This document shows positions 1 through 64,000 of a DNA stretch of 64,000 bases, piece after piece. The position numbers and the translations under genes are program-made. How positions within the stretch are numbered: the first letter of the stretch is position 1; every line of letters starts with the position of its first letter. The stretch comes from a virus (lineage: Duplodnaviria; Heunggongvirae; Uroviricota; Caudoviricetes): IMG/VR virus record IMGVR_UViG_3300028886_000047; one strand, written 5' to 3'. Below the pieces are notes generated by a model. The model was not told the DNA's origin and did no database searches. It worked only from the letters and a program-made list of their open reading frames with translations.

Positions 1-123
1 ATGATGACAATACCTCATATCATGCCACCAAGGATCAGAAGGGTTGAGTATCCACCATTCTACTATTAAATCAGAATAATCCAAGGGGTTAACTTCAATT
101 TCACAGTTTAATTTAAATTTCAT
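1..123 (-). CDS. hypothetical protein, runs off the window edge
   Basis: ATG at 123 just downstream of the primase stop; open to position 1 (MKFKLNCEIEVNPLDYSDLIVEWW...). Confidence 0.4.
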   Translation of the reverse strand, partial: MKFKLNCEIEVNPLDYSDLIVEWWILNPSDPWWHDMRYCHH

Positions 124-125
124 AT

Positions 126-1127
126 TTATTTAAATTTATAATTAGTTAAAAATTTTTCTACTAATACTTTCATTTCCTCTACTCCAACTTTTTTTATAGC
201 ATCTGTAAAATCTTTTGCCAAAGTTTTTGGGAGATAGTAATAATTTAAATTGGGATATTTTTTTCTAATCTTCCAAAGATTATGGAGTCCAGGCTTATCG
301 TTATCAAAAACTACAAGAATATGTTTAAATCTTTTTTGAAATTCTTCAATTTGTTTTTCTGTCGGAAATGTTGTTTCAGAATTAGGACTAATAGAACTAA
401 TTCCAAATCCTCTTAAACTAATAGTATCTTTCATAGATTTATTAATCACTAGTAAATCTCCAGTTTCAGGAAGTTGCTTATATCCTTGCAGAATTTTACT
501 TGTTAAATTTCCTATAAATCTACAACTATCAGAAAAGGGCATGTATATCTTCCACTTTTCATCACCATTTTTATCTTTTCCAAAATAATAACCATAAATT
601 GGAAATTTGGAAGTCGATGAAAATCTTAAATTTCCATTAAGAAAAACATGTTGTAGTGAAAATACATGATATTTTTTAAGGAGTCTTTTATTAATTCCAA
701 AACTTTTCCACCATTCTAATTCTTCCTCTGTAAAATCCTTTATTTGAACTTGAATTTTTGCTGATTCGGTTTCCTTAATTGATTCTACAATTTTAGGAGA
801 TTGTCTTGTATAAGTTTTAGTACTATCTATTAGATTAAAGTCTTGTGCTATAATTTTTAACGCTTCATAAAAATTACAGTTATACAATCTCATAACTACA
901 TTCCAACAGTCTAAGTGGTCACCTGTTGCAAAGTCATGTAAATATAAGACCCCATTTCTAGATTTATAAATAGATACTGTAACTTTATGATCATTACGCA
1001 AAGGACTCAACGCTAGTTTTTTGCTATTAACGTTGAGTCCAGTATAATGTTGCATAATGGATTCTTGATTAATTTTACTTAGAATGAAGTCTTTTGTTAT
1101 CTTAGGTTGAAATACAATAAAGTTCAT
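126..1127 (-). CDS. DNA primase (crAss-like, TOPRIM)
   Basis: 333 aa; N-terminal SPLR.D...DF..G..D motif and C-terminal TOPRIM-like KSMKD...FDND...KDFTD; lies in the replication cluster. Confidence 0.75.
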   Translation of the reverse strand: MNFIVFQPKITKDFILSKINQESIMQHYTGLNVNSKKLALSPLRNDHKVTVSIYKSRNGVLYLHDFATGDHLDCWNVVMRLYNCNFYEALKIIAQDFNLIDSTKTYTRQSPKIVESIKETESAKIQVQIKDFTEEELEWWKSFGINKRLLKKYHVFSLQHVFLNGNLRFSSTSKFPIYGYYFGKDKNGDEKWKIYMPFSDSCRFIGNLTSKILQGYKQLPETGDLLVINKSMKDTISLRGFGISSISPNSETTFPTEKQIEEFQKRFKHILVVFDNDKPGLHNLWKIRKKYPNLNYYYLPKTLAKDFTDAIKKVGVEEMKVLVEKFLTNYKFK

Positions 1128-1163
1128 TCCTATAATATATCAAGAATTTATATTATTTCAAAT

Positions 1164-1874
1164 TTAAAGAATATCATCAGCGATGTCATCAAGGTTAATG
1201 TCATCAGCATTATCCTTGTCATCAGGTGTAGAATCGTTCATAGGAGTAGGAGCTGCACTTCTATACTTCTTCTGTTGAGTGATTTCATAATTACTAAAGT
1301 ACAAATTGTCTCCTAAGAAATTTGTTGCAAAGATTTCTCCATTACGATTCAAACCACAAGCTCTAGGAAGTGAAGCATATATTGTTCCATTACTATTTCT
1401 TCCAACAAGTTTCAGATTTGTAACCTTATTCTTGGCACTTGGAGTACTGGCAGCCTTAATAATCAAATCAATAAACTGTTCAATAGTCTTAATCTTAGTG
1501 CCATTCTCCTTAATTTTCTTTGCACCTTCAGGATTCAATACTTCTGCAATCTGCATCAATGTATATTGAAATTCTTCGAATCGAGAAGGCATTACACTAT
1601 CATGTCCCTCTTTATTAGTAAGAGTTCTACGTGTCATATCCTCTTGAGTAGTTGGAATAAATATATTTTCAGAGAATACTCCAGGAGTGTTTTCATCTAC
1701 ACTCGTAAATTCTACTGCAATGACCGGATAAACTTTGTCAGGGTCTTTACTTCCCTTTAATTCTGACTTTTCAAGTTTTGTAAGTTTTACTTTATAAATA
1801 TCATAAGGCTTAAGACGCTGTGCTGCTGTTGAAGTGAAAGAAGTGTTTGCTAAATTACTAAAATTAAAATCCAT
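1164..1874 (-). CDS. putative ssDNA-binding/replication protein
   Basis: 236 aa with a strongly acidic C-terminal tail (DDINLDDIADDIL); replication context; family not confirmed. Confidence 0.4.
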   Translation of the reverse strand: MDFNFSNLANTSFTSTAAQRLKPYDIYKVKLTKLEKSELKGSKDPDKVYPVIAVEFTSVDENTPGVFSENIFIPTTQEDMTRRTLTNKEGHDSVMPSRFEEFQYTLMQIAEVLNPEGAKKIKENGTKIKTIEQFIDLIIKAASTPSAKNKVTNLKLVGRNSNGTIYASLPRACGLNRNGEIFATNFLGDNLYFSNYEITQQKKYRSAAPTPMNDSTPDDKDNADDINLDDIADDIL

Positions 1875-1970
1875 AATACATTAAATCATTTATAAATAAA
1901 AAAGAATTATCTAATTATTTATGGAATTATCTAATCTTATGGAATTATCTTATTGCTTTATTTGAAATAT

Positions 1971-2516
1971 TTACAGTTCAAAATTTATTTCATCTTCTAA
2001 CTCATCGCCAATTTCATCAAATTCTTCTGGCTCAGCAATTTCTTCTGGAACATTAATAATATCATCTTCTGGCTCTCCAGCTTCGCCAATTAATTTAAAG
2101 AATCCATTACGTCCTTCATAAGGAATGACATCAAACTCGGTTCCATAGTCAAGAAGATTGTCGTGTTTAGAACCTCTGCAACTAATAGTATATGTCTTTG
2201 TAAGTCTATTTCCTTTAGCAGGGTCTTCACACATTACTGGAACTACACTTCTACCACGTTTCTCAAAGCGAATATCAATCTTCATATCAGGTTCAAATCC
2301 AGTTAATTCAATTGCTCGATTATTTAATTGAATTTTACCTTCAAGCAAGGTTGCTTTAGGTTCAGTAGAACCATCATCCTTCGGTTTCTTTGTACGTGTA
2401 GAAGTTTTCTTAGCTTCCTTAAAATCTCCAAGAGTAGCCTCTTGTTTAAAAGTCTCACCTGTTTCAGTATCAACAAGTTCTATAACGAGCTTACAGCTAT
2501 TAATTTGAATATTCAT
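1971..2516 (-). CDS. hypothetical protein with acidic tail
   Basis: ORF track, co-oriented, typical codon usage. Confidence 0.6.
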   Translation of the reverse strand: MNIQINSCKLVIELVDTETGETFKQEATLGDFKEAKKTSTRTKKPKDDGSTEPKATLLEGKIQLNNRAIELTGFEPDMKIDIRFEKRGRSVVPVMCEDPAKGNRLTKTYTISCRGSKHDNLLDYGTEFDVIPYEGRNGFFKLIGEAGEPEDDIINVPEEIAEPEEFDEIGDELEDEINFEL

Positions 2517-2521
2517 ATAAT

Positions 2522-4434
2522 TTATAAATCATTATTTTCAAACTTATTTATAGTATCTATCACCAATTTCATATTAGGTTCAATATATTTTTCCTCAAAA
2601 CAACCGGCTACAGAACGACAAGTATCATTTCCATCAGTACGAGTCTTAAAGCGGTATTGTACTTCAGTTTCTCCGTCAGGTATATATCGTTCTGAATATA
2701 TAATATATGAGAAAAGTCCATCCAAATTAATCTGATTTGTTAACATTTTCAATATCTTGGATATAATTGTTTAAATTAAATTAGTTAGTTACTCTAATTC
2801 CAATTATACCTCTCTATAAGTTTCCTTATAGTTGAGACTAAATATTCATTGTAAAATTTATTTATTATAATAGTCGTTATAAAACTTAAAAACAAAATGA
2901 TAAGTTTGAGGTTGGATTCCTTTACAAGTTCTTCTAATTAAATTAGAATTTATTCCAAGTTCTCTTTCTGCCTCCGCGGCTGAAGAAAATTCTTTAATAA
3001 AATTTCCCTCTAAATCCAATTGAATTACATAATTAGATTTATCTATTTCTACATTTTCATTAGAATATCTCCAAATAAATCCTCCGCAACTTTTTTTTCT
3101 TCCCCTACATACCGCATTTAAATTACCTTTATCGAGTCCTAATTCTCTAGCAGCAGTAGCTCCACATTCCCATTCTTTAATAAAATTTCCAAATTTATCA
3201 TATTGTTTAACAGGTTTTCCTTGAATATTTATAATACTCCTTCTAACTTTTTCTTTAGTTTCTTCCGTTCGGGTAATACCTGTTAATTTTTTCGAAATTT
3301 TCTTTTTTGTTTCTAAGTCTCTTTCTTTTCCAATGATTTTTTCGGCTCTTTTACGAATAGTTTCTTCTGTAGGATGAGGTACATAGTTATCTTCTCCTCC
3401 TTCAGTTAGATTAGTTAATGAAAATCCCCACGTTTTTATTTGAGAAATCCAATATTTTTCTAACCATTTCCATTCGTCTTTATTTTCAAAAATCATTGAA
3501 TCTAATTCTTCTATTATAATCTCGTAGCCTTCATTTAATTCTTTATTTATCCAATTTAAAGAATATCTATTAGTTTTACCTAATTTTTTAACTTTTCTAG
3601 CATCACATAAATGACCTTGAAGTCTACGTTCTAAAGTTTGAGTAGTCTTTCCAACATACCTAATGTCATTAGGATTTCTAGTGGAAGCTAAAGTGTAAAT
3701 AAAAACTTTATACATATTTAATACATTTTAAAATTATGTATTAAATATATTTATTTTTTTGACTATCTCAAAATTATTTTTTACTTTTTTTACAACATCC
3801 CCATTTCAAATAAAGGAACTACCTTTATTTTACGTTCCCGATATGGAACTAGTCGTTACACGCGCCCGAAAATTATAATATTATTTTCTGCTTGGCTCGG
3901 TATTCCCATGATAGTTATTATTTTAGGGTTCACCGAATTAGGGGTAATACAGGCAAAATATTTACCAGTCGTCCACATTCTATATTCTGGATCGATATCT
4001 GTTCCAAAATTTTCAATATGAGATATAAATACTACAGTTAAGTTATCACGTAATTCTTGACAAGTTTGAATTAAATCATAATAATTCTTACTCATTACAC
4101 TAAACTTTTCATATCCTTTAACCAATGCATTCTGGAAAGTCTCATTTGAAAGTAAGTAATTGCAATCATCCAAACAAATAACCTTAATTTCTGGTCTGGT
4201 TTTAGATACTGCTTTAAGTATTTTCTCAATTTGAGAATAACTGTTGCTAATTAACCAATTTCCTTTTAACTTACCATCTTCTACAGATACTTTAACATAC
4301 TTTTTCCTAAATCCAGGTATTTGCAACTGTTTATTAGTACAACTAACAATAAAAGTTTCTTCGGGATTCAGGTACTTTAAGCTTGTGCTTTTTCCGCTAT
4401 TTGAAAGTCCTACTAATCCAATTATATTTGACAT
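2522..4434 (-). CDS. AAA_24-like P-loop ATPase, spliced: join(3964..4434, 2522..2749)
   Basis: Walker A GLSNSGKST, Walker B ICLDD; splicing gives ...WTTG|KMLTNQINLDGLFSYII, the expected continuation of this family. Confidence 0.8.
2750..3963 (-). mobile_element. group I intron in the ATPase gene
   Basis: Exon ends in U (ACTGGU|), intron ends in G (...GAUAUUG|AAAAUG); P AAUUCGGUGAA, Q AAUACCGAGCC, R GUAACGACUAG and S-like AUAUUUAGUCU are all present. Confidence 0.85.
2858..3715 (-). CDS. GIY-YIG homing endonuclease with NUMOD3/NUMOD1 repeats
   Basis: FIYTL...IRYVGKT..LERRL.GH N-terminus; C-terminal KPVKQYD..GNFIKEW..A..AAREL repeats; lies inside the intron. Confidence 0.85.
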   Translation of the reverse strand: MYKVFIYTLASTRNPNDIRYVGKTTQTLERRLQGHLCDARKVKKLGKTNRYSLNWINKELNEGYEIIIEELDSMIFENKDEWKWLEKYWISQIKTWGFSLTNLTEGGEDNYVPHPTEETIRKRAEKIIGKERDLETKKKISKKLTGITRTEETKEKVRRSIINIQGKPVKQYDKFGNFIKEWECGATAARELGLDKGNLNAVCRGRKKSCGGFIWRYSNENVEIDKSNYVIQLDLEGNFIKEFSSAAEAERELGINSNLIRRTCKGIQPQTYHFVFKFYNDYYNK

Positions 4435-5531
4435 TAAATAATTAAATTAAATGTATTATTTGAACTATCTACTTCGTGTTTTTCTTCATCTCCATCCTTT
4501 TCTAATATATAGTAAGGTGTTAAATATTTATCGTAATCATAAATTTCGTTAGGTAGAGGCAATTCGTGCCATATACCACATTTTCCAAAGAAGTTTACAG
4601 CAATCTCAACATCAGATTCTCCATATCTAGATTTTAAAACTGTTATAGTTCTAAATTTATCACGAAGTTTCTTAATATCATATCCATTGCCATAAGTATT
4701 TAATTTATCTCTATGTGGATTATAAATAGCAAGAACGACTTCAGCATCAGTAACAGGTCCACCACTGTCTTTAGTATCGTTAATAGTAAATCCAGTACGA
4801 GCTGCTTTAAATCTTTCAATACTCCCTTGATCTCTATTAGCTTGTTGAACAACTACTGGAGATATTCCACACATATTTCTAAGTGTAAGAAGATATTGAG
4901 ATATTAAATCGATTTCTTGCTTTAAGGTATGTCCTTCACTAGGTCTACAAATACCAATATGGTCTATTATTACAGTAAATATTAAATCTGGATCATTAGG
5001 AATATAAATTTTTCTATGTTCATCTTCCTTAAAAGTGCCTATTTTTTCAAGTTCTTTTAATAATAAAGAATATAATACTTTTGCATTTAGTCCTTTATCA
5101 TATACAGTCACTCTACTTTCTACTTTTTCTAGCCATGGTCTACACTCTTGAACAATATTATATAACTCGTCGGAAAGAATGTGTCCTTTTCTTCTAGAAA
5201 GTAATTCTTTGACAGAAACTTCAATTCCATAATGTTCAAATATATACATGGTTAAAAGTTTTCCAAATACCATATCTGGATTCATTTCAAGTGAAGCTAA
5301 CCACACTTTGTATTTATTATCCTCTAAATGTTCCTGTAATGGTTTATAAATATAACTAAAAAGAACTTCTGTACTCTTTCCAGAACCTGAATTACTAAAA
5401 ACAACAGTATAAGTTTGCTTAGTTACACCATCAATAATAGATTCAAGTTTTGGAAGACCCATAGAATATCCAACATTTTTACCTTCTCTACCTAACTCAA
5501 TTTCTTTTAAAAGAGATTCAGTTATAGTCAT
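4434..5531 (-). CDS. DnaB-like replicative helicase
   Basis: Walker A NSGSGKST, SLEM, IIDHIG, VVQQANR, LKSRYG motifs. Confidence 0.8.
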   Translation of the reverse strand: MTITESLLKEIELGREGKNVGYSMGLPKLESIIDGVTKQTYTVVFSNSGSGKSTEVLFSYIYKPLQEHLEDNKYKVWLASLEMNPDMVFGKLLTMYIFEHYGIEVSVKELLSRRKGHILSDELYNIVQECRPWLEKVESRVTVYDKGLNAKVLYSLLLKELEKIGTFKEDEHRKIYIPNDPDLIFTVIIDHIGICRPSEGHTLKQEIDLISQYLLTLRNMCGISPVVVQQANRDQGSIERFKAARTGFTINDTKDSGGPVTDAEVVLAIYNPHRDKLNTYGNGYDIKKLRDKFRTITVLKSRYGESDVEIAVNFFGKCGIWHELPLPNEIYDYDKYLTPYYILEKDGDEEKHEVDSSNNTFNLII

Positions 5532-5978
5532 TCAAATTCAAATATTATTTTTCCTCCAGAATAACATAGAGTAATTTGCTCAGTTGGAAGACATTTTTCA
5601 GCCAAATTGTAAAATATTGAGGTAAGAGAATCTTTAAGTTTATGTACTTCTTCTATACCAATCATATTTCTGTTGCCAAATCAATATGTGCTATATTCCA
5701 ATGTTCATCTCTAATATTCTGTGCTGCCTCACCTGGAGAATCTGCATAGCACCATTCTTTGTCATAATCACCACTTTTAGTAGTGAATCTTACTAAATAT
5801 TTCTTCATATTATTAATGTATAAAATTTATAACCAAGTATTCTTCAGGAACCCAATCTCGCTTCTTAATAAGATATTCTTTACTTTCTCTCCCTAGATTA
5901 GTTATTGGCATAAGCCTATGGTCGAAAACAACCAAATCTCCCCACTTATCTTTACATACTTGTAACTTTTCAATTAAT

Positions 5979-6251
5979 TCAGATATTGTCATTTAAAAAA
6001 TCCTCAAATTGTTTGTTCAATGGTTTACCCATATTAAAAGAATTAATAATTTCTTTTAAATCCATTATACAATCTTCAAAAGTATCAAATGATTTTCTAG
6101 AAGATGCAGGATATTTACATCCAATATATAATCTTTCAGAATCTTTTCTTCTATCTGTTATCATCCACCAATGTTTTATAGAATTATCATCATATAATTC
6201 AGAAAGAATAGTTGGAATTAATCCTTTATTTTTTAATTCAGTTATTGTCAT
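5979..6251 (-). CDS. hypothetical protein
   Basis: ORF track; overlapping start/stop with neighbours. Confidence 0.55.
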   Translation of the reverse strand: MTITELKNKGLIPTILSELYDDNSIKHWWMITDRRKDSERLYIGCKYPASSRKSFDTFEDCIMDLKEIINSFNMGKPLNKQFEDFLNDNI

Positions 6252-6634
6252 TTATTTCCATTTTTAATTATTATATCAACAATTTCTTCTGGAGATAGAA
6301 TACATTCATCATCTGTATAAATGCTAGATTGTTCTATGTTGTAAACAATATTATCACGATCTTTCCAACAACGTTTAATTTGATTTTGCTTTTCTTTGTC
6401 TACTATTTTCTGGCACGTCTTTTTGATAAGTTCAAAAGCTTCTTCCTTTTCGTCTTCACTTATATCATAATCGTCCCAGAAATAATCAAAGTTTGCATCA
6501 AAATCTTCTCTATCCCAAGGTTCTCCTTCAGCCCATTTCTTTACATTAAACTCGTGTTGAACAAAATTGTTAACTAGTTCATCCATAGTTACATCTTCAG
6601 TAACTTCTACATATTCATACTTTGTTTTTTTCAT
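6248..6634 (-). CDS. hypothetical protein
   Basis: ORF track; overlapping start/stop with neighbours. Confidence 0.6.
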   Translation of the reverse strand: MKKTKYEYVEVTEDVTMDELVNNFVQHEFNVKKWAEGEPWDREDFDANFDYFWDDYDISEDEKEEAFELIKKTCQKIVDKEKQNQIKRCWKDRDNIVYNIEQSSIYTDDECILSPEEIVDIIIKNGNK

Positions 6635-7233
6635 ATCATTTTTATAGCTTCTGTATTAACGTTAATTCCTTCTCCATTCTTCATAGCTTCAATAGCTAAC
6701 CAACTATTATCTATAATAAACGAATCTAATGTGGAGAAATTATATCCATTATCAATTCCCCAACGAATAAGTTCTATAATATGTTGGTGAGTTTCTGGAT
6801 TATTCTTTATATATTTAGAATACTTTAAGAAAGCTTGTTCTAAGCTATCGAAATGCTTTGACACTCTCTTCAAGTTGTACAAAGAACCATTTACTATAGT
6901 ACTTTGAGGATAAGATTCAAATAATTCTTGCCCCATTTCAAAAGAAGCTCTAAAGAATTGTTTTTGAAAGTTCTGATTAAAAGGAATGTCTTCAACTATC
7001 AATTGACTCCCTTCCTTCGGAAGTTTCCAACTCTTTAGAATTATTCCTTTTTCTTGAAGACTTTCTATGAGAGGTCTTAATTTTTGTATTTGAGCATATC
7101 TTTGCAGCCATTCATATTCTCCTTCTTCTTTAGCCAACAGAATTACTCTTATAGTGAATAACTCTGTTGGCGATAATTTATAACGCTCTAATAAACATAA
7201 TTCATTGTCTATTTCGAATTTAAAATGTTCCAC
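6631..7233 (-). CDS. conserved replication-region protein
   Basis: 200 aa between the two helicases; function not recognisable. Confidence 0.55.
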   Translation of the reverse strand: MEHFKFEIDNELCLLERYKLSPTELFTIRVILLAKEEGEYEWLQRYAQIQKLRPLIESLQEKGIILKSWKLPKEGSQLIVEDIPFNQNFQKQFFRASFEMGQELFESYPQSTIVNGSLYNLKRVSKHFDSLEQAFLKYSKYIKNNPETHQHIIELIRWGIDNGYNFSTLDSFIIDNSWLAIEAMKNGEGINVNTEAIKMI

Positions 7234-7265
7234 AGCTTATAACATAAAGTTAAGCTGCTAAAGTG

Positions 7266-7451
7266 TTATACTGATTTCTCAGGTTTATTCAATGCATAAT
7301 CAATTAAAAATTCATCTAATAAATTAAATAAATCTGAATCCATTTTTCCTCTATCATAATCATTTAAAACAGAATCCCAACCGTCATAGTCGGTAGCTAA
7401 ATGATTAAGTATTAAAAGGATTGCTAATTTTACTTTTCTTTCAATTACCAT
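7266..7451 (-). CDS. hypothetical protein
   Basis: ORF track. Confidence 0.45.
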   Translation of the reverse strand: MVIERKVKLAILLILNHLATDYDGWDSVLNDYDRGKMDSDLFNLLDEFLIDYALNKPEKSV

Positions 7452-8704
7452 CTGAATAAAAGCTGTTGTATTTTTTTCTTATATTCTTCTGGTTCTTCAT
7501 GGCGAAGAACTTTTTCAAGATTTTCTTCATCAATGGTTATAAAGTCTTTATCTCGTTTATGGGAATTGTCATGCCATTTTTCTTCGACTGTATCTTTAAT
7601 AATCAAATAAAATACTTCTGCAACCTTATTACCTTCTTTTCTGATTGCACGACCTTTTCTTTGTCGAGCTTTAGTTTCGGAACTATCTGTTCCAAGAATT
7701 ATTGCTACTGAAAGTCCTGGTATATCTAAACCTTCATCAGCTTTACGAATTGTGTGAATATTTCCTGTAGTTTGTGCATTAAAATCTTCAATCATAATTC
7801 GACCCTTTTTCTTAGAAACTTTTCCAGAATAAACGTTATTTCCATTTTCAATAGCTTCAGCCATTTTTATATTATTAGAAAATGTTATAATCTTTTTATC
7901 CTTTCGAGCTTCTAAAATCTTTCGGGTTATTTCTATTTTTTTAGGATGGTTATTTATAAAAGCTTTTCTTTTTTGTATAACTCTCATAAATCCTATAGAA
8001 TTGACTGTAATTGCTTTAAGAATGTCTTTTCTTTTGGATTCGTCTTTGCCTTTATACATTTCATTTACAAGCTCTAATTTATATTTCCATCCATCTTTTC
8101 CGCAACATTTTTTAGCTTTATTAAAATCAAAATCAAAAAATTCAAAATATTTTACAAACTCTTTATTAAGTTGTTTGTAATAATCAATATCTTCAACCTC
8201 TAATAAAACTTTGTATTCTTTATATTCAGATACCCATCCATTTGCTTGACATTCAACTAATGGAATGTCATCTACTATTGGACAGTATTTCTGCATTATG
8301 ACATGTTTTCCGTCAAGTCTTTCAAATGTTGCTGTTAATCCTAAAATTAATTTGTATTTTACTTTATTAAAAATTTGTCTAAATGTATCAGAATTCATTC
8401 GATGACATTCATCTATTGTAAGTAAATCACAAGTCCAGTTATGTTCAATTACTGTGTTAATTACTTGTATCTCTACATTAAATGTAAATCCCCATTCGTC
8501 AACTAAACCTTGCCATTGATCTTTTAAGCCTGTAGTAGGGACAACAACTAATATTCGTAATGTTGGATATTTCTTCAAAAGGGCTTTAAAAGTCATTAAT
8601 CCTACCATAGTTTTCCCAAATCCCGTAGCACCAACTATCGTTCCTTTACCTTTTGCAGCTATCCACTTCTTTACACATAGTCGTTGTCGTTCAGTTCTAG
8701 TCAA
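7445..8704 (-). CDS. superfamily 2 helicase (DExH, UvsW/Res-like)
   Basis: ATGFGKT, IDECH, LGLTAT, DEGLDIP, QRKGRAIR motifs. Confidence 0.9.
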   Translation of the reverse strand: MTRTERQRLCVKKWIAAKGKGTIVGATGFGKTMVGLMTFKALLKKYPTLRILVVVPTTGLKDQWQGLVDEWGFTFNVEIQVINTVIEHNWTCDLLTIDECHRMNSDTFRQIFNKVKYKLILGLTATFERLDGKHVIMQKYCPIVDDIPLVECQANGWVSEYKEYKVLLEVEDIDYYKQLNKEFVKYFEFFDFDFNKAKKCCGKDGWKYKLELVNEMYKGKDESKRKDILKAITVNSIGFMRVIQKRKAFINNHPKKIEITRKILEARKDKKIITFSNNIKMAEAIENGNNVYSGKVSKKKGRIMIEDFNAQTTGNIHTIRKADEGLDIPGLSVAIILGTDSSETKARQRKGRAIRKEGNKVAEVFYLIIKDTVEEKWHDNSHKRDKDFITIDEENLEKVLRHEEPEEYKKKIQQLLFRW

Positions 8705-9554
8705 TAGTTATTCCTTTTTCTTCTGCTATTGCAACAATTTGTTTTTGTAATCGTTGCCAATTCCAAATATGATTATCTACTTCCATTTGATAGCGGAGTA
8801 ATACTTTATTTCTCAGTGTTACAAGCTGTTCAGTAGTCATATCGGAATATCTCTGTTTCTTTGGCAACATCAACATTGCACGCATTTCTTTGAAGGACAA
8901 TCCTTTTTCACTTATTCTAAGAACTAATTTTGAAGGCAAACGAAGTCTTTCTTTGGCGATTTTTAGACGTTCAATATTACTTTGTGCTTTTAATTCAGAT
9001 TCTTCTTGCTTAGTAAACCACAATCCCATCTTAGTAATAAATGTCATGGTAAGGTGTTCTTTATTAAAAGCTCCAAGATTATTAGTACATCCTTTTAATA
9101 CATCAGCAATACTTATATCTTGAAATTCAGAAGGAAGATTTTCCGTAATCCTGGAGATGGGAACTTTGTTCCAATCCTCAATTTCTGGATTCTTATGCAT
9201 CAATTCTCTCAAACTTATCATCAGAGAATATCTCTTAATGTCTCCACGAGTATCATCCTGCATATAAGCATTTTCGAAATATCGAAGTAACAACTCTATG
9301 TTACAACACTTAATTTGTTCACTTACTTCATCAAGAACATTGAATCGGCCAAGATGTTTCGGGTCTTCATTCCAAAGCATTCTATCGCAGTGTTTATAAC
9401 ATTTACGAAGCTCTGCTTCATCCATATCAATAATTCTTTTTGAATCTTGAACATACTTATCTCCTTCTTTTCTTTTTTCACCTTTCCAAATTACATTGGC
9501 ATACCTACTTAAACCTGCTTCTTTCAAAGCATTACTCATTACTGTGTCTTGCAT
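8697..9554 (-). CDS. hypothetical protein
   Basis: 285 aa, co-oriented. Confidence 0.65.
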   Translation of the reverse strand: MQDTVMSNALKEAGLSRYANVIWKGEKRKEGDKYVQDSKRIIDMDEAELRKCYKHCDRMLWNEDPKHLGRFNVLDEVSEQIKCCNIELLLRYFENAYMQDDTRGDIKRYSLMISLRELMHKNPEIEDWNKVPISRITENLPSEFQDISIADVLKGCTNNLGAFNKEHLTMTFITKMGLWFTKQEESELKAQSNIERLKIAKERLRLPSKLVLRISEKGLSFKEMRAMLMLPKKQRYSDMTTEQLVTLRNKVLLRYQMEVDNHIWNWQRLQKQIVAIAEEKGITID

Positions 9555-9564
9555 TTAACTTTTT

Positions 9565-9870
9565 TCATAAAATAATCTGCTTTAAATTATCTTTATTTTC
9601 TTTAACAAATTTAATAAATATTATATTTGTATAATTATACGGTATGAAATCTTTTCCATCATACCAACTATCTACTCCAGCTATAACTTCTTTATAAGTT
9701 AAATAGCCTTTTTCTCCAATATCTAAATTACGATGCTCCCAATTTGGCCAACGTGTACACATTAAATACTGATGACCAAAGGGAGCATTGTCTAAATTTT
9801 TAAAAACATATGTTGTATATCCACCTATGTCATGTTCTTTCGCTAATAATTGACAATATATAGTTACCAC
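9565..9870 (-). CDS. hypothetical protein (possible OB-fold)
   Basis: ORF track. Confidence 0.55.
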   Translation of the reverse strand: MVTIYCQLLAKEHDIGGYTTYVFKNLDNAPFGHQYLMCTRWPNWEHRNLDIGEKGYLTYKEVIAGVDSWYDGKDFIPYNYTNIIFIKFVKENKDNLKQIIL

Positions 9871-10166
9871 TTAATTTTTTTACGAGGAATGGTATCTTTT
9901 TCTGTAGGAATTACATACCATCGACACATATCCTTAATATGTTCTTCATACAAGTCTTCAATAGACATTCCTGTTATATTATGTTCTTCACTTATCTGAG
10001 CATAGGAAGGAAGTCCATATTTTCCCTCATATTTAAAATAAAGTGCTTTAGCCTCATCATAAGCTAACTTTTTAGCTTCTTCTTCAGAGAATAAGTTCTT
10101 AGTATATTGATAACGAGTATGTAATTTCTTTCCTATTGTTCCAAAATAAATATTATATTGTGTCAT
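9864..10166 (-). CDS. hypothetical protein
   Basis: ORF track. Confidence 0.55.
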   Translation of the reverse strand: MTQYNIYFGTIGKKLHTRYQYTKNLFSEEEAKKLAYDEAKALYFKYEGKYGLPSYAQISEEHNITGMSIEDLYEEHIKDMCRWYVIPTEKDTIPRKKIKW

Positions 10167-10507
10167 AAAATACTTAATATTAATAATAATATACTACTAA
10201 TACCTAATGTAGTATTAGCTATTTTTAAATTACGAATTTTCTTTTTATCAGATTTAGATTTATCTTTATAAACTTGTATTTCTTCTTTGAGAGATTGTGA
10301 TTCTTTTTCTTGAAGTTTATTAAGACTTTCTAAAGCTGTAATTTTTTCTTTTAAGAGTGGATTTTCTATAGACAATTTCTCATGTTCTGAAAATATTAAA
10401 GCCACTACTTTAACAGTATCAATTTCTCCTGATTTTGTCTATATATCGTTTAATGTAATCGTCTGTGAAAATCCGATTAACGGAATCAGGCTGATGAATA
10501 ATATCAT
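10163..10507 (-). CDS. signal-peptide/TM coiled-coil protein, spanin-like; one in-frame TAG
   Basis: ATG at 10507 gives MILFISLIPLIGFSQTITLNDI(TAG)TKSGEIDTVKVVALIFSEHEK..., in frame with ORF 10163..10405; C-terminal TM; overlaps the upstream gene. Confidence 0.6.
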
Positions 10508-10748
10508 TAACTACTTTTTCATAGTGTTTCTCATTTTTAATAATTTCCTTATCAACTGTTATTATAACAGTCTTTACACTATCTTTCTTCTTCTCTATCG
10601 AATCTAATTGAGATTCTATTTTCTTTAACCGAGATAAAATCTCATTATCAGAAGGTGGTGGAGAATTAGAAATTCCCCACCAATATACTCCTATTATTAC
10701 TAAGATTAAAGAAGCACAAATTAAGATTGTTCTACTTTTTTCTGACAT
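10419..10748 (-). CDS. N-terminal TM coiled-coil protein, i-spanin-like
   Basis: TM ILICASLILVIIGVYWW followed by coiled coil. Confidence 0.5.
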   Translation of the reverse strand: MSEKSRTILICASLILVIIGVYWWGISNSPPPSDNEILSRLKKIESQLDSIEKKKDSVKTVIITVDKEIIKNEKHYEKVVNDIIHQPDSVNRIFTDDYIKRYIDKIRRN

Positions 10749-11173
10749 TGATAACGTTGTTTAGCCTTATCATAACCCTTGATATAAGTTCCAGGGTCTT
10801 TCTTGAAGTGTTCCATCTCTTTCTTTAAGAAAGCATCTACCAGTTCTGCACTGATAAATCCTTTCTGTGTAGTAACTAATACAGGAGAATTTACATCAAT
10901 TTTCAAAGAACGACCAAGAGCAATCTTCTTTCCGATTTCTTCATTCCAACAGTTCTTATCATTAATATGTCCAACTGCTATTCCAAGAGATAAAATCTTT
11001 TCAACACCACGTGCTTTGAAGTTATATCCAATTAAAAATGTTCCTTCTTCAGGCTCCAAAGAAGATGCACACATAGTTACGGGACGTTCTACTCCTGCAT
11101 AATCTACAAATTTGTCAACTAAATAAACACTTTTCTTAACTTTCATAAAATTTAAATTTTTTAAATTAAACAA
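10721..11173 (-). CDS. hypothetical protein
   Basis: ORF track. Confidence 0.6.
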   Translation of the reverse strand: MFNLKNLNFMKVKKSVYLVDKFVDYAGVERPVTMCASSLEPEEGTFLIGYNFKARGVEKILSLGIAVGHINDKNCWNEEIGKKIALGRSLKIDVNSPVLVTTQKGFISAELVDAFLKKEMEHFKKDPGTYIKGYDKAKQRYQCQKKVEQS

Positions 11174-11482
11174 TTAATCCCCAGTATCAAATTTTTCTGG
11201 AAGACTTTCTCTACATAATTTTACAATCTCTCTATAGTTAGCTTGATAATCTTTTAGAAAATCAAACAAAGTAATATTCATTTCCTTATATTTAGAAGCA
11301 GTCCGATGTTTTGCAATTCTTAATAAAGCAGAACTTAAAGTTAATCCATATAACGGAGAATCTAATTCCATTTCAAATTTTCCGGTATCTCTTTTTTTAA
11401 CCCTTTTATAAAAGGATAAGTTCCAAAGATGGGAATCATCTGAAACTGGTTCTAAAATAAAATCCTTTTCTTCAATTACCAT
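11174..11482 (-). CDS. hypothetical protein
   Basis: ORF track. Confidence 0.6.
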   Translation of the reverse strand: MVIEEKDFILEPVSDDSHLWNLSFYKRVKKRDTGKFEMELDSPLYGLTLSSALLRIAKHRTASKYKEMNITLFDFLKDYQANYREIVKLCRESLPEKFDTGD

Positions 11483-11735
11483 AATATAAAATAATTTGTT
11501 TATCCTTTATAACAGAACAAATATCAAGTTTTCTTGTAAAATAATCTACAACTTTTGGCATAAAATTAGTCACTATAATAGGTTGTTGAGTAATTAAAGA
11601 TATTACTTTTTCTGAATCTTTATAGTTAATTTCTGTTAAATATTCTGAAATAATCAATAAATATTCTTCTATGGTTGGAGGATTGTCTTTACTTATTGCT
11701 TTATTTAAAATTTCGATAATTTTATCCTTACTCAT
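11472..11735 (-). CDS. hypothetical protein
   Basis: ORF track. Confidence 0.55.
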   Translation of the reverse strand: MSKDKIIEILNKAISKDNPPTIEEYLLIISEYLTEINYKDSEKVISLITQQPIIVTNFMPKVVDYFTRKLDICSVIKDKQIILYYGN

Positions 11736-12162
11736 AATTTAAAGATTCATTTTGTGCTAAGAAATCACATCTATTATTCCATAAAGTATCCGTTTCATTA
11801 TCTTTTTGATGTCCATATATATGACGACATTTAATAGGATTCTTTACAATGTTTCTCACACGGTTTAACTGTGCTTTAATTTTATTAATTAATTCTCGAT
11901 TCTTTTTAGGATTCCATTTTTCATTAAATATACATCCTAAAGCATATTCTGAATCAGACACTATTTCTAAAGAATCAATAGGCTTTTTAATAGAAGCTAA
12001 TGCTATACCTATTGCTAATAATTCCATACGATTATTAGTTACATTCTTATATCCTTTAGAATATTCAAATACTTTTTCCCCATTCTTTAGCCATACTATT
12101 CCAATTCCTCCATTTGTATTTTTACGACAACTTCCGTCAGTATAAATTACCCAATCATTCAT
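11728..12162 (-). CDS. rnhA: ribonuclease HI
   Basis: IYTDGSC, TNNRMEL, SDSEY, HIYGH, NNRCDFLA catalytic motifs. Confidence 0.92.
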   Translation of the reverse strand: MNDWVIYTDGSCRKNTNGGIGIVWLKNGEKVFEYSKGYKNVTNNRMELLAIGIALASIKKPIDSLEIVSDSEYALGCIFNEKWNPKKNRELINKIKAQLNRVRNIVKNPIKCRHIYGHQKDNETDTLWNNRCDFLAQNESLNYE

Positions 12163-12475
12163 CCCATTGCATCTTCTAAATCTCCTATATCACCACCTAA
12201 TCCTAAATTATCTGGTTCCCAATTTTCTGGAATAAACCAAACATTTTCAACAGGGTCATAATAACATTCTTCTGGATAATCTGGATTATCCATATAGTCC
12301 TGAATTTCAGGCCATCCAACCATAATGTATTTCATAATTTATCTTTTGTTCTCATAAAGTTTTAATTTTATCTATTATAGGTTTTTGAACAGCATGAAGT
12401 TCTTCATAAGTCAATTCACCCATGTTATATAATTCCACATTTTCTTGTAATTCTTTATTTAATTGTTCTTTTAAT

Positions 12476-12943
12476 TCAGTCATTTTTTATTAAAAATTTA
12501 TCATTCCAACTATCTGTCCAACTATTCTTCTTTTCATTCCATATTGTCCAGGGCCAACTTTCTCTAGCTTTTCTTATATCAGGTTTATCACTTCCATATG
12601 AAGTATTACCATAATAATAAAGATACCAAAGAGCTTGTTCCCAATAATCTTCATCTTTTGAAAATTGGAATTGATGTAAGCCCCAGAACCAGTATAGGTT
12701 CAATTTCCAAATATGTACCCAAATATAAGGACATTGTTCAAATCTCGGAGAGTTATACTTATCTTTCCAACCAACATCTTGACTTACTATATGAATCAAA
12801 GCTGGTTTTGAATACCAATGATTTGGTTGTCCAAATTTAAAATAACACTTTAAAGGCTTGAATACACCTTTAAGTTTATTCATAGTTCTAAAAGGATTTA
12901 TTAAATCAATATAAATCCAATTTTTAAATCTATATAGTATCAT
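12476..12943 (-). CDS. hypothetical protein (Trp/Tyr-rich)
   Basis: ORF track. Confidence 0.55.
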   Translation of the reverse strand: MILYRFKNWIYIDLINPFRTMNKLKGVFKPLKCYFKFGQPNHWYSKPALIHIVSQDVGWKDKYNSPRFEQCPYIWVHIWKLNLYWFWGLHQFQFSKDEDYWEQALWYLYYYGNTSYGSDKPDIRKARESWPWTIWNEKKNSWTDSWNDKFLIKND

Positions 12944-12948
12944 AACAA

Positions 12949-12977
12949 CAAAAAAGGCGAACCTTAATTAGTCCGCC
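12949..12977 (-). terminator. intrinsic terminator
   Basis: GGCGGAC-taattaag-GTTCGCC followed by a T run on the minus strand. Confidence 0.75.
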
Positions 12978-13103
12978 AAATTATAAAGTATTTACGTTTT
13001 CCATAGAATGAAGTATACCATAATGTAACAGTACCTCTTTCGTATTCTATATTTATTTCAAACGCAAATATTAACCACAATATTATAAATAAAATAATAG
13101 CAA

Positions 13104-13292
13104 TCATGTTATATAGTATAAATCATTTCTATTTTTTAATAATCTTTCTAATTCTTCTTCTTCCATACGATAATCGTTATGTGAGAAATATATCTAGTGT
13201 TTAACGTAATCCCATTTTAAATATCCTAACCATTTTGGAATACGTCCAAGTTTTCCTTTTGCACAATGTTCTTTTATTTCAGATAATGTCAT
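13104..13292 (-). CDS. small hypothetical protein, one in-frame TAG
   Basis: MTLSEIKEHCAKGKLGRIPKWLGYLKWDYVKH(TAG)IYFSHNDY...; ATGA overlaps at both ends. Confidence 0.55.
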
Positions 13293-13747
13293 GATATAGT
13301 AAGTGTTATATTATTTTTATCTTTTAAAAGTTCTTTATATAACTTAATAAAAGTATTTTTAGAATCTGTAACCATTCCTACTTTAGTATTTAATCCAACT
13401 AAAATACACCCGCTACTATCAGAAGCAAGGTTTCCGCAATGAATGAGTACTCCTGCAAATCCTTTAACATCAAGTAATCTCGGAACTCTTCCTTTATTGG
13501 CATTTTTCTAATAAAAAGAACGTTTGCTATATTTAGGACTAACTACATTTAAAGTAATTTTATAAGTTCCAGTTGGAATCGCTGTTTCATTTGGAACTTT
13601 TATTTTTAATATTTCTTCATCAGTCATTGACTAATCAAGACCTCTATCTTTATCTTCTATAGTATTACAGAAGAATTTTCCATCAATATACAAATTTCCT
13701 ATTGTATAAGTATCTCGTTTAGCAATTCGTTTTAATGTTAGTTTCAT
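13289..13747 (-). CDS. DUF5675-like (YkuD-type H.GN...GC) putative peptidoglycan hydrolase; two in-frame TAGs
   Basis: MKLTLKRIAKRDTYTIGNLYIDGKFFCNTIEDKDRGLD(TAG)...TAIPTGTY...VLIHCGNLASDSSGCILVG; absent from the ORF track because of the TAGs. Confidence 0.8.
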
Positions 13748-13980
13748 TTTCGTAAGTATTTAATGTCTAAATTATTTTCCCAATGAGGTAATCCGTCTGA
13801 ATCAAAATTATAAGTATCTGAACATTCTTTTAAACTATACATAGGTTCTAGACCTAATTTAACTCTTAATTTATTTATTCTTCTAAACAATCTATTTGCT
13901 AATCTCTTATCTTTCTTATTAGAAAAATAACAAACCCAACTAATCTTTGGATGTTTAGCTATACTTCTGCTCATAATCAT
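13744..13980 (-). CDS. small basic hypothetical protein
   Basis: ORF track. Confidence 0.55.
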   Translation of the reverse strand: MIMSRSIAKHPKISWVCYFSNKKDKRLANRLFRRINKLRVKLGLEPMYSLKECSDTYNFDSDGLPHWENNLDIKYLRK

Positions 13981-13995
13981 TTAGATTTTAAATAG

Positions 13996-14016
13996 TAGGG
14001 GCGACGAGACTCGAAC
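13996..14016 (-). pseudogene. 3' remnant of a tRNA (T-loop to acceptor end)
   Basis: GTTCGAGT-CTCGT-CGCCCCT-A; no 5' T-stem strand or 5' half nearby. Confidence 0.6.
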
Positions 14017-14127
14017 TAAGGAGGAATAAAAGAAGTTAACTTGTAGCTCCATAATTTTAATTCTAACAGTTATAACTATGAATACATATAGTTATTTTAG
14101 TTTAAACTAAAAAGAAATATTTACTAA

Positions 14128-15327
14128 TTATATTGTAATTTCATCAATTGAAATTCTTTCTTCATATTTCCAAATATATCCGTAGGCTTGAGATACATTT
14201 CCATTACAACAATTATTTATATGAGAAGTTCCAGTTTTTATATCTTTATTCTCATTCTATAAAAACCATTCTCTTATTTCATTTGCACTATAAAAATATC
14301 TTAAAAATTTTCCAGATAAAGAATACTATCCATATTTTTTAGAATTTCCATTACGAATTGTTTCTATTCCTAGTTGTTTTAGTACTTTACCTACTGTATC
14401 CTATCCAAATCCTATAAATTCAGAGATTTCTTTTAAATTATATCCTTCATTGTAAATTTTAAGTATTAATTGAGGATTATAAGTTTTCTTTTCTTTGTTA
14501 AAAGATTTAAATTCCTATGGATTTTTATTATATTCTTTTAATTCATACTTAGTGCTTGGGAGATTGTAATTTTTGCACCATTTTTTAATAGCGTTATCAG
14601 TTACTCCATACATTCTTCCAATTTCACGAAAAGATTGAGTCTAGATCAATTCTAATAACTTTTCTCGTTCCGGTCTCTCAACTTTTCTTTGTGATTTAGA
14701 AGCACATTCAACACATTTTGCACCTTTAGTAGAAACTTCTCTTCCACAATCAGGACAATAATATTTAACTCTTTCTTTATGTAATTCTAATACATTAGTA
14801 TCTTTTTCTTTTTTGTCTGATTCTTTATATCCCTCTTTTTTCTCACGGACTGTATTACGTTCCTTAAACTTAATATAAGAATCTTTTAGTTTCTATGTAT
14901 AAGAAAACATATTAGTAATTAAATAATCTTCTGCTTTATTATAATTAGTTTGTCCATTTGTCGGAGGTTCTAATCTTAATGTTTTAGAAGTTTTACATTC
15001 ATCTACAGGAACAACATAAACTTTTCCATTAAAATAAGTAGCAAAATAATCTATTTCTTTATTAGAATATGTATATCTAATAGTTTCTTTAGTATTAGTA
15101 GTTTGACAAGTAGTACTAAAACTAAATGCATCTTCCCTTATTTTTCCATGGTCATTAACATAATTAGAACATTTACATTGGATTCTATAAAGATGTTCTC
15201 CATCATCTGCTATAAAATCATACTTTGCTCCATTTCCATATGGAATTGAACATTCAAAACCTAGCTAAATAAAAGATGTAATACACTATAACTCATTTGA
15301 GTTACCCAACATTTGTGTATAATCCAT
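14128..15327 (-). CDS. PD-(D/E)XK homing-type endonuclease with Zn ribbon, HTH and NUMOD1-like domains; 8 in-frame TAGs
   Basis: 400 codons if TAG is sense: ...YDFIADDG..LYRIQCK (PD-(D/E)XK), CPDCG...CVEC, SFREIGRMYGVTDNAIKKW, AYGYIWKY. Confidence 0.8.
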
Positions 15328-15368
15328 AAGTTAGATAAATTAAATAATTATTATAACTATCTACTAAG

Positions 15369-15441
15369 TCGGGAAGCCAGAATTCGAATCCAGTCCGCAA
15401 TCTCCCAAAGATTTCATGCTACCATTAAACACCACATCCCG
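15369..15441 (-). tRNA. tRNA-Pro(TGG)
   Basis: Cloverleaf; loop TT-TGG-GA; TTCGAAT T-loop; some acceptor mismatch. Confidence 0.8.
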
Positions 15442-15561
15442 AAAAATAACCCTCTCAACGTATCCCACGAGCAGTTTGATGGTCTATAGATGCCATAGTT
15501 GAGCACTCTTTCTAGTGTATTCTCTACACGACTGCTAAGTGTTTAGGATTATTTTATACTG

Positions 15562-15633
15562 TAACCCATAGCAGAGTTGAACTGCTCTCTTCAGGTTGAA
15601 AACCTGACGTCCTAACCGATAGACTAATGGGCT
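15562..15633 (-). tRNA. tRNA-Glu(TTC)
   Basis: AGCCCAT/ATGGGTT acceptor; TCAGG-TT-TTC-AA-CCTGA. Confidence 0.9.
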
Positions 15634-15639
15634 ATTAAG

Positions 15640-15676
15640 TGATCCTGAGGGAGCTCCAATCTCTAACCTGCTAATT
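15640..15676 (-). pseudogene. 3' half of a split tRNA
   Basis: AA-TTAGC-AGGTT-AGAGA-TTGGAGC-TCCCT-CAGGATC-A; pairs with the 5' half at 16523..16556. Confidence 0.7.
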
Positions 15677-15713
15677 AGTTAATAAAGATTAGACTATTTT
15701 TCCCTCAGATTTA

Positions 15714-16331
15714 TCACTTTCCTATTTTAGTTTCTTCGTCATATTTATGATAACGATAGTAACTTCTTGCTCCGTTTTTATTTTTAGATTTGTAGGTATC
15801 TAATTGTGAATCACAATTTGGACATATACATCTTAAATTATCTCTTCTATTGTTAGCAGCATTACCATCAATATGATCAATTATAAATACAAGAGGTTTT
15901 TTATTCCATTCTGGTTTCATTCCACAAATTGCACAAACTCCATTTTGTTCTTTGATAATATCTTCCTTGAAATTCCTTGGGGAATAATTTGCTCTCATAA
16001 TAGATTCATCACCATCTAACAAGAGTTGGTATTTTTGTTTGTGTTGATACTCGTGCTGACACGAATGACTACAAAATTTTCCAGTAGTTCCCTGGTATTT
16101 TTTAAATTCTTTTCCACAATTTTTACAAATTACTTTCTCTCCAGTTCCTTCATTAAAAGTTTCATTAGGATTAATTATTCTACGTTGTGGGAGTTCTATT
16201 CCTATCCTTTTAGCTACTTTTTTAATGTTTGCTCCAGAACAACCATATCTTCTACCTATTTCTTCATAACTGACTTTCTCTACATTTATAAGTCTTTCAA
16301 GTTCTTCTTTTTCAGATTCCCATTTTGACAT
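15714..16331 (-). CDS. HNH endonuclease with N-terminal HTH and Zn finger
   Basis: CAICG...IIDHIDGNAANNRRDNLRCICPNCDSQ; CKNCG...FCSHSC. Confidence 0.9.
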   Translation of the reverse strand: MSKWESEKEELERLINVEKVSYEEIGRRYGCSGANIKKVAKRIGIELPQRRIINPNETFNEGTGEKVICKNCGKEFKKYQGTTGKFCSHSCQHEYQHKQKYQLLLDGDESIMRANYSPRNFKEDIIKEQNGVCAICGMKPEWNKKPLVFIIDHIDGNAANNRRDNLRCICPNCDSQLDTYKSKNKNGARSYYRYHKYDEETKIGK

Positions 16332-16365
16332 ATTTTTAAACGAAGGGGTTTTAATCTTCGTACTA

Positions 16366-16396
16366 CAAATATATAATTATGGTTCGAAAAATCAAA
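16366..16396 (-). promoter_or_regulatory. Bacteroidota housekeeping-sigma promoter upstream of the HNH gene
   Basis: TTTG-N19-TATATTTG matches the -33/-7 consensus TTTG-N19-21-TAnnTTTG; a hairpin ACGAAG...CTTCGT follows just before the ATG. Confidence 0.7.
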
Positions 16397-16427
16397 CTTA
16401 AACTTTGAATTTAACAAATTTTAATAG

Positions 16428-16516
16428 TACTCCAGGCGGGACTCAAACCCACAACAGTATTCCTACTGAATGCTTTAGAAGAGCATGGCGGTCATTCAAT
16501 TACGCTTTACTGGAGC
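16428..16516 (-). tRNA. tRNA-Arg(TCT) with long variable arm
   Basis: GCTCCAG/CTGGAGT acceptor; ATGCT-CT-TCT-AA-AGCAT; extra arm CAGTA-GGAA-TACTG. Confidence 0.8.
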
Positions 16517-16522
16517 AAATTA

Positions 16523-16556
16523 AGTCAGCTGCTCTATGCAGTTAAGCTACAGGACC
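16523..16556 (-). pseudogene. 5' half of a split tRNA
   Basis: GGTCCTG-TA-GCTT...GAGC-A-GCTGA-CT, then breaks off 6 nt before tRNA-Arg. Confidence 0.7.
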
Positions 16557-16565
16557 ATGTTTTAG

Positions 16566-16654
16566 TGCATCCTCTGGGAGTCGAACCCAGCTCGTTGGAT
16601 TAAAAGTCCAAGATAATCGTCTGTTTCCAGCACTTACCGATATACGAAGGATGC
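16566..16654 (-). tRNA. tRNA-Lys(TTT) with enlarged D-loop
   Basis: GCATCCT/AGGATGC acceptor; TTGGA-CT-TTT-AA-TCCAA; about 14-nt insert in the D-loop. Confidence 0.85.
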
Positions 16655-16715
16655 AAAAGCTCATAGCTCAGGTGATAGAGCTATGAACGTATAGCAGGAT
16701 TACTCCTGCTTTAGA

Positions 16716-17720
16716 TTATTGTACATTTACAACTACAACTCGATTGCTGTTATTACCTACAACACCATTACCTTTGCAAGAGACTACCTCAATGCCTTTA
16801 TTTGCAAGATAATTGGCTACTGAATAAGCTCTCTTTTCGGAAAGAATGTAGTTATATTCATCAGTTCCTTCTGGAGAAGCATATCCATTAATAGTTACCT
16901 TACTATTAGCAGGTATCATATCAAGTGTATAGAAATCTACAATATCGTAACTATTCTGTGCAAAATAAACAACATATTCATCCTTTACAGTGTTAGTTAC
17001 AGTAACTTCGTTAGTCTTAACAATAGTTGTTGGCTTCTTAGCAAGTTCATTTCTCAAGTAATTGATTTCATCATTCATAGCTCCGATATTGTACTTTTTA
17101 AATGAATGAGTTCCATTACTTGTTTTAAAATGATATGTATAACCAACATTTAAGAGAAGTTGTGCATGATTCTTATTAAACTTTACATTTGTAAATCCAT
17201 TATCATTGAGATTCCAAAGCACAGCAGGCTCAACAAACAATGCATGTCCTTTACCAAGATTAAATAAACCTTGAACACCAGTTTTTGCAGACAATCCATC
17301 ATAATCAGCTGCGTTTGCATTAAAAGTATGGAACCAACCAAATCCTGTTACAGTACTAAGATTAAATACTCGATTCTTGTAACCATAAACAAGACTATGA
17401 AGATTTACTTTTCCATTCAATCCGAGGTTAATCGCTCTAAAAGCAGTATGACGAAGGTCAAAATGACCACTATCGCTATTGCTACCAAGAAAGGTAATCC
17501 CTTCTACTTCAAGAGAATAAATAGGAGTAAAATCTTTTCCAACCTTCAATCCAAATTCAGGATTAATAGGAAACATTGAATTAAAAGAGAGAGGTGTACT
17601 TACACCTGCTGTAACACCTACATAAGTGTTATCAAAAGGTTTTTGCTCTTGCAAAGCAATCTGAGCATTTACATTTGTAGCAAATATTGCTACCATTAAC
17701 ATTACTAAAATTTTCTTCAT
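16716..17720 (-). CDS. OmpA-family outer membrane protein (beta-barrel plus OmpA-like C-terminal domain)
   Basis: Signal peptide; alternating barrel strands ending NVGYTYHF; C-terminal VYFAQNS...GYASPEG...NYILSEKRA..VA.YL. Confidence 0.85.
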   Translation of the reverse strand: MKKILVMLMVAIFATNVNAQIALQEQKPFDNTYVGVTAGVSTPLSFNSMFPINPEFGLKVGKDFTPIYSLEVEGITFLGSNSDSGHFDLRHTAFRAINLGLNGKVNLHSLVYGYKNRVFNLSTVTGFGWFHTFNANAADYDGLSAKTGVQGLFNLGKGHALFVEPAVLWNLNDNGFTNVKFNKNHAQLLLNVGYTYHFKTSNGTHSFKKYNIGAMNDEINYLRNELAKKPTTIVKTNEVTVTNTVKDEYVVYFAQNSYDIVDFYTLDMIPANSKVTINGYASPEGTDEYNYILSEKRAYSVANYLANKGIEVVSCKGNGVVGNNSNRVVVVNVQ

Positions 17721-17743
17721 AAATGATTAAAATTTTTTTTAAA

Positions 17744-18232
17744 TTAAACATATCTTTTAATTTTATCTATATACATTTCATCTTCAGCATATCCAATACG
17801 AACAAGAAATGCATAATAATCTCCGCCTTTATATCTTGATGATATAAGACGCTTATAGTCAGCAATACATTTAGAATAGTCAGAATAACTTCTATAAGTA
17901 TTACCTTTTCGTAATCCAAATAAATTGTTTTTGGTACGACATACATGACTAGTTAAGTTTCCAGTTTCATGAAGAGCTTGTGCATAAACTATTTCATGGT
18001 GTGGAATACCTTGTCTAATCAATTCTGCTCTCAAATTTTCCTTTGTGAGAGGAGGAACTTTGTAAGGAACTTTAACGTACAAAGTATCTACATTAATAGA
18101 ATCCTTTTGTACTACTACATTAGTTACTGGTGTTTTCGGAGCTTTTGAAGAGTAGTGTTCACTATAAAAAGTACCTACAACAAAGCCTAAGACTAATAAA
18201 CAAGCCTCTTTCCAATAAGTTCTTCTTTTCAT
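17744..18232 (-). CDS. GH73/FlgJ-like glucosaminidase with N-terminal TM segment
   Basis: YAQALHETG...NNLFGL...GYAED motifs. Confidence 0.75.
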   Translation of the reverse strand: MKRRTYWKEACLLVLGFVVGTFYSEHYSSKAPKTPVTNVVVQKDSINVDTLYVKVPYKVPPLTKENLRAELIRQGIPHHEIVYAQALHETGNLTSHVCRTKNNLFGLRKGNTYRSYSDYSKCIADYKRLISSRYKGGDYYAFLVRIGYAEDEMYIDKIKRYV

Positions 18233-18264
18233 AAATTAAAATTTTTTATTATCTAATAGTATAG

Positions 18265-18336
18265 ATTCCAGAGTCGGAATCGAACCGACACACTCAGTTT
18301 TGCGGACTGATAGCTTAACCATTTGCTTATCTGGAG
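18265..18336 (-). tRNA. tRNA-Cys(GCA)
   Basis: TCAGT-CC-GCA-AA-ACTGA; U73 discriminator. Confidence 0.88.
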
Positions 18337-18338
18337 AG

Positions 18339-18410
18339 TTACGGGAGTGGGATTCGAACCCACGACCTCAAGCATATGAAACTTGCAAGCTACCTCTGCT
18401 CTATCCCGCG
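18339..18410 (-). tRNA. initiator tRNA-fMet(CAT)
   Basis: CGCGGGA start with C1:A72 mismatch; loop TT-CAT-AT. Confidence 0.85.
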
Positions 18411-18416
18411 ATATTT

Positions 18417-18489
18417 GGCCTCTAGCCAGATTCCAACTGACGACATACGGAGTACAAATCCGCTATTCTAGCAACTGAATTATAGAGGC
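18417..18489 (-). tRNA. tRNA-Thr(TGT)
   Basis: GCCTCTA/TAGAGGC; GCGGA-TT-TGT-AC-TCCGT; atypical T-loop TTGGAAT. Confidence 0.8.
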
Positions 18490-18530
18490 ACAAGAGGAGC
18501 CAGATTATGGCTCCAAATAACTTGGTTTAA

Positions 18531-19142
18531 TTACCAATTAAAAGCATATTTAAAATTGTCTGGAAATGCTGGATTACTATTTTTAGCTTCTCCAGTTACT
18601 GCATCAATCCAGATTTGTTCGTTCACGTTGCCAAATATCCACTGAGGATTACAATCCTTCGGACCAATAGGCTTTCTCAAACAAACTTGACGTGAATGAG
18701 GCTTGGGAAGATTGACTTCTTGAACAAGAGTATATGCACTATCGAAAGGCACTTTAATTGCCTCATTATTCAATGGATAATCTTCAATCCAGAATCCGTG
18801 AATAGAATCCTTATAAATAGTTCCATCCTTAAGATGTTGGAACTTATGTACCCAAGTATCAAATGACTTTTCATCACCTGTAACAGTCTGGAAAACATTT
18901 ACTATTTCTGCAATAGTTCCATCGTTCTCTTCATCCAAGAAATTTTCAAGTAAAATGTTTGACTCATACCACCTATAGGTCGGATTTGCCAAATACATTT
19001 CTTGACAATCCATAGAAATAATATTCGTTACATTCAATGTTGAATCAATTTCTATCTGTTCTTCTTTATTTCCTTTACAATTTGTACACGAGCAGAAAAG
19101 AACAAAGCTCATTAAAAGTGTTAAAATAAAACTTTTCTTCAT
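18531..19142 (-). CDS. putative lipoprotein
   Basis: Basic N-terminus, hydrophobic core, lipobox-like VLFCSC. Confidence 0.65.
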   Translation of the reverse strand: MKKSFILTLLMSFVLFCSCTNCKGNKEEQIEIDSTLNVTNIISMDCQEMYLANPTYRWYESNILLENFLDEENDGTIAEIVNVFQTVTGDEKSFDTWVHKFQHLKDGTIYKDSIHGFWIEDYPLNNEAIKVPFDSAYTLVQEVNLPKPHSRQVCLRKPIGPKDCNPQWIFGNVNEQIWIDAVTGEAKNSNPAFPDNFKYAFNW

Positions 19143-19179
19143 TTTAAATAATTTAAGTTAAAAAAACTATCTACTAAAG

Positions 19180-19251
19180 TGGAGCTACTGGTAATCGAAA
19201 CCAGATTTCTTGCTTGCAAAGCAAGTGTAATAGCCGTTATACGATAACCCC
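19180..19251 (-). tRNA. tRNA-Ala(TGC)
   Basis: G3:U70 pair; CTTGC-TT-TGC-AA-GCAAG. Confidence 0.92.
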
Positions 19252-19663
19252 TTAGTAATAGTAATCTACATATATTTCCGCAATTAATTCTCGATAAAAT
19301 TCATCTTCTTTCTCAACAGACTCTGCAAATAATTGCAACAGACCATTAAAATATTCATTTTCGTCCATAATTCAAAATTTTTAACATTTATTTGCTAATT
19401 CATTAAATTTTCTTTCAATGTCTGATATTTCAGAATCAATTTCTATTTTCTTCACTAATAATTCCGAATAACGAAGTAACAAGTCTCGAATTTCCATAAT
19501 TATTAATTTAAAAATACTCTGTAGGTAGTCTACAGAGTTAATACTTGTGCATTTTGCCATTGATGCCTTTCAATCCGTTCAATCTTGTTGAGAACACAGG
19601 CTCCAGTCACTGATCGTATGCTTACGCAGGATGGTCAGACACATCCTTTAAAAGAATTATGTG

Positions 19664-19993
19664 TTAATTTTCTTTATGCTTTTCAAGATTTTCAACTTTC
19701 TTTAACCATTCATTTACTTCGTCCTCAGTTAAATATCCTTTAACATCTCCATCTGTATAGTCATAGTTAAGGCAAATTTCAAATTTATCACATTCGTCAA
19801 CTCCATTAATTATTCCAGGAATTTCTTCATCAGCTTTAAGAACAGCTAATTCATAAGGACGCTCTTCATCAGAATAAGCGTGTTTTCCTGTTATAATACT
19901 AACACCATATCCATTTGGAAATAATACCATAGCATGTTTATCATACATGTCTGGTAACATATGTTTTCTAAATTTTAAATCTTTTAATGTCAT
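19664..19993 (-). CDS. hypothetical protein
   Basis: ORF track (FPNGYGVSI...YELAVL). Confidence 0.65.
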   Translation of the reverse strand: MTLKDLKFRKHMLPDMYDKHAMVLFPNGYGVSIITGKHAYSDEERPYELAVLKADEEIPGIINGVDECDKFEICLNYDYTDGDVKGYLTEDEVNEWLKKVENLEKHKEN

Positions 19994-20013
19994 ATTTTTA
20001 AAGGATTAAAGTT

Positions 20014-20730
20014 TTAAGATATTGATTCTGCCAATATACAAAAGGTACTGTTCCGATAGCTACGATTCACATCACCATAGTACGTACGCACGCGGAAGGC
20101 ATATAATTCAGAATATTTGCTTTTGCTCCAATACCAACCATTGATTGGAAAAAGTTTAAAATTACATATATATAAAAGAGCATTTATATATAAAATATAT
20201 GAAAGAATTTCTTGTAAATCCTCTTTATCAAATAATTGAATATTAGAATTGTCTAATAAATAATGATTACAATGTTTTCCAATATATTTTGTTGATATAT
20301 AATACTTATCTAATAAAATAATTTTATTTTCTTCGTGTTTAACAAAATTTTCTTTTAAAAGCAAGTCACAGATTTCTTTTAAGTCAGTTTCTTCATCACA
20401 TATTTTATCAGTTATATATAATTCAGTTGAAGCAATTTCTTTTAAATCTGAAGAAATCCAAAATGGAGTGCCCTTAGGTATTATAGCTTTGAATCCTATT
20501 AGTTTAGTTAAATGAGTATAAGAATGTACTCCTTCTCCGTTTATTTCATGATAACCAGAAAGACTCGTATCTATAAATGATGTATTAAAAACAGTTAAAT
20601 AAGAATTTAATTTTACTTCAACATCCCGATATGGAGTAAAATACTTTCCATCTTTTACTATTAACTCTTTATAAACTACTAAATCTTTATTTGCCACTAA
20701 AGGCTTTGTTCTGTTTGTAAATAAACACAT
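20014..20730 (-). CDS. hypothetical protein with C-terminal CLec/DUF1566-like segment; paralog of 25785..26489
   Basis: Shared MCL.TNR.KPLVA..DL.V.K N-terminus; C-terminus YWSKS...AFRV...G.V. Confidence 0.6.
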   Translation of the reverse strand: MCLFTNRTKPLVANKDLVVYKELIVKDGKYFTPYRDVEVKLNSYLTVFNTSFIDTSLSGYHEINGEGVHSYTHLTKLIGFKAIIPKGTPFWISSDLKEIASTELYITDKICDEETDLKEICDLLLKENFVKHEENKIILLDKYYISTKYIGKHCNHYLLDNSNIQLFDKEDLQEILSYILYINALLYICNFKLFPINGWYWSKSKYSELYAFRVRTYYGDVNRSYRNSTFCILAESIS

Positions 20731-20783
20731 AATCTTTATTTTTAAAATTAATTATTAATTGTTTGAAATTGTTTGAAAGTTTG

Positions 20784-21266
20784 TCATTTTGCAGAACCAC
20801 CACCATCATCATAAGGCATTAAAATACAACCTTTAACTATAGGATTTTTAATTAATGATGAATCAAATTGTCTTGCTCCACCTTTGGTACTAATTCTTCT
20901 AACATAACTAGCATCAGTAGTTAATCTTGGTAATTCTAAGTCTGAATCTTCTGATACTTCTACAAGAGAATTTGGGTTTCTATAATCTGTTAAACATATA
21001 AGTGTATAAGGATTATCGTTCGATATTACAGGATATATTCTGAAAAAAGCAGGTGTACTATTTGATTCTGTTACAAAATTACGAAGAAAGGCAGAAACAA
21101 CATTTCCTTTCATAGCTATAGCATAAACTCCATCTTCAAGTTCAACTTTTTCTTTATTTGGATTATCTATCCATTCTTGAACATCATAAATCTTATAATT
21201 ACTAAGGTCAGAGGAAGAATTTGTATCTCCATAAACATATTTCCTACCTTCAAGATAGGGAGTCAT
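20784..21266 (-). CDS. hypothetical protein
   Basis: ORF track. Confidence 0.55.
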   Translation of the reverse strand: MTPYLEGRKYVYGDTNSSSDLSNYKIYDVQEWIDNPNKEKVELEDGVYAIAMKGNVVSAFLRNFVTESNSTPAFFRIYPVISNDNPYTLICLTDYRNPNSLVEVSEDSDLELPRLTTDASYVRRISTKGGARQFDSSLIKNPIVKGCILMPYDDGGGSAK

Positions 21267-21367
21267 TGTAGATAATTTCTACAATGTCATATCATAATCT
21301 GGAATCTCAATTTGTCTTTCAATCGAGATTCCATTTAAACCTGTATTTTTTCTTATAACGTTTCTTT

Positions 21368-21868
21368 TCATATTAATAATATTGTTGTAATTAATATTGG
21401 AATTAGTACACATATTATAACTGATGCAGTTTGATAACTCCAACCTATTTTTTGAAACTTTAGAAGGAATATTACTGAAATATCAAAAACTACATCACAC
21501 CATTCTTTAAAGAATTTTCTCTTAGTTATAAATATGTATATCCAAAATAAAATAAATATAATACTTAATAATGGACTTATTAAAGTACACCAATAAAGAG
21601 GGAGTATTAAATAATAAAAAAGTACATTAACTTCATTATAAGTTAAATGAAATAGATTTGCAATTATGTGTAATAATGCAGCTACTATTCCAAATACTGT
21701 AAATATTAACAATAATCCAAATTTCTTAATCATAGAAATCACTTTCTTCATATTCAGGATGGTCTTTAATAAAATTTTTAATAAATTCACGTTCTGCACT
21801 TCTCGGTTCAGTAAAATTCTTACCTTTTTCAGTAATACATAATCCTGCTCCGAATAAAAGTATTGCAA
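21368..21868 (-). CDS. multi-TM membrane protein (true start probably internal)
   Basis: Several hydrophobic segments. Confidence 0.5.
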   Translation of the reverse strand: MQYFYSEQDYVLLKKVRILLNREVQNVNLLKILLKTILNMKKVISMIKKFGLLLIFTVFGIVAALLHIIANLFHLTYNEVNVLFYYLILPLYWCTLISPLLSIIFILFWIYIFITKRKFFKEWCDVVFDISVIFLLKFQKIGWSYQTASVIICVLIPILITTILLI

Positions 21869-21898
21869 TTAATATACCAATTCCAAGTATCATAGTTA

Positions 21899-23512
21899 TT
21901 ATTTATTTAAGTTTTCATAATTAAATATCGGATATACTAAATTCTTTTGAGTTCTTGTAAAATCAAAAGGCATATCTAAACCAATTTCGTATGGAGTACT
22001 AAATCTAGCTCCTGGAACTTCTTCATTAGAAAATAAATTAAGAGAATTTCCTCTCAATCTATAGTTGATACTTCCTGGACCAGGTTTTTCTAATACACTA
22101 GCTTTAACTGCAAATGGATGCTCTAAAGTAAATGGTTTTGCTCCAACTATTCTCCCAACTTCTCTGTTAAACAGTGTGTTAAGGGTTTTAGATTGAGCCA
22201 TTTTTCTTGCAGTATTTCTAACCCCTTTTTCTAAAGCATCAGATGCTTTGAAAATTGAATTTCCAATTTTGGTTCCAGTATTTTCTCCGAAACGAGTTAT
22301 TGCTCTATCCATAAGTTTTCCACCAAGATTAGTTGAAGTAGAAAATATTTTATCACCTAACCATTCACCACCTTTACTAACTAACTGTTGATAAGGTTGT
22401 AAATCCCATACATCACGCATCATATATCTATTATAAGTATCTCCATTATGAGTGAATTGTCCATCATATCTAATTTGTACATTTCCTCCATTATTACCTA
22501 TAAAATCACCATGGACATCAGAACCTTTCCTAGCCGCATATTTTATAGGCAGCTCTCCATGAAATTCTTTAAATAATCCAAATGTAGAATATGGACTTTC
22601 ATCTATATTGTATCTGTAACTTCCATTCTAATTCTGTAAATAGAAAGGAGTTTCAGAATCGGGTATTCCTGCATATTTTGAAGTAGCCTATGCTCTGGCT
22701 ACTGAAGATGGATTATCTGTTGTTCTTCTAGCACTTCTTTCAATTATACTTAACATCTAATCTCCAGTTTCTGGGTCAGTTGTAACCTTAGGATATTCTT
22801 TAGCGCCACCTTTTGCCAATGTCTTAGTAAAATATGGAACTCTAGCTAATTGATTATATCCATAGGATGTTCCAAATTCATTAGCAAATGTTCTTCTAAC
22901 TGTAGGTAATATTGCTCTGTTAAATCCACTTGCAGCTACTGGGCCAGCAAGAGAACCTATTATTTGTCCAGCTTCTCTATTGCCGAAATTCTCTCCAATA
23001 TTACCTCCAATTTTACTACCAATATAAGATGTTCCTAATCCAAATAAAGCTGTCTAAGGAGCAGCTGTAAATGTCCCAACTGTTACCATAGACATCGGTA
23101 CATCTTTTCCTATAAATCTTCCAAATGATGGAGTTGCTCTCCATGAATCTGAAACATTTGTCATTTGTCCTAAGGCATTTGATAATCCATAATCACTAAA
23201 TGCTTTATCTATTTTAGCTTGGTGTGCATCAGTTATTGTTCCTACATCTTGACCATTATCTTTATTTCTATCTATATTTAGTTTCTATGCTCGTCTATTA
23301 GCATCTCTTTCGGATACTGCTTTAGAAGCATGTTGATTAGCAATTCTTTGATTTGCTCTTTTCTGTTTACGTTTAACTTCTACGGTTGTAGAAGTATTGT
23401 TATTTACTTTAGTAGCATCAGAACTGGCAACACGTCTTTGAGCCATTTGTGATTCAATCTATGCTGCTAGTTCTGGTGAAAATCTATATCTTTTTTTCTA
23501 AGGTGTTAGCAT
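21899..23512 (-). CDS. TAG-recoded virion-internal-like protein (538 codons)
   Basis: Continuous frame from ATG 23512 through several TAGs into ORF 21899..22423; KGG motifs. Confidence 0.7.
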
Positions 23513-23521
23513 ATTTATTTA

Positions 23522-25348
23522 TTATTGAGCTGGTCTAAAAAATTCTTTAACATCTGCAACAGTATTAGAAGTCCAAGTTCCATTTGAATTATAATTATTA
23601 TAAACATCATTATTCGGATTTACAACTTCTTCAGCCATGTAACGCGTTGTAGGAGATACCTATTCAGAAGTTAATTCTCCATTTAAATATTTGCGAAGCT
23701 ATCTTCTTTGTAAACTTCCCATATGGTATGGATTAAGTCCCTTGGTTCTAATATATTCTCTAGTCTGTCTTCTATTATAATGTCTTGGAACTTGTGGAAC
23801 AGCTATTGGAGAAATTTCCATATTAGGTTGCGTTGCAAAATTAGCAGCAATCTCAGGACGTTGTGCAGTAACAACAACTTCAGGCAAAGTCTAATCAATT
23901 AAATTAGGTTTATTAGTAGAAGTTGCTTTAGGTTTAGAATTATTTTCTTTATTCTAATCCTTTTTAGATTTTAGTTTTTTGGACTAAACAACTGTATATC
24001 GTTTCTTCTTATCATCTTTAGCATCTTCTGTTTCAGTATCCCATGAAACAGTTGCCCCACCACCGCCAGAACGGCCTCCGCCGTAAGTGCCTCCTTTAGA
24101 AGGTTTTCCAGTAATCATACGTTTAAACCAACCTCCTAACTAATACTTAGCTATGTCTCTATTTTTAAATTGTTCAACAAGATTCTTAGAAATCAATCCG
24201 CCTTTCTTATAAATCAAAGGACGCCCATTTTCATAATATCTTGGAGAAACTATAAAAGGAGCTGTTGCCAAAGAAGGTCTAGCATTTAATGTCTAATTTC
24301 TAAGCTATTCAGTATAAGATGTTACAGGTGAAGCATTACGTCTAGCTTCTGCAAGTTCATTGTTTAAAGCCGTATTGTAGGAGTTCATAAATGCTTTCTA
24401 ATTTGCTGAACCATTAACACCTAAGTCTCTTAATGTGTTGAGTACTTCGGCTAACCTTCCAGAATCTCTTCTTCCAAGATTTCCAGAGATTCCAAATTGA
24501 TTCATTATTTGATAGAATGTATTTCGTCTTGTTTCATCGTCCATTCCTTCAAGAACATTGTTCCATAATTTATATTGGTCACTATTCTGGTTGTTATTTA
24601 ACCAGGTGTAATATTCATCTACGTTTCGGAAACCTCCATCCTAATTTCGGAATCCTCTTATGCTTCCACGGTTAAAGTCTGTTAATCCTTCACCATAGAA
24701 ACTTGGTCCTTCGTCTAATTTCTGCGCTGATGATTGTGTAGGAACAAATCCTCCACTTGTATTTCCTGCGTTATAAGTCCAATTCTAATTTACATTTTGA
24801 ACTCTACTAGTTTCTGGAGTAGCATATCCTACATAAGTATTAGATAATGTTGGAGTATTTGGTGCTGAAGTTCCAGTTTGAGGCGAGGTAGTTGTTTGAA
24901 CATTGTTTGTTTTGGTATTAACTTTTGTTCGCTTTCCCAACTAACTAGGAGTATTTTTATTACTTCTTTTAGCGGTAACAACTGCCCCCTCTCCCGAAAG
25001 ATATTCACCTCCATCTATTATTCTATTATTAATAGTATTAGTAAGTCCATCAGAATTAGGTCTTACATTAGCTGTAGAATTTACGGTTTCAAAACTGTTT
25101 GCCACTATTCTGCCCCGTGGAGAAGTTCTATAAAAACGGACACCACTAGTTGTTACATAATTATGCGGCATTTTGGTTATTCCAGACGTCCCTCTTTGTC
25201 TATAATACCAATCATCTCCGCCTCTCCATGCTTCGTAATTAATACCATCTCGCCCCTTATAATATACTTTTCCAGCGTTCTAAAATTTCTATATCTTCTA
25301 TCCCTATTTAAAACGCTATATAGGGTTATTACTTATAAGTTTATTCAT
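23522..25348 (-). CDS. TAG-recoded virion-internal-like protein (609 codons)
   Basis: One frame joins ORFs 24941..25171 and 23699..23887; K-x-x-GG motifs; TAGs at codons 11, 15, 17, 20 and 23. Confidence 0.75.
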
Positions 25349-25435
25349 ATTTTTTAAAATTTAACGTTAAAATAAAAATATCTACTTTAATAAGTAAAAT
25401 TATCTATTTTAACGTTAAATTCAAAATTTTTCTAT

Positions 25436-25651
25436 TTATTGCATTTTAATAACAGAAACTACTTTTGTAGTTCCATCAACTCGATATATTTCGGAATCAT
25501 TCGACTGATATTCAACAGAACAACTGCCAGGACTAACCCCAAAATGTCCGAGAGCGTTATTAACTTCTTCTCCTTTCATTACAGGTTCATCTATCATTCC
25601 ACACTGATAAATTCCTGTTCTTGTATCAACAATTTGAAGATATATTTTCAT
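25436..25651 (-). CDS. hypothetical protein
   Basis: ORF track. Confidence 0.5.
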   Translation of the reverse strand: MKIYLQIVDTRTGIYQCGMIDEPVMKGEEVNNALGHFGVSPGSCSVEYQSNDSEIYRVDGTTKVVSVIKMQ

Positions 25652-25784
25652 TTGTATTCATTTAAAAGTTTGTTTTTTAATTGCCATTTTGGACAATAGT
25701 CTTTGTTATTCCATTCAAACCAGTTAGTCCATTTAATACCTTCATTAGACCAGTATTGATAACGTTTTTCCAAAGTTTAAAGTT

Positions 25785-26489
25785 TTAATATTTTGCCAAC
25801 ACAGTGTTAACACTACTCTTATCATCTCTATCAACCTTGTTAACATATGGATGTAAATAAAGAGCCTTATTAGAACCTATAATATCACTAGCCCAATGCC
25901 AATAACTTGGTATTAAATTCTGTTTATTTTTATATAAACAAGCATTTATATATATTCTATATTTAAAAATTTCTTCTAATTCATCTACTGAAAATAATTT
26001 AATACCAAATTTATTTAATACATGATAATTTGCTCCTTTTCCGATATATCTGGTATCAATATGATAATCATTAATGCTAACAACATTGTCAGAATATTCA
26101 ACCTTTACATCTTTCAAAAGCAAATCACAAATGTATTCCAAATCAGTATCTCTAGAATATTCTTCCTCTGTTAAAATTAACTTAGTGGAAGCTATCTCCA
26201 TTAAATCAGAAGAAACCCAGAACAGACTACCTTTCGGAATTATTGCTTTAAATCCTACACGGTTAGCTAAGTTTGTATAAGCATGTACTCCTTCTCCATC
26301 AATTGTATGCTGGCCATATAACATATCATAATTAGGATCATTAGGAATACTAGATTCCAACAAATTGCCAGTTATTGGAGTATCCCTAATAGGAGTAACC
26401 CACTCATCTCCTTTTAAAACTAAGTTTTTACAGACTATCAAATCTCTATCTGCAACTAAAGGCTTTTGTCTATTTGTAATTAAACACAT
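25785..26489 (-). CDS. paralog of 20014..20730
   Basis: Visible similarity over the full length (GEGVH.YT, GFKAIIPKG..FW.SSDL.EIAST). Confidence 0.7.
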   Translation of the reverse strand: MCLITNRQKPLVADRDLIVCKNLVLKGDEWVTPIRDTPITGNLLESSIPNDPNYDMLYGQHTIDGEGVHAYTNLANRVGFKAIIPKGSLFWVSSDLMEIASTKLILTEEEYSRDTDLEYICDLLLKDVKVEYSDNVVSINDYHIDTRYIGKGANYHVLNKFGIKLFSVDELEEIFKYRIYINACLYKNKQNLIPSYWHWASDIIGSNKALYLHPYVNKVDRDDKSSVNTVLAKY

Positions 26490-26507
26490 TTTAAATCAAT
26501 TTTTAAG

Positions 26508-27005
26508 TTATTTAAACATTTTTCTACCTCTCCAAAAGAGCTTGTGATACCATCTGGTTTTATAACCACAATGCTCTTCAAGATACTTTCTTACACAAGG
26601 TAATGGACAAATCCATAATAATTTTCTATCAACACCAAAAGGAGTATTCATTATAGGACAGGAATATAATTTTTCCCAATCTGATGCATTTCTATAGTAA
26701 GCATCTATAATTGCAAGTGCTTCCTCTTTTGCTTGTTCTATGGGACAATCATAGTCAGCAGTTTCTTTATAATGTTTGACTATATTTTCTACAGCAAGAT
26801 TCTCTACGCCAATCTTCTTATAGTCTCTTTTAGCAATTGCAATATGTTGCTTTACATAAGTCTCAACATCATCCTCCCACTGTTGATGTGTCATTGCAAT
26901 ATCATAGAAATAAAACAACAACTTTGGATAATAGGCGATTGCCCATTTTCTTAAATCATCATAATCAAAGTATGAATTAACATACATTTTGTCTATTGCT
27001 GCCAT
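26508..27005 (-). CDS. hypothetical protein
   Basis: ORF track. Confidence 0.6.
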   Translation of the reverse strand: MAAIDKMYVNSYFDYDDLRKWAIAYYPKLLFYFYDIAMTHQQWEDDVETYVKQHIAIAKRDYKKIGVENLAVENIVKHYKETADYDCPIEQAKEEALAIIDAYYRNASDWEKLYSCPIMNTPFGVDRKLLWICPLPCVRKYLEEHCGYKTRWYHKLFWRGRKMFK

Positions 27006-27006
27006 T

Positions 27007-27495
27007 TTAGATACGATACTTCTCTGGCGGATTTAAATCTGTTCCTAATAGGTGCTTGGTTTCGTCATTATAGGGAATACATTGTTTCCATCGATTACCA
27101 ACACATACATAACAAGTATAACTATCATAATCAGTATGTGAGAATAAATCTGCACTCCAGTTATCACTAAAAGAATCCCTTATTAACACCTTATCAAATG
27201 GCTTAAGCCCAAATGGAGCTTCTGGCTTCTTCTCAATTCCTAGAATTTTATATGCTCCATCATCCCACGCTCTGTGGTCTTTTGATGGCCAGAGTGTACA
27301 TTCTCCGTATTCTGAATATAGTTCATTATAATATCCACATTTGGAAAAAGATCTAGTGTTTTGAAAAGCATCAATGCATCTTATTGGATATGCGCCATCA
27401 GAATTAGCACTATCAAGTTTTACTTCTCCAAAGTTATTACTCCAAAGCTTAGTTCCTTTTGGAGCGTGTTTTAAAATTTCTGCTATGTTTATCAT
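27007..27495 (-). CDS. Bacteroidota phage hypothetical protein
   Basis: NIAEILK..PKGTKL.S...G; LKPFDKVL.RD.....W.A..FSH...CIPYN..TKHLLGT. Confidence 0.65.
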   Translation of the reverse strand: MINIAEILKHAPKGTKLWSNNFGEVKLDSANSDGAYPIRCIDAFQNTRSFSKCGYYNELYSEYGECTLWPSKDHRAWDDGAYKILGIEKKPEAPFGLKPFDKVLIRDSFSDNWSADLFSHTDYDSYTCYVCVGNRWKQCIPYNDETKHLLGTDLNPPEKYRI

Positions 27496-27668
27496 ACCTT
27501 TATTCTTTTAATTTTTCCACATTTTTTACAAATTAATGTTTGCTCGGTGCGTATTGGAATACTATTTGGAAACAAACGACTATCTTCATATACTTCAGTA
27601 GTTTCATGTACTATCCAATCATGATGACATGCTTTCTTAGCTAACCATTGTTTAATCAGATTCCACAT

Positions 27669-28832
27669 TTATAATTTCTTTAATTCTTGAAGTAATTGTG
27701 TTAAATCAAAACCTATCCTATCATTTCTATCACAAACGATTGTTAATGACGCTAATTGTGCCTCAGTAGGTTTCCAAGTTATTCGGCCTTTAAGAGATTT
27801 TAGCCATTCGCCATATTTTACCCATTTGTCTGAAGTATTGATAAGAAGTGAACTTAACAATTCACTAAACATTTTCTCATCCTCTTCACTCCACTCCTTT
27901 TTAGGTTGAGGTCTAAAAGATTTAAATCCTTTGGGACAGTTTTCTAAGAACCACTTTGCTGCTTCTTTGTAGCCATAATCAGATAATTCGAAACGTCCAT
28001 CTAAAACGTCCCATATATTATTCCAATTACTTTCATCCTCTTTACTCCAAGTAGACTTTTGTTCTGCTTCTTTTTTAGCCTTACATTCTCCATCAGCAAA
28101 ACATTTACCAGTTTCCTGAAATCCTTTACAATTTTCTTGACAGAATGTATTGATTTTCTTCAGCTCTTTCTTTTCTGAATCCCATTCATAACCTGCTTCT
28201 TTCATTTCTTTGAATAAAAGTTCGTGTTGTTCTTTGGTTGCTGGGCGAATACTCACATTTTCTGTCCAGAAATATTTACTAGTTGAAACAATAAATTTAT
28301 CTGATGTTGATAAACCACAATAAGAACCTACATGACAAAAATTACGGTTTCCATTATAAATAAATGGTTGGTTATATTTCGATACAAGTATATCTCCGTC
28401 TTTTGCATCCTGGAGGGTCCAAAGGCGCATATCTTCTACAAAAGAAAAAGAAAAGCCAATCCACCCACGATCTGTTACATATCCTTCCTTTTCAATCTTT
28501 GTAATTTGGGTCGGCTTATTATATATTCCGCCAATAATCCAATCACCTACTTTAAACTTAGCTTCAACATTATCATTAGTTTTCTGTTCGCCTTGTTTTT
28601 CAAGCCAGGCAATAGCATCTTCAACATGTACACCACAAACATTATCCTTACAATTAGCCCACATTTTCCTTAGATAGTTAAGAATGGCTATTCTTATTTT
28701 CTCATCCTTATCCTCTTTCTTTTTAAGTTCAGGGAAAAGGTCCTCAAGAACATGTCTTTGGTCATCATTTGAAAACTTATAAAGCCTTTTAGCTTCTTCT
28801 AATTTTTCTTTACAATTCATATATAATCTCAT
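27669..28832 (-). CDS. modular accessory protein
   Basis: Shares WLEKQGEQK, KF..G.WI, DAKDGD, PATKEQ.ELLF..MK..GYEWD.EK.ELK blocks with 32327..33601. Confidence 0.7.
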   Translation of the reverse strand: MRLYMNCKEKLEEAKRLYKFSNDDQRHVLEDLFPELKKKEDKDEKIRIAILNYLRKMWANCKDNVCGVHVEDAIAWLEKQGEQKTNDNVEAKFKVGDWIIGGIYNKPTQITKIEKEGYVTDRGWIGFSFSFVEDMRLWTLQDAKDGDILVSKYNQPFIYNGNRNFCHVGSYCGLSTSDKFIVSTSKYFWTENVSIRPATKEQHELLFKEMKEAGYEWDSEKKELKKINTFCQENCKGFQETGKCFADGECKAKKEAEQKSTWSKEDESNWNNIWDVLDGRFELSDYGYKEAAKWFLENCPKGFKSFRPQPKKEWSEEDEKMFSELLSSLLINTSDKWVKYGEWLKSLKGRITWKPTEAQLASLTIVCDRNDRIGFDLTQLLQELKKL

Positions 28833-28983
28833 GATTCAATATGTTCTATAAGTTGATTAATAAAACTAAATACTGACCAATATTCTGATATTGTTTCGAC
28901 TCTTGTTCCAGTCCAATCAGAATGTGTATGCATATTGTCGTAACAAAACTTTGCTAATTTATCTTTTTCCGCTTGTGTCATAA

Positions 28984-31900
28984 TTAAATCAAATTTTCAA
29001 GTACATATTTCAATGCTGCTTCAACAGCTTCTTCGTAGGAGTCATAAAAATCCACTGGATGATTCCATCCCAAAGCTTCAGAGTAAGTGTCAATATTAAA
29101 ATAGATATTCCCACTTGAAGAGATAACAGTATCAATGCTCATGTGAATGCCCTTCTCCCTCAACCATGCCACAGTCATTTGGTGAGTTGGTGCAGCATAC
29201 CAAATTGGTGTTTTATTCCAATATGCACTGCCTTCTTGTAATTGGCCTTCTGAGTCGTAACTTGCAGCTGAACGCTCATTAAACTCCTTTTCTTTCAGTA
29301 GCTTTGCCACTTCAAATGAAACGTATGCTTCTTTAATCATAATCTTCCTTTTTACTTATTTTTTCTATCCAATCTATAAAGGCATATTGTGCTAATGTTA
29401 ATTCTATATTTCTACCTTCTGGAGCTACTCTTACATGGTTTTTAATAAATTCTTCAAATGTCATATTACATTGAGTTTAGTTTGTCAATTATTATTTTAA
29501 ATACTTTCTCTACTGGCTCCGAACCTTTACAAATATGTTTCATATTCTTCGCCCACTTTAGCAAAGTGTCTTTTCGGACATATTCTACCTCGTATTTTTT
29601 ATTAGCGGGATTGTCAGTAGGTGTTATAGAATAGTGATTATCTCCAGCATTAAGAGTGCTGATAAAAATTTTGTCAGTCACCATATTATTCCTCCTTTCT
29701 TGCTTTTAATCCAAGTTTGTAAACATCTGTTTCTGTAGGTTTGTAAATGACAGGAATATGTGTTCGCAAACCAAGTTCATAGAAGTGATGTACCATATCA
29801 ACGACATCGTCAAAATTTATCCTTACAACCCCATTTTCAAAGTATGATTTGGGAAAGTAATTATTGATCTCTTTCTCTAAGTCCACATCCGATTGCTCAA
29901 AAATTGCATCGGGATTATACTCTTTCGGATTCTCAAAGAATAAAAGAAGTTCCTTTACAATTATCTGTGCGTCAGTTATCGGTTTATTATTGTATGGTGT
30001 TTCTGAAAGAGCATTAAGAAAAGCTTTTGCCACTACAACAATATCATTAGATTGTTCTTGCTGGAGAGAGTAGATAAGTTTCAATACTGATAGATATGTA
30101 TAGATTTCAATATCATATTTGCCTCCGCCAACCTTCGCATTCTTATCGGTAAGTTCTTCCCATTTCTCATAAATGAGTTCTTTCAGTTTTTCTGCGTCAA
30201 TGTATTTCATATTATTTTTTTTTTGATAAACATCGTTGAGTTATTTTATATGACAACCACATTGTCACCAAAAGTGGAGAACATATTAATATAATAGGCC
30301 AAAATGCGGCAATTATTAGTGTACCAACTTGCTTGTCCTTTTCCTTCTGATTATCTGCTAAAGCACAACCTATACCAAGTCCTATAAAATATATTGTTAA
30401 TATTATTATTTCAATCATATTTTTTTTTATACTTTTAAAACTTTAATCCAAGTTCATAGAAATGTTTAGCAAATTTATACAAATCTTTATCCAAATAAAA
30501 GGTGTTAAGGTAGGCTTCAACTTCTTTATTCAAGTCCACCTCTTTCACTTCAAGGATGTTAAGAAGATGTTTTATCCGATGTACTACATCAATAACACCT
30601 TCGGCATACCTTGACTTATCAGAGTTGTATTGGCAAATAGCATCTGCCGCTATACTATCTATCTCCGCCACTATGGGAGCTTTCGGTATATATTGTTCCA
30701 TAACTTATTCCGAATAATGGTCTTCAATAATAATTTGGGTTTCGGTTAAGTCGGTAGACATGTGTTCTACTTCAAACCATTTGTCGAGAGGATATGTATC
30801 TGATGTGCAATGGTTGATATTACCATCTGGTTCACACCATATATAATCATCGTCAGCCCAATCAAACAGATACGATGTTTTATCATCGTATGCCGCAGTA
30901 AGATAGGCTTCTTCCTTAGTATTGGCGGCAACTAATATAAGTCCACCGCCGTATGACCATTGATTTTTACAACAAAATACTTTCATAACCTATTCCCCCA
31001 TATATTTTTTGAAATCTTCAATAAACTCTTCCACTGACGTATATCTTGCCTGAATACCTGGTACTAAGATGTTTCTATAATCATCTAAGACTTTAGTATC
31101 TTCTAAACTTCCACGAAGATATTCAACCACCTTCTCAATAAAGGCATCAGTGCGGGTGTATTCAATAGCAGTATCATCATCAGGGTCTGGCACTTGATAT
31201 AGATAAGTGCTATATATATTCTTACTTAGATACAATTTTTCTGGTGCTTCCATAACTTTATTCTTCTATTATTGGTTCGTAAGAGTTTATCTTAACACCT
31301 TCTATTTCTGTTATTATAGGGTGAAAGGATAAATAGATTGGCCTAACCCAGTCAATAGGTAAGTGCGGTTCATTAGGAAACAGTGGAGTCACTATCTTTC
31401 CAATAGGGGCATCCCCATGTTCTCTCAACATCTGTCCTATGCGACCATAAAGGTCACTAAGCATCATGTGGTGTGTCATAACCTATTTTCTTTTTAAGTT
31501 GTTCAACAATAGCATCAGCGTATCCAACGGCCACCTTTTCTATTGAAATGTTGTATTCATTATATGCAGTATTTACAAATTCTGGGTTACTAAGTAAACC
31601 TTGCATAGCAGCAATGGCAGCCCGTGTACGTACTTCTTCATAGCCGTCAGGCAGTATTTCCACATCCTCTATTTCAAGTTCCTCGGCGTTCCATGCTTCG
31701 TCACCGTCGCGTAGCACAGCTATGAGTGAACCAGACTGTACGTTGACGATTTCACCTGTTGCTTTAATTCTTGCTTTCATAACTTACTTTTCTTTTGGTT
31801 GTACGACCAATTCTTTCAACTCCTGCTCCCTGCGTTCAGCACAGAAGCGGCAGTTGCCTTTATGTATAATTGTACCATGTTGTTTCCAATGACTTTGCAT

Positions 31901-42280: not shown

Positions 42281-42736
42281 TTATTCAGCCCAAACCACTG
42301 CATCCACATCACGAGAAGAAGAGCGACCAGGGTAGACGTATCCATCTCGGCAGACCTTAATTTTAACATCTTTTTTGATAGATGTTAAAATTTCTTCAAA
42401 GGTTGCAGAAGAGGGAAAACAGGCGGGAAAATCTTTATCCCCGTCAGCCTCGCGTAACTTTTTGGAGCGGAAAAAGCCGAAAGGTATGCCTGTGGGCAGT
42501 TCCGTTCCGTCAGTACGCTTTGCAGCGGCTGACAAGATTGTGCCCTCTCGCTTGTCCTTCCCTTCCCCTTGAGTCCATTCAATTTCGAGGATGTCACCCG
42601 TTAAGGTTAGAATCTCACCCCTATCAGCAGGGATGTGAAAATTAACGTTACGGGAATCTTTTGCTTTTGCGGCTGCAAGTGCCGTGTCTGCATCCACTTT
42701 CTTTGGTGCAGACAAAACAAACATAGTTTGTGCCAT
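42281..42736 (-). CDS. hypothetical early protein (start likely at MAQTM, 42736)
   Basis: GC-rich codon usage begins at this ATG. Confidence 0.6.
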   Translation of the reverse strand: MAQTMFVLSAPKKVDADTALAAAKAKDSRNVNFHIPADRGEILTLTGDILEIEWTQGEGKDKREGTILSAAAKRTDGTELPTGIPFGFFRSKKLREADGDKDFPACFPSSATFEEILTSIKKDVKIKVCRDGYVYPGRSSSRDVDAVVWAE

Positions 42737-42975
42737 AGTTGTGTGAATGATTAAATTATTATATTGAGGTTGATACCCCTTACGTAGTAAAGACATTTTA
42801 CTTTTTGACTACGTTTTCATATGAGCGAGGCCGGGGGACTCGCGCATATGTCCACCCTCCCTCTCATCACAAAAAAAATTAAAAAAAAATAAAAAAAATT
42901 TTATAAACAAAAAAATTTATAAAAAAATTTTTATATTAAGTATAATTCAAACAAAAAATACTGGCCGGAAGGCCC

Positions 42976-43140
42976 TAAGTATAGTTCTATTAAGTATAGT
43001 AATAAGTATAGTTAGTGTTCATTTAAGATTTTGATTTGTTCATTTAAGATTTTCAATTTGGTTATTTTAGATTTTAATATGTTCATTTAAGATTTTTAAC
43101 AAATTTTAATATGTTCAAAATTTGATTATTATTTGTTCAA
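42976..43140 (+). repeat. iteron-like direct repeats (putative origin or operator array)
   Basis: TAAGTATAGT x3 (42976, 42991, 43003); GTTCATTTAAGATTTT at 43017, 43038 and 43081, with a variant at 43061. Confidence 0.7.
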
Positions 43141-43155
43141 TGATAAATTCAGATT

Positions 43156-43842
43156 ATGGAAAACAAAGAAAAAAGACATATTGAATTACCTTCAACTGAA
43201 GGAATCAATGATATAACACCTCAAGATCAATTAGTTTATTTAGGTCTTAGATCTTATATGAATAAAGATACTATGCAAGCATTTCCTTCCCAAGAATCTG
43301 TGGCACAAAGAATAGGATGTTGTAGAAATACATTAAGGAAATGTATTCAAAATTTAATAGATAAAGAATACATAAAAATAGTTGGAAAACAAGGTCGAAA
43401 TAAAATTTATCAATTTAACAAATTAAAACAATTCGAACCTTTTTCTTATGAATTTTTAGAAGATAGAAGTATTAGTTTTACACAAAGAGCATTATTAGCA
43501 TCCTCACAACAATATATGAAAAATAAAGATACTGGTACAGGAATAATCAAATATTCTAAAATGGAATTAGCGGAGTTGATAAATATGCCTTATTCTACTC
43601 TAGTAAAAGCTACTAGAGAATTAGCAAATAAAGATATTATTAACACAACAACACTTCCATCTGGAAAACAACAAATGGAGTTTGCTTTAGAAAAATACCA
43701 CCAAGGAATTGTTAAGGTATTAATGAACCACGAACAAAGAATTGAAAATAATGAAGATAGAATTACCATATTAGAAAATCAAGTAAAATTATTACAAGAA
43801 GAATTAATTAAAGAACGAAAAAGCAGAGGAATAATAATTTAA
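43156..43842 (+). CDS. HTH protein, putative replication initiator
   Basis: FPSQESVAQRIGCCRNTLRKCIQNL (HTH_36-like); second HTH; C-terminal coiled coil. Confidence 0.7.
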   Translation: MENKEKRHIELPSTEGINDITPQDQLVYLGLRSYMNKDTMQAFPSQESVAQRIGCCRNTLRKCIQNLIDKEYIKIVGKQGRNKIYQFNKLKQFEPFSYEFLEDRSISFTQRALLASSQQYMKNKDTGTGIIKYSKMELAELINMPYSTLVKATRELANKDIINTTTLPSGKQQMEFALEKYHQGIVKVLMNHEQRIENNEDRITILENQVKLLQEELIKERKSRGIII

Positions 43843-43888
43843 CATTTTTTTAATTTGAACTCAATAAGTTCTACTATATTTTAATAGC

Positions 43889-44254
43889 ATGATAATTGAA
43901 CCGAACTTATTGCAGGTATTGTTCCAAGAATTATTTGGAACAAATGATATGCACGAAAAATATGAAGATAACGGAGTATTTTTTAGCATAGATTCTAAAA
44001 AAACAGATGATAATACAATGGTAATTACATTGCATTATGAAGAAGATAATTCTAAAAAGGATTTTGAAGATTATGTAAACAATCTGGATGATGAAATATT
44101 TACAGAAGCTCTTGAACAAACCAAAAAGATGATTCCAAATATGGAAGTTGTTTACGAATCTACAGATTGGGAAAAGGTTGCTAATACATTCCAAGATAAT
44201 GTAAATGCTGCTATTGAAAATAAAATTAAAAACTTAAAATCATTTATTCGTTAA
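43889..44254 (+). CDS. hypothetical protein
   Basis: ORF track. Confidence 0.6.
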   Translation: MIIEPNLLQVLFQELFGTNDMHEKYEDNGVFFSIDSKKTDDNTMVITLHYEEDNSKKDFEDYVNNLDDEIFTEALEQTKKMIPNMEVVYESTDWEKVANTFQDNVNAAIENKIKNLKSFIR

Positions 44255-44323
44255 TATTAAATAGTGGCCGCCAACAATTAGCTATTTAATATTTTCTAAA
44301 TTATTAGAAAGGCATCTAATAAC

Positions 44324-44395
44324 TGGGATATAGCTCAGAGGTAGAGCAATGGTCTGTTAAACCATAGGTCGAGATATCGTAATTCTCTATCCCAG
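44324..44395 (+). tRNA. tRNA-Asn(GTT)
   Basis: TGGGATA/TATCCCA; ATGGT-CT-GTT-AA-ACCAT; atypical T-loop ATCGTAA. Confidence 0.8.
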
Positions 44396-44402
44396 CATAC
44401 AT

Positions 44403-44477
44403 TGGGGTATAGTCGAGTGGTTCAGACTGGAAACTCTAAATTTCTGCATTACGTGGGTTCGAATCCTACTGCCCCAA
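44403..44477 (+). tRNA. amber suppressor tRNA (anticodon CTA), probably Gln-accepting
   Basis: TGGGGTA/TGCCCCA (U1:A72, G2:C71, G3:C70); GGAAA-CT-CTA-AA-TTTCT; CTA at 44436-44438. Confidence 0.92.
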
Positions 44478-44486
44478 CAAAAATAA

Positions 44487-45003
44487 TTGACATTTATGAA
44501 ATTTAAATATAATGGAAGGATTTATAATCCTGTTAATGTAGAAAAAAAATTAAAAAAAATGGGAATAACAATGGAAGATATAGAAATTCTTCCAGATGAA
44601 AAAAAGAAAAAGGAAACATCTGATGAATTAGAAGATTGGATGAAAGATAAAGAAATGGTAAATCTTATAACTGATTCAGATGATATAAAAAGAGTAGTAA
44701 TTGTTCCTAAAGGCGAAAGACCAGATATAATTGAATTATTAAAAAATCAGATCTGGAATCCAATAACAAAAACGGGATTATACTCAATAGAATTTTTAAA
44801 AACGTTAAGATATGAATAAAATAAGAGATGTTATTATTTTAAAATTATTAAATAGATTGTATAAATATATAATATTAATGGATATTATATTAGAAAAATA
44901 TTATGGAATAGATTCTCAAATTTATTTAGATTTCCATGATAAATTAAATGTTTTATCAATAGATAAAGACCGTAAGGACACAAAAAAGCCTGGACTCAAT
45001 TAA
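44487..45003 (+). other. two hypothetical CDS (44487..44819, 44812..45003)
   Basis: ORF track. Confidence 0.5.
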
Positions 45004-45018
45004 GAGTTCAGGCTTTTT
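44982..45018. terminator. bidirectional intrinsic terminator
   Basis: AAAAAAGCCTGGACTC-aatta-AGAGTTCAGGCTTTTT between convergent genes. Confidence 0.8.
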
Positions 45019-45133
45019 GCGTTATGACTAATCTTTTATACAGACATTTTCAAACTTTTTATAAGCATCTAAATACCACTCTTTTTTATCTCCATTATAA
45101 GTGAGTTCATAATCTAATGTGTTCTGTATATCC

Positions 45134-45463
45134 TTACTTCTGTGCTTCCTTTTCCGAATCCTTCAGCATCTTCTCCAGTTCCTTGGTAGAAGGCATCAGT
45201 CCTAATGGCTGGTCACAAAAGACGCTGCCAAGAACTTGCATCATCCCATAGTCAAGCACTGTGATTTCGTCCACATCCTCAAACAGCCGCATGTTCAGCA
45301 CATTCAAGTACATCTCCATTGCAATCTTCTGGTTCTTCAGTAGCTGGCGGTTGTTCTGCGACAGCTTGTAGAACTTCTCTGAGTTGATGAAGTCCGTCAG
45401 CTTAGCCAGCCTCTCTTTTAATTCTTTCTGCTCTTTGATGAGCCTTTCTTTCCAATCTTCCAT
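45134..45463 (-). CDS. crAss001_48-like small protein
   Basis: WKERL..E..EL.ERL.KL..F motif recalled from crAss-like phages; GC-rich codons. Confidence 0.5.
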   Translation of the reverse strand: MEDWKERLIKEQKELKERLAKLTDFINSEKFYKLSQNNRQLLKNQKIAMEMYLNVLNMRLFEDVDEITVLDYGMMQVLGSVFCDQPLGLMPSTKELEKMLKDSEKEAQK

Positions 45464-45533
45464 CTTCTTTTTAATTTTTATATTTTTATTGAAACCACCC
45501 TATAAAGAGTGGGATTTGTTGTGAATGTATTAT

Positions 45534-48344
45534 TTATTTTAATTTTCTAAACATTGAACAAATGCTATTAAGATACCAGTTGACACCTGCTGACATAATG
45601 TTTGCAGAACCACTTTGAGCATATCCGTTAATTGCTATTTCAACTATGATGGAAGGTATATGTCTTAATAGTTCCATATATCTGAAAACAGTTGCAGCAT
45701 TATTAGTCCAAACACCACCAATAAATTGCTGGTCGCTATGATTGACCGAGTAATTGAATCTATCTTTAATATTCTGTTCTTCATCTAAAGACAATCTATA
45801 TACTGTCGAAAATATAGTACTATCTTCATCTGCTTCTATGTAGTTCCCTTTTGTTGGGCTGAATGGGTCTGTGTGAAAATCTATGTGGAAAAGTATGTTA
45901 GTTTCCCCATACTCATCGCACACCATCTTTACAGCTTTCGGTTCATTGTATTGAAATGGATATGAACCAGTATGAGTATATGAAGACCAATCACCCCAAC
46001 TCCCATCTGGACCATAGTTATAATTAGGGTCTACATTAGCAGAATTATATCTTATGCCATTCTGCATACCATAAGGATTAACTACAGGAATACAAATGAT
46101 GCGACAACGCCTAACTATTTCTCTCAACTCGTTATTTTTATAACCATCAAAATAAAGATAGCTAATAAGTCTGTATAGACTCCAGAAGCCTTCGTACTCA
46201 TTGCCATGAATACCCGCTGTCAAAAAAATAGTATAATCATAATAAAGAGGTGTAAATACATACTTAAAAATGTCGTATGTGCCTGATGTATCTTTGATTA
46301 TGAACTCTTTTGTGACTGTAATATTAGGTATTGAGTCAATAAATCCATCCCAATAATTACTGATGAAATCAGCATAAGAAACCCGTGAGTTTTTTATTGG
46401 AATAGTATCGCCGAGACTTATGTATTTGTTATACTGACATGCTTCAAGTTTTAGTATATCAGTGGCAGTGGTATTTATGCTATTTATAAAAATATAATCA
46501 AGCAAAGACTTTTTTTCGATAATACTACATCTTTGCGGTACATAAGCCTCAGTTTGTGGTTGTTGTTGCAAACCAATTGCAATCCATACATACTTACAAT
46601 CTGAAGGAATGTCTGTAATTTCCCAACTATTGTCTTTATTTACGTCATGACGGTTATTCTCACCATCGCAATAATCAGGTGATGAACCTCCTATAGATTT
46701 TAAGAAAGCATATTTTGAAAAATAATTAGTATTTCCAAGTATCACAAAAACTGGGTTAATTATATTGACTGGAACTTTTACAAAACATCCCGTACTACCT
46801 GTTGCCCAACCGCCTGTGGAACCAATAAAATAATTAGTTCTCTCTTCCATGTTTATAACATCTATCGGATATTCATTCAATATGTCCGGTAAATTTCCCT
46901 CTATTTTTTCAATTCTATCAAGCACATCTTTCTCGAACAGTATTGACCGAGGGTATTCTTCACCCCAAACCTTGTTATCGTTAATGTCTGTCGGATTAAT
47001 AACAGAAAGGTCAGACTTGAATAGTACAAGCCTATATTTATAGCTTCCATCAGTAGCAAAGCATTTAATATTTCTTACTGTGCCCGACTTATCATATTTC
47101 CCGTCTGTATTATATCTTCCAATATAAGTACCATCCGAATTATATTTAAACACTCTTATAGAATAGTCGTTCTCACAAACAACAGCGATTTTGTCGGATA
47201 TGAAATCGCTTCTTATATACTTGCCAGCGTCAGTGTCAACATTTAATCCAGTTGCACTTGCAATCTGACCATTTTCAAAAATCAAAGCAGGGCTAAATTC
47301 TGAAAAACAATCATTCCTGTATAAATACATTGCCGACGGGGTGTTGTCGTATTTTCCTACTTTTTTCGTTATTGATATAAACCTACAATCTTGTGGGATA
47401 TTAATATAATACCATTCATTCGCAAGTATAGGCATTCTTTGTGTGCCATCGCAATACTGCATATACTTACCATGGTTTGGATAGTCGGTCAAAAACGCGA
47501 TTGATGTATTATTACTTACCCCTCCCTTTACTCTTATTGCTACTTCAAACAATACAGGAATAATATATGACTGTACATTAGAATCCTCTCTCCATATATC
47601 TGTGTTAGGATTAAGATAACCTTTTATAACAAGAGTATCTGAAAATACTATTTCTTTTCTAATCCTAAGAGTTCCATCAAGTATATTGCCTTGCTCGGCA
47701 CTCAATGTTTTATTTACACCTCCATCAATTACATTATCGACTATTTTAGGGATAGCCGAAAGCACCCCGCCACTCTTCACCAGATTATCACTACCAGCAG
47801 TAGGTTCTTCGTCAGCACCATTGAGGATGGCTCCTACGGTGGGGATCTTCAGATCGCCTTCTGCCGTACGGTTGGTGAAGTCTGTTGCACTGGCGATGCC
47901 GATCTGACCGCCTTCGACGGACAGCTCTGCCAGGCCCTCCACCTGTTGCAGGCGGGAATCGATGTTAGCCACATTGAGCTTAATATCTCCGATGATGGAT
48001 TCACCCATAGTTTCTTCAAGTTCTTCCTTAGTAACATATTCATCAGTATTTAACTCTGCTTTATTACCTGTATCCTGTTCGCCAATAAACCAATTTCCGT
48101 TTTCTCCAATATGAGGAGTTATTCCATCTTTACCAGGAAGACCTCTTGGACCGACCGCCCCTCTTGGGCCTTTTAAATTAATTCCTGTATTTACATATTT
48201 ATCTCCATTATGTCGCATAACATTTCCTGATTCATTTATATAATCTAGATATTGCTCTGTGGCTTTATCTTCTACATACTTAGGTTCTATCTTTTCCTAT
48301 GCAACCTAAGTGTTTTTTGATTTAACTTTTAAAACTGATTTCAT
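45534..48344 (-). CDS. large virion/tail-associated protein: collagen-like start, C-terminal M14/AstE-like Zn peptidase; TAGs only at codons 13 and 16
   Basis: GPRGAVGPRGLPGKDGITPHIGENGNW; AGIHGNE, NPYG, RYNSANVDPN.N, IDFHTD; 42-codon leader in frame from ATG 48344. Confidence 0.7.
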
Positions 48345-48351
48345 ATTTATT

Positions 48352-48555
48352 TTAATTCAAAATTCCGCCATACTTATGTTTGAACTTACGTACGTTGGCA
48401 GCAAACGTTGCCTTTTTTCTTATCTTCGGGTCTGGACTATTTTTACCGCGCTATATACATTCATTTGTAACATTTCCTCCACAATATCTAGTGAAAGACC
48501 CTTTCTGAGAAGGTTTAATCTTTATTTTGGCTCCTTTTTTAAATTTATAATTCAT
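48352..48555 (-). CDS. small basic crAss-like virion protein, one TAG
   Basis: KGSFTRYCGGNVTNECI(TAG)RGKNSPDPKIRKKATFAANVRKFKHKYGG. Confidence 0.7.
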
Positions 48556-48691
48556 ACATATTTAAAATTTATTAATTTCCACCGTTTTATAAATTATCTA
48601 TTTTGTTTTTATGATTTAACTTTTGATTTTTACTAATATATCAATATTTTAGAATAAATACAAATATTTTTTATTTATTAACAATTTATAG

Positions 48692-49366
48692 ATGATAGTC
48701 AATTTATTTAAAAAATTTTGGAAAATACTTAGTAAATTATCTCCAAATACAAGAAGTGCTATAATTATAATTTTATTGGGATATATTATGTATTTCCAGA
48801 TAAATTAGTCAACCCATGAAACAATGATAAACATTATGGAAAAAAATATTAAATCGGAAAAGTAGGCCGAACAATATACTAAAGATACAGCGAATCAAAT
48901 TAATCAATGGGTTAAACTTATATAGGAAAGAGATTAGGCAGCTTTTGATGTGTTACTTTTAAATTATCATAATAATACACAAAGCTTACAAGGATATAAA
49001 TATTTGTATTTATCATGCTTGGTGGAATAGCCAAGGTCAGTAGATACTCCCCTATTAAAATCGTAGTGGAATAATATAGATTATATCTATTATGTAGATG
49101 AGTTAACTAAAATACATAGTCAGAATTTTGTAAAAATTCAAGACATTACTGAAATGAAAATTGCTCTTCCAAAATTATATCATTTGGTAAAGGGGACAGA
49201 TGCTAAATCTATTTCTTTTTTTACGATTGAAAGTAATTCTCAAGCTATTGGAATGATTGTAATTTTTTATGATTAGGAAATTGTATATGATTAGAAAGAT
49301 CTTGCTTTCATACTTAAAACTGTTAATGAATTAGCAAAATTACTTGATTATGAAAACGTAAAATGA
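48692..49366 (+). CDS. N-terminal TM protein (holin-like?), several TAGs
   Basis: 225 codons under read-through; single TM (SAIIIILLGYIMYF). Confidence 0.55.
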
Positions 49367-49369
49367 TTT

Positions 49370-50269
49370 ATGAAATATGATAAGGTAAATGGAGAAGTAG
49401 GTTTTATTGAAGCTACTCATGAATACAAAAATCTTTCAAATGAATCTTTAAAGTATATTTCAGTTACAACTCTTATAGGTAAATATGAACAAGAGTTTGA
49501 TAAAGATTTTACTAGTAAATATAAAGCTTTAGAAAGATTACTTCCCTCTGATGTTTGGAAAAAAGAAAAAGGTGGAATTTGGAAATCTCATAAAATTCCA
49601 AAAGATTTTTTAGAAGTGTATGACATTAAAGAATCAGAATTAAATGCCACACAACAAGACATTCTTGATGAATGGGCTAAAATAAATCGAGAAGCCTGTG
49701 AAAGAGGAACAAAAATTCATTCCGAATTAGAAAACTCTTTTTATAAAGCAGGCAATAATGTTAAACTGGAAAAATTTGGGATTGGAGGTAAATTTCAATG
49801 CAAGAAAAATTATAATGAATTAGATTTAGAATATGGAGTATATCCTGAATATCTTATTTATTTTAGTACAAAAGATAAAATATTAAATCTTGCAGGCCAA
49901 ATAGACTTATTAATAAAGAATGGCAATGAGATTGTCTTGATAGACCACAAGACTAACGCTAAAATTGATCAGAAAGGGTTCTATGATTCTAAATCACGTC
50001 AAACAAAGAAAATGAAATTTCCATTAACTAAATTAGATGATTGTAATTTTACTCATTATACATTACAATTATCTTTATATGCTTGGATGCTTCAAAGGAT
50101 TAATCCTGACTTTGTTATAAAGGATTTAATTATAAATCATTATGACCACAGTGGGAATAATACTTTATATCATTGTCAATATTTAAAGAAGGAAGTAGAA
50201 TTACTGCTAAAGCATTATAAAAGACAAATAATATTAGAAAATCAAAAAAAGAAATATGAAAGAATTTAG
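49370..50269 (+). CDS. PD-(D/E)XK (RecB/Cas4-like) nuclease
   Basis: SVTTLI, GTKIH..LE, LAGQIDLL...IDHKTN, YTLQLSLYAW. Confidence 0.85.
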   Translation: MKYDKVNGEVGFIEATHEYKNLSNESLKYISVTTLIGKYEQEFDKDFTSKYKALERLLPSDVWKKEKGGIWKSHKIPKDFLEVYDIKESELNATQQDILDEWAKINREACERGTKIHSELENSFYKAGNNVKLEKFGIGGKFQCKKNYNELDLEYGVYPEYLIYFSTKDKILNLAGQIDLLIKNGNEIVLIDHKTNAKIDQKGFYDSKSRQTKKMKFPLTKLDDCNFTHYTLQLSLYAWMLQRINPDFVIKDLIINHYDHSGNNTLYHCQYLKKEVELLLKHYKRQIILENQKKKYERI

Positions 50270-50680
50270 TACTGAAGAAAGAATTGAGATTTGTAGAAAG
50301 TGTCCAATCTATGCTATGAATCAAACATGTAATTCAAAATTATATTTGAATCCAGAAACTAATGATGTTAGTACAGTTCCAAAATCTGGGTATATTCGAG
50401 GCTGTGGGTGTTATATTCCAGTCAAATCTAGAAATAGAAATAATCATTGTACTGTAGGAAAATGGTAAATGTGTTTAGTAAAATTAAAAATATAATAGTT
50501 GGTAACTGGAGAAATTTAACTGGTTATACATCAGATATTCAAAAAGAAAGATTAAAGATATGTAAAACTTGTGAACATAATGTAAAATTTGCAAACACAA
50601 GAATATGTAATTTATGCGGCTGTATTTTAAAATCAAAAGCCAGCATAGAAAATGAAAAATGTTTATTAGGAAAATGGTAG
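50256..50680 (+). other. two small Cys-rich Zn-finger CDS (50256..50468 and about 50462..50680)
   Basis: R..IC..C...C..CGC......C..GKW in both. Confidence 0.65.
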
Positions 50681-51264
50681 AAAACAACAAACCTTTATTA
50701 ACTGAAAATGAAAAGATTGCATTAGTAATGAATAATGCAGGAGATGGACAAGGACTTATTATGGATATGAGCGGAAAGACTGCTGATGAAGTAATGAAAG
50801 ATGAAATGGTTAATAAATTCAATGACCAAGTAGATATGTATGTTGAAAAGTTCAATGAACATTCTAAAAATTTAGAGAAATATGTTGATAATATCTCTAA
50901 AAATGTAGAAGAAATTGAAATCATGCCTTTAGGAAACTATATTCTTGTTAAAGAATTTGAACAGAATCCTTTCCAAAGAATTGTTAGAGATTCCTCAGGT
51001 TTAATAACTGATTTAGGAGGTATGAAGCCAATATTTAAAAACACAGATAATGGAGAAATTGAAGAAGAAGAACTCTTTATAAAAGTTGGAGTAGTTCAAG
51101 AAACTGGGCCAGAATGTAAATATCTTCAAATTGGAGATACAGTATTTTATTCTAAACCGGCATCAATAGTAGTTCCATTTTATAAACAAGGTCTTGTTCA
51201 AGTTTGCGAAAACCGCATAATAGCAGTAGTTAATAAAGGATTATCTAAAAGATTTAATAAATGA
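50659..51264 (+). CDS. GroES-like co-chaperonin
   Basis: IMPLGNYILVK...GVVQETGPECKYLQIGDTVFY. Confidence 0.7.
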   Translation: MFIRKMVENNKPLLTENEKIALVMNNAGDGQGLIMDMSGKTADEVMKDEMVNKFNDQVDMYVEKFNEHSKNLEKYVDNISKNVEEIEIMPLGNYILVKEFEQNPFQRIVRDSSGLITDLGGMKPIFKNTDNGEIEEEELFIKVGVVQETGPECKYLQIGDTVFYSKPASIVVPFYKQGLVQVCENRIIAVVNKGLSKRFNK

Positions 51265-51497
51265 GTATGTATTATGAAGATAAGGTTTATTTTAAACCTG
51301 GAGATATAGTCTAGATTAAACAGGATATTCCTTATAAGCCAATCATGATTGTTTCTCGTGTAGAAAGAAGTATGATTAAAAAAGAAAATCGAAATGATGC
51401 TTTAAGAGGAATTAAATGTAGATGGTTTACAGAAAATGGCTTTATTCAAGAAGCTGTTTTTTCAACAAAGGATTTAATATTAATTAGCAATGAATGA
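51261..51497 (+). CDS. DUF2158/YodC-like protein, one TAG
   Basis: FKPGDIV(TAG)IK...IKCRWFTENG....AVFSTKDL. Confidence 0.65.
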
Positions 51498-52083
51498 TAA
51501 AGAATTACAGTAGGCTTTTATTCAATTTTTGGCTCAAAAATCTGGAGCTAAAAATCAACAAGAACTTGAAAAATATGTTCAATCTCTTGGAGAAGATGGA
51601 TTAAAACAAGCTTATGAAGAATTTATACAATTAATGCAGTCTAAAGCTCAAAAAGCCGCACATGGAGCTAAACTTCAATATTTTAAGAAATTGAAAAATC
51701 AATGTGCTGACGATGAAGAACTCGTTTACTTTAAAAAAGGCGGAATGATTGATTGTGGCTGTAAAAAGAAAATGGAGGATGGAGGTAAAACTCCAAAAAA
51801 GAAATCTTCTAATAAAGCTGTTGATGATTTTAAGAATCGAAACAAATAGACTAAACTTGACCCTAAAACAACTAAAACTCTTCCTGGAGGAAAATACCCA
51901 ACTTATTGGAGTTCTCAAGATAGACAAACTTGGGAAAGAAATCATGGAGATAACGATGAAGGAGCAGCTGTTGTAAGAAACAAAGGTGTTGGAAAGAATG
52001 AAAAAGGAGGAGAAGTAAAAAAGAATTGTGGTGGTTCAAAGTTTAAATTTAATAAAGGTAAGAAAATAAAAGTATCTTGCTAA
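51490..52083 (+). CDS. recoded protein with K/E-x-GG motifs
   Basis: 198 codons under read-through; includes ORF 51529..51849. Confidence 0.65.
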
Positions 52084-52109
52084 TTTAACTTAAAAATGAT
52101 TATGTAAAT

Positions 52110-52694
52110 ATGACATTAGATGTATGGGATTATGATTAGAAAACTGGAAAAGCAGTATTGATGACTGCTGATTTAGTTTTAATTAAAGAATTTAAAGAAC
52201 TATTAAATCCTAAGAGAAATCAATGTAAAGAAGATAAATCTGGATTAGAACATTTAAGAGCAGATAGAGAATTTACATACATATATTTAGCAATATGTTG
52301 GAAATCCCCTTATGCAAACTTTTCTAATTTAGAAAGACATGAAGCTGCTTTATAGGATTCAGAATTAACTGAAGAAGAGTGGAATGACCCAGTATTCAGA
52401 GCTGCATGTAGAAAATATCAATCTTTACAGGATTCAAATAGGTATGTAAGACTTTTACAATCGGCTGAAACAGTAACAGATAAAATTATAGATTACTTCG
52501 ATAATATAGATTTAACTGTGACTAAAGATGATGGAACTCCAGTAGTTAAAATTACCGATATTCAAAAAGCCATGGATTAGTCTGCAAAATAGATTGAAAC
52601 TTTGAAATTGTTAGAATCCCTTGTTAAGAAGGAATTAACTGAACAAAGTTAGATACGTGGTGGTGCTGTTGAAGGATTTATGCCAGATGACTGA
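52110..52694 (+). CDS. putative terminase small subunit, recoded
   Basis: 195 codons under read-through; directly upstream of and overlapping TerL. Confidence 0.55.
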
Positions 52695-55600
52695 ACCAGT
52701 AAAAAAGAAAAGAGGACGTCCCAGAAAAAATCCTCTTCCAGAAGAAATTCAATCACTTATCGAAGAAGTAAAAGAAAAGCGAGAGGAGATTCAACAGCAA
52801 ATTAAACAAGAAGAATCCGATAAAATTGAATCAAGAGAAGGGGAATGGGATGTTAAAATTGGAGATGAGATTCCTTATTTTGATAAAAGATTATCCTATG
52901 AACATACTGGATATAAACCAATAACAGAAACTGAAGGATTAGATTTTAATCCGAAATGGTTTACAGAAGCTAGGGATACTTATCTAAAGACTGGACATTA
53001 TACAACATTTTTTCCTGGGTCTAAAGCATATAAAGATTTTTGGAATTAGGAATATAAACGGTGTAAAAATGGATTAACTATTAATGGATATACTATTACA
53101 GGATTTAATTATTATTTCTTAAATTACTACCAATTACCAAATACAGATTAGGAAAAAGCAGGCGATAGTCGTTCTATTATTTTTCCTAATTTTTTTACAT
53201 ATCAATATGAGTTTTTTCATTACTTTGAATTATGTAGAGTATTAAAAAGAAATGGGTGTTTAATGAAAAACAGAGGGTGTGGGGCTTCTGAAATGACTGC
53301 TTCAATCTTTGATGACTTTTTTAATTGTTTTAAAAACAGTATTTGCTTATTAACGGCATTTGATAGTAATTATGTAGAGAAAACATTAGATAAAATATGG
53401 AATGGAATATCCTTTACTGATGACAATACTGATGGAGGAATGTTAAAACTTCGTCAGGTAATAAATACTAATACTAAAAAACGTTCTACACACTATAAAG
53501 TTGTAAACGGACAAAAAATTGAAGTAGGATTTGGTTCATAGATAGAAGGTATTGTTGTAGATAAGGATAGAAAAATGCGTGGCGACCGTGTTGGATTTTT
53601 ATTTTTAGAAGAATCTGGCTCTAATCCTATTTTGGAACGTTCTTTTATTAAAGCTGAAGAACTTGTTACTGTAGGTGGTAATAAAATCGGAATAATACTA
53701 GCTGCTGGAACGGGTAGATAAATATTTATTTAATAATAAAATATGTTGAAAATATTTTAAGTAATTTTATTTGTATTAAATTATGAATGAAAGAGAAAGA
53801 AAGCAATATATAATTAATTTAGCAATAGAGGAGTATTTAAATACTCCAGATAATGATAGAAGTTTAACTAAACTTAGCCAAAAATATGGTGTAAAAAGAC
53901 AAACTCTATCAAGACATCTTAAACAAAGAGGATATGAAGTAATAAATTATCAAAATAGAGTAAGATGTGATGAAACTGTTTTTGATTCCATAGATAATGA
54001 AGAATCTGCATATTGGTTAGGTTTTTTATATGCAGATGGAAATATAAGTTCGACTGGAAATAGATTAGAAGTAAGACTTTCCATAAAAGATTTAAGTCAT
54101 TTAGAAAAATTTAGGTCTTTTCTAAAATTAACAACTGAAATAAGAACTGGCATTTGTAATGGGAATGGGTTTTGTCATTTATCTATTAGAAATAAACATT
54201 TATGGAATACACTCAATAACTTAGGATGTCATCCAAGAAAATCCTTAATAATAAAATTTCCAAAACTTAATATTTTTAAAGGAAATATTAAAAAATTAAT
54301 TTTACATTTTATTCGCGGATATGTAGATGGCGATGGATGTTTAAGTATGTATAAACCTAAAGATAAAAATACCTTTAGAACTGAATTAAGTTTAGTAGGA
54401 ACAAAAGAATTTTTAACAACAGTAAATAAATTATTCAAGAATAAAGGATACATTAGAAATAAGTCTTGCAAGAATTGGGAAAATAAAGCTTATTCTTTAA
54501 GTTTTTCTGATCTTATTTCTAGGAAAATTGCTAGATATTTATATGAAGATTCAACAATATATTTAGAACGTAAATATAATAAATATTTGCAATTCTGCTC
54601 CTTAGAGGATGAAAGTCCATTAAGAAAATCGAGTAAAATCGGTAGATTCTGTGATGAAAATACCGAGGTAAGTTCTAAGATTACGAAAGGCTTAGAAACA
54701 CCGTAGAGCGTAGAAGGTGAATAAATATAATCCTTCCAAGAGTATTCGACATCTTAACTATAATAGAAAGATGAAAATGTACGCCGAACTATAAAGAAAA
54801 AGAATTTATAGAAGTTAAGATAAAAAGCTTAATGATAACAATTTGGGTGACAGCGGTCCGGCTCTTCAAGGGTTAAATAAAGTTTATTATAATCCTGACG
54901 ACTTTTTAGTATTACCTTTTCATCATAATTATACAGAAACAGGAGATTGGGTAACTACTGGATTCTTTATGCCTGCTTATATAACAATGAATAAAAGAGG
55001 ATATACTGGAGAAAGAGGTGAATATCTTTTAGAAAAGTAGAAAGAATTTTATACCAAAAGAAGAGAATCTTTTAAAGACCCTCAAACACTTCTTAGTTAT
55101 AAAGCAGAGCAATGTTTTACAGCTGAAGAAGCATTTGCTGCTGAAGGTGTAAATAAATTTAATAAAGTAAAATTATCCGATTAGATAATAAGAATACGTA
55201 TAAAATAGGAAAAGCCTCAAATTCAAAGAGGTTATATGCAATTTACTTATAAAGATGGGAGTCGTAATCGTAACAGTATTTCTGGTGTAAAATTTATTCC
55301 AAAAGCAGATGGCCCAGTACATGTATTACAGCCTCCTTTATGGGAAATTACTTATGATAGAGAACCTGACGAAACGCAAGAAGCTTTTGAAGAAAGAAAA
55401 AAGAATGAACAATCTGATGGAACAATAGTATCTGAAAAAATAAGTAATCTTTATGTTGCAGGTATTGACGGTATTGATATAGGTCAATCCGAAACTTCAT
55501 CAGAAACAAGAAATCCTTCAAAATTTTGTACGATGATAAAAAGACGTATCTATGGCAATAAAGAACCAGAATACGTTGCATATTATATAGATAGACCTAA

Positions 55601-57209
55601 TGATATTCGAGAAGCTTACAAACAAACTATAGGTTTACTAATGTGGTATAATTGTTTAGCAAATCTAGAAGCTACTCGTATGTCAGTATTAACTTATGCC
55701 AGAGATAATCATTTCATGTAGTATTTTATGCGTAGACCAAGGTCTTGTTTTAGCGATATGACAAAAAGACGTAGTGTTAATTAGTATGGAACTACTGCGA
55801 CTACTCCTATGATTGACCATCAAACTTAGTTAATCGCTGATTATATAGAAGATTATTCTCACAATATTTGGTTTATAGATTTGCTTGATTAGCTAATGAA
55901 ATATACTGATGAGAATAAGGGTAAATTTGATATGGTCGCAGCTATGAGTATAGAACATGCTCACTTATATAGAAATATATAATGTAAAATTCTGAAAAAT
56001 CGGTGAAGACTAAGATAATTATATTTATTAAAGAAAATAAAATTCAGACGTGTATAATCGTAATTATTATGAAAATAACTTATAAAGAATATTTAAATAC
56101 TTATTGTCCTCTTTATACTCATCATACGAGTAAAAGAAAGATTAGACATGATTTTTTTAAAAGAATAGATAATGAATTGCAGGCTTATTTATTAGGATAT
56201 ATAATGGCTGATGGAAGTATAAATGATAAAAGGGCAACACTAACAATACATATAAACGAAAGAGATGAAGAAATATTTAAATTGTTTAAAATAATAAGTC
56301 CTAATGCATATATTGAAAAATGTCAGCCTACAGAATCAAAAGCTCTAGTAAATGGAAGAACTGTAAAGAACAACGGAAGTATTAGACTTTCCATTGCGAG
56401 TTCAATTTTAATAGAAGATCTACATAAATTAGGAGTAGTTCAGAATAAAACATATGAACAATTATCTATTCCTAATATGAAAAAATCATTAATAAGACAT
56501 TTCATTAGAGGATATTGGGATGGAGATGGATGGTTTACTTGGGTAGCCCGTAAACCAAATCCTAAAAATAGGGAAAAAAATTGGAGAATTTCGGGAAATT
56601 TTGGTATATGTGGAAAGACAGATAATCTATTTTTAGAAATACAAAAAATATTATAGGAAAATAATATTATATGTAACGTTAATTATTTAGAAAGAAAAAA
56701 ATATTATACTATAATTGGAAGTTCTAAGAAATCAATTATAAATTTTTATAATTTCCTTTATCAAGATTCTCACTTTTATTTATCCAGAAAATATAATAAA
56801 TATAATTATTATGTTAATACCGAGGTAACTTAGTTAATCACTGAGTACCGTAACGCGTAGGAGGTGAACGTTAATGAGAGTAATAATCCTCCCATGAGTC
56901 CAGAACATCTTAACCCTAAAGAGAAAGATGAAAATGTACGCTGAACTTATAGGAAACTATAAGAACTATAGGATAAAAAGCCTATGGGATAACATATTGA
57001 TGGCTGAAGTTGGAGACGAAGAGTTAAACGACATACTACCTAAGAAAGTTGAAGTTATATCTAAAGAATTTCAAGACATAGGATATTATATAGATGAGCG
57101 TGGTTATCGTAGATTTGGAGTAATTCCAAAAGTTCGATAGGTAGAAGTAAAAGCTAGATGGGATTTATATGATGGACGAAATGTTACTAGCGACCCACGA
57201 TATAGATGA
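52687..57209 (+). CDS. terL: terminase large subunit, spliced join(52687..53715, 54846..55949, 57000..57209), recoded
   Basis: KNRGCGASE Walker A, LEESG, GTG|GDSG, YVAGIDGIDIG, NLEATR, FDMVAAMS|MAEVGDEE; 781 codons. Confidence 0.88.
53716..54845 (+). mobile_element. group I intron 1 of terL
   Basis: GGU| 5' site, ...AUUUG| 3' site; AAUACCGAGGUAA, GUAGAGCGUAG, GAAAAUGUACGCCG. Confidence 0.85.
53783..54723 (+). CDS. LAGLIDADG homing endonuclease (TAG at 54704 probably read through to TAA 54721)
   Basis: YWLGFLYADGNI and HFIRGYVDGDG motifs. Confidence 0.9.
55950..56999 (+). mobile_element. group I intron 2 of terL
   Basis: UGAGU| pairs with IGS GCUCA; AAUCGGUGAA, AAUACCGAGGUAA, GUAACGCGUAG, AAUGUACGCUG; terminal G. 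Confidence 0.85.
56069..56944 (+). CDS. LAGLIDADG homing endonuclease, recoded
   Basis: YLLGYIMADGSI and HFIRGYWDGDG; frame continues past the TAG at 56654 to the expected YLSRKYNKY. Confidence 0.85.
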
Positions 57210-57487
57210 ATGATTTAGAAAAAGAAATTCTCAAATTAATTGAGAAATATTATAAAAAGAAATATATTGGCGGAATCAAGGTTACTCGTTTACTATCAGG
57301 TGGTTATAAATTAGCTCTTGATTTGGGTAACCCTGATAAAGCTGGTATAGAAATTGCAGCTGATTATACAGATGCAAAAGATTTTTTAAAATTTATTGAA
57401 AAAGAACTAATATCAAGACGTTTAATTAAAGTTCAATTTTTTAAAGGCTATCGAATATACGATGAAGAAAGAAGAACTAATTGCTAA
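57206..57487 (+). CDS. small conserved protein between terL and portal
   Basis: ORF track. Confidence 0.6.
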   Translation: MNDLEKEILKLIEKYYKKKYIGGIKVTRLLSGGYKLALDLGNPDKAGIEIAADYTDAKDFLKFIEKELISRRLIKVQFFKGYRIYDEERRTNC

Positions 57488-59642
57488 AACGGATTTAACT
57501 ATTGCTGATTTAGTTTATGATAAAGTAGAATTAAAAAAGGCATATAACTATTATAATTGTGAAAGGGATTAGGAATAGTTTAAATATCTTGAAGAAAATT
57601 TCGGAATAGGTTAGCCAACATCTGTAGAATTTGTACCTTTAATTAGGAAACATGTAGATGCCTTGGTAGGAGAGTATTTAGGAACTCCAATTCTTCCGAA
57701 AGTTTCTTGTAAAGACTCTGAAACAGTAAATAATATTTTTAGAGAGAAATAGTTAAAAATAGCTAATGAATGTTTTAATTTATTATAGAGAAATTTAAAA
57801 AATAATCTTTTAAGATTTCTTGGAAATTAGAACATGACAGATTTGAATATTAAAGAACAATTAGATAAATTAGTTGAAGATATAAATGAAAATTTTATAT
57901 CTGAATATGAAATTGCAGGATAGAATGTTGTTGAGTATATTATTTAGTCTAAAGATACTGATTTAGTAAATAAACTAAGATAGTTATTTGTAGACTTACT
58001 TGTTACTGGATACAATTTTTATCGTGTAAAACCTTCTGATTCTGGAAGTAACATAGAAATCGAATGTTTAAACCCATTAGATGTTTTTCCAGATTTAAAT
58101 TATAATTCTCCTTATATAAATGAATCTTATAGAGTAGTTGTACGTACATTCATGCATCGTGAATAGATTATTTCTAAGTACAAAAACAAACTATCACCAG
58201 AAGATTTAAGAAAAATTAAGGATGAATGGAGAGAGTATGCTGCTTATTCAGATTCATTTCTTATAAGAAGTTATACTAATAGGGATGGCACTCCTTCTAC
58301 TAATGGAATCAGAGCTGGAGAAGAAATAACTCCAATTCAAGATGATGACAATAGATGGTATAAGAAAGACATACTTCCAGTTTATGAAGTCGAATGGCTT
58401 GAAGCCGATAAAGAAGGAGTTATGTAGAGATATTCTACAATACGTATTGGAACAGAAATATATATATTACAAGGAAAAGAAAATGTTGTAAGAACTAAGG
58501 ATAATCCTAAAAAAGCAACATTATCTGTCAACGGAATTTGGTTTAATAATAGAGGAAGAAAACCATATTCTATGGTTTTAAATTGTATGGTCTTGTAGGA
58601 CAAATATGATTTATCAATATTTTATCGTGATAAATTAATAGCAAACTCTGGTTCTGTAGGTGATTGGTTAAATATGCCAACACTTCCAGCTTTCCTTGGT
58701 GATAGTCTGCCAGAAAGAATTACTAAATGGCTTGCTTATAAAAAAGCAGGTATAGGAATAATAGATACTGGGCAAGAAGGTTAGCTTAGTACCGGACAAG
58801 CTCCTATGAATACACTTGTTAATGGATTTGATGATACTGTAAAAGTATAGTCAGTACAAGCAATTCAATTAGTGATTGATTCTATAGAACAAACAGCTTC
58901 TTCTATTACTGGAGTATTTAGAGAACGTTTAAATGGAATACAACAACGAGATGCAGTTACTAATGTACAAACTGGAATTAATAATTCTTTTATAGTTACT
59001 AAATAGTGGCATTTTTAGATGGATTTAGTAACTAGAGAAATTTTAATTGATTCTTTAAACTGTGCTAAAATAGTTTGGAAAAAAGGACTTACAGGAACTT
59101 TAATTCTTGGAAATAAGTTATAGAAAATATTTACTGCACTCCCTAAATATTTTACAGTTACTGATTTTGATATACATATTATAACTTCATCAGAAGTCAT
59201 AAAAGAAATGGAACAAATAAAAGCACTTGTTCCTGAATTTATAAAAGGTGGCATTGTTTCTCCCGATATTTTGATGGATATATTAACATCTAAAAGTCTT
59301 AGTGAAATGAAGAGCAAAGTTAATAAATCTATTAAAAAGTAGAGGGAAGAAAATAATTAGATACAACAACTCACGTAGCAATTAGAACAAATGCAAAATG
59401 AGTTACAAAAAACGTAGCAAGAATTACAAAAGTCTCAACAAAAGATAGAAAGCCTTAATGAAGCCAAACTTCAACTTGAGCAACAAAAACTCAAACTTGA
59501 AAATGATGTAGAAATGTTTAAAGCTAAAACAGATAGAACATTTAAAGAAAATAAGGCTGAAAATGATACTAAACGTACTGAAATTGAACTTATGTAGTTG
59601 TATGATGGAAATCCTTATAATGACGAAGTAAAAAATGTGTGA
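57462..59642 (+). CDS. portal protein (crAss-like), about 20 in-frame TAGs
   Basis: 727 codons; AYNYYN..RD..F.YLEENFGIG.PTSVEF.PL..KHVDALVGEYL; Gln-rich C-terminal coil with interspersed TAGs. Confidence 0.85.
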
Positions 59643-60231
59643 TAAAATAATTACTGACAGAGATTGTAATACTATAGTTTAGTATGAGGAATTTTTAGAA
59701 CCTTATGTTTATGTTTACATATTACAATTAAATAAAGCTAATGGAGAGACTATTAGTCAAACTCTTGTTAGAACAAGTGTTGAGGATAAAATCCGTTTTA
59801 CAATAGGGCAAGACGGATTTTATACTCTTTGTAAATTAAAAGTTCCTAAAGATAATACTAAACCGTATTATTATAAAGATGGAAAATTTTATAAAGGAGA
59901 TACTGAAATAGACCTTCAAGAATTAGTAGAAACTAATCATTCTATTACTGGGGTGGATATTTCATATTATTATTATTTCCAACTTTGTAAATTAAGAGCT
60001 TGTTATATAGCTCTAGCTCAACAAGTTCTTGATGAACGAAGTGGAATTAGATGTGATAATGATGTAAAATCTTCTTCAATTTATAAACGAGATTTAGTTT
60101 GGTCTGCTATAAATACCATTATGTATATGGCAGAAATAGAATAGTTTGAAGAAGCTGAAAGATTATTAGAAAGTATAGTCGGGTGTAACGGATTATGCGA
60201 TAAAGAATATTCTAATTGTGGTTGTCAATGA
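59635..60231 (+). CDS. recoded structural-region protein, Cys-rich C-terminus
   Basis: 199 codons; includes ORF 59953..60144. Confidence 0.65.
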
Positions 60232-61220
60232 GAACAGATTGTGGTTGCATAGAAATTAAACATGAACCTCTTGAATTTGAAATAACAGGACCTGTTCCTA
60301 ACCTTACTAGATATCCAATTGTTCTTCCAAATACAAGTGAAGAAGATTGGTGTCGTTTGAAAAATAAAATTATATTTGATTTTCAAGATGTTGTTAAAAA
60401 ATTAGAGTGTGGAATACAACCTGACATTGAATTATTATTAGAAGAAATATCTATATTATATATGAATAGTAATTGTGGATTTGGAGTAACCAAAAAAATG
60501 TATGCTTCTGACCCAGAAGAAGATTATTTTTTAAGACATAGTAATTTACTTTCAGAATTTAATACTCAAGAAGAAAAGGATTAGGTTTTAAGAAATCTTG
60601 GAATATATGATACTCTACAAGAAATATCAGAAACTACTATTACAGCTGAAGAAGTTGAAAGTATTGTTAATAGTAAAATTAATCCTGTAAATACTAAAAT
60701 AAATGCTGCTAATAATAAAATTGCTTTATTAGAATCAGCATTGGGAATGAAAATTGGGTATGTATTTACAGAGGATGGAATGTGTTATGGATTTAGTGAT
60801 AGAGATAACTATAACAGTTGGGTAACATCTGGCAAATCAAAAAATTCTCCATTAATAATTGTAAGTTGGCAATAGGGTAAAACAGAAAGTGATACTCCAA
60901 CTCCAACTCCCACTACATATAATACTTATTATAAAGCAACAAATTCTGAATTTACTGGAACTGATTTATCCAGTTTTCAAAGTACCGCTTCTAAAGAATT
61001 TTAGTTTGGCGTTAATAATACTTATTTCTATATAGTTACAGCTGGATACACACTAAAACAAGTAATAGGTGGAACTATTGATATATTGTATAATAATCTT
61101 CTTAATAATAATCCAATGACTTTAACTAGAACATGGACTTCGAATGGAATTACTTATAAAGTATATGAATTTCATTCGGCTGCAAATTATGAGAATGTAA
61201 TTTCAGTAACTTGTGTATGA
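60228..61220 (+). CDS. recoded structural-region protein
   Basis: 331 codons; includes ORF 60216..60584; TPTPTPT linker. Confidence 0.65.
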
Positions 61221-64000
61221 GATAGAGTATTAATATTTCTAGACCTATTCATATTCCTAATCCTCATGCAAATATAGATGTTCTATACGGACCCTATAAC
61301 TCTGTAGCAGAAGCTTTAGAAACTATTCCAAAAGTAATTAGAGAACTTGGATTAACTGTAGGAGTTATTTATAATAGTTCTATTATAGAATATTAGTGGA
61401 AATCTGGAATTGAAGATAGTGATTTAGTAATTAAATAGGAATAGGTAACTAAAAGCGTTCCTGTATACACAACCAAAATGGTTGAAGAACTTCATCCGCA
61501 AGGAGATTATGTATCTATTCCTGATGACACTGATTTAGATAAAGAAATTAAAAATAAAACTTATTATACTTCAGAAAATGGACAATTAGCAAATATTTTA
61601 TTTTCAGCATTAAGACAACTTCAAGCTGAGGTAGCTATGCTAAAAAACTCTTTTAAATATGGAATAAATTCTTATAAAGATAAAGATACAGCATTTTCGG
61701 GAGTATTAGAAGATTATTTTACAGATATAGAGGATGAACCTTTATGGACTATTGATCCAGAAGCTTTATCATTAATTGAAGAAGTTCCAATGACCAATGA
61801 ACATACACTTAATGGAAGAGTTATAGTTGATAAAAAAACTCTTAGAATAGATGGGATTGGAATTTGGGAATCTAATAGAGTTAATGATAATACGGACCCA
61901 AAATTAATTTTTTATGTAACAGCTTCAAATAATAATGTTACCTTTGATTTTACTAATATATATGTTCATATTAATGAAATTACAAATAACAGCTCTCCAT
62001 AGAGTATAATGTTAATATTAAATAGAAAAGTAGAAGGCAAAGGTAAAAATTATATTTATGTGACTATTGATAATATATCAGAAGATAAAAATATAATTAA
62101 GGGTTATTATAATCCAACAACTAATTCTCTACAAGAATTTGTATATGAATTAGAAGAAGAGCCTATATTTAATCAAATATCCTTTGAAAATATTACACTT
62201 AGTCATTTAGCTGCTTATTCTAAATATCAAGATTTTTCTGGAGAAATTATTCCAAGTAAACCAAATGAGGAGTATAAATTAGATGTAGCACATATAACAA
62301 TTCGTAGTGTGCAAACTTATTAGATGTTAGAAGAAATTGCTAAATATTTACAAGAAGCTGAATTAGTATATTGCAAAGCAAATAAAAGATTATATATAAT
62401 AGATGATGGAAAAATTCAAAATATAGGAACTAAATCCTCAGAACCAGAAAGTGGAATGACAGAAAGTGAAGTATTAGAGAAATTAAGTAAAATGGGTATA
62501 GTATCTCTAGAAAATGGAGATTTATCATTATCTAAAATTTCAGATATTACCCTTATTAACGAAGATATAGGAGATTCTTATAAATATTATATAGATGCTT
62601 ATGGAGAGTTACAACATAAAAAAGTAATTCCAAATGAATAGAAATTGGCTTTTAAATTATAGGGCAAAATTCTTCCTGACCCAAATATTAGAGGATTTGT
62701 AGCTAATTTAAAAAAGTTGGGAACAGAACTTAATCAAGATTATAGATTAGATTCCGATAGAATAAAAATAGGGTCTGTCTATGCACCATTAGATGCTGAC
62801 ATTATACATGGATGTTCTCATGGTTTCATTGAACTTGAAAATACTTCAGAAGAAGATTTTGAACTAGAAGGATGTTATCTTCACTGTGCTAAGAATTTTC
62901 CAGGAATAGGAGATAAAGTTTATCACCTCCCTTTAACAGGAACGCTTCCAGCTGGAGGAACTTATTTAATTAGATGTAAACAATATTCTAATTTTGATGA
63001 TGTTAATACTTTTATAAAAGTTAAAAGTTTTGATTAGGAATGGTATGTAAATGGAGAATTACTTGATTTAACTATAAATCAAAAAGAAACAAAATTAGGA
63101 TTTGCTTTAACATATGGAAATTCTTTTAATGGAGACGAATTAACTGCAACTACTGTTCTAGTAGCTAGTTTGGCAGAGGCAGATCCAATTATTCCAGAGG
63201 AATATAAAGATATGTTTGGAAAGTTTGTGTATAAATGTAATAAATATTTTATTGACGGAGTTTATATTAATAAAGCATATACTAATTCTAATAAAGTTGG
63301 CTATTGGGCTTGTGGAAAAAATCCAGTTATAGCTACTGAAAGTAACTCTATATATAAAAATACTTTTGAATTAGACCCCGCTAAACAAGCTTTTCAATCC
63401 TTAACTACAATAGATAGTAGTAGGTCTAGATGGGGAAATGGAAAAACCGATTACTAGCAATTAAGTCTTGATAAAGAATATATATCATTTCCAAATTCTG
63501 AAGATATTTATCCAATATCTTACTTTACTCCAAAAGCATCTTTTGAGCATAAAAATGTATGTACTGATAAATCTAAATTAGATTTAAATAAACCTAATAT
63601 GGTAACTTGTTCTTTTGGAATAAATATTTATACTACAAGATGCTTTAATTGGATTTCAGCTGGATTATTTGATGAATATGTTTTTTATAAGAAACAGGGA
63701 ACTAGTACTTGGACAAGAGTAGCTTCTTATGGAGAGGCGGATTCTACTGGAAAAAGAAAATCTTTTAGTAATGAAATTGAAGAAATAATATATAATAGAA
63801 TTACAGGAAGATTTCCAGCTAATAATACATTATTTACTTCTCACAAATGTATTATTGATTTTGATGCTGTTCAAACTCCTACACAATATACTTATAAAGT
63901 AGGACGTTCCACTAAAGATGGATAGCCAGATTTGGAACACTGTTCAGAAGATTATACATTTACATTATATCCAACATCTTATAAGCCAACTATAATTTAG
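61217..64000 (+). CDS. very large recoded virion protein (lamin-tail-like and purple-acid-phosphatase N-terminal-like segments), runs off the window edge
   Basis: One frame joins the six track ORFs from 61478 to 63925 via TAGs; FIELENTSEEDFELEGCYL; FGINIYTTRCFNWIS...YTYKVG. Confidence 0.75.

Follow-up and report, generated by a model that had tools for sequence, protein, structure and literature searches.

The window analyzed here is a 64,000-nt stretch of DNA that forms part of a crAss-like rumen phage genome with low GC content (~30%) and TAG-recoded late genes. Its minus strand bears a tRNA array, in which one tRNA gene, here called X, is present as two halves separated by 846 nt. A sequence-only reading had described a tRNA split at the anticodon by an insert containing a tRNA-Arg, a host-type promoter, and an HNH gene, and direct reading of the region from 16800 to 15400 bore out this anatomy. 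The features are listed in the order of the minus strand.

16654-16565, minus strand: odd 90-nt tRNA, followed by 8 nt
16556-16523 (16522 if U34 is counted), minus strand: X 5' half, with the acceptor strand, the D arm with its TGC D loop, the 5' strand of the anticodon stem, and, at its loop end (16522..16556), the first two or three anticodon-loop bases (C32, U33, perhaps U34)
16521-16517, minus strand: left-junction spacer, 5 nt between the X 5' half and the inner tRNA (5-6 nt, given the two possible ends of the half)
16516-16428, minus strand: inner tRNA(UCU), 89 nt, with a 5-bp long variable arm and a GGAA loop cap
16396-16366, minus strand: Bacteroidota-type promoter, with a -33 element TTTG (16396-16393), a 19-nt spacer, and a -7 element TAtaTTTG (16373-16366)
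16360-16341, minus strand: conserved 5'-UTR hairpin with a 5-bp stem and a 10-nt loop, just ahead of the start codon
16331-15714, minus strand: HNH homing-endonuclease gene, 205 aa, with no in-frame TAG and open in the standard code
15713-15677, minus strand: right-junction spacer, 37 nt, A/T-rich, 3' of the HNH stop codon
15676-15640, minus strand: X 3' half, with A37 and A38, the 3' strand of the anticodon stem, a 5-nt variable region, the T arm with its TTGGAGC loop (G56), the acceptor strand, and discriminator A; followed by 6 nt, tRNA-Glu, and tRNA-Pro

A neighboring tRNA-Lys carries a 17-nt insertion. Megablast of the split-tRNA region against GenBank phages gave no match, and no IMG/VR relatives were found for the gene of an OmpA-like neighbor, of which close protein relatives exist.

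The two halves of X pair with each other at 7 of 7 positions of the acceptor stem and 5 of 5 positions of the anticodon stem. The sequence-only reading had called these stems fully paired, which holds for the counts, but each stem includes one G·U pair, and the pairing is therefore not entirely Watson–Crick. Within the halves, the D stem is complete (4/4) and the T stem pairs at four of five positions, the fifth being A·C. All 12 inter-half pairs were recovered in 1 of 200,000 shuffles of the X halves. Pairing alone is not decisive, because a window-wide scan for the same split geometry was expected to yield ~2.6 chance matches and found two: X itself and a match at 32415/31510, which lies in coding DNA and was rejected as a chance occurrence.

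The identification of X as a real tRNA gene rests on three other observations. Its halves sit flush in the array, 8 nt past the preceding tRNA and 6 nt ahead of tRNA-Glu. When joined, they scored 23 for likeness to real phage tRNAs, compared with 16-28 for the genuine tRNAs of the window and -0.1 ± 3.1 for random joins. Moreover, G18–C19 of the D loop and G56 of the T loop provide a rare swapped tertiary pair (C19 with G56) that also occurs in the bona fide, well-scoring tRNA-Thr of the window. The A·C pair in the T stem and a total of three G·U pairs, together with the fact that ARAGORN called the joined halves only at a relaxed threshold, below its default, suggest that X is mildly decayed. 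The intron mode of ARAGORN did not detect the split tRNA.

The anticodon of X, previously considered unrecoverable, is not wholly lost: the bases at the junctions permit a complete 7-nt loop with the anticodon UCU (join at 34|35), UAU, or UAA, and the last 2-4 bases of the right spacer may be the original loop bases (C35 U36) A37 A38. UCU is favored, with UAU or UAA being possible. The 3' half at a related locus, L007, resembles both the X 3' half of the window and exon 2 of a tRNA-Arg(UCU) at locus L022, which supports the assignment of X to arginine, and X is most likely a tRNA-Arg(UCU). No empty allele of X itself was found in the relatives searched, so that the anticodon is ambiguous and the exactness of the insertion unproven. 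Exact-pattern scans of IMG/VR with either X half or with the predicted intact anticodon arm returned nothing or one chance match in coding DNA.

The inner tRNA(UCU) scored 34.6 bits against the Rfam tRNA model (cut-off 29), and its minimum-energy fold is the cloverleaf with the extra arm. A comparison of the window with loci L005, L012, and L036 (a 410-kb phage contig) showed covariation in all five helices of this tRNA family: both sides were changed in 15 of 25 pairs, 96.8% of cells were paired, and none of 500 shuffles performed as well. These data demonstrate that the inner tRNA belongs to a real, unusual, type-II-like tRNA-Arg family with the anticodons UCU and ACG. A scan with the D-arm motif of this family returned 21 matches, one of which was a true member.

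Downstream of the inner tRNA, the promoter TTTG-N19-TAtaTTTG ends 34 nt upstream of the HNH ATG, and this element recurs, with 18-19 nt spacing, in 12 related loci. The term Bacteroidota-type refers to the consensus of Bacteroides sigma-AB promoters. The stem of the 5'-UTR hairpin is kept in locus L006 through a two-sided change. The encoded protein begins with a helix-turn-helix-like module of ~55 aa that is near-identical across clades, followed by zinc-binding CxxC pairs and the HNH core. It matched Pfam HNH_3 with 28.1 bits (cut-off 24.8) and PHROG HNH families with a best E-value of 1.7e-22; Pfam matches were confined to HNH/Endonuclease VII, with no GIY-YIG domain, and a PDB sequence search gave no significant relative. 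All clades of the enzyme keep His153, Asn160/161/165, and the two CxxC pairs, and the clade of the window has Asp, and the other clades His, at the final metal-ligand position of the HNH motif.

The position of the insert invites comparison with group I introns, which in bacteria occupy tRNA anticodon loops, at 34|35 in tRNA-Leu(UAA) and after position 36 in tRNA-Arg(CCU) and tRNA-Ile(CAU). The insert resembles them in its anticodon-loop location (34|35 or 36|37), and such introns may carry homing endonucleases. It could accordingly be read as a degenerate or unusual group I intron with a homing endonuclease and a tRNA-like peripheral domain, akin to the intron in the tRNA-Leu of the window. 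Introns of this kind do occur in tRNAs of these phages, namely in that tRNA-Leu and in the tRNA-Arg(UCU) of L022, whose insert of ~500 nt shares 3' core sequence with the tRNA-Leu intron; the last 5' exon base of X is U, and Rfam also misses the tRNA-Leu and L022 introns, so that an absent match is weak evidence. Nevertheless, the composition of the insert speaks strongly against this origin. It gave no Rfam group I match at E < 1 and is unlike the core of either the L022 or the tRNA-Leu intron. Both of those inserts end in G, whereas the 15 nt before the X 3' half contain no G and therefore no omega-G. The ORF and the inner tRNA leave just ~95 nt of A/T-rich promoter/UTR and another 37 nt, which is too short for a P3-P9 ribozyme core. 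The promoter/UTR segment is common to free-standing copies outside any tRNA, and the ORF has its own host-type promoter. We regard a group I origin as barely plausible.

Protein-guided scans identified 24 related HNH loci (2 viral and 22 from metagenomes). All 24 lie within phage tRNA arrays, nearly all adjoin a tRNA, and the HNH gene is usually located 30-180 nt downstream of that tRNA; the association with tRNA genes is a property of the whole family. The ORF of the window is intact and ~80% conserved over at least five contigs. In the protein tree, the eight HNHs with a tRNA-Arg(UCU) upstream formed one clade (support 96/94), and their tRNA-Arg(UCU) partners belong to at least four unrelated backbones. 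In the published crAss-like genome cr116_1, a 61%-identical HNH copy is followed after 9 nt by a tRNA-Arg(UCU) with a fifth backbone. The remaining clades are marked by UCC, UCA, and CUA tRNA partners, and HNH matches in T5-like phages were found at 33% identity. In this phylogeny, the anticodon goes with the enzyme lineage and not with the tRNA lineage.

DNA homology among the HNH modules starts 4 nt past the upstream tRNA and stops at the stop codon. Because the inner tRNA lies outside this homology, the module also moves without a tRNA. Among the closest relatives, the inner tRNAs are diverged or unrelated.

A sister element provided the most direct comparison. In loci L002, L018, and L020, a native 73-nt tRNA-Gly(UCC) is split by a 79-nt tRNA-Gly(UCC), the same promoter, and a related HNH gene, and locus L009 carries the intact, empty allele. 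An empty allele in related phages, proposed earlier as a check, was thus available for this Gly element and not for X. Relative to L009, the 5' half of the split gene agrees up to position 30 and the 3' half from A37 onward, and the cassette replaces exactly six bases (31-36), including the anticodon. The 79-nt inner tRNA is an ordinary array member without HNH in L015 (95.5% identity), and in the complete 183-kb sister genome it is the sole tRNA-Gly(UCC) among 28 tRNAs. An 849-nt block common to L002 and L018 (94.6% identity) is bounded exactly by the split tRNA ends and has unrelated flanks in the two loci.

These comparisons, mainly those with the sister element, lend weight to the sequence-only reading in its simplest form, that of a mobile tRNA and HNH unit homing into tRNA anticodon loops, with a qualification concerning the unit. 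For the Gly element, the shared block indicates that tRNA and HNH gene travel together. At the window we infer their joint movement from the nesting alone, because the module homology stops short of the inner tRNA, whose counterparts in the closest relatives are diverged or unrelated.

The junctions of the related loci also showed a regular pattern on one side. A 3' half starting with A37 A38 follows the HNH gene in seven loci besides the window, distributed over three clades (L002, L005, L007, L010, L018, L023, and L024), and in L002, L007, L018, and L024 the TAA stop codon overlaps these two bases. The left junctions are variable, with a spacer of 5 nt in the window, ~21 nt in L002, and ~200 nt in L005, and L007 and L010 contain no 5' half at all. 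In L023 and L024, a related HNH module is placed exactly at 36|37, with no base lost and no inner tRNA. A putative 5' remnant in L005, consisting of a 7-nt perfect acceptor complement directly after tRNA-Glu, was discarded because attempts to extend it gave no convincing 5' half. Fragments of tRNA genes are common in these phage arrays, with orphan 3' halves in L007, L008, and L010 and a 5' fragment in L009.

Such fragments, together with the 17-nt insertion in tRNA-Lys and the variable left junctions, could be taken to mean that the array was scrambled by illegitimate recombination or duplication, leaving X as a passive scar beside a bystander HNH gene, with nothing currently mobile. The Asp at the final metal-ligand position in the clade of the window would fit an enzyme that is possibly inactive. 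We consider this explanation unlikely. Scrambling does not account for nesting with the same-anticodon logic in two HNH clades, for a Gly block that ends sharply at the X-equivalent tRNA ends in two contexts, for a right junction that always lies at A37, or for the conservation of an intact ORF across contigs.

Our preferred interpretation, which we hold to be probable, is that the insert is a homing cassette acting at the DNA level that carries a substitute isoacceptor tRNA and was inserted in the anticodon loop of X, in a manner similar in logic to T4 SegB. The enzyme of this clade would cut genes of the tRNA-Arg(UCU) type within the anticodon loop or close to it in cassette-free genomes of co-infecting phages, and the break would be repaired from the cassette-bearing genome, the presumed donor, with copying of the HNH module and, at this locus, of the adjacent isoacceptor. 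Repair of the right end through homology with the X 3' half would give the constant junction just before A37; the left end may be joined via the X 5' half or less precisely, which would give the variable left junctions. Insertion of the cassette would destroy X, which was most likely killed in this way, and the co-transferred inner tRNA would make up the lost decoding capacity. The insertion would then be cheap for the phage and able to spread, because the inner tRNA supplies the lost decoding. Differences among the split Gly alleles are confined to sites distant from the junction (acceptor stem and T loop), as would be expected if the cassette homed into different alleles and co-conversion tracts were short.

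The acceptor-stem changes in those alleles are fully compensatory, and could also reflect selection on a split tRNA that is still functional. This leads to a reading in which the insert is an intron without a ribozyme: RNase P and RNase Z would free the inner tRNA, the ends would be trimmed, and a host or phage RNA ligase would reseal the anticodon loop, so that X works and the inner tRNA is at once cargo and a handle for processing. The junction bases of X suffice to rebuild a complete UCU loop, the related module in L023 and L024 is located exactly at 36|37 with no base lost, and the acceptor stems of the split Gly alleles have stayed perfect through compensation. In addition, the passages on introns in a study of Lak megaphages describe a tRNA with an 'enigmatic' intron that is itself a tRNA (PMC6784885). 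If true, the element would be a protein-dependent tRNA intron in a bacterial virus, doubling as a mobile tRNA and nuclease cassette.

Several observations make such processing improbable. The ends of the inner tRNA do not coincide with those of the exons: 5 nt separate its start from the last possible exon base, and ~750 nt lie between its end and the 3' half. After RNase P cleavage at the inner tRNA, the X 5' half would still carry five surplus nucleotides, and ~750 nt of mRNA would remain on the 3' half, where the junction has no tRNA-like or other recognizable processing structure. The sister element has lost its anticodon and cannot yield a tRNA-Gly(UCC), and a rescued X would be redundant with the isoacceptor already inside the insert. 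We found neither RtcB nor an Rnl2-type ligase in the complete 183-kb sister genome, and no RNA ligase domain among 30 ORFs of the window; the search for ligase genes that had been proposed from the sequence alone was accordingly negative for these two types in the sister genome and for ligase domains in those ORFs. The more speculative route put forward at that stage, in which RNase P frees the 5' half to be ligated with the 3' half, found no support, given the surplus nucleotides, the absence of a cut mark before the 3' half, the anticodon loss in the sister element, and the absence of RtcB and Rnl2-type ligases from its genome. Archaeal-type split tRNA or bulge-helix-bulge features were likewise absent on reading of the X junctions: the junctions have no complementarity to each other, and the 5' half runs straight into the inner tRNA.

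The homing cassette with a substitute tRNA is favored by the intact HNH domain in an open ORF with its own promoter, the restriction of the family to tRNA-array loci, the anticodon-linked clades, the Gly element, the A37 junctions, the mild decay suggested for X, and the SegB precedent. Against it, we count the failure to find the empty allele of X itself; the possibility that the loop is perfectly preserved (CUU|CUAA); the insertion at 36|37 with nothing lost in L023 and L024, which is what an intron would look like; the exclusion of the inner tRNA from HNH homology; and the compensated acceptor stems of the Gly alleles. On balance, we still judge this reading to be the probable one.

Individual aspects of the cassette have counterparts in known elements. 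In the Allomyces atp6 element, insertion of an endonuclease brings a duplicated 3' gene end that replaces the disrupted part, and insertion of the endonuclease mobE in nrdA of phage Aeh1 splits a gene that keeps working. The window insert is like both in that a selfish nuclease is tolerable since the disrupted function is supplied or preserved; those cases concern protein genes, whereas here a whole substitute isoacceptor tRNA is provided.

In Lak megaphages, according to the intron passages of their description, the intron of one tRNA is a tRNA in its own right (Devoto et al., 2019; PMC6784885). Judged by those passages, the two systems share the nesting of one phage tRNA within the anticodon region of a second, Prevotella-type hosts, and alleles with and without the insert. 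The same passages present the Lak insert as a tRNA alone and mention no nuclease gene in it (PMC6784885), whereas in the window a promoter and a 205-aa HNH gene come after the nested tRNA, which, compared with what is described there, is not flush with the exon ends.

The tRNA region of phage T5 encodes the HNH endonucleases F-TflI/II/IV (mentioned in PMC2330249). They are similar to the window enzyme as HNH-type enzymes among phage tRNA genes, with only distant kinship. To our knowledge, a nested or split target tRNA has not been described for them.

The closest parallel in logic is SegB of phage T4. This free-standing homing endonuclease, encoded in the tRNA cluster of T4, cuts tRNA genes and drags neighboring tRNA genes along (PMC2330249). 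SegB homologues are enriched beside tRNAs, and SegB-driven amplification of tRNA genes has been reported (PMC13096335). In both systems, a free-standing endonuclease gene lies inside a phage tRNA array, tRNA genes are targeted (presumably so for the window enzyme), neighboring tRNAs are co-inherited, the end of the ORF abuts or overlaps the next tRNA sequence, and relatives show presence/absence polymorphism (here for the sister Gly element). The two differ in that SegB is a GIY-YIG enzyme and the window enzyme an HNH enzyme, and in that SegB, regardless of isotype, recognizes a generic T-loop motif that many tRNA genes have at their 3' end, whereas the clades of the window enzyme track one anticodon and the break lies in the anticodon loop. 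Furthermore, the target here persists as two halves around a cassette with an isoacceptor nested inside.

Enzyme clades tied to a single anticodon, and a broken target left around a cassette with its own isoacceptor, were not described in the literature searched. The cassette would extend the SegB idea, that homing endonucleases reshape phage tRNA clusters, to an HNH family of crAss-like and other rumen and gut phages. If this is true, such cassettes are a mechanism by which one tRNA allele is exchanged for another of different structure, in this case a canonical tRNA for a tRNA-Arg with a long variable arm, an exchange that would bear on phage codon supply and possibly on escape from host tRNA-cutting defenses.

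Among the related HNH loci in phage tRNA arrays, further interrupted tRNA genes were found. At L022 (1808-2383), a tRNA-Arg(UCU) was interrupted past position 36 by approximately 500 nt terminating in G, and the 3' part of this insert matched the 3' core of the window tRNA-Leu intron (about 36560-36700). Neither the L022 insert nor the window tRNA-Leu intron gave a group I match in Rfam. A related HNH module was located downstream of the interrupted gene. At two other loci, a more distant HNH module was inserted precisely at 36/37, with no bases lost and without an inner tRNA:

L023, 2347-3177: HNH module in tRNA(CAU)
L024, 223-1045: HNH module in tRNA(CUU)

Of all the cases collected, this pair of insertions resembles an intron most closely; immediately upstream, a suppressor tRNA(CUA) is encoded. 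Directly adjoining the 3' end of the L023 split tRNA, without a gap, positions 3178-3241 matched the HDV-like ribozyme family RF02682 (E = 0.0013); the score of 37 bits falls short of the gathering cutoff, 44. This putative ribozyme could set the 3' end of the L023 split-tRNA RNA.

Further signs of tRNA genes broken near the HNH nucleases were provided by two loci. The HNH ORF of L012 overlapped by 44 nt a complete long-arm tRNA(CCA) (683-767), and a 5' fragment of a long-arm Arg tRNA in L009 (2300-2335) was joined onto another tRNA gene, a complete tRNA-Arg(UCU). In the window, the 90-nt gene at 16565-16654 (minus strand), labeled "tRNA-Val(gac)" by ARAGORN, is really a tRNA-Lys(UUU) with approximately 17 surplus nucleotides separating the D arm from the anticodon arm: the unmodified sequence was not scored as a tRNA by Rfam, and removal of 15-19 nt between these arms yielded a tRNA-Lys call at the default threshold. 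The surplus may be a scar left when the array was rearranged, or else an atypical expansion.

The HNH gene itself carries a conserved 5'-UTR hairpin between promoter and start codon (window 16341-16360, minus strand), which occupies the same place in 12 loci and whose stem is preserved in L006 via a two-sided change. The hairpin may regulate the nuclease at the level of translation or stability. The HNH gene of L007 (2194-2808), 80% identical to the window copy, contains two in-frame TAG codons, whereas the window copy contains none; this one nuclease family exists in both standard-code and TAG-recoded versions. Another ORF in the window looks endonuclease-like:

14128-15327, minus strand: 399-aa ORF, open only if TAG is read as Gln (eight TAG codons)

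It begins 40 nt past tRNA-Pro and has a zinc ribbon, as well as a helix-turn-helix motif that it shares with the N-terminus of the HNH protein. It is a putative second nuclease gene directly behind a tRNA.

In the UCA clade of the HNH protein tree, a conserved non-coding, structured-looking stretch follows the HNH gene; a scan of the L001 copy returned no Rfam match.

L001, 3589-3785: non-coding stretch
L013, 3086-3200: non-coding stretch
L016, 1786-1900: non-coding stretch

Two atypical features of tRNA architecture also emerged. The 19:56 tertiary pair was C-G instead of G-C in the window tRNA-Thr(UGU) (18417-18489, minus strand), which itself scores well, and in the split tRNA; the swap appears as TGC in the D loop and TTGGA in the T loop, and the T loops of L005 and L009 likewise show it. 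The second is a family of long-variable-arm tRNAs with Arg anticodons, hosted by rumen phages including that of the 410-kb contig L036:

window, 16428-16516, minus strand: long-variable-arm tRNA
L005, 326-413: long-variable-arm tRNA
L012, 769-856: long-variable-arm tRNA
L036, 1545-1632: long-variable-arm tRNA

The anticodons are UCU and ACG, the long variable arm covaries, the D stem has 3 bp, and both UCU members carry G1.U72. An Arg anticodon on such a type-II architecture is unusual.
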